DNA of 38,488 bases, filler included, from Heptranchias perlo (Eukaryota): NCBI RefSeq assembly GCF_035084215.1. It is 2 parts of 2 records of this genome, joined end to end, with 100 filler letters (N's around TTAATTAATTAA, not from the genome) between each part and the next. Parts side by side here need not be neighbours in the genome. Positions count along the whole stretch, not along the records: positions 1 to 15,286 come from NW_027139272.1; 1 more part is not named here. One strand, written 5' to 3'. The notes beneath the pieces were generated by a model. The model was not told where the DNA came from and made no database searches. It saw only the letters and a program-made list of their open reading frames with translations. Below are positions 1 through 38,488 of the stretch, piece by piece; position 1 is the stretch's first letter, and each line of letters opens with the position of its first letter. Position numbers and translations under genes: made by a program.

Positions 1-462
1 CAGTACTGAGGGAGTGCTGCACTGTCGGCGGGGCAGTACTGAGGGAGTGATGCATTGTCGGAGAGGCAGTACTGAGGGAGTGATGCATTGTCGGAGAGGC
101 AGTACTGAGGGAGTGATGCATTGTCGGAGAGGCAGTACTGAGGGAGTGCTGCACTGTCGGCGGGGCAGTAGTGAGGGAGCGCTGCACTGTCGGAGAGGCA
201 GTACTGAGGGAGTGCTGCACTGTCGGAGAGGCAGTACTGAGGGAGTGCTGCATTGTCGGAGGGGCAGTACTGAGGGAGTGATGCATTGTCGGAGGGGCAG
301 TACTGAGGGAGTGATGCATTGTCGGAGAGGCAGTACTGAGGGAGTGATGCACTGTCGGAGGGGCAGTACTGAGGGAGTGATGCATTGTCGGAGGGGCAGT
401 ACTGAGGGAGTGATGCATTGTCGGAGGGGCAGTACTGAGGGAGTGCTGCACTGTCGGAGATG
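1..462 (+). repeat. 33-bp minisatellite (CAGTACTGAGGGAGTG(C/A)TGCA(C/T)TGTCGGAG(A/G)GG), about 14 copies, truncated by the window start
   Basis: Tandem unit is directly visible; the ORF 14..514 repeats an 11-aa unit (HCRRGSTEGVM). The last unit runs directly into SINE body sequence. Confidence 0.95.
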
Positions 463-740
463 CCGTCCTTCAGATGAGACGTTAAATCGAGGCCCCGTCT
501 TCCTGTTCAAATGAACATAAAAAGAACCAATTGCTCCCATTTCTCCCTCAATCCACACCAATAAAAACAGATGAACAAATCAATCATCTCATTGCCATTT
601 GCTGTGCAGAAAATGTCTGCCATGTTACTCCCAGATAGTGCCAATGACCAGGTCATCCCAAGTCATTTAATGGGTGTAAAGTGGTTCGGGACATTTCTCC
701 GAGACAGGATAAGGCTCTATATGGATACAAATCCTTTCCT
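430..740 (+). mobile_element. Deu-domain SINE (SacSINE1/AmnSINE-like), central and 3' part, decayed
   Basis: GTGCTGCACTGTCGGAGATGCCGTCCTTCAGATGAGACGTTAAATCGAGGCCCCGTCT..., then GCTGTGCAGAAAATGTCTGCC and an L2-like tail (GGCTCTATATGGATACAAATCCTTTC). Resembles the shark Deu-SINE as I recall it; related copies lie at about 8885-9035 and 9970-10075 on the minus strand. Confidence 0.7.
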
Positions 741-782
741 CCTGTCAGTCGATAGCTGCACCGGCTCTGTGAGGATACTCAC

Positions 783-1043
783 TCGAGGCACCGTGTTGCT
801 GTCGGTAAAATATCTCGGCGTTTCCTCTGACCAGACCATGGAACCCCGCCATTGTGATGGCGATGGCGTCCCAGTGATGGTTGTCGAAGGAGTCGGCCAT
901 CCACTGCTGTCTGGGCACAGTCCGCTGCAGGGTGCTGTCGAAATACACTATCTCATAGTCATCGAGCATCGCGACCAAGCTGTACTCGGGCATCTCGGCC
1001 CCGCCACGGCTCAGTATGTAGTAAAATGCGAGGATGTGGAAAT
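783..1043 (-). CDS. MHC class I-like heavy chain, alpha-1 domain exon (non-classical)
   Basis: Acceptor TTTCTGTCTGTGATCCTGCAG|AT at 1044/1043 and donor TCGA|GTGAGT at 783/782; 261 nt (87 codons), phase 1 at both ends, no stops. Translation (x)FHILAFYYILSRGGAEMPEYSLVAMLDDYEIVYFDSTLQRTVPRQQWMADSFDNHHWDAIAITMAGFHGLVRGNAEIFYRQQHGAS shows class I alpha-1 hallmarks: H3, PE(F/Y)xxV, D29-D30, FDS, PRxxW(M/I), W60. Confidence 0.92.
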
Positions 1044-1133
1044 CTGCAGGATCACAGACAGAAACCAGTCTCAAAAATGACGTTAATCATAAGTAACTCA
1101 AAGTGGAAACGGCTAATGCTCAGCCTGGTTAGA

Positions 1134-1948
1134 CCATAAGACCATAAGAGATAGCAGCAGGAGTAGGCCATTCAGCCCCTCGAGCCTGCTCCGCCATTCA
1201 ATGAGATCATGGCTGATCTGATTTTTACCTCAACTCCACTTTCACGCCCTTTCCCCATATCGTTTGACTCCCTTGCTGATCAAAAATTTGTCTAACTCAG
1301 CCTTGAATGTATTCAATGACTCCACAGCTTTTTGGGATAAAGAATTCCAAAGATTCACAACCCTCTGGGAGAAGAAATTCCTCCTCATTTCCGTCTTAAA
1401 CGGGCGACCCCTTATTCTGAGACTATGCCCCCTAGTTTTAGATTCCCCCATGAGGGGTAACGTCCTCTCAGCATCTACCCTATCGAGTCCCCTCAGAATC
1501 TTGTATTTTTCATAAGATCTCCTCTCATTCTTCAAAACTCCAATGAGTATAGACCCAACCTGTTCAATCTTTCCTCATAAGACAACCCTTCCATGCCCGG
1601 AATCAACCTCGTGAACCTTCTCTGAACTGCCTCCAATGCAAGTATGTCCTTCCTTAAATAAGGTCACCAGAACTGTACGCAGTGCTCCAGGTGTGGTCTC
1701 ACCAGCACCCTGTACAGTTGTAGCATGACTTCCCTGCTTTTATACTCCATCCCCCTGGAAATAAAGGCCAATACTCCGTTTGCCTTCCGGATTACCTGCT
1801 GCACCTGTATGTTGACTTTTTGTGTTTCATGTAGGAGGACACCCAGATCCCTCTGTACCGCAGCATTTTGTAGTATTTCTCCATTCAAATAATATTTTGC
1901 TTTTTTATTTTTCCTCCCAAAGTGGATGACTTCACATTTTCCCATATT
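1134..1948 (-). mobile_element. CR1 LINE, 5'-truncated 3' end (RT C-terminus and 3' UTR)
   Basis: Minus-strand ORFs contain KCEVIHFGRKN, RDLGV, LYRVLVRPHLEHCVQFW, TRGHSLRI, RRNFFSQRVVNLWNSL; short tandem tail (CCATAAGA)2 at 1134-1149. Confidence 0.93.
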
Positions 1949-2069
1949 AGGCCACAGTGAGGACGTTGCGTCCGATTTTGGATACCATGTGTTGAAGAGG
2001 ATGTCAAGCTCACGGAGAAGGTCGGGAAGAGATTTGCTCGGGCGATCCCAGGGAATCTGGTGGACAGCT

Positions 2070-2700
2070 ACAAAAATGGAATGGCGAATGGAACGTTGGC
2101 CTTTATCTCGGGGGCTGGAATACAAAGGGGAGGAAGTTATGTTCCAGCTGTTCGGAGCTCTGGTCAGACCACATCTGGAGATACTGTGTTCAGTTCTGGG
2201 AACCGCACCTCAGGAAGGATAGATTGGCCTTGGAGATTTAGCAGAATGATACTGGGGCTTAGAGGGTTAAATTATGAGGACAGGTTGCATCGACGAGGCT
2301 TGTATTCCCTTGAGTGTAGAAGATTAAGGGGTGATCCAATTGAGGTGTTGGAGATGATTAAAGGATTTGATAGGGGAGATAGAGAGAAACTATTTCCTCT
2401 GGTGGGGGGAGTCCGGAACAAGGGGGCGTAACCTTAAAATTAGAGCTCGGCCGTTCAGGGGTGATGTCAGGAAACTCTTCCACACACAAAGGGGAGTGGA
2501 AATCTGGAACTCTCTCCCCCAAAAAGCTGTTGAGGCTGGGGGTCAATTGAAAATTTCAAAACTGAGATTGATGGATTTCTGTCAGGTAAGGGTATTAAGG
2601 GATACGGAATCAAGGCTGGTAGATGGAGTTAAGATATGCATCAAGCCATGATGTAATTGAATGGCAGAACAGGCTCGAGGGGCTGAATGGCCTCCTCCTA
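2070..2700 (+). mobile_element. CR1 LINE 3' fragment (frameshifted)
   Basis: SRGLEYKGEEVMFQLFGALVRPHLE, GLNYEDRLHRRGLYSLECRRLRGD, TRGRNLKIRARPFRGDVRK; 3' UTR AGGCTCGAGGGGCTGAATGGCCTCCTCCT. Confidence 0.92.
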
Positions 2701-2768
2701 CACCGAGGTTCCGATGAGAGGCTTGAGTTATGAGAACAGACTGGGATTCTTTTCACTGGTACAGAGAT

Positions 2769-3430
2769 AAGAACATAAGAAACAGGAACAGGAGTAGGCC
2801 ATCCGGCCCCTCGAGCCTGCTCCACCATTCAACAAGATCATGGCTGATCTCCTACCTCAACGCCATTTTCCTGCACTATCCCCATATCCCTTGATGCCTT
2901 TAATATCTGGAAATCTATCGATCTCTGTTTTGAATGCACTCAATGACTGAGCCTCCACAGCCCTCTGGGGTAGAGAATTCCAAAGATTCACCACCCTCTG
3001 AGTGAAGAAATTTCTCCTCATCTCAGTCCTAAATGACCTACCCCTTATTCTGAGACTGTGACCCCTGGTCCTAGACGCCCCAGCCAAGGGAAACATCCTC
3101 CCTGCGTCTGCCCTGTCGAGCCCTGTAAGAATTTTGTATGTTTCAATGAGATCACCTCTCATTCTTCTAAACTCTAGAGAATACAGGCCGTGTCGACTCA
3201 ATCTCTCCTCATACGACAATCCCGCCATCCCAGGAATCAGTCTGGTGAACCTTCGTTGCACTCCCTCTACGGCAAGTATATCCTTTCTTGGGTAAGGAGA
3301 CCAAAACTGCACACAATACTCCAGGTGTGGTCTCACCAAGGCCCTGTATAATTGCAGTAAGACATCTTTACTCCTGCACTCAAATCCTCTTGTAATAAAG
3401 GCCGACATACCATTTGCCTTCCTAATTGCT
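2769..3430 (-). mobile_element. CR1 LINE 3' fragment with an open RT C-terminal frame (2857-3408)
   Basis: LYRALVRPHLEYCVQFWSPY, VQRRFTRLIPG, RMRGDLIETYKIL, TRGHSLRI; CR1 3' UTR at 2769-2850. Confidence 0.94.
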
Positions 3431-3609
3431 AATGGTCAAGGGGATCTGATAGAGGGGTCCAAACTATCAGGGGTTTGGTAAAATAAAGAGAATAAACACT
3501 TTCCGTTGGTCAGTAAGTCGGAAACTAGAGGGCATAAATTTAAGGTCAAGAGCAAAGGGAGAGATTAGAGGGAATTTTGTTAATGGAGAGGGATGTTCGG
3601 AGACGGAGG

Positions 3610-3775
3610 CTGGGATTTCCTGCTTCAATGCTCCAAGCGGACACCACTAGCCCACGTTGGAAAATTCCTCAGCCGTGATTCTCCCACCATTCATTTTACT
3701 AGCTAGAAGCTCAGAGCTTGGTGAAGTGGCAGCTTCCGTTAGGAGCTCCCAGGAGTTCTGGAGCAGGAAATCATT
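3610..3775. mobile_element. Small MITE-like non-autonomous element with imperfect terminal inverted repeats
   Basis: GATTTCCTGCTTCAATGCTCC (3614-3634) vs GGAGTTCTGGAGCAGGAAATC (3752-3772): 17 of 21 positions complementary. It interrupts the old CR1 fragment. Confidence 0.5.
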
Positions 3776-4974
3776 GGTCAGACTGCCCGACCAGTGGGGG
3801 GAACAGGTCCCACAATAGCTGCTCAAAGGAAAGTGGATAAATATTTTTTTTAATTTTTCTTTTTAAAAGAGTCTGGGCAAAGGTCAGAAGAAAGTGGGTA
3901 GCGCTTTCAGAGAGCCAGCATAGCATGATGGGCCAAATGGCCTTCTTCTGTGCTGTACAATGTTATGTTCCTACGATTCCTACTGTTAACAAGATGGCTC
4001 CTGGGCTGGCTGCTCCCTCGGGAGCTCCTTTGCTGGACAATCCTATCCTTGGTCATCCATTGCCATCCTTTGCCCTTTCTCCCCCAATCTCCTCTCTTCC
4101 ACTGGTTAAGTTCCCTGGCTCTAATAGTGGGTGCATTTTACCCCTACCCACAAGTTCAAGCTGCAAGTTTAAACTTACCTGGGCCCACTGCCCATTCCCC
4201 GACCGGGCCTGCTCTTTGTTTACATCAGAGAAAACTGGATCTTTGCTCAAATTTGGCTTCTAAATTCCTCGACTTCTCAACACTACGCTACTGCACTGGA
4301 AGACTCAGCTGCTTAAGAGTTAAGGTAACTTTGTCCAGCCCACAGCCCATCCCCCAGCTATTACCTGCTGAGTTTATGACTGTACTACTGGTTTATCAGC
4401 TTTATTTTTCTACAGTCTGGTTCCTGGCCAGAAATTCACTCCCCTTGGCCGAAGTCCATTCCTCCGCTGCTTCTAGATCTTACAGTGACCTCCATCTTCA
4501 CCATCGTTCTTCTGCTCTGCGATCGATTCTCCAAACCTCCTGACTCTTCATCCCCACGGAAATCCCCCCCAGCAGTGCGTCCTCCGATAATCTACCCTTC
4601 AAATAGCTTCTGGACTCACTCACCCTCCACACCCTGTCACCGAACCTGGACATCAGTTGGTTGATGCTCCAAGCTGACTCCACCCTATCTACATCAACTT
4701 TATCCCACCACAGGACCTCTGACTTTAACTGTGGACTCCCTCCTATTGTCTCCTCTCTGTTCCCCGTTTAGTAACAGGTCACATGGTTCGCCCTATTTAT
4801 ACCCTGCCCGATTTTACGCTCCATTGAAGCTGAACCAAATCCATCCCATTCCCTCTGGACAGGTTAGGTTAAAATCGAGGCTTTAGCATGAGGAAGATAT
4901 CATCCTGACGTCTGTCCCAAGTCGCCTTTTACTAGTTTGAACCTAAGTCGTACTCCCACAATTTAGTGTGAAGT

Positions 4975-7900
4975 ATTGTAAAAAAAAAACAGATGAGGTC
5001 CTGCAAGCAGAATATTGGGAGATAGGAAATAAATTAAAAAGCAGGACCTCTAAAGTAGTAATCTCAGGATTACTCCCAGTGCCACATGCCAGCGAGAGCA
5101 GAAATAGGAGAATAGACCAGATGAATGCGTGGCTTGAGAGATGGTGTAGGAGGGAGGGGTTTAAATTCCTGAGGCATTGAGACCGATTCTGGGAAAGGCG
5201 GGACCTGTACAAGATGAAAGGATTGCACCCAAGCAGAACCGGGACCAGTATCCTCGTGGGGACATTTGCTAGTTGTGTTGGGGAGGGTTTAAACTAGTAT
5301 GGTGGGGGATGGGAACCAAAGGGCAGGTACAGATAGGACAAATTCAGACCAGGAAACGCAAAGTAGAAAAGCAGTTAGTGACGTAGTTAGCGACTCAGAA
5401 ATGCAAAAAAGCAAAGGTTAAATAGTGTTCAGCGCAGGAATTTGACGGGGTTAAAGGGTATATACTTCAATTCAAGGAGTATTACAAACAAAGCAGATGA
5501 GCTAAGGGCACAGATAGACACGTGGCAGCATGATATCATTGCTATAATGGAAACCTGGCTTAAAGAGGGGGATAACTGGCAGCTCAATATCCCTGGATAT
5601 AGAGTGTTCAAGCAGGATAGAGTGGGTGATATAAAAGGAGGGGGGTAGCATTATTGGTTAAATAATCAATTAGAGTTGTGAGAAGGGATGATGTGCTAAA
5701 TGGATCATCAATCGAGGCCGTATGGGTTGAGCTAAGGAATAAAAAAGGGGCAGTCACACTACTAGGAGTGTACTCTAGACCCCCGAATAGCGAAAGGGAG
5801 ATAGAAGAACAAATATGTAGGCAAATTTCTGAGTGCAAAAATAAGAGGGCAATAATAGTAGGGGACTTCAACCACCCTAACATCAACTGGGATTCAAACA
5901 GTGTGAGGGGCACAGAGGGCGCAAAATTCTTGATTGGTGTCCAGGAGAACTTTTTTAGCCAGTACGTGACAAGCCCAACAAGAGGGGATGCAATTCTAGA
6001 TTTAGTCCTGGGAAATGAAGATGGGCAAGTGGGTGAAGTGACAGTGGGTGACCATAATGGGGATAGTGACCACAATTCAGTTAGTTTTAGCATTATTATG
6101 GAAAGGGACAGTGTTAAATCAGGAGTAAATGTTTTAAATTGGGGGAAGGCAAATTTTACAGAACTTAGAGGTGATTTGGCAGAAGTGGACTGGACACAAC
6201 TCCTTGAGGAGAAATCAGTGGCAAGCCAGTGGGAGGCACTAAAAAGTGAAATTCTACGGGTACAATGCAGACACGTCCCCTCAAAGAAAAAGGGTGGCAC
6301 TGCCAAATTTAGAGCCCCCTGGTTGTCTAGAAGTATACGGGGCAAGATAAAGCAGAAAAAGAAAGCTTATGACTGTCACAGAAAACTAAATACTGCAGAA
6401 AGCCTGGAGGAGTATAGAAAGTACAGGGATGACGTAAAAAAGGAAATAAGGAAAGCAAAGAGCAGGCATGAAGAAATATTAACGAGTAAGATTAAAGAAA
6501 ACCCAAAGATGTTTTATCAGTACATTAAGAACAAGAGGATAGCTGAGGAAAAGGTGGGACCTATCAGGGACGATAAGGGTAACTTGTGTGCAGAAGCAGA
6601 GGATGTGGGTAGGGTTTTAAATGAATATTTTGTCTTCGTATTCATAAGGGAAAGGGATGATCTGGACGTAGTCGTTAAAGAGGAGAGGTGTGAAATATTG
6701 GATAAAATAAACATAACGAGAGAGGAAGTACTAGAGGGACTGGAATCCTTGAAATTTGATAAGTCACCAGGGCTGGATGGATTGTTTCCCAGGCTATTGA
6801 AGGAAGCCAGTGAGGAAATAGCGGATGCTCTGAGGATCATTTTCCAATCCTCACCAGATACAGGGGAGGTACCGGAGGACTGGAAGACTGCAAACATAAT
6901 ACCGTTGTTTAAAAAGGGTACGAGGGAAAGGCCGAACAATTATAGGCCGGTCAGTCTTACCTCGGTGGTGGGCAAACTATTAGAATCAATACTGAGAGAT
7001 AGGATAAACTGTCACTTGGAAAGGCATGGTTTAATCAGGGATAGTCAGCATGGATTTGTTCAGGGAAGGTCATGCCTTACAAATCTGATTAAACTCTTTG
7101 AGGAAGTGACAAGGAGGATTGATGAGAGTGATGTCCACATGGATTTTAGTAAGGCATTTGACAAGGTCCCACATGGCAGACTGGTCAGAAAGGTAAAAGC
7201 CCATGGGATACAGGGAAATGTGGTGAATTGGATCCAAAATTGGCTCAGTAACAGGAAACAAATGGTAAAAGTCGATGGATGTCTTTGAGAATGGAAATCC
7301 GTTTCCAGTGGTGTGCCACAAGGCTCAGTGTTGGGTCCCTTGCTGTTTGTGGTATATATTAATGATTTGGACTTGAATGTAGGGGGCATGATTGGCAAAT
7401 TTATAGACGACAAAAATTGGCCGTGCAGTTGATAGTGAAGAGGATAGCTGCAGACTCCAAGAAGATATCAATGGGTTGGTGGAGTGGGCGGAAAAGTGGC
7501 AAATGGAGTTCAACCTGGAGAAGCGTGAGGTAATGCACTTAGGGAGGGCAAACAGTAAAAGGGAATACGCAGTAAACGGGAATATATTGAGAGAGGTAGA
7601 GGAAGTGAGAGACCTTGGAGTGCATGTGCACAGGTCCCTGAAGGTGGCAGTACAGGTCGATAAGGTTGTGAAGAAGGCATACGGAATGCTCTCCGTTATT
7701 AGCAGAGGCATAGAATAATAAATCAGGGATGTAATGATGGAACTGTATAAAATGCTGGTCAGGCCACAGCTGGAGTATTGTGCGCAGTTCTGGTCACCAC
7801 ATTACAGGAAGGACGTAATTGCTCTGGAGAGAGTGCAGAGAAGATTTACAAGAATGTTGCCAGGGCTTGAAAATTGCAGCTCGGAGGAGAGATTGGATAG

Positions 7901-8325
7901 GCTGGGGTTGTTTTCCTTGGAGCAGAGGAGGCTGAGGGGAGACTTGATTGAGGTGTACAAAATTATGAGGGGCCCAGATAGAGTAGACAGGAAATACCTG
8001 TTTCCCCTAGTGGAGAGTTCAAGAACTAGAGGACATAGCTTTAAGCTGATTGGCGGAAGGATTAGAGGGGACATGAGGAAAAACTCTTTTACCCAGAGGG
8101 CGGTGGGTGTATGGAATTCGCTGCCCGAATTGGTGGTAGAGGCAGGGACCCTCAACTCTGTTAAAAAGTACCTGGACCTGCATCTAAAGTGCTGTAAGCT
8201 GCAGGGCTACGGACCGGGTGCTGGAAGGTGGGACTAGAATGGGCACCTGGTTGTTCTTCGAGCCGGCACGGACACGATGGGCCGAATAGCCCCCTTCTGT
8301 GCTGTATCTTTTCTATGGTTCCATG
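4975..8325 (+). mobile_element. CR1 LINE, long copy: ORF1 esterase C-terminus plus disrupted ORF2 (APE endonuclease and RT)
   Basis: ORF1 end: LKSRTSKVVISGLLPVP...MNAWLERWCRREGFKFL. ORF2: YFNSRSI, ETWL, GVYSRPPN, GDFNHP, PTRGDAILDLVL, SDHNS, NYRPVSLTSVVGK, QHGF, DFSKAFDKVPH, GVPQGSVLGP. Premature stops near 5663, 7288 and 7718 and a frameshift near 7400 in the catalytic (F/Y)ADD region. 3' UTR ends near 8325. Confidence 0.96.
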
Positions 8326-8884
8326 CCGTTAAAACCGGAAGTGGTCGGTTTGAAGGCGGGTTTTAGATTTTTACAATTTTTACCTTCCCACCTGCACCCA
8401 AACCCACCCGTTCATGGGGTTAAAATCGACCCCTTAGAGTTCACCTTGGCCTTGACGTGCTCAGAGACTACAATAAACAGGCAGTGTTTGCCCAGAAATA
8501 AATGTCAGTCATGGACACGGATTAACCAGGAGAGAAGCTGCTGTAACAGTAACTTAATCTCTTGCGCTTTTCAACACCACTCGAGTCTGAAGCTACTTAT
8601 TGGTGCTTGTGTGCAGCAGGTCTGATAACCAGATCCAGTTAGAATGGAGGGACTTGTTCTGATCACTGGGTCCCAGGGAGTGGAGTCTGAGCCTGCATCT
8701 TACAGCAGGGGTTCACACTGAGGCCCAGCCCAGTATTAACACCAAACCATTGCATCTGGTTACACCCCCTGTATTTCAATGGTCTATTCCAGACTCCCAC
8801 TTTCACCCCTCCCATTCTCTTCCCAATGCACCGACTCTCACTGGCAATGGGACCACAAAGAAAAGAGAGACTCACATTCCTATT

Positions 8885-9035
8885 GTGATTTCACCACCTC
8901 AGGACCTCCCAAAGAGTTTTACAGACAGTGAAGTATTAGTGAAGTGTAGTCACTGTTTTAATGTAGGAAACACGGCAGCCAATTTGCGCACAGCAAGATC
9001 CCACCAATAGCAACGAGTTAATGGCCAGATAATCT
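8885..9035 (-). mobile_element. Deu-domain SINE 3' fragment
   Basis: ACCTCAGGACCTCCCAAAGAGTTTTACAG...GAAGTGTAGTCACTGTTTTAATGTAGGAAACACGGCAGCCAATTTGCGCACAGCAAGATCCCAC, the reverse complement of the Deu-SINE 3' region. Confidence 0.75.
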
Positions 9036-9478
9036 CCCGACTCGCTCTCCCTCCCCGTCCCCTCCTCCTCCTCTCCCTCCCACCATCCCTCTCTCCCTGT
9101 CCCACCCTCTCACTCCCATCTCCCTCTCCCTCCCCCTCCTCATCTCCCTTCTTGTCCTCTTCCACTCCCCATCTCCTTTCCCTTCCTCTCCCTCTCTTCA
9201 TCCAATTCCCCCCTCCCTCCTCATATCCCCTCCTTCCCCCTCTCCCTGCACAATTCTACCCAATCCTCCACCTCTCTTTCTCCTTCTCCATCCCCGTCCC
9301 CTCTCCCTCCCCATCCCTTTCCCTCCCATCTCCCTACCCCTCACTATCTCCCACTCCCATCTCCTCCCCCTCCCTCTCTCCATCTCCCTCCCCCTCTCCT
9401 TCTCCCTCCCGCTCTCCCACATCGTATCCCTCTGCCTCCCCCATGCTCTCCCCCTTCCCCTTTCCCCCTCCCCCTCAG
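9036..9478. repeat. Polypyrimidine (C/T-rich) low-complexity tract
   Basis: About 440 nt, almost entirely C/T on the plus strand. Confidence 0.9.
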
Positions 9479-9969
9479 TTTGAGCATGACGTCCACTGAC
9501 TGGATTTGGTGACATTGTTCAATGCTCTGTTATCCTCATGGATTGCTGTTCTGAGGAGCCTCATGTTAAGCGCGACTCGAAGACGGTGCATTGAAAATTA
9601 ACATAAAAATCTGTCTGTGAATTTGCTTCGATGCCAATTTATTCTAATTCACCCAGATCAACATCACTGTGAGTATTTTTGCCTCGAGCACCAGTTGATT
9701 ATTGAAGAGTCAGCAGCTCATTCTCCCCACAATCGGACACACAGAGTTCACTTTGGCCTTGACCCGCTCAGAGACTATAATAAACGGGCAGTGTTTGCTC
9801 AGAAATAAAAGTCAGTCGTGGGCCTGAGCAACACATCGGACATCGGACAGTCCAAAGTCCATTGTGTTGCTGTGAGGTGAAGGTGGGAACGGGGGGGCAG
9901 GCTTCGAATCTGCTTCGATTTCAGTGTCACCCTGCTGAAGCAGCACAAGAAGGTTCGGAAAGAACAAAA

Positions 9970-10075
9970 GATCTTTTTATACATCACCTTTCACAACCTC
10001 AGGATGTCCCAAAGCGCTTCACAGAAAGTGAAGTAATGTGAAAGTGTCATCACTGTTGTAATGTCGGAAACGCCA
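9970..10075 (-). mobile_element. Deu-domain SINE 3' fragment
   Basis: CACCTTTCACAACCTCAGGATGTCCCAAAGCGCTTCACAG...CACTGTTGTAATGTCGGAAACG; homologous to 8885-8975. Confidence 0.7.
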
Positions 10076-10094
10076 TTCATTATGAGAAGTACTT

Positions 10095-10543
10095 TCATAC
10101 CGGGGGCTGAAAGGGTTGAATTATGAGGACAGGTTGCACAGACTAGGCTTGTATTCCCTTGAGTGCAGAAGATTAACGGGTGCTGTAATTAAGATCATTG
10201 AAGGATTTGATATTGTAGATAGAGAGAAACTATTTCCTCCGGTGGGAGAATCCAGAACAAGGGGGCGTCACCTTAAAATTAGAGCCAGGCCGTTCAGGGG
10301 TGATGTCAGGAAGCGTTTCTTCACACAAAGGGGAGTGGAAACCTGTAACTCTCTCCCCCAAAAAACTGTTGAGGCTGGGGGTCAATTGAAAATTTCACAA
10401 CTGAGATTGATCGATTTTTGTTCGGCAAGGTTATTAAGGGATATGGCACCAAGGATGGAGTTGAGATGCAGATTGGCCATGATCTAATTGAATGGCGGAA
10501 CAGGATCGAGGGGCTGAATGGCCTCCTCCTGTTCCTATGTTCC
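10095..10543 (+). mobile_element. CR1 LINE 3' fragment (same subfamily as 2070-2700)
   Basis: NYEDRLHRLGLYSLECRRL, TRGRHLKIRARPFRGDVRKRFFTQRGVE; 3' UTR GGGGCTGAATGGCCTCCTCCTGTTCCTATGTT. Confidence 0.92.
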
Positions 10544-10737
10544 AATGTGATGTTTTGACTGTGTACAGCAACTTACAATAAAACAGTGTACAGGGAGACA
10601 CCTCAGAGCACAGAGCAGGAGGAAGGAGACCAAAGAGAGGATTTAAGGGGAGCCAGAATCACGGACAGAAGGGGATTCAGGAACTGTGTGGAGACAGGAA
10701 GGAAGAAGACAGGAATCCTGAGGGAGACTGCTGGAGA

Positions 10738-11040
10738 ACCAGAGAGGTTTAGGGACGGAATTCCAGAGCTTAACGCCGAGGCAGCTGAAGGCACGGCCGC
10801 CAATGGTGGAGCGATTAAAATCGGGGCTGCGCTAGAGGCCAGAATTGGAGGAGCGCAGAGATCTCGGAGGGTTGTAGGGCTGGAGGAGGTTACAGGGATA
10901 GGGAGGGCGAGACCATGGGGGGATTTAAAACAAGGATGAGAATTTTAAAATCGAGGCGTTCCCGGACCGGGGGCCAGTGTAGGTCAGCGAACGCAGGGGG
11001 TGATGGGAGAACGGGACTTGGTGCGAGTTAGAATACGGAT
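10738..11040 (-). mobile_element. L2-clade LINE fragment
   Basis: Reverse-complement homolog of 11645-11925 (for example GCAGCTGAAGGCACGGCCGCCAATGGTGGAG vs CTCCACCATTGGCGGCCGTGCCTTCAGCTGC). Confidence 0.85.
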
Positions 11041-11565
11041 TTCAAGCACTGAATCGAAAGCAAATTCTCGACACTCCTTCCCTCACCAACTCCCTTCTCT
11101 CCTCCTCCTCCTCTCTTGAATCCATTAACCTCTTGCTGGATAGGGTTCCACAGACAGGGGTCACTCTCCAGTATATCGCCCCAGTGACCATTAAACACCT
11201 GTGAGCCTTGACACTAAGCATCAATAGGCTTTTCAACACAGCCTGGCCAGATCCTGGCCCGTCCGATGTCCAGACACGCACAGTTCCAACACTGTTTGAT
11301 TTAGAGTGGGGATAACAGTCCCCTCCCTAACCCAGGGGCCCTGAGGCCACATGTCGCGGCCCTACAACCATCACCCCAGTTGGGATCAGTTTAAAGTGGC
11401 TTTTAACCACCCAGCACAGAGAGTGTCTAAAACAGTGACTGGTGACCCTCTGTGCACAGTCTCTTTGGGTTACAGTCCAGTCTACCTCCAATCCTGAGAC
11501 ACCAGCCGAGTCACCCCACTGGCCACAGGTATTGGAGTATCATTCGATTGCTCAAGCCCACTTAC

Positions 11566-11614
11566 TCTTGCTCAGGCGACTACAAAGTATGACCCAGAAA
11601 CTACCCAATAGCAT
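11566..11614 (-). CDS. Candidate leader (signal peptide) exon of the MHC class I-like gene
   Basis: ATG CTA TTG GGT AGT TTC TGG GTC ATA CTT TGT AGT CGC CTG AGC AAG A|GTAAGT = MLLGSFWVILCSRLSK, 49 nt, phase 1, consensus donor. Same strand as and upstream of the phase-1 alpha-1 exon, in non-repeat sequence. Against: weak Kozak context, Lys at -1, and an L2 fragment only about 30 nt upstream. Confidence 0.33.
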
Positions 11615-11644
11615 CCAGAAAATGTGGTGTTCCCTTCCCTCCCT

Positions 11645-12090
11645 GTCACCCGTTCCCCACCCACCCCGTGCTCGCTGACCTACATTGGCTCCCGATCCGG
11701 GAACACCTCGATTTTAAAATTCCTCCATGTGTTCAAATCCCTCCCTGGTCCCGCCCTTCCCTATCCCTGTGACCTCCTCCAACCCTACAACGCTCCGAGA
11801 TCTCTGCACTCCTCCAATTCTGGCCTCTTGCGCATCCCCAATTTTAATCTCTCCACCATTGGCGGCCGTGCCTTCAGCTGCCTCGGCCCTCAGCTCAGGA
11901 ATTCCCTCCCTGAACCTCTCCGCCTCTCCACCTCTCTCTCCTCCTTTAAGATGCTCTTTCAAACCTACCTCTTTGACCAAGCTTTTGGTCACCTGTCCGA
12001 ACATCTCCTTACGTGGCTCAGTGTCAAGTCTTGTTTGATAATCGCTCCTGTGAAGTGCCTTGGGACGTTAAAGGCGATATATAAATGCAG
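11645..12090 (+). mobile_element. L2-clade LINE 3' end
   Basis: Decayed L2 C-terminus (LADLHWLP-type motif in CTCGCTGACCTACATTGGCTCCC; PRSLHSS; GGRAFSCLGPQLRNSLP; SSFKMLFQTYLF) and tail TGTGAAGTGCCTTGGGACGTTAAAGGCGATATATAAATGCAGGTTGTTG. Confidence 0.88.
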
Positions 12091-12114
12091 GTTGTTGTTG
12101 TTGTTGTTGTTGTT
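12091..12114 (+). repeat. (GTT)8 microsatellite forming the L2 tail
   Basis: gttgttgttgttgttgttgttgtt directly visible. Confidence 0.95.
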
Positions 12115-12803
12115 ACAGCGACGATGAAAGAACAGCGATATATTTCCAAGTCGGGATGGTGTGTGACTTGGAGGGGAACGTGCAGGTGGTGTTGTTCCCA
12201 TGTGCCTGCTGCTCTTGTCCTTCTAGGTGGTAGAGGTCGCGGGTTTGGGAGGTGCTGTCGAAGAAGCCTTGGCGAGTTGCTGCAGTGCATCCTGTGGATG
12301 GTACACACTGCAACCACAGTGCGCCGGTGGTGAAGGGAGTGAATGTTTAGGGTGGTGGATGGGGTGCCAATCAAGCGGGCTGCTTTGTCCTGGATGGTGT
12401 TGAGCTTCTTAAGTGTTGTTGGAGCTGCACTCATGCAGGCAAGTGGAGAGTATTCCATCACACTCCTGACTTGTGTCTTGTAGATGGTGGAAAGGCTTTG
12501 GAGAGTCAGGAGGTGAGTCACTCACCGCAGACTACCCAGCCTCTGACCTGCTCTCATAGCCACAGTATTTATATGGCTGGTCCAGTGAAGTTTCTGGTCA
12601 ATGGCGATCCCCAGGATGTTGATGGTGGGGGATTCGGCGATGGTAATGCCGTTGAATGTCAAGGGGAGGTGGTTAGACTCTCTCTTGTTGGAGATGGTCA
12701 TTGCCTGGCACTTGTCTGGTGCGAATGTTACTTGCCACTTATCAGCCCAAGCCTGGATGTTGTCCAGGTCGAGCTGCACGCGGGCACGGACTGCTTCATT
12801 ATC
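12115..12803 (-). mobile_element. LINE 3' fragment of a second CR1/L2-group family
   Basis: QLDLDNIQAWADKWQVTFAPDKCQAM, ILGIAIDQKLHWTSHI, TIYKTQVRSVMEYSPLACMSA, KKLNTIQDKAARLI, SLHHRR; sequence distinct from the dominant CR1 family. Confidence 0.88.
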
Positions 12804-13809
12804 TGAGGGGACTGAGACTACAAAAACATCACCTGGTGTTTACGATGGTCTCCCACAATATTTCAAGGCCTCCTTATCTCTAGCCTTCCAGGCAGTTCGA
12901 ATAACACTTTTCCAACGTGGCCAACCTGCCCAGCATGCCGCCTTGAACAGTCAGTTCAACAGTTCCGATGTTGAATTAATACTTTTAACCAAACTCAGCT
13001 CCTTTAGCAGGTAATTAATCCTTAAAACTGGTATTTAAAAGTCCAAAATCCTTCACTGTAAAGTGCTTTTGGTCACTTCCACCGGGATCTAGTCCTGATA
13101 CGGACCCTACAGGAGTACTTAGTGTTGGGGGGCACTGGGGAGCGGAACTGAGGGAGTTCTGATGGATGGTGCCATGTTTACAGTCCCATCTCTTCCAATG
13201 ATGTCCGCATGGAGTGGGGGTGGAGGGGGGTGGAAAGGACACAAGAGGTGACCCCTCACACTCTCGGTGAAATTTCCCAACTTTGGGGGAAAAAAGGGAT
13301 GGAGACCTGGAGCAGCCGGGTCCAGTTCCAGAATCCAGCCCCGATTACATTGCCTCTGCCACCACCCCACTCCCCAAAGGAATTTCGGGCCCAGATTTTG
13401 TGAGGAAAGCAGGGACTTGAGAGAGGGAGAGGTTGGGGAGGGTGTCCGCCTGGAGAGAGATGGGGGCAGCGGGGCAGCCAAGGATCGTACAGCATAGGAG
13501 AGCAAACAGAAGCGGGAGCAGTCGGGAAAAATCAAATGAGGAGCAGTGTGAGAGACGGAGAGACCAGTAAAGAATGGGGCCCTGGGGTAGAGGTAGGGAG
13601 CAGCAGCAGAACGGAGGCCTGAAGAGGGAGGGAGTGGCAAGCAGATCATGGGCCTAGGAAGGAGCTTTTAAATTCAAGTGCCAAGCCAGAAGTCTTGCAT
13701 TACAGTCTCGTGCAGAACCTCAGCGTCCGGGCACCGGGCTTTTTTTAATGGATGAAAGAGACCATTTTTATTTTCCCAACAGTATTCTCCATCTAATTAT
13801 GTAGGAAAC

Positions 13810-15286
13810 TAATTCTGAATCAGGGACCATAATTAACAGTAATGAAGAAAATAATGGCACTAAAGAGTGACAAATCCCCAGGACCAGATGGTTTCCATCC
13901 CAGGGTTTTGAAGGAAGTCGGTGAGAACATTCCAGAAGCTCTAACCATAATCTTCCAAAGTTCTCTCGATTCAGGAACCGTTCCTTTAGATTGGAAAATT
14001 GCACACGTCACTCCACAATTTAAGAAAGGTGAGAGAGAGAAACCAGGGAATTATAGACCAGTTAGCCTAACATCTGTTGTTGGGAAATTACTAGAGTCTA
14101 TAATTAAGGATCGAGTGACTGAACACCTCGAGAATTTTCAGCTGATCAGAGAGAGCCATCATGGATTTGTAAAGGGTCATGCCTTGAAGAGGTGACTCAA
14201 GTAATGGATGGGGGAATGTCTATGGATGTTGTTTATATGGACTTCCAGAAGGAAATTGATAAAGTCCCTCATAAGAGAATGTTAGCTAAAGTTGAAGCTC
14301 ATGGAATTGAGGGCAAATTATTGATCTGGTTAGGAAATTGGCTGAGCGGCAGGAGACAGGGAGTAGGGATAATGGGCAGGTACTCAAATAGGCAGGATGT
14401 GACTAGTGGTGTCCCACAGGGATCTGTGTCGGGGCCTCAACTATTCACTGTATTGATGATGACAGAAAGAAAGACAGCATTGTCAGCAGTGCAGATGGAA
14501 GCATAAAATTACAGAGATATTAATAGATTATGTGAATGGGCAAAACTGTGGCAAATGGATTTCAGTGTAGGCAAATGTGAGATCATCCACTTTGGACCTA
14601 AAAAGGAGAGATCAAAGTACTTTCTAAATGGTCAAAAGCTGGAAACAGTGAAGGTCCAAAGAGACTTAAGGGCCCCTGTACATAGATCATTAAAATGTTA
14701 TGGACAGGTGCAGAAAATAATCAAAAAGGCTAATGGGATGCTGGCCTTTATATCTAGAGGACTAGAATACAAGAGGGTAGAAGTTATACAGCTGTACAAA
14801 GCCCTGGTTAGACCACACCTGGAGTACTGTTCTGGGCACCGCACCTTAGGAAGGGAGTACAGTGTAGATTTACGAGAATGATACCTGGGCTCCAAGGGTT
14901 AAATTACGAGGAGTGATTACACAAACTAGAATTGTATTCTGTGGAATTTAGAAGATTAAGGGGTGATTTGATCGAAGTTTTCAAGATATTAAGGGGAACT
15001 GATCGGGTAGATTGAGAGAAACTATTTCCGCTGGTTGGGGAGTCCAGGACAAGGGGACACAGTCTAAAAATTAGAGCCAGGACTTTCAGGAGTGACGCAA
15101 AGGGCGGTAGAAGTTTGGAACTCTCTTCCGCAATCGGCAGTTAATGCTCGCTCCATTGGTTTTAAATCTGAGTTTGATAGATTTGTGGTAACCAAAGATA
15201 TAAAGGGATGTGGGGATAAGGCTGGTGTCTGGAGTCAGCTCACAGATCAGCCAGGATCTCAATGAATGGCAGAACAGGCTTGAGAG
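13810..15286 (+). mobile_element. CR1 LINE RT region, decayed, running to the contig end
   Basis: KSPGPDGFHPRVLKE, NYRPVSLTSVVGKLLESII, DVVYMDFQK, GVPQGSVSGP, LYKALVRPHLEYC; many frameshifts and deletions; 3' UTR just before the gap. Confidence 0.94.
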
Positions 15287-15386
15287 NNNNNNNNNNNNNN
15301 NNNNNNNNNNNNNNNNNNNNNNNNNNNNNNTTAATTAATTAANNNNNNNNNNNNNNNNNNNNNNNNNNNNNNNNNNNNNNNNNNNN
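15287..15386. other. Artificial contig spacer: 44 N + TTAATTAATTAA + 44 N
   Basis: Symmetric 100-nt gap with a palindromic 12-mer that gives stop codons in all six frames. Confidence 0.95.
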
Positions 15387-17325
15387 GCCCCTAATGCTAT
15401 GGCTGTCCCAGTCAATGTTGGGAAAGTTAAAGTCCCCTACTATTACCACCCTATTTTTCTTGCAGCAGTCTGTAATCTCCTTACATATTTGCTCCTCAAT
15501 TTCCCGTTGACTATTTGGGGGTCTGTAGTACAATCCTATCAAAGTGATCTCTCCCTTCTTATTTTTCAGTTCTACCCATATGGACTCAGTGGGCGAACCC
15601 TCGGATATATCCCCTCTCACTACCGCCGTGATGTTCTCCCTAATCAAGAACGCAACTCCCCCTCCTCTCTTACCTCCTGCTCTATCTTTCCTATAGCATC
15701 TGTACCCTGGAACATTGAGCTGCCAGTCCTGCCCCTCCCTCATCCATGTTTCAGTAATAGCTATAACATCCCAGTCCCATGTACCCATCCATGCCCTGAG
15801 TTCATCTGCCTTGCCCATCAGACTTCTTGCATTGAAATAAATGCAGTTTAATCTAGACTTCCCTTGGTCTTTGCCCTGCTTTCTCAGACCATCTGTCCGG
15901 TCATGTTCTGTACACTCTCCCTTACTGCCTTTTGTTTCTGTCACCATTTTATTTCCCACTGACTTCCTGCATCGGTTCCCATCCCCCTGCCACATTAGTT
16001 TAAACCCTCCCCAACAGCACTGGCAAACACTCCCCCTAGGACATTGGTTCCAGTCCTGCCCAGATGCAGACCGTCCAATTTGTACTGGTCCCACCTCCCC
16101 CAGAACCGGTTCCAATGGCCCAGGAATTTGAATCCCTCCCTCTTGCACCATCTCTCAAGCCACGTATTCATCTTAGCTATCCTGTCATTCCTACTCTGAC
16201 TAACCCGTGGCACTGGTAGCAATCCTGAGATTACTACCTTTGAGGTCCTACTCTTTAGTTTAATTCCTAACTCCCTAAATTCAGCTTGTGGGACCTCATC
16301 CTGTTTTTTACCTATATCGTTGGTGCCTATACGCACCACGACAACTGGCTGTTCACCCTCCCCCTCCAGAATGTCCTGCAGCCGCTCCGAGACATCCTTG
16401 ACCCTTGCACCAGGGAGGCAACATACCATCCTGGAGTCTCGGTTGCGTCCGCAGAAACGCCTGTCTATTCCCCTTACAATCGAGTCCCCTATCACTATAG
16501 CTCTGCCACTCTTTTTCCTGCCCTCCTGTGCAGCAGAGCCAGCCACGGTGCCATGAACCTGGCCACTGCCACCTTCCCCTGGTGAGCCATCTCCCCCAAC
16601 AGTATCCAAAACGGTATACCTGTTTTGGAGGGAGATGACCGCAGGGGACCCCTGCACTGCCTTCCTACTCTTCCTCTGTCTGTTGGTCACCCATTCACTA
16701 TCTCCCTCAGTAATTTTTATCTGCGGTGTGACCAACTCACTGAACGTGCTATCCACGACTTTCTCAGCATCGCGGATGCTCCAAAGTGAGTCCATCCGCA
16801 GCTCCAGAGCCGTCAAGCGGTCAAACAATAGCTGCAGCTGGACACACTTCCCGCAGGTGAAGGAATCAGGGATACAGGAAGGAGCCCTGAATTCCCACAT
16901 CCCACAAGAGGAACATGACACGGCTCTGGGATCTCCTGCCATGACTTAACCCTTAAGTTAGCTTAACAACAACTGCAATGTCAAGAGAAAAAAAAGGAAA
17001 GAAAAACTACTTACCACTCCCTTTAAGGAGTTTACTCCTTTAAATTGTTCTCAATTTAGAGAATGTTAACTACACTAGGGACCTTGATTCACTAAAAAAT
17101 AAACGCTACTTCCTATAAGACCTGCAGACCTTCCCTTTCCTTTTACTTCAGTTACTGTCGATAAGTAGAAATACTCACCTGAACCTACTCACCAATCAGG
17201 TGCCTCCCCTGTGTCGCGTCCCGATCTGATTCCTGACGTCACTTCGAACTCGGTCGCAGCTCCGCTCGGCTCCTCTCAGCTGTTCTCAGCGCTCTGAAAT
17301 CCCGCCTTTTATCGGACGCTCCCTC
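15387..17325 (-). mobile_element. CR1 LINE 5' half: 5' UTR, intact ORF1, and ORF2 endonuclease start (cut by the gap)
   Basis: ORF2 N-terminus CIYFNARSL, ITETW, YRKDR, GGGVA, GLYYRPPNS, VGDFNFPNIDW is open up to the gap. ORF1 lies upstream, preceded by a CpG-containing 5' UTR. Confidence 0.95.
15995..16942 (-). CDS. CR1 ORF1 protein (315 aa): CxxC...CxxC zinc finger, leucine zipper/coiled coil, SGNH/GDSL esterase
   Basis: CSSC-x16-CGKC; LQLLFDRLTALELRMDSL heptads; SGNH blocks VIGDSIVR, LPGA, IGTND, DGLHL. Uninterrupted from ATG to TAA. Confidence 0.93.
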   Translation of the reverse strand: MAGDPRAVSCSSCGMWEFRAPSCIPDSFTCGKCVQLQLLFDRLTALELRMDSLWSIRDAEKVVDSTFSELVTPQIKITEGDSEWVTNRQRKSRKAVQGSPAVISLQNRYTVLDTVGGDGSPGEGGSGQVHGTVAGSAAQEGRKKSGRAIVIGDSIVRGIDRRFCGRNRDSRMVCCLPGARVKDVSERLQDILEGEGEQPVVVVRIGTNDIGKKQDEVPQAEFRELGIKLKSRTSKVVISGLLPVPRVSQSRNDRIAKMNTWLERWCKREGFKFLGHWNRFWGRWDQYKLDGLHLGRTGTNVLGGVFASAVGEGLN

Positions 17326-17509
17326 AAATTAAATGAATCCCACCAATTTCACTTCAATTAAAAAGGTATACTCAAGGGCCCTTGCTGAACAGCAGTCCCC
17401 CACTACACAACAGAGACCCGAGAATCCACAAACTCTAACCTCAGACAAATTCAGCAGGAAAATACTCACCAGCCAATCACTTACCTCGTCCTTGGTGACG
17501 TCCCACTTG

Positions 17510-17995
17510 GATGATTGAGAGTAGACTGATGGGGCGGTAATTGGCCGGATTGGATTTGTCCTGCTTTTTGTGGACAGGACATACCTGGGCAATTTTCCAC
17601 ATTGTCAGGTAGATGCCAGTGTTGTAGCTGTACTGGAACAGCTTGGCTAGAGGCGCAGCTTGTTCTGGAGCACAAGTCTTCAGCACGACAGCTGGGATGT
17701 TGTCGGGGCCCATAGCCTTTGCTGTATCCAGTGCACTCAGCCGTTTCTTGATATCACGTGGAGTGAATCGAATTGGCTGAAGACTGGCTTCTGTGATGGT
17801 GGGGATATCGGGAGGAGGCCGAGATGGATCATCCACTCGGCACTTCTGGCTGAAGATGGTCGCAAATGCTTCAGCCTTGTCTTTTGTACTTCACTGCTGG
17901 ACTCCGCCGTCATTGAGAATGGGGATGTTTGCAGAGCCTCCTCCTCCCGTTAGTTGTTTAATTGTCCACCACCATTCACGACTGGAAGTGGCAGG
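17510..17995 (-). mobile_element. Internal RT-proximal fragment of a LINE, probably the same second family as 12115-12803
   Basis: LDTAKAMGPDNIPAVVLKTCAPE, WKIAQVCPVHKKQDKSNPANYRPISLLSII. Confidence 0.88.
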
Positions 17996-18179
17996 ACGCT
18001 TCCCAGGAGTGGAATCAAAGCCACGCTGAACTTTCTAACCTCCAACTTGCTCTGATCAGACTGCCCATCACATCGCAGACTCGAATCGAACTCAGTCTCA
18101 GGCACAGCTTTGGTCTCATTACTTCCTAATCAGCAGCGACTGTCGTTATTCATTTCTCTCCTCCTTATTCCCCCCACAG

Positions 18180-18305
18180 ATGGGACGTTCCGAGTGACTC
18201 CGGGATCTTCAGAGGGACCGAATCTGGGTTTAATTGTTGGAATTGTTCTTGCTGCCGTCGCCCTGATTGCTCTCGTCATTGGTGCCGTTGTCTGGAAGAA
18301 GAGAG
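18180..18305 (+). CDS. Connecting-peptide/transmembrane exon of a type-I membrane protein (compatible with an MHC class I heavy chain)
   Basis: Strong acceptor TTTCTCTCCTCCTTATTCCCCCCACAG|AT at 18179/18180. Phase-1 frame (D)GTFRVTPGSSEGPNLGLIVGIVLAAVALIALVIGAVVWKKR has a 24-aa hydrophobic helix followed by a basic stop-transfer motif. Donor AGAG|GTAGGA at 18305/18306 gives 126 nt; readthrough would end at TGA 18314-18316. Confidence 0.8.
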
Positions 18306-18433
18306 GTAGGAAATGAGGACAGGATCTGTCCCACACGGGGATGAGCAGGTTCAAATGTTACAGCACAAATGGCAGAAAATTAGAGACTTCCCATCGACAT
18401 GTGGGAAACTCCGACACAGTCCAGTGATGGACA

Positions 18434-19368
18434 GGGACCCGTACAGGGAGTGAAGGGACCGGGGCCCCGTACGGGGAGTGAAGGGACCGGGGCCCCGTAC
18501 GGGGAGTGAAGGGACCGGGGCCCCGTACGGGGAGTGAAGGGACCGGGGCCCCGTACGGGGAGTGAAGGGACCGGGGCCCCGTACGGGGAGTGAAGGGACC
18601 GGGGCCCCGTACGGGGAGTGAAGGGACCGGGGCCCCGTACGGGGAGTGAGGGGACCGGGGCCCCGTACGGGGAGTGAGGGGACCGGGGCCCCGTACGGGG
18701 AGTGAGGGGACCGGGGCCCCGTACGGGGAGTGAGGGGACCGGGGCCCCGTACGGGGAGTGAGGGGACCGGGGCCCCGTACGGGGAGTGAAGGGACCGGGG
18801 CCCCGTACGGGGAGTGAAGGGACCGGGGCCCCGTACGGGGAGTGAAGGGACCGGGGCCCCGTACGGGGAGTGAAGGGACCGGGGCCCCGTACGGGGAGTG
18901 AGGGGACCGGGGCCCCGTACGGGGAGTGAAGGGACCGGGGCCCCGTACAGGGAGTGAAGGGACCGGGGCCCCGTACAGGGAGTGAAGGGACCGGGGCCCC
19001 GTACTGGGAGTGAAGGGACCGGGGCCCCGTACGGGGAGTGAAGGGACCGGGGCCCCGTACAGGGAGTGAAGGGACCGGGGCCCCGTACAGGGAGTGAAGG
19101 GACCGGGGCCCCGTACAGGGAGTGAAGGGACCGGGGCCCCGTACTGGGAGTGAAGGGACCGGGGCCCCGTACGGGGAGTGAAGGGACCGGGGCCCCGTAC
19201 GGGGAGTGAAGGGACCGGGGCCCCGTACGGGGAGTGAAGGGACCGGGGCCCCGTACGGGGAGTGAGGGGACCGGGGCCCCGTACGGGGAGTGAAGGGACC
19301 GGGGCCCCGTACTGGGAGTGAAGGGACCGGGGCCCCGTACGGGGAGTGAAGGGACCGGGGCCCCGTAC
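18434..19368 (+). repeat. 28-bp GC-rich minisatellite (GGGAGTGAAGGGACCGGGGCCCCGTACG), about 33 copies
   Basis: Near-identical tandem units with few variants (GAAGG/GAGGG; TACG/TACA/TACT). Confidence 0.97.
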
Positions 19369-19379
19369 TAATCACTAAT

Positions 19380-21040
19380 TAACCCTGCCTCATTTCACAA
19401 TACTCGATATAAAATAGTCCGTTCCCTGGTCAGTTCCTCGACATATTGTTCTGGAAAACTACTTTTGCCAATTTGGTTTGCCCGGTCGATATGAAGATTA
19501 AAGTCCCCCACGGTTATTGCATTACCCTTGTTATATGCTCCTCTCATTTCCTGAATTATCCTCTGTCCAACACTGTCACTACTGTTCGGGGGCCTGTAAA
19601 CTACTGCCAGTGATTTCTGCCCCTTGTTATTTCTTTGCTCCACCCAGAGAGATTCGACATCCTGAATTTCTGAGCTAAGACACTTTCTCATTCCTGTCCT
19701 TATCCCATCCTTTATTATCAGGGTTACCCGCCCTCCCCCACCTCCTTTTCCATTCTGCCTTTCTTTTCTAAAAGTCAAGTACCCTGGAATATTTCGTTCC
19801 CAACCTTGGTCACCCTGCAGCCATGTCTCAGTAATGGTTACTGGATCAAACCCATTTATCTCTATTTGTGCCATTAATTCATCTATCTTGTTACGAATAC
19901 TTTGTGTATTCAGATACAGTGCCGTTAATTTTAACTTTTTCAGATTTTTCCCTGATGTCACTAATGTCCTGTTACCTTTGTTAATCTCTCTATCCCTTCC
20001 TCTGCTTGTTTTTACCCAAAACTCTACTCAGTTCTACAGCTTTGACTTTTCTCTTTAGACTGATAAATTTACCCTTACCTGAACCCACCCCCTCTTATTA
20101 ATTTAAAGCCCTGTCTCCAGCCCTAGTTATTCGATTCATCAGGACACTGGTCCCAGCCTGGTTTAAGTGAAGCCCGTCACAGTGGAACAGCTCCCTCTTT
20201 CCCCAGTACTGGTGCCAGTACCCCATGAATTGAAACCCCTGTCTCCCACACCACTCTCAGCCACACATTTAACCATCTAATCTGTTTGTCCTGAAGCCAA
20301 TTCGCACGTGGCTCAGGTAGTAATCCAGAGATTATTACCTTTGAGCTTCAGCTTTTCAATTTGGACCCGAGCTCCTCAAACTCCCTCAGCAGAAACTCAT
20401 TCCTAGTTCTCCCGATGTCATTGGTTCCTACGTGGACAACAACAACTGGATCCTCCCCCCATTCTCCAAGTTCTTCTCCAGCCGTGAGGAGATGTCCTTA
20501 ACCCCGGCACCGAGCAGGTAACACGGCCTTCGGGACTCCCGGTCACACCTGCAGAGAACAGTATCTAACCCCCTGACTATACTATCCCCCAACACTAACC
20601 CACTTGAATGGCCTCCTGTCCATGTTGCCGTGGTCAGTTTGCCCATCCTCCCTGCAGTCTTTGTTCTCATCCACACAGGTAGCAAGTACCTCGTACCTGT
20701 TGGACAAGGTCAAAGGCTGAGGCTCCTCCATCACTGCCTCCTGGGTCCCCAGACCTGCCTGACTCACAGTCACATCCTCCTGTCCCTGACCACTGAACGA
20801 ATCTAAACCACCGCCTAATCTAAGGGGTGTGACTGCCTTCTGGATCAAAGTGTCCAGGTAACTCTCCCCCTCCCTGATACATCACCATGTCTGCACCTCG
20901 GACTCCAGCTCAACAACTCGGAGCCGACGTTCCTCGAGTTGCAGACACTTCCTGCAGATGTGGTTTCCTGGGATCTCACTGCTCTCCACAAACTCCCACA
21001 CGCTGCAGTTACAGCACCACCTGCACTGTCATCTCCATCC
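19380..21040 (-). mobile_element. Decayed CR1 5' part (ORF1 zinc finger/esterase remnants and ORF2 endonuclease start)
   Basis: LYLNTQSIRNKIDEL, ITETWL, VVYRPPNS, VGDFN; ORF1 remnants VLGDSIVRG and LTLSNRYEVL; multiple frameshifts. Confidence 0.9.
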
Positions 21041-21149
21041 AACCCCGTTTTATTTATTGAATTCAAGTTTTTATGTAATTCATTCACTTGGTTTATTTTT
21101 CAAATTAATTTATTTAGTTCAAGTAATTCATTTAATGAAATATTAGCAA

Positions 21150-22715
21150 CTTCCAGGGACCTGATGAAATGTATCCCAGGACGTTATGGGAGGTTCGGGA
21201 GGAAATTGCGGGTCCCCTAGCAGAGATATTTGAATCATCGACAGCTACAGGTGAGGTGCCTGAAGATTGGGGGGTAGCAAATGTTGTGCCTTTGTTTAAG
21301 AAGGGCGGCAGGGAAAAGCCTGGGAACTACAGACCAGTGAGCCTGATATCTGTTGTAGGTAAGTTGTTCGAGGGTATTCTGAGGGACAGGATCTACAGGC
21401 ATTTGGAGAGGCAGGGACTGATTAGGAACAGTCAGCATGGTTTTGTGAGAGGAAAATCATGTCTCACGAATTTGATTGAGTTTTTTGAAGGGGTAACCAA
21501 GAAGATAGATGAGGGCTGTGCAGTAGACGTGGTCTACATGGACTTTAGCAAAGCCTTTGACAAGGTACCGCATGGTAGGTTGTTACATAAGGTTAAATCT
21601 CATGGGATCCAAGGTGAGGTAGCCAATTGGATACAAAATTGGATTGACGACAGAAGACAGAGGGTGGTTGTCGAGGGTTGTTTTTCAAACTGGAGGCCTG
21701 TGACCAGCGGTGTGCCTCAGGGATCGGTGCTGGGTCCGCTGTTATTTGTTATTTATATTAATGATTTGGATGAGAATTTAGGAGGCATGGTTAGTAAGTT
21801 TGCAGATGACACCAAGATTGGTGGCATTGTGGACAGTGAAGAAGGTTATCCAGGATTGCAACGGGATCTTGATAAATTGGGCCAGTGGGCCGATGAATGG
21901 CAGATGGTGTTTAATTTAGATAAATGTGAGGTGATGCATTTTGGGAGATCGAATCGGGCCAGGACCTACTCCGTTAATGGTAGGGCGTTGGGGAGAGTTA
22001 TAGAACAAAGAGATCTCGGAGTACAGGTTCATAGCTCCTTGAAAGTGGAGTCACAGGTGGATAGGGTGGTGAAGAAGGCATTCAGCATGCTTGGTTTCAT
22101 TGGTCAGAACATTGAATACAGGAGTTGGGATGTCTTGTTGAAGTTGTACAGGACATTAGTAAGGCCACACTTGGAATACTGTGTACAGTTCTGGTCACCC
22201 TATTATAGAAAAGATATTATTAAACTAGAAAGAGTGCAGAAAAGATTTACGAGGATGCGACCGGGACTTGATGGTTTGACTTATAGGGAGAGGTTGGATA
22301 GACTGAGACTTTTTTCCCTGGAGAGCAGGAGGTTCAGGGGTGATCGGAAAGAAGTCCATAAAATAATGAGGGGCACAGATAAGGTAGATAGTCAAAATCT
22401 TTTCCCAAAGGTAGGGGAGTCTATAACGAGGGGGCATAGATTTAAGGTGAGAGGGGAGAGATACAAAAGGGTCCAGAGGGGCAATTTTTTCACTCAAAGG
22501 GTGGTGAGTGTCTGGAACGAGCTGCCAGAGGCAGTAGCAGAGGCGGGTACAATTTTGTCTTTTAAAAAGCATTTGGACAGTGACATGGGTAAGATGGGTA
22601 TAGAGGGAGATGGGCCAAGTGCAGGCAATTGGGACTAGCTTAGTGGTATAAACTGGGCGACATGGACATATTGGGCCGAAGGACCTGTTTCCATTTTATA
22701 AACTTCAATGATTCT
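21150..22715 (+). mobile_element. Young 5'-truncated CR1 LINE with an uninterrupted 489-aa RT ORF (21169-22638)
   Basis: NYRPVSLISVVGK, QHGF, DFSKAFDKVPH, GVPQGSVLGPLLFVIYINDL, SKFADDTK, RDLGV, RPHLEYCVQFW through to the natural C-terminus; 3' UTR TTGGGCCGAAGGACCTGTTTCC. Lacks the endonuclease domain. Confidence 0.96.
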
Positions 22716-22853
22716 AGCTTCCGAGGAACGAGTTGAAACCAGGCCCCAAGTTTAGAGAGTAAAAAAATGTATAACCCACCAACCAGTCACCAGCCTGCTG
22801 TCCCCTGATGTCACTCTTTCAAATTTCTGCCTGTGTTCAAGTTGGTCTCAGGT

Positions 22854-25800
22854 TTATATCCCCGTCCTCCCTCGGTCACTGGTCCCTCTCCTTTATATCC
22901 CCGTCCTGCCCTCGGTCACTGGTCCCTCTCCTTTATATCCCCGTCCTGCCCTCGGTCACTGGTCCTTCTCCTTAATATCCCCGTCCTGCCCTTGGTCACT
23001 GCTCCCTCTCCTTCATATCCCCGTCCTGCCCTCGGTCACTGGTCCTTCTCCTTAATATCCCCGTCCTGCCCTTGGTCACTGGTCCCTCTCCTTGATAACC
23101 CCGTCCTGCTCTCGGTCACTGGTCCCTCTCCTTTATATCCCCGTCCTGCTCTCGGTCACTGGTCCCTCTCCTTTATATCCCCGTCCTCCCCCGGTCACTG
23201 GTCCCTCTCCTTTATATACCCGCCCTGCTCTCGGTCACTGGTCCCTCTCCTTTATATCCCCGCCCTGCTCTCAGTCACTGCTCCCTCTCCTTTATATCCC
23301 CGTCCTGCTCTCGGTCACTGGTCCCTCTCCTTTATATCCCCGCCCTGCTCTCAGTCACTGCTCCCTCTCCTTTATATCCCCGCCCTGCTCTCAGTCACTG
23401 GTCCCTCTCCTTCATATCCCCGCCCTGCCCCCGGTTACTAATCCCTCTCCTTCATATCCCCGCCCTGCCCCCGGTTACTAATCCCTCTCCTTTATATCCC
23501 CGCTCTGCTCTCGGTCACTGGTCCCTCTCCATTATATCGCCGTCCTGCTCTCAGTCACTGCTCCCTCTCCTTTATATCCCCGTCCTGCTCTCGGTCACTG
23601 GTCCCTCTCCATTATATCCCCGTCCTGCTCTCGGTCACTGCTCCCTCTCCTTTATATCCCCGCCCTCCCCCCCGGTCACTGGTCCCTCTCATTTATATCC
23701 CTGCCCTCCCCCCGGTCACTGGTCCCTCTCCTTTATATCCCCGCCCTGCTCTCGGTCACTGCTCCCTCTCCTTAAAATCCCCATCCTGCCCCCGGTCACT
23801 GCTCCCTCTCCTTTATATCCACGTCCTGCCCCCGGTCACTGGTCCCTCTCCCGGTCACTGGTCCCTCTCCTTTATATCCCCGCCCTGCTCTCGGTCACTG
23901 GTCCCTCTCCTTTATATCCCCGCCCTGCTCTCGGTCACTGCTCCCTCTCCTTCATATCCCCGCCCTGCCCCCAGTCACTGGTCCCTCTCCCTGATATCCC
24001 CGTCCTGCTCTCGGGCACTGCTCCCTCTCCTTTATATCCCTGTCCTGCCCTCGGTCACTGCTCCCTCCTTTATATCCCCGTCCTGCTCTCGGGCACTGGT
24101 CCCTCTCCTTCATATCCCCGTCCTGCTCTCGGTCACTGGTCCCTCTCCTTTATATCCCCGCCCTGCCCCCGGTCACTGGTCCCTCTCCTTTACATCCCTG
24201 TCCTGCTCTCGGTCTCTGGTCCCTCTCCTTTATCTCCCCGTCTTGCCCCCGGTCGCTGGACCCTTTCCTTTATATCCCCGTCCTCCCCTCGGTCACTCGT
24301 CCCTCTCCTTTAAATCCCCGCCCTGCTCTCGGTCACTGGTCCCTCTCCTTTATATCCCCGTCCTCCCCTCGGTCACTGGTCCCTCTCCTTTATATCCCCG
24401 TCCTGCTCTCGGTCACTGGTCCCTCTCCTTTAAATCCCCGCCCTGCTCTCGGTCACTGGTCCCTCTCCTTTATATCCCCGTCCTCCCCTCGGTCACTGGT
24501 CCCTCTCCTTTATATCCCCGTCCTGCTCTCGGTCACTGGTCCCTCTCCTTTAAATCCCCGCCCTGCTCTCGGTCACTGGTCCCTCTCCTTTATATCCCCG
24601 TCCTGCCCCCGGTCACTGGTCCCTCTCCTTTATATCCCCGTCCTCCCCTCGGTCACTGGTCCCTCTCCTTTATATCCCCGTCCTCCCCTCGGTCGCTGGT
24701 CCCTCTCCTTTATATCCCCGTCCTGCTCTCGGTCACTGGTCCCTCTCCTTTATATCCCCGCCCTGCTCTCGGTCACTGGTCCCTCTCCTTTATATCCCCG
24801 TCCTGCCCCCGGTCTCTGGTCCCTCTCCTTTATATCCCCGTCCTGCTCTCAGTCTCTGGTCCCTCTCCTTTATATCCCCGTCCTGCTCTCAGTCACTGGT
24901 CCCTCTCCTTTATTACCCCGCCCTGCTCTCGGTCACTGCTCCCTCTCCTTTATATCCCCGCCCTGCTCTCAGTCACTGCTCCCTCTCCTTTATATCCCCG
25001 TCCTGCTCTCAGTCTCTGGTCCCTCTCCTTTATATCCCTGTCCTCCCCTCGGTCACTGGTCCCTCTCCTTTATATCCCCGTCCTGCTCTCGGTCACTGGT
25101 CCCTCTCCTTTATATCCCCGTCCTGCTCTCGGTCACTGCTCCCTCTCCTTTATATCCCCGTCCTGCTCTCGGTCACTGCTCCCTCTCCTTGATATCCCCG
25201 CCCTGCCCCCGGTTACTAATCCCTCTCCTTTGTATCCCCGCCCTGCCTCCCCGGTCACTGGTCCCTCTCCTTTATATCCCCGCCCTGCTCTCGGTCACTG
25301 GTCCCTCTCCTTTATATCCCCGCCCTGCCCCCGGTCACTGCTCCCTCTCCTTTATATCCCCGCCCTGCTCTCAGTCACTGGTCCCTCTCCTTTATATCCC
25401 CGCCCTGCCCCCGGTCACTGGTCCCTCTCCTTTATATCCCCGCCCTGCCCCCGGTCACTGGTCCCTCTCCTTTATATCCCCGCCCTGCCCCCGGTCACTG
25501 CTCCCTCTCCTTTATATCCCCGCCCTGCTCTCAGTCACTGGTCCCTCTCCTTTATATCCCCGCCCTGCCCCCGGTCACTGGTCCCTCTCTTTTATATCCC
25601 CGCCCTGCCCCCGGTCATTGCTCCCTCTCATTTATATCCCCGCCCTGCTCTCAGTCACTGGTCCCTCTCCTTTATATCCCCGCCCTGCCCCCGGTCATTG
25701 CTCCCTCTCATTTATATCCCCGCCCTGCCCCCGGTCACTGGTCCCTCTCCTTTATATCCCCGCCCTGCCCCCGGTCACTGGTCCCTCTCCTTTATATCCC

Positions 25801-28800
25801 CGTCCTGCTCTCAGTCACTGGTCCCTCTCCTTTACATCCCCGCCCTGCCCCCGGTTATTAATCCCTCTCCTTTATATCCCCGTCCTGCTCTCGGTCACTG
25901 CTCCCTCTCCTTTATATCCCCGCCCTGCTCTCGGTCACTGCTCCCTCTCCTTCATATCCCCGCCCTGCCCCCAGTCACTGGTCCCTCTCCCTGATCTCCC
26001 CGTCCTGCTCTCGGGCACTGCTCCCTCTCCTTTACATCCCTGTCCTGCCCTCGGTCACTGCTCCCTCCTTTATATCCCCGTCCTGCTCTCGGGCACTGGT
26101 CCCTCTCCTTCATATCCCCGTCCTGCTCTCGGTCACTGGTCCCTCTCCTTTATATCCCCGCCCTGCCCCCGGTCACTGGTCCCTCTCCTTTACATCCCTG
26201 TCCTGCTCTCGGTCTCTGGTCCCTCTCCTTTATCTCCCCGTCTTGCCCCCGGTCGCTGGACCCTTTCCTTTATATCCCCGTCCTCCCCTCGGTCACTCGT
26301 CCCTCTCCTTTAAATCCCCGCCCTGCTCTCGGTCACTGGTCCCTCTCCTTTATATCCCCGTCCTCCCCTCGGTCACTGGTCCCTCTCCTTTATATCCCCG
26401 TCCTGCTCTCGGTCACTGGTCCCTCTCCTTTAAATCCCCGCCCTGCTCTCGGTCACTGGTCCCTCTCCTTTATATCCCCGTCCTGCCCCCGGTCACTGGT
26501 CCCTCTCCTTTATATCCCCGTCCTCCCCTCGGTCACTGGTCCCTCTCCTTTATATCCCCGTCCTCCCCTCGGTCGCTGGTCCCTCTCCTTTATATCCCCG
26601 TCCTGCTCTCGGTCACTGGTCCCTCTCCTTTATATCCCCGCCCTGCTCTCGGTCACTGGTCCCTCTCCTTTATATCCCCGTCCTGCCCCCGGTCTCTGGT
26701 CCCTCTCCTTTATATCCCCGTCCTGCTCTCAGTCTCTGGTCCCTCTCCTTTATATCCCCGTCCTGCTCTCAGTCACTGGTCCCTCTCCTTTATTACCCCG
26801 CCCTGCTCTCGGTCACTGCTCCCTCTCCTTTATATCCCCGCCCTGCTCTCAGTCACTGCTCCCTCTCCTTTATATCCCCGTCCTGCTCTCAGTCTCTGGT
26901 CCCTCTCCTTTATATCCCTGTCCTCCCCTCGGTCACTGGTCCCTCTCCTTTATATCCCCGTCCTGCTCTCGGTCACTGGTCCCTCTCCTTTATATCCCCG
27001 TCCTGCTCTCGGTCACTGCTCCCTCTCCTTTATATCCCCGTCCTGCTCTCGGTCACTGCTCCCTCTCCTTGATATCCCCGCCCTGCCCCCGGTTACTAAT
27101 CCCTCTCCTTTGTATCCCCGCCCTGCCTCCCCGGTCACTGGTCCCTCTCCTTTATATCCCCGCCCTGCTCTCGGTCACTGGTCCCTCTCCTTTATATCCC
27201 CGCCCTGCCCCCGGTCACTGCTCCCTCTCCTTTATATCCCCGCCCTGCTCTCAGTCACTGGTCCCTCTCCTTTATATCCCCGCCCTGCCCCCGGTCACTG
27301 GTCCCTCTCCTTTATATCCCCGCCCTGCCCCCGGTCACTGCTCCCTCTCCTTTATATCCACGCCCTGCTCTCAGTCACTGGTCCCTCTCCTTTATATCCC
27401 CGCCCTGCCCCCGGTCACTGGTCCCTCTCCTTTATATCCCCGCCCTGCCCCCGGTCACTGCTCCCTCTCCTTTATATCCCCGCCCTGCTCTCAGTCACTG
27501 GTCCCTCTCCTTTATATCCCCGCCCTGCCCCCGGTCACTGGTCCCTCTCCTTTATATCCCCGCCCTGCCCCCGGTCACTGCTCCCTCTCCTTTATATCCC
27601 CGCCCTGCTCTCAGTCACTGGTCCCTCTCCTTTATATCCCCGCCCTGCCCCCGGTCACTGGTCCCTCTCCTTTATATCCCCGCCCTGCCCCCGGTCACTG
27701 GTCCCTCTCCTTTATATCCCCGCCCTGCTCTCAGTCACTGGTCCCTCTCCTTTATATCCCCGCCCTGCCCCCGGTCACTGGTCCCTCTCCTTTATATCCC
27801 CGCCCTGCCCCCGGTCACTGGTCCCTCTCCTTTATATCCCCGTCCTGCTCTCAGTCACTGGTCCCTCTCCTTTACATCCCCGCCCTGCCCCCGGTTATTA
27901 ATCCCTCTCCTTTATATCCCCGTCCTGCTCTCGGTCACTGCTCCCTCTCCTTTATATCCCCGCCCTGCTCTCGTTCACTGGTCCCTCTCCTTTATATCCC
28001 CGCCTTGCCCCCGGTCACTGGTCCCTCTCCTTCATATCCCCGCCTTGCCCCCGGTCACTGGTCCCTCTCCTTCATATCCCCGTCCTGCTCTCGGTCACTG
28101 CTCCCTCTCCTTTATATCCCCGCCCTGCTCTCGTTCACTGGTCCCTCTCCTTTATATCCCCGCCCTCCCCCCGTTCACTGGTCCCTCTCCTTTATATCCC
28201 CGCCCTGCTCTCAGTCACTGGTCCCTCTCCTTTATATCCCCGTCCTGCTCTCGGTCACTCGTCCCTCTCCTTTATATCCCCGCCCTGCTCCCGGTCACTG
28301 GTCCCTCTCCTTTATATCCCAGCCCTGCTCTCGGTCACTGCTCCCTCTCCTTTATATCCCCGCCCTGCTCTCAGTCACTGCTCCCTCTCCTTTATATCCC
28401 CGTCCTGCTCTCAGTCTCTGGTCCCTCTCCTTTATATCCCTGTCCTCCCCTCGGTCACTGGTCCCTCTCCTTTATATCCCCGTCCTGCTCTCGGTCACTG
28501 GTCCCTCTCCTTTATATCCCCGTCCTGCTCTCGGTCACTGCTCCCTCTCCTTTATATCCCCGTCCTGCTCTCGGTCACTGCTCCCTCTCCTTTATATCCC
28601 CGCCCTGCCCCCGGTTACTAATCCCTCTCCTTTGTATCCCCGCCCTGCCTCCCCGGTCACTGGTCCCTCTCCTTTATATCCCCGCCCTGCTCTCGGTCAC
28701 TGGTCCCTCTCCTTTACATCCCCGCCCTGCCCCCGGTCACTGCTCCCTCTCCTTTATATCCCCGCCCTGCTCTCAGTCACTGGTCCCTCTCCTTTATATC

Positions 28801-31670
28801 CCCGCCCTGCCCCCGGTCACTGGTCCCTCTCCTTTATATCCCCGCCCTGCCCCCGGTCACTGCTCCCTCTCCTTTATATCCCCGCCCTGCTCTCAGTCAC
28901 TGGTCCCTCTCCTTTATATCCCCGCCCTGCCCCCGGTCACTGGTCCCTCTCCTTTATATCCCCGCCCTGCCCCCGGTCATTGCTCCCTCTCCTTTATATC
29001 CCCGCCCTGCTCTCAGTCACTGGTCCCTCTCCTTTATATCCCCGCCCTGCCCCTGGTCACTGGTCCCTCTCCTTTATATCCCCGCCCTGCCCCCGGTCAC
29101 TGGTCCCTCTCCTTTATATCCCCGTCCTGCTCTCAGTCACTGGTCCCTCTCCTTTACATCCCCGCCCTGCCCCCGGTTATTAATCCCTCTCCTTTATATC
29201 CCCGTCCTGCTCTCGGTCACTGCTCCCTCTCCTTTATATCCCCGCCCTGCTCTCGTTCACTGGTCCCTCTCCTTTATATCCCCGCCTTGCCCCCGGTCAC
29301 TGGTCCCTCTCCTTTATATCCCCGCCTTGCCCCCGGTCACTGGTCCCTCTCCTTTATATCCCCGTCCTGCTCTCGGTCACTGCTCCCTCTCCTTTATATC
29401 CCCGCCCTGCTCTCGTTCACTGGTCCCTCTCCTTTATATCCCCGCCCTCCCCCCGTTCACTGGTCCCTCTCCTTTATATCCCCGCCCTGCTCTCAGTCAC
29501 TGGTCCCTCTCCTTTATATCCCCGTCCTGCTCTCGGTCACTCGTCCCTCTCCTTTATATCCCCGCCCTGCTCCCGGTCACTGGTCCCTCTCCTTTATATC
29601 CCAGCCCTGCTCTCGGTCACTGGTCCCTCTCCTTTATATCCCCATCCTGCTCCCGGTCACTGGTCCTTTCCTTTATATCCCCGCCCTGCCCCCGGTCTCT
29701 GGTCCCTCTCCTTTATATCCCAGCCCTGCTCTCGGTCACTGGTCCCTCTCCTTTATATCCCCATCCTGCTCCCGGTCACTGGTCCCTTTCCTTTATATCC
29801 CCGTCCTGCCCCCAGTCACTCGTCTCTCTCCTTTACATATCCGCCCTGCTCCCGGTCACTGGTCCCTCTCCTTTATATCCCCGTCCTGCCCCCGGTCACT
29901 CGTCCCTCTCCTTTATATCCCCGTCCTGCTCTCGGTCACTGCTCCCTCTCCTTTATATCCCCGCCCTGCTCTCGGTCACTGCTCCCTCTCCTTTATATCC
30001 CCGCCCTGCCCCGGTCACTGGTCCCTCTCCTTTGTATCCCCGCCCTGCCCCCGGTCACTGGTCCCTCTCCTTTAATATCCCCGCCCTGCCCCCGGTCACT
30101 GGTCCCTCTCCTTTGTATCCCCGCCCTGCCCCCGGTCACTGCTCCCTCTCCTTTATATCCCCGTCCTGCTCTCGGTCTCTGGTCCCTGTCCTTTATATTC
30201 CCGTCCTGCCCCCGGTCACTGGTCCCTCTCCTTTATATCCCCGTCCTGCTCTCGGTCTCTGGTCCCTCTCCCTTATTTCCCCGTCCTGCTCCCGGTCACT
30301 GGTCCCTCTCCTTCATATCCCCGCCCTGCCCCCGGTCACTGGCCCCTCTCCTTTGTATCCCCGTCCTGCTCTCGGTCACTGGTCCCTCTCCTTTATATCC
30401 CCGCCCTGCCCCCGGTCTCTGGTCCCTCTCCTTTATATCCCCATCCTGCCCTCGTTCACTGGTCCCTCTCCTTCATATCCCCGCCCTGCTCTCGGTCACT
30501 GGTCCCTCTCCTTCATACCCCATCCTGCTCCCGGTCACTGGTCCCTTGTCCTTTCCTTCATATCCCCGCCCTACTCTCGGTCACTGGTCCCTCTCCTTTA
30601 TATCCCCGTCCTGCCCTCGGTCACTGGTCCCTCTCCTTTATATCTCCGTCCTGCCCCGGTCACTGGTCCCTCTCCTTCATATCCCCGCCCTGCTCTCGGT
30701 CTCTGGTCCCTCTCCTTTATATCCCCCGTCCTGCTCTCGTTCACTGGTCGCTCTCCTTTATATCCCCGCCCTGCTCTCGGGCACTGGTCCCTCTCCTTTA
30801 TATCCCCGTCCTGCCCTCGGTCACTGGTCCCTCTCCTTTATATCCCCGTCCTGCCCTCGGTCACTGGTCCCTCTCCTTTATATCTCCGTCCTGCCCCCGG
30901 TCACTGGTCCCTCTCCTTTATATCCCCACCCTGCTCTCGGGCACTGGTCCCTCTCCTTTATATCCCCGCCCTGCTCTCGGGCACTGGTCCCTCTCCTTTA
31001 TATCCCCGCCCTGCTCTCGGTCGCTGGTCCCTCTCCTTTCTATCCCCGTCCTCTCCCTCGGTCACTGGTCCCTCTCCTTTGTATCCCGTCCTGCTCTCGG
31101 TCACTGGTCCCTCTCCTTTATATCCCCGCCCTGCCCCCGGTCACTGGTCCCTCTCCTTTATATCCCCGCCCTGCCCCCGGTCACTGGTCCTCTCCTTTAT
31201 ATCCCCGACCTGCTCTCGGTCACTGGTCCCTCTCCTTTATATCCCCGACCTGCTCTCGGTCACTGGTCCCTCTCCTTTATATCCCCGTCCTGCTCTCGGT
31301 CACTGATCCCTCTCCTTTATATCCCCGCCCTGCTCTCGGTCACTGCTCCCTCTCCTTTATATCCCCACCCTGCTCTCGGTCACTGCTCCCTCTGCTTTAT
31401 ATCCCCGCCCTGCCCTCGGTCACTGGTCCCTCTCTTATATCCCCGCCCTGCCCTCGGTCTCTGGTCCCTCTCCTTTATATCCCCGTCCTGCTCTCAGTCA
31501 CTGCTCCCTCTCCTTTATATCCCCGCCCTGCCCCCTGTCACTGGTCCCTCTCCTTTATATCCCCGCCCTGCTCTCAGTCACTGGTCCCTCTCCTTTATAT
31601 CCCCCGCCCTGCCCCCGGTCACTGGTCCCTCTCCTTTATATCCCCGCCCTGCCCCCGGTCACTGGTCCCT
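22854..31670 (+). repeat. 40-bp satellite array, block 1 (CCCTCTCCTTTATATCCCCG(C/T)CCTGC(T/C)C(T/C)CGGTCACTG(G/C)T), about 220 copies
   Basis: Tandem unit directly visible; copy number estimated as length/40. Confidence 0.98.
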
Positions 31671-33681
31671 CTCTCTCTCTCTGCGCGCCCCCCTCTCTCT
31701 CTCTGCGCGCCCCTCTCTCTCTCTCTCTGCGCGCCCCCCCTCTCTCTCTCTCTCTGCGCGCCCCACTCTCTCTCTCTCTCTCTGCGCGCCCCTCTCTCTC
31801 TCTCTCTGCGCGCCCCTCTCTCTCTCTCTGCGCGCCCCTCTCTCTCTCTCTGCGCGCCCCTCTCTCTCTCTCTCTGCGCCCCTCTCTCTCTCTCTCTGCG
31901 CGCCCCTCTCTCTCTCTCTCTGCGCGCCCCTCTCTCTCTCTCTCGCTGCGCGCCCCTCTCTCTCTCTCTCTGCGCGCCCCTCTCTCTCTCTCTGCGCGCC
32001 CCTCTCTCTCTCTCTGCGCGCCCCTCTCTCTCTCTCTCTGCGCGCCCCTCTCTCTCTCTCTGCGCGCCCTCTCTCTCTCTCTCTGCGCGCCCCTCTCTCT
32101 CTCTCTCTCTGCGCGCCCCTCTCTCGCTCTCTCTGCGCGCCCCTCTCTCTCTGCGCGCCCCTCTCTCTCTCTCTGCGCGCCCCTCTCTCTCTGCGCGCCC
32201 CTCCTCTCTCTCTCTCTGCGCGCCCCCCTCTCTCTCTCTCTCTGCGCGCCCCTCTCTCTCTCTCTCTGCGCGCCCCTCTCTCTCTCCTCTCCTGCGCGCC
32301 CCCTCTCTCTCTCTCTCTGCGCGCCCCCCTCTCTCTCTCTCTCTGCGCGCCCCCCTCTCTCTCTCTCTCTGCGCGCCCCTCTCTCTCTCTCTCTGCGCGC
32401 CCCTCTCTCTCTCTCTCTGCGCGCACCTCTCTCTCTCTCTCTGCGCGCCACCTCTCTCTCTCTCTCTGCGCGCCCCTCTCTCTCTCTCTGCGCGCCCCTC
32501 TCTCTCTCTCTGCGCGCCCCTCTCTGTCTCTCTGCGCGCCCCTCTCTCTCTCTCTGCGCGCGCCCCTCTCTCTCTCTCTGCGCGCCCCTCTCTCTCTCTC
32601 TGCGCGCCCCTCTCTCTCTTCTCTGCGCGCCCCTCTCTCTCTCTCTGCGCGCCCCTCTCTCTCTCTCTGCGCGCCCTCTCTCTCTCTCTGCGCGCCCCTC
32701 TCTCTCTCTCTGCGCGCCCCTCTCTCTCTCTCTCTGCGCGCCCCTCTCTCTCTCTCTCTGCGCGCGCCCCTCTCTCTCTCTCTGCGCGCCCCTCTCTCTC
32801 TCTCTCTGGCGCGCCCCTCTCTCTCTCTCTGCGCGCCCCTCTCTCTCTCTCTCTGCGCGCCCCTCTCTCTCTCTCTCTGCGCGCACCCTCTCTCTCTCTC
32901 TCTCTGCGCGCCCCTCTCTCCGCTCTCTCTGCGCGCCCCTCTCTCTCTGCGCGCCCCTCTCTCTCTCTCTGCGCGCCCCTCTCTCTCTCTCTGCGCGCCC
33001 CTCTCTCTCTCTCTGCGCGCCCCTCTCTCTCTCTCTCTGCGCGCCCCCTCTCTCTCTGCGCGCCCCTCTCTCTCTCTCTCTCTGCGCGCCCCCCCTCTCT
33101 CTCTCTCTCTGCGCGCCCCTCTCTCTCTCTCTCTGCGCGCCCCTCTCTCTCTCTCTGCGCGCCCCTCTCTCTCTCTCTCTCTCTGCGCGCCGCCCCTCTC
33201 TCTCTCTCTCTCTGCGCGCCCCCCTCTCTCTCTGCGCGCCCCTCTCTCTCTCTCTCTGCGCGCCCCTCTATCTCTCTGCGCGCCCCTCTCTCTCTCTCTG
33301 CGCGCCCCTCTCTCTCTCTCTGCGCGCCCCTCTCTCTCTCTCTGCGCGCCCCTCTCTCTCTCTCTGCGCGCCCCTCTCTCTCTCTCTCTCTGCGCGCCCC
33401 TCTCTCTCTCTCTGCGCGCCCCTCTCTCTCTCTCTGCGCGCCCCTCTCTCTCTCTCTCTGCGCGCCTCTCTCTCTCTCTCTGCGCGCCCCTCTCTCTCTC
33501 TCTCTCTGCGCGCCCCTCTCTCTCTCTCTCTCTCTGCGCGCCCCTCTCTCTCTCTGCGCGCCCCTCTCTCTCTCTCTCTGCGCGCCCCTCTCTCTCTCTC
33601 TGCGCGCCCTTCTCTCTCTCTCTCTGCGCGCCCCTCTCTCTCTCTCTCTCTGCGCGCCCCCCTCTCTCTCTGCGCGCCCCT
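31671..33681 (+). repeat. Compound microsatellite [(CT)n-GCGCGCCC], block 1
   Basis: TGCGCGCCCC separated by variable (TC)n runs; unit about 19-30 nt. Confidence 0.97.
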
Positions 33682-36600
33682 CCCGGTCACTGGTCCCTCT
33701 CCTTTATATCCCAGCCCTGCTCTCGGTCACTGCTCCCTCTCCTTTATATCCCCGCCCTGCTCTCAGTCACTGCTCCCTCTCCTTTATATCCCCGTCCTGC
33801 TCTCAGTCTCTGGTCCCTCTCCTTTATATCCCTGTCCTCCCCTCGGTCACTGGTCCCTCTCCTTTATATCCCCGTCCTGCTCTCGGTCACTGGTCCCTCT
33901 CCTTTATATCCCCGTCCTGCTCTCGGTCACTGCTCCCTCTCCTTTATATCCCCGTCCTGCTCTCGGTCACTGCTCCCTCTCCTTTATATCCCTGCCCTGC
34001 CCCCGGTTACTAATCCCTCTCCTTTGTATCCCCGCCCTGCCTCCCCGGTCACTGGTCCCTCTCCTTTATATCCCCGCCCTGCTCTCGGTCACTGGTCCCT
34101 CTCCTTTATATCCCCGCCCTGCCCCCGGTCACTGCTCCCTCTCCTTTATATCCCCGCCCTGCTCTCAGTCACTGGTCCCTCTCCTTTATATCCCCGCCCT
34201 GCCCCCGGTCACTGGTCCCTCTCCTTTATATCCCCGCCCTGCCCCCGGTCACTGCTCCCTCTCCTTTATATCCCCGCCCTGCTCTCAGTCACTGGTCCCT
34301 CTCCTTTATATCCCCGCCCTGCCCCCGGTCACTGGTCCCTCTCCTTTATATCCCCGCCCTGCCCCCGGTCATTGCTCCCTCTCCTTTATATCCCCGCCCT
34401 GCTCTCAGTCACTGGTCCCTCTCCTTTATATCCCCGCCCTGCCCCTGGTCACTGGTCCCTCTCCTTTATATCCCCGCCCTGCCCCCGGTCACTGGTCCCT
34501 CTCCTTTATATCCCCGTCCTGCTCTCAGTCACTGGTCCCTCTCCTTTACATCCCCGCCCTGCCCCCGGTTATTAATCCCTCTCCTTGATATCCCCGTCCT
34601 GCTCTCGGTCACTGCTCCCTCTCCTTTCTATCCCCGCCCTGCTCTCGTTCACTGGTCCCTCTCCTTTATATCCCCGCCTTGCCCCCGGTCACTGGTCCCT
34701 CTCCTTTATATCCCCGCCTGCCCCCGGTCACTGGTCCCTCTCCTTTATATCCCCGTCCTGCTCTCGGTCACTGCTCCCTCTCCTTTATATCCCCGCCCTG
34801 CTCTCGTTCACTGGTCCCTCTCCTTTATATCCCCGCCCTCCCCCCCGTTCACTGGTCCCTCTCCTTTATATCCCCGCCCTGCTCTCAGTCACTGGTCCCT
34901 CTCCTTTATATCCCCGTCCTGCTCTCTCGGTCACTCGTCCCTCTCCTTTATATCCCCGCCCTGCTCCCGGTCACTGGTCCCTCTCCTTTATATCCCAGCC
35001 CTGCTCTCGGTCACTGGTCCCTCTCCTTTATATCCCCATCCTGCTCCCGGTCACTGGTCCCTTTCCTTTATATCCCCGCCCTGCCCCCGGTCTCTGGTCC
35101 CTCTCCTTTATATCCCAGCCCTGCTCTCGGTCACTGGTCCCTCTCCTTTATATCCCCATCCTGCTCCCGGTCACTGGTCCCTTTCCTTTATATCCCCGTC
35201 CTGCCCCCAGTCACTCGTCTCTCTCCTTTACATATCCGCCCTGCTCCCGGTCACTGGTCCCTCTCCTTTATATCCCCGTCCTGCCCCCGGTCACTCGTCC
35301 CTCTCCTTTATATCCCCGTCCTGCTCTCGGTCACTGCTCCCTCTCCTTTATATCCCCGCCCTGCTCTCGGTCACTGCTCCCTCTCCTTTATATCCCCGCC
35401 CTGCCCCCGGTCACTGGTCCCTCTCCTTTGTATCCCCGCCCTGCCCCCGGTCACTGGTCCCTCTCCTTTATATCCCCGACCTGCTCTCGGTCACTTGTCC
35501 CTCTCCTTTATATCCCCGTCCTGCTCTCGGTCTCTGGTCCCTCTCCTTTATATTCCCGTCCTGCCCCCGGTCACTGGTCCCTCTCCTTTATATCCCCGTC
35601 CTGCTCTCGGTCTCTGGTCCCTCTCCCTTATTTCCCCGTCCTGCTCCCGGTCACTGGTCCCTCTCCTTCATATCCCCGCCCTGCCCCGGTCACTGGTCCC
35701 TCTCCTTTGTATCCCCGTCCTGCTCTCGGTCACTGGTCCCTCTCCTTTATATCCCCGCCCTGCCCCCGGTCTCTGGTCCCTCTCCTTTATATCCCCATCC
35801 TGCCCTCGTTCACTGGTCCCTCTCCTTCATATCCCCGCCCTGCTCTCGGTCACTGGTCCCTCTCCTTCATACCCCATCCTGCTCCCGGTCACTGGTCCCT
35901 TGTCCCTTTCCTTCATATCCCCGCCCTACTCTCGGTCACTGGTCCCTCTCCTTTATATCCCCGTCCTGCCCTCGGTCACTGGTCCCTCTCCTTTATATCT
36001 CCGTCCTGCCCCCGGTCACTGGTCCCTCTCCTTCATATCCCCGCCCTGCTCTCGGTCTCTGGTCCCTCTCCTTTATATCCCCGTCCTGCTCTCGTTCACT
36101 GGTCCCTCTCCTTTATATCCCCGCCCTGCTCTCGGGCACTGGTCCCTCTCCTTTATATCCCCGTCCTGCCCTCGGTCACTGGTCCCTCTCCTTTATATCC
36201 CCGTCCTGCCCTCGGTCACTGGTCCCTCTCCTTTATATCTCCGTCCTGCCCCCGGTCACTGGTCCCTCTACTTTATATCCCCGCCCTGCTCTCGGGCACT
36301 GGTCCCTCTCCTTTATATCCCGCCCTGCTCTCGGTCGCTGGTCCCTCTCCTTTCTATCCCCGTCCTCCCCTCGTCACTGGTCCCTCTCCTTTGTATCCCC
36401 GTCCTGCTCTCGGTCACTGGTCCCTCTCCTTTATATCCCCGCCCTGCCCCCGGTCACTGGTCCCTCTCCTTTATATCCCCGCCCTGCCCCCGGTCACTGG
36501 TCCCTCTCCTTTATATCCCGACCTGCTCTCGGTCACTGGTCCCTCTCCTTTATATCCCCGACCTGCTCTCGGTCACTGGTCCCTCTCCTTTATATCCCCG

Positions 36601-36982
36601 TCCTGCTCTCGGTCACTGATCCCTCTCCTTTATATCCCCGCCCTGCTCTCGGTCACTGCTCCCTCTCCTTTATATCCCCACCCTGCTCTCGGTCACTGCT
36701 CCCTCTGCTTTATATCCCCGCCCTGCCCTCGGTCACTGGTCCCTCTCTTTGTATCCCCGCCCTGCCCTCGGTCTCTGTCCCTCTCCTTTATATCCCCGTC
36801 CTGCTCTCAGTCACTGCTCCCTCTCCTTTATATCCCCGCCCTGCCCCCTGTCACTGGTCCCTCTCCTTTATATCCCCGCCCTGCTCTCAGTCACTGGTCC
36901 CTCTCCTTTATATCCCGCCCTGCCCCCGGTCACTGGGTCCCTCTCCTTTATATCCCCGCCCTGCCCCCGGTCACTGGTCCCT
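33682..36982 (+). repeat. 40-bp satellite array, block 2, about 82 copies
   Basis: Same unit; variant order mirrors about 28290-31670. Confidence 0.97.
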
Positions 36983-38488
36983 CTCTCTCTCTCTGCGCGC
37001 CCCCTCTCTCTCTCTGCGCGCCCCTCTCTCTCTCTCTCTCTCTGCGCGCCCTCTCTCTCTCTCTGCGCGCCCCTCTGTCTCTCTGCGCGCCCCTCTCTCT
37101 CTCTGCGCGCCCCTCTCTCTCTCTCTGCGCGCCCTCTCTCTCTCTCTCTGCGCGCCCCTCTCTCTCTCTCTCTGCGCGCCCCTCTCTCTCTCTCTGCCCG
37201 CCCCTCTCTCTCTCTCTCTGCGCGCCCCTCTCTCTCTCTGCGCGCCCCTCTCTCTCTCTCTGCGCGCCCTCTCTCTCTCTCTGCGCGCCCCTCTCTCTCT
37301 CTCTCTGCGCGCCCCTCTCTCTCTCTCTGCGCGCCCCTCTCTCTCTCTCTCTGCGCGCCCCTCTCTCTCTCTCTCTCTGCGCGCCCCTCTCTCGCTCTCT
37401 CTGCGCGCCCCTCTCTCTCTGCGCGCCCCTCTCTCTCTCTCTCTGCGCGCCCCTCTCTCTCTGCGCGCCCCTCTCTCTCTCTCTCTCTGCGCGCCCCCCT
37501 CTCTCTCTCTCTCTGCGCGCCCCTCTCTCTCTCTCTCTGCGCGCCCCTCTCTCTCTCTCTCTCTCTGCGCGCCCCTCTCTCTCTCTCTCTGCGCGCCCCC
37601 TCTCTCTCTCTCTCTGCGCGCCCCTCTCTCTCTCTCTCTGCGCGCCCCTCTCTCTCTCTCTCTGCGCGCCCCTCTCTCTCTCTCTGCGCGCCCCTCTCTC
37701 TCTCTCTGCGCGCCCCTCTCTCTCTCTCTGCGCGCCCCTCTCTCTCTCTCTGCGCGCCCCTCTCTCTCTCTGCGCGCCCCTCTCTCTCTCTCTGCGCGCC
37801 CCTCTCTCTCTCTGCGCGCCCCTCTCTCTCTCTCTGCGCGCCCCTCTCTCTCTCTCTGCGCGCCCCTCTCTCTCTCTCTCTGCGCGCCCCTCTCTCTCTC
37901 TCTGCGCGCCCCTCTCTCTCTCTCTCTGCGCGCCCCTCTCTCTCTCTCTGCGCGCCCCTCTCTCTCTCTCTCTGCGCGCCCCTCTCTCTCTCTCTCTGCG
38001 CGCCCCTCTCTCTCTCTCTGCGCGCCCCTCTCTCTCTCTCTCTGCGCGCCCCTCTCTCTCTGCGCGCCCCTCTCTCTCTCTCTCTGCGCGCCCCTCTCTC
38101 TCTCTCTCTCTGCGCGCCCCTCTCTCGCTCTCTCTGCGCGCCCCTCTCTCTCTGCGCGCCCCTCTCTCTCTCTCTGCGCGCCCCTCTCTCTCTCTCTGCG
38201 CGCCCCTCTCTCTCTCTCTCTCTGCGCGCCCCTCTCTCTCTGCGCGCCCCTCTCTCTCTCTCTCTCTCTGCGCGCCCCCCTCTCTCTCTCTCTCTGCGCG
38301 CCCCTCTCTCTCTCTCTCTGCGCGCCCCTCTCTCTCTCTCTGCGCGCCCCTCTCTCTCTCTCTCTCTCTGCGCGCCCCTCTCTCTCTGTCTCTCTGCGCG
38401 CCCCCCTCTCTCTCTGCGCGCCCCTCTCTCTCTCTGCGCGCCCCTCTCTCTCTCTGCGCGCCCCTCTCTCTCTCTCTGCGCGCCCCTA
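36983..38488 (+). repeat. Compound microsatellite [(CT)n-GCGCGCCC], block 2, truncated by the window end
   Basis: Same unit as 31671-33681. Confidence 0.97.

What the first reader, a model, noticed from the sequence alone, without database searches (positions are those of the whole stretch)
783..1043. Divergent non-classical MHC class I alpha-1 domain with a hydrophobic groove and no classical peptide anchors
Seen: an intact exon with canonical splice sites. By hand alignment to HLA-A2 numbering (anchored on H3, D29/D30, FDS 36-38 and W60), the anchors are replaced: Y7->F, Y59->H, Y/R84->Q, E63->I, and the N86 glycosylation sequon is lost (H-G-A). Groove-facing positions are mostly apolar: L5, F7, Y9, Y22, L24, A26, I63, M67, F70, L73, V74, I80, F81. 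Established: classical class I keeps Y7, Y59, R/Y84 and N86, while lipid-binding class I-like proteins such as CD1 have hydrophobic grooves; sharks have several non-classical lineages (UBA to UFA, one described as CD1-like). Inference: this is a non-peptide (possibly lipid) binding class I-like molecule, either a member of a known shark lineage or a new one. I cannot assign the lineage from memory.
Basis: partly seen in the sequence, partly recalled or inferred. Interest (0 to 1): 0.8.

Follow-up and report, generated by a model that had tools for sequence, protein, structure and literature searches.

The report
Shark non-classical MHC class I exon
This is the alpha-1 exon of an expressed, non-classical MHC class I gene of the sevengill shark, from an unnamed gene lineage that is the sister of the recently crystallised shark "UGA" molecule and probably does not present ordinary peptides.

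Summary
Window 783-1043 (minus strand) is an intact phase-1 exon with AG and GTGAGT borders, and it encodes an MHC class I alpha-1 domain. Its 86 residues are identical to five full RefSeq models of Heptranchias perlo, automatically named "MHC class I-related gene protein-like". An RNA-type contig covers exactly this exon and leaves it at both borders, as a spliced transcript would.

The gene belongs to a lineage found in 16 elasmobranch species (11 sharks, 5 batoids). In a careful tree this lineage has 100/100 support and is sister (99/94) to UGA (PDB 9CH4; 41% identity). It is not UFA (8GM8; 29%).

Only 2 of 8 classical peptide-end anchors remain. The N86 glycan site is lost in 12 of 12 members. 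MR1's Lys43 is absent. Groove positions are nearly invariant and include an extra cysteine at floor position 99.

Lipid binding is plausible by kinship with UGA but is not shown. The groove's apolarity (27-28 of 35 positions) is only modestly above classical shark class I (22-24). No paper that I could search names this lineage.

H. perlo carries about 11 near-identical gene models on several scaffolds. The piece holds only this one exon, so I could not show that this particular copy is intact.

The parts
783..1043 (-). Exon 2 (alpha-1 domain) of a non-classical MHC class I gene. It is 261 nt, phase 1 at both ends, and encodes (D)FHILAFYY...QQHGAS(S).
   Evidence: It is 86/86 identical to P0161 residues 19-104. 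An RNA-type contig lies on 780-1044 only.
1044..1050 (-). Splice acceptor of intron 1 (cctgcag, with the AG at 1045-1044).
   Evidence: Read directly. The spliced contig ends its match at 1044. The extra base fits the G that must end the leader exon to make the GAT codon.
777..782 (-). Splice donor of intron 2 (gtgagt).
   Evidence: Read directly. The contig match ends at 780. The 3 extra bases fit the next codons (S, V) of P0161.
1..776 (-). Start of intron 2. The alpha-2 and alpha-3 exons lie beyond the piece's left edge. Positions 1-459 are a 33-bp tandem array.
   Evidence: tblastn with P0161 finds nothing but the alpha-1 exon; the next best hit has E 2.1. TRF finds 13.9 copies at 94% matches. 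Run depth is zero at 529-735.
1051..15286 (-). At least 14.2 kb of intron 1 (or upstream DNA), full of LINE fragments in both orientations. No leader exon was found here.
   Evidence: A leader-peptide search by exact word and by tblastn was negative. The ORF at 5678-7288 (+) carries endonuclease and reverse-transcriptase domains, and the ORF at 13842-14195 (+) an RVT_1 fragment.

Best explanation
Window 783-1043 (minus strand) is exon 2 of a transcribed non-classical MHC class I heavy-chain gene of Heptranchias perlo or a very close relative. The full protein has a leader, alpha-1, alpha-2, an alpha-3 C1-set Ig domain, a transmembrane helix and a short tail. This is shown for the RefSeq models that carry this exact exon, not for this copy.

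The gene belongs to an old lineage with one or two gene models per species outside H. perlo. It is found in both sharks and batoids and is the sister of UGA. It arose by a duplication that predates the shark-batoid split.

Inferred mechanism: the heavy chain pairs with beta-2-microglobulin and forms a groove that cannot clamp peptide ends. The N-terminal anchors Y7, Y59 and Y159 are F, H and L. The C-terminal anchors R/Y84 and T143 are Q and L. The groove lining is almost invariant, strongly apolar and aromatic, and has only two charged positions. It therefore most likely holds one conserved non-peptide hydrophobic ligand, with a lipid the leading candidate by kinship with UGA, and displays it to T or NK-type receptors.

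My odds: identity of the exon and lineage 0.95; a non-peptide ligand 0.7; specifically a lipid about 0.45. The confidence figure given (0.65) is for the whole statement, including the non-peptide ligand.
For: Exon, frame and splice sites.

Identity to RefSeq models: the exon is identical to P0161 and to 4 further full models (5 of 11 models hold the whole exon). P0161 has Pfam MHC_I (96.6 bits) and C1-set (58.4 bits). Its AF2 model has pLDDT 83.9 and a class I secondary-structure pattern.

Transcription: in run X1 a 1,438-nt contig (depth 31.7) lies on 780-1044 only, with 0 mismatches. It has 1,085 and 88 further letters on its two sides. The unique intron bins 529-735 have depth 0 in all 3 runs.

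Lineage: orthologues occur in 16 species. In the careful tree of 40 rows, this lineage (12 rows) has 100/100 support, UGA (4 rows) 100/100, and the two together 99/94. The quick tree of 62 rows agrees.

UGA identity: 9ch4 is titled 'shark nonclassical MHC class I, UGA'. It is the best structural match (Z 26.2, 41% identity). P0004 matches 9ch4 at E 1e-138, against 1.8e-70 for P0161. Both kinds occur in Pristiophorus and in Leucoraja.

Groove: 2 of 8 anchors are kept; 16 of the 35 groove positions are invariant in 12 of 12 members (3 more in all 9 members that cover them); 27-28 of 35 are apolar; 2 are charged.

Literature: UFA and UGA are called CD1-like and are said to bind lipids, on the basis of crystal and mass-spectrometry data cited as a personal communication (passages of PMC12562908; passages of PMC10751288).
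Against: Apolarity exceeds that of classical shark class I only modestly (27-28 against 22-24 of 35).

Only 16 of the 35 groove positions match the UGA majority (my count from the table). UGA's ligand therefore need not carry over.

The cytoplasmic tail has no tyrosine, so it has no YXXphi endosomal motif of the CD1 type.

Pfam's CD1-type model MHC_I_3 scores 29.0 bits, below its cut-off of 35.

The claim that UGA binds lipids is a personal communication in a review, not published data.

For this particular copy, no leader exon lies within 14.2 kb upstream, and the alpha-2 and alpha-3 exons lie outside the piece. The RNA contig cannot be assigned to one of the near-identical copies. The tool only guesses that the runs are RNA.
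Confidence: 0.65

Rival explanations
1. The molecule presents a small non-lipid metabolite in an aromatic cradle and works like MR1, as the automatic RefSeq name ('MHC class I-related gene protein-like') suggests.
For: After UGA, human MR1 chains are the next best PDB sequence matches of P0161 (about 1e-52, 33-34% identity). The groove is rich in aromatic residues (F7, Y9, F70, F81, W147, Y155, F156, W167, Y171) and has small floor residues G97 and C99.
Against: MR1's Schiff-base Lys43 aligns to T in P0161 and to A, I, C or T across the lineage. In the printed alignment, MR1 S24, Y62, W69, R94, I96 and W156 align to L, I, F, G, C and L (the list of MR1 contact residues is recalled). MR1 scores only slightly above classical class I (grass carp 5h5z at 4.3e-50). 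A 2025 review table lists MR1 as absent from cartilaginous fish. No MR1 sequence was in my tree.
Confidence: 0.15
2. This particular copy is a defective or 5'-truncated member of a recently amplified gene array. The exon is intact, but the gene around it is not functional.
For: H. perlo has 11 distinct near-identical protein models (12 XP accessions) on contigs of 7 different lengths (76-530 kb), with up to 3 on one contig. Four of the 11 start at an internal Met inside alpha-1, and one starts further in, so no leader exon was modelled for them. No leader exon lies in the 14.2 kb upstream, which is filled with LINE fragments. The alpha-2 and alpha-3 exons are outside the piece.
Against: The exon has canonical splice sites and no stop. 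It is identical in protein to the 5 models that hold the whole exon, 4 of them complete from leader to tail. A spliced contig matches it with 0 mismatches and carries 88 further letters on the 5' side of the exon, enough for a leader exon plus UTR. Long introns are usual in large shark genomes (general knowledge).
Confidence: 0.2
3. The molecule carries no ligand at all. It serves as a surface ligand or carrier with a narrowed groove, like HFE, FcRn, ZAG or MIC.
For: VIA-align gives ZAG (Z 23.6) and HFE (Z 23.5) scores within 1 of classical class I and chicken CD1. The fold alone does not decide the question. Bulky groove residues (F, W, Y, M) could fill the cleft.
Against: Near-invariance of groove-lining positions over the shark-batoid divergence is what a conserved binding site predicts. 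The closest relative with a structure, UGA, is reported to hold lipid (personal communication).
Confidence: 0.12
4. It is a classical or peptide-presenting class I gene (UAA type, or UDA-like).
For: It has the class I domain order, the C101-C164 disulfide, W147 and Y171.
Against: Only 2 of 8 peptide-end anchors remain, while the UAA-type rows keep Y7, R84, W147, Y159 and Y171 in 3 of 3. The N86 sequon is lost in 12 of 12. The H. perlo copies differ at only 2 alpha-1 sites and no alpha-2 site, so there is no groove polymorphism. In the tree the clade lies apart from UAA, which includes Triakis UAA and a 6lup-like row. UDA is recalled to keep 8 of 9 anchors. No UDA sequence was at hand.
Confidence: 0.03

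Closest known systems
Shark non-classical MHC class I UGA (PDB 9CH4, released 2026-03-18)
   Same: It is the sister clade (99/94) and the best structural and sequence match (Z 26.2, rmsd 3.5 over 268 residues, 41% identity, E 1.8e-70). The alpha-2-helix side of the groove is shared (M152, Y155, F156, L159, L160, D163, Y171), as are G97, Q or R at position 84 and L159 in place of Y. In little skate the two genes sit on one 127-kb contig with adjacent accession numbers.
   Different: It is a paralogue, not an orthologue: true UGA orthologues match 9CH4 at E 1e-138, and both genes coexist in Pristiophorus and Leucoraja. Only 16 of 35 groove positions equal the UGA majority. UGA keeps Y7, Y59 and the N86 sequon, and has charged D/E at positions 63, 67 and 80, where this lineage has I/M, M/V and I. 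UGA has F at position 99, where this lineage has an invariant C.
Shark non-classical MHC class I UFA (PDB 8GM8, released 2024-11-27), described as CD1-like
   Same: It has the class I fold (Z 20.0 over 253 residues), is non-classical, and is reported to be MHC-linked and lipid-binding.
   Different: Identity is only 29%. The exon matches it at E 5.4e-10, against 1.2e-22 for UGA. 8gm8 ranks 34th for the skate orthologue and is outside the top 60 for P0161. No UFA sequence was in my tree.
MR1 (mammals)
   Same: It is the next best PDB sequence match after UGA (33-34% identity) and gave the RefSeq name. It is monomorphic, highly conserved and has an aromatic groove.
   Different: There is no Lys43, and the aligned MR1 ligand-contact residues are replaced. 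Orthology was not tested by a tree.
CD1 (tetrapods)
   Same: It has a hydrophobic groove without peptide anchors. Chicken CD1-1 scores Z 23.9 and human CD1d Z 21.4.
   Different: Identity is 21-27%. Pfam MHC_I_3 is below its cut-off (29.0 against 35). The tail has no tyrosine sorting motif. Pocket depth could not be tested.

Membership tests
MHC class I superfamily (heavy chain) | An alpha-1/alpha-2 platform domain followed by a C1-set Ig domain | tested here: met
   P0161 scores PF00129 at 96.6 bits (cut-off 28.3) and PF07654 at 58.4 bits. The exon alone scores 27.0 bits, just under the cut-off. In the fold search, 999 of 999 compared chains have Z >= 8, and class I chains score about 24-26.
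MHC class I superfamily (heavy chain) | The alpha-2 disulfide (C101-C164) and the alpha-3 disulfide | tested here: met
   The cysteine columns are conserved in 12 of 12 members (11 of 12 for one alpha-3 column, where one row has a gap).
Classical MHC class Ia (UAA type) | The eight peptide-end anchors Y7, Y59, Y/R84, T143, K146, W147, Y159 and Y171 | tested here: not met
   They read F, H, Q, L, R, W, L, Y, so 2 of 8 are kept and K146R is conservative. All are invariant in the lineage except W147, which is kept in 9 of 12. The anchor list and numbering are recalled.
Classical MHC class Ia (UAA type) | The N86 glycosylation sequon | tested here: not met
   No N at this column in any of the lineage's rows (H, R, S or Q in the 11 the table lists), and no sequon there in 12 of 12. 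N is kept in UGA 5/5, UAA type 3/3, the multicopy clade 29/29 and Callorhinchus 3/3. An NST/NTT sequon in an alpha-2 loop is present in 12 of 12 instead.
Classical MHC class Ia (UAA type) | Polymorphism concentrated in the groove | tested here: inconclusive
   The 11 H. perlo models differ at 2 alpha-1 sites and 0 alpha-2 sites. These are copies or haplotigs from one assembly, not a population sample.
UGA lineage (9CH4) | Orthology: falls inside the clade of 9CH4-like sequences | tested here: not met
   The two clades are reciprocally monophyletic, each with 100/100 support. Both clades contain a shark and a batoid. Identity to 9CH4 is 41%, while P0004 matches 9CH4 at 1e-138 without gaps. Whether the authors use 'UGA' more broadly I cannot tell.
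UFA lineage (8GM8) | Close sequence kinship to 8GM8 | tested here: not met
   Identity is 29% and Z 20.0. 8gm8 matches more weakly than MR1 and classical chains do.
MR1 | Lys43, which forms the Schiff base with the ligand | tested here: not met
   It aligns to T in P0161. The column reads A4, I3, C3, T2 across the lineage.
MR1 | Phylogenetic grouping with tetrapod MR1 | not tested
   No MR1 sequence was available as a stored protein for the tree.
CD1 | Match to the CD1-type Pfam model (PF16497) above its threshold | tested here: not met
   It scores 29.0 bits against a cut-off of 35.
CD1 | Deep hydrophobic A' and F' pockets that hold acyl chains | not testable with these tools
I have only a count of residue types: 27-28 of 35 apolar.
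CD1 | A tyrosine-based endosomal sorting motif in the tail | tested here: not met
   The P0161 tail after the transmembrane helix has no tyrosine. The motif definition is recalled.
UDA lineage (cartilaginous fish) | Keeps 8 of 9 peptide-end anchors (recalled from the abstract of Almeida et al. 2020; the paper is not held) | tested here: not met
   Only 2 of 8 are kept. No UDA sequence was at hand, so there is no tree test.

The most novel reading that the evidence does not exclude
This would be a third, so far unnamed, lipid- or metabolite-presenting class I lineage of elasmobranchs, beside UFA and UGA. Its hallmark would be an invariant unpaired cysteine at groove-floor position 99 (12 of 12 members; F in UGA, T or Y in UAA type). 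Together with the loss of the N86 glycan, this could mean that the molecule captures its conserved ligand through the thiol, by a disulfide or a thioether. That chemistry would parallel MR1's Lys43 Schiff base but is not known for any MHC-like molecule.
Probability: 0.1. Interest if true: 0.8.

Novelty: new member of a known kind. Interest (0 to 1): 0.45.

Why it matters
Sharks and rays are the oldest living vertebrates with an MHC. Two CD1-like lineages, UFA and UGA, have so far been reported there only through deposited structures and personal communications.

A third lineage that is the sister of UGA would show that non-peptide presentation had already diversified by gene duplication before sharks and rays split. 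This lineage has been conserved at 54-72% identity between sharks and batoids. Its groove is almost invariant, its glycan site has moved, and it has an extra groove cysteine.

It also corrects a misleading automatic name: the gene lacks MR1's defining lysine. The apparent amplification to about 11 near-identical copies in the sevengill shark, against one or two models in each other species, would be unusual for such a conserved gene if it is real.

Tried and rejected
1. Word-indexed protein search with the 86-aa exon: no candidate. Only proteins of 47-150 aa were eligible, so this blank says nothing.

2. Paper searches for the PDB codes. '9CH4' gave 18 papers, none of whose titles or abstract starts concern the structure (listing only). 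'8GM8' gave 0. Searches for UFA/UGA with shark, CD1 and lipid terms found only PMC10751288 and PMC12562908, of which I read passages. I therefore found no primary paper on UFA or UGA and no name for this lineage in the searchable library. PMC7002201 and PMC8454915 (Almeida 2020, 2021) are not held; what I say of UDA and UEA is recalled. The supplements of PMC10751288 (gene lists S1-S3) were not opened and may list this gene.

3. Leader exon in the piece: an exact-word search and tblastn with P0161, P0159 and the leader peptide were negative.

4. P0171 (Stegostoma) tested as a possible UGA orthologue: rejected, because it has no specific PDB partner.

5. P0213 tested as a possible UFA: rejected, because it is UAA type (6lup at 2.2e-94).

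6. Pocket geometry: no coordinates are available in /data.

7. A tree with CD1, MR1, UFA, UDA, UCA and UBA references was not done, because none of these was available as a stored protein.

8. The opposite-strand ORF at 571-1080 (169 aa) is taken as the chance shadow of the exon.

The exon was searched alone, and the full-length proteins used are NCBI's own models as returned by the tools.

Full report
WHAT IS THERE. On the minus strand, window 1043 down to 783 is flanked by ...cctgcag and gtgagt. Of the three frames, only the one starting at 1041 is open. It gives 86 codons, FHILAFYY...QQHGAS, and the other two frames have two stops each. The exon is therefore 261 nt long and phase 1 at both ends, as class I alpha-1 exons are.

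The exon alone reaches Pfam MHC_I at E 3.9e-6, with 27.0 bits against a cut-off of 28.3 for a model that spans two domains. It matches 460 PDB sequences at E<=10. The best are 9ch4_A (1.2e-22), 8gm8_A (5.4e-10), grass carp 5h5z (1.1e-9) and shark UAA 6lup (3.3e-9). In the 1.84-billion-protein library, 143 proteins match at E<=1e-3, 16 at <=1e-10 and 1 at <=1e-30. That last one is P0001, a little skate protein with 70% identity.

WHOSE GENE. A search with P0001 returned 79 proteins at E<=1e-20 out of 1,544 candidates. [quoted passage not shown] Its residues 19-104 equal the window's exon, 86 of 86. The window therefore comes from H. perlo or a very close relative.

P0161 has a leader, alpha-1, alpha-2, a C1-set alpha-3, a transmembrane helix and a short tail. 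Pfam gives MHC_I 96.6 bits and C1-set 58.4 bits. The AF2 model has pLDDT 83.9 and pTM 0.71, with the usual strand and helix pattern.

Within the piece only this exon is found. tblastn with P0161 gives the exon at E 4e-56, and the next best hit has E 2.1. The leader peptide is not encoded anywhere in 1044-15286. The alpha-2 and alpha-3 exons must lie left of position 1. Positions 1-459 are a 33-bp tandem array inside intron 2. The 14.2 kb on the 5' side of the exon are LINE debris in both orientations.

EXPRESSION. One sample (three runs that the tool guesses to be RNA) was laid on 460-2500. In run X1 a 1,438-nt contig (depth 31.7) lies on 780-1044 only, at its own positions 1086-1350, with no mismatch and no gap. 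It runs on for 1,085 letters on one side and 88 on the other, and these do not lie on the adjacent genomic sequence. The unique intron bins 529-735 have depth 0 in all three runs.

The one and three extra matching bases at the two borders are what the leader's last G and the next codons (S, V) of P0161 predict. The 88 and 1,085 letters fit 52 nt of leader coding sequence plus UTR, and 740 nt of remaining coding sequence plus 3' UTR. I could not see the contig's letters, so this fit is arithmetic only. This is the picture of a spliced mRNA. X2 and X3 show no such contig. Because the H. perlo copies are nearly identical, the transcript cannot be assigned to this copy.

WHICH LINEAGE. The fold searches supply the entry titles. 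9CH4 is 'Crystal structure of shark nonclassical MHC CLASS I, UGA' (released 2026-03-18). 8GM8 is '... UFA' (released 2024-11-27). The P0161 model aligns best to 9CH4 (Z 26.2, rmsd 3.5, 268 residues, 41% identity). It aligns to 8GM8 at Z 20.0 and 29% identity. Classical chains, MR1, chicken CD1-1, ZAG and HFE all lie at Z 23-25.

True UGA orthologues exist. P0004 (Pristiophorus) matches 9CH4 at E 1e-138 without gaps, against 1.8e-70 for P0161 and 4.2e-66 for the Hemiscyllium orthologue P0164. Pristiophorus has both P0004 and P0159. Little skate has both P0150/P0010 and P0001, and P0150 and P0001 share one 127-kb contig with adjacent accession numbers.

A careful IQ-TREE analysis (40 rows, 344 columns) gives the following. 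The window's lineage (12 rows: 8 sharks and 4 batoids) has 100/100 support. UGA (4 rows: one shark and skates) has 100/100. The two together have 99/94. A Callorhinchus trio is next at 94/91. UAA (including Triakis UAA, named, and a 6lup-like row) has 100/99 and groups with bony-fish class I. A shark-only multicopy clade has 100/100. The quick tree of 62 rows agrees.

Rows left out of the careful tree were the redundant members of the multicopy clade (20 of its 29 rows), P0149 and P0097. Inside the lineage the branching follows the species tree: batoids against sharks, Heptranchias with Pristiophorus, and the orectolobiforms together. This fits an old gene that stays single or low in copy number.

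With the cluster look-ups, the lineage is seen in 16 species, 11 sharks and 5 batoids. In 7 species its contig has the same length as the contig that carries other class I genes. I take these to be the same chromosome-scale scaffold. That would be consistent with the report that all elasmobranch class Ib genes are MHC-linked (PMC10751288, passages).

No UFA, UDA, UCA, UBA, CD1 or MR1 sequence was in the tree. UFA is excluded by the PDB comparisons only. UDA is excluded only by a recalled criterion.

THE GROOVE. I aligned 52 shark, ray and chimaera sequences and read 35 pocket positions. The HLA-A2 pocket list and numbering are recalled. I mapped them by hand and checked the mapping against the UAA-type rows, which show Y7, R84, W147, Y159 and Y171 in 3 of 3.

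In the window's lineage the eight peptide-end anchors read F7, H59, Q84, L143, R146, W147, L159 and Y171. Only 2 of 8 are kept. H59, Q84, L143, R146, L159 and Y171 are each present in 12 of 12 members.

The N86 sequon is gone in 12 of 12, while every other group keeps it. An NST/NTT sequon in an alpha-2 loop is present in 12 of 12 instead.

Sixteen of the 35 positions are invariant in 12 of 12 members, and F7, L5 and Y9 in all 9 rows that cover them.

Apolar residues number 27-28 of 35 in the nine full-length members. UGA has 23-27, UAA type 22-24 and the multicopy clade 16-26. Charged residues number 2 of 35, against 5-9 in UAA type. The groove is thus more apolar than in the other groups, but not by much.

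Against UGA, 16 of 35 positions agree with the UGA majority, mostly on the alpha-2 helix. On the alpha-1 helix UGA has D/E at positions 63, 67 and 80, where this lineage has I/M, M/V and I.

One feature is unique. A cysteine at floor position 99, two residues before the disulfide cysteine, is present in 12 of 12 members (F in UGA 5/5). It has no conserved partner. A further cysteine near the end of the alpha-2 helix occurs in only 8 of 12 members and is absent in H. perlo. The position lies in a confidently modelled strand (residues 107-118, pLDDT block 96).

WHAT IT IS NOT. It does not qualify as MR1. Lys43 aligns to T (to A, I, C or T across the lineage), and the aligned MR1 residues S24, Y62, W69, R94, I96 and W156 are L, I, F, G, C and L. 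MR1's sequence score is barely above that of classical class I. A review table lists MR1 as absent from cartilaginous fish.

It does not meet the CD1 features that I could test. PF16497 is below its threshold, identity is 21-27%, and the tail has no tyrosine motif.

It is not classical, given the anchors, the lost N86 and the lack of groove variation among copies.

COPIES IN H. PERLO. The 90% cluster of P0161 holds 11 distinct proteins (12 XP accessions) on contigs of seven different lengths between 76 and 530 kb. Two of these contigs carry three each. Five of the 11 contain the whole exon unchanged. Four start at an internal Met within alpha-1 and are identical over what they cover. One has G85S. 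One starts later and has A76T. There is no difference in alpha-2.

Every other species shows one or two models. This is either a recent tandem amplification or redundant unplaced scaffolds. It also means that intactness is shown for the gene family, not for the copy in this window.

MECHANISM AND ODDS. Shown: the exon, its splicing, its lineage, and the loss of the peptide clamps. Inferred: the protein pairs with beta-2-microglobulin and holds one conserved hydrophobic non-peptide ligand. A lipid is the leading candidate, because its sister UGA and the more distant UFA are said to bind CD1d-type lipids. That statement is a personal communication in the review PMC12562908, and UFA is called 'CD1-like, unpublished' in PMC10751288.

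My odds are: non-peptide ligand 0.7; lipid about 0.45; small metabolite about 0.15; no ligand about 0.12; peptide about 0.03.

NOVELTY. The gene models are in RefSeq under an automatic and misleading name. I found no paper that names or describes this lineage. The laboratory that described UFA and UGA may well know it, or may count it under 'UGA' ('single- or low-copy'). I rate it a new member of a known kind, with moderate interest. The invariant groove cysteine and the moved glycan site are the points most worth following up.

Two key papers are not held. Supplements were not seen. The runs are only guessed to be RNA, and they are contigs rather than reads.

Noticed in passing
window 1-459: A 33-bp tandem array (13.9 copies, 94% matches) runs off the left edge of the piece, inside intron 2 of the class I gene. 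On the + strand it reads through as an open frame of repeated 'HCRRGSTEGV' units (ORF 14-514), which I take to be an artefact of the repeat.
   Followed up: partly
window 1150-1218: A short repeat just upstream of the exon has very high summed contig depth in all three runs (about 720,000-850,000), with many contigs and inverted-looking joints (1188 to 1158). It is probably an abundant transcribed SINE- or LINE-end-type element of this genome.
   Followed up: no
window 5678-7288 (+), 13842-14506 (+): The first is a LINE ORF with endonuclease (PF14529, PF03372) and reverse-transcriptase (PF00078) domains. The second is an RT fragment. At least seven further ORFs in both orientations (1242-1535, 1664-2125, 2060-2651, 2857-3408, 7734-8237, 10116-10487, 14555-14881) share a motif of the type 'LVRPHLEYC.QFW...RR.RGDLIE'. 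The four such ORFs I scanned had no Pfam hit.
   Followed up: partly
window 9041-9476: A C/T-rich low-complexity tract (several overlapping TRF periods of 6-54; GC skew about -0.5).
   Followed up: no
H. perlo proteins P0161 and P0254-P0263 (not in the window): There are eleven near-identical gene models of this lineage (12 XP accessions) on contigs of seven different lengths, with up to three on one contig. Other species show one or two. This is either a recent amplification or assembly redundancy.
   Followed up: partly
Shark-only multicopy class I clade (29 rows, e.g. P0171, P0174): This clade lacks both cysteines of the alpha-2 disulfide (V/I at position 101 in 28 of 29 rows; L, F or Y at position 164). 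It keeps N86 and has W at positions 97, 152 and 156. It may be the multicopy UEA lineage of the literature (recalled, not checked).
   Followed up: no
Callorhinchus milii proteins P0188, P0197, P0203: This chimaera trio, automatically named MR1-like, ZAG-like or F10-like, sits on a long branch as sister to UGA plus the new lineage (94/91). It may mark the pre-duplication state in holocephalans. The long branch makes its placement uncertain.
   Followed up: partly
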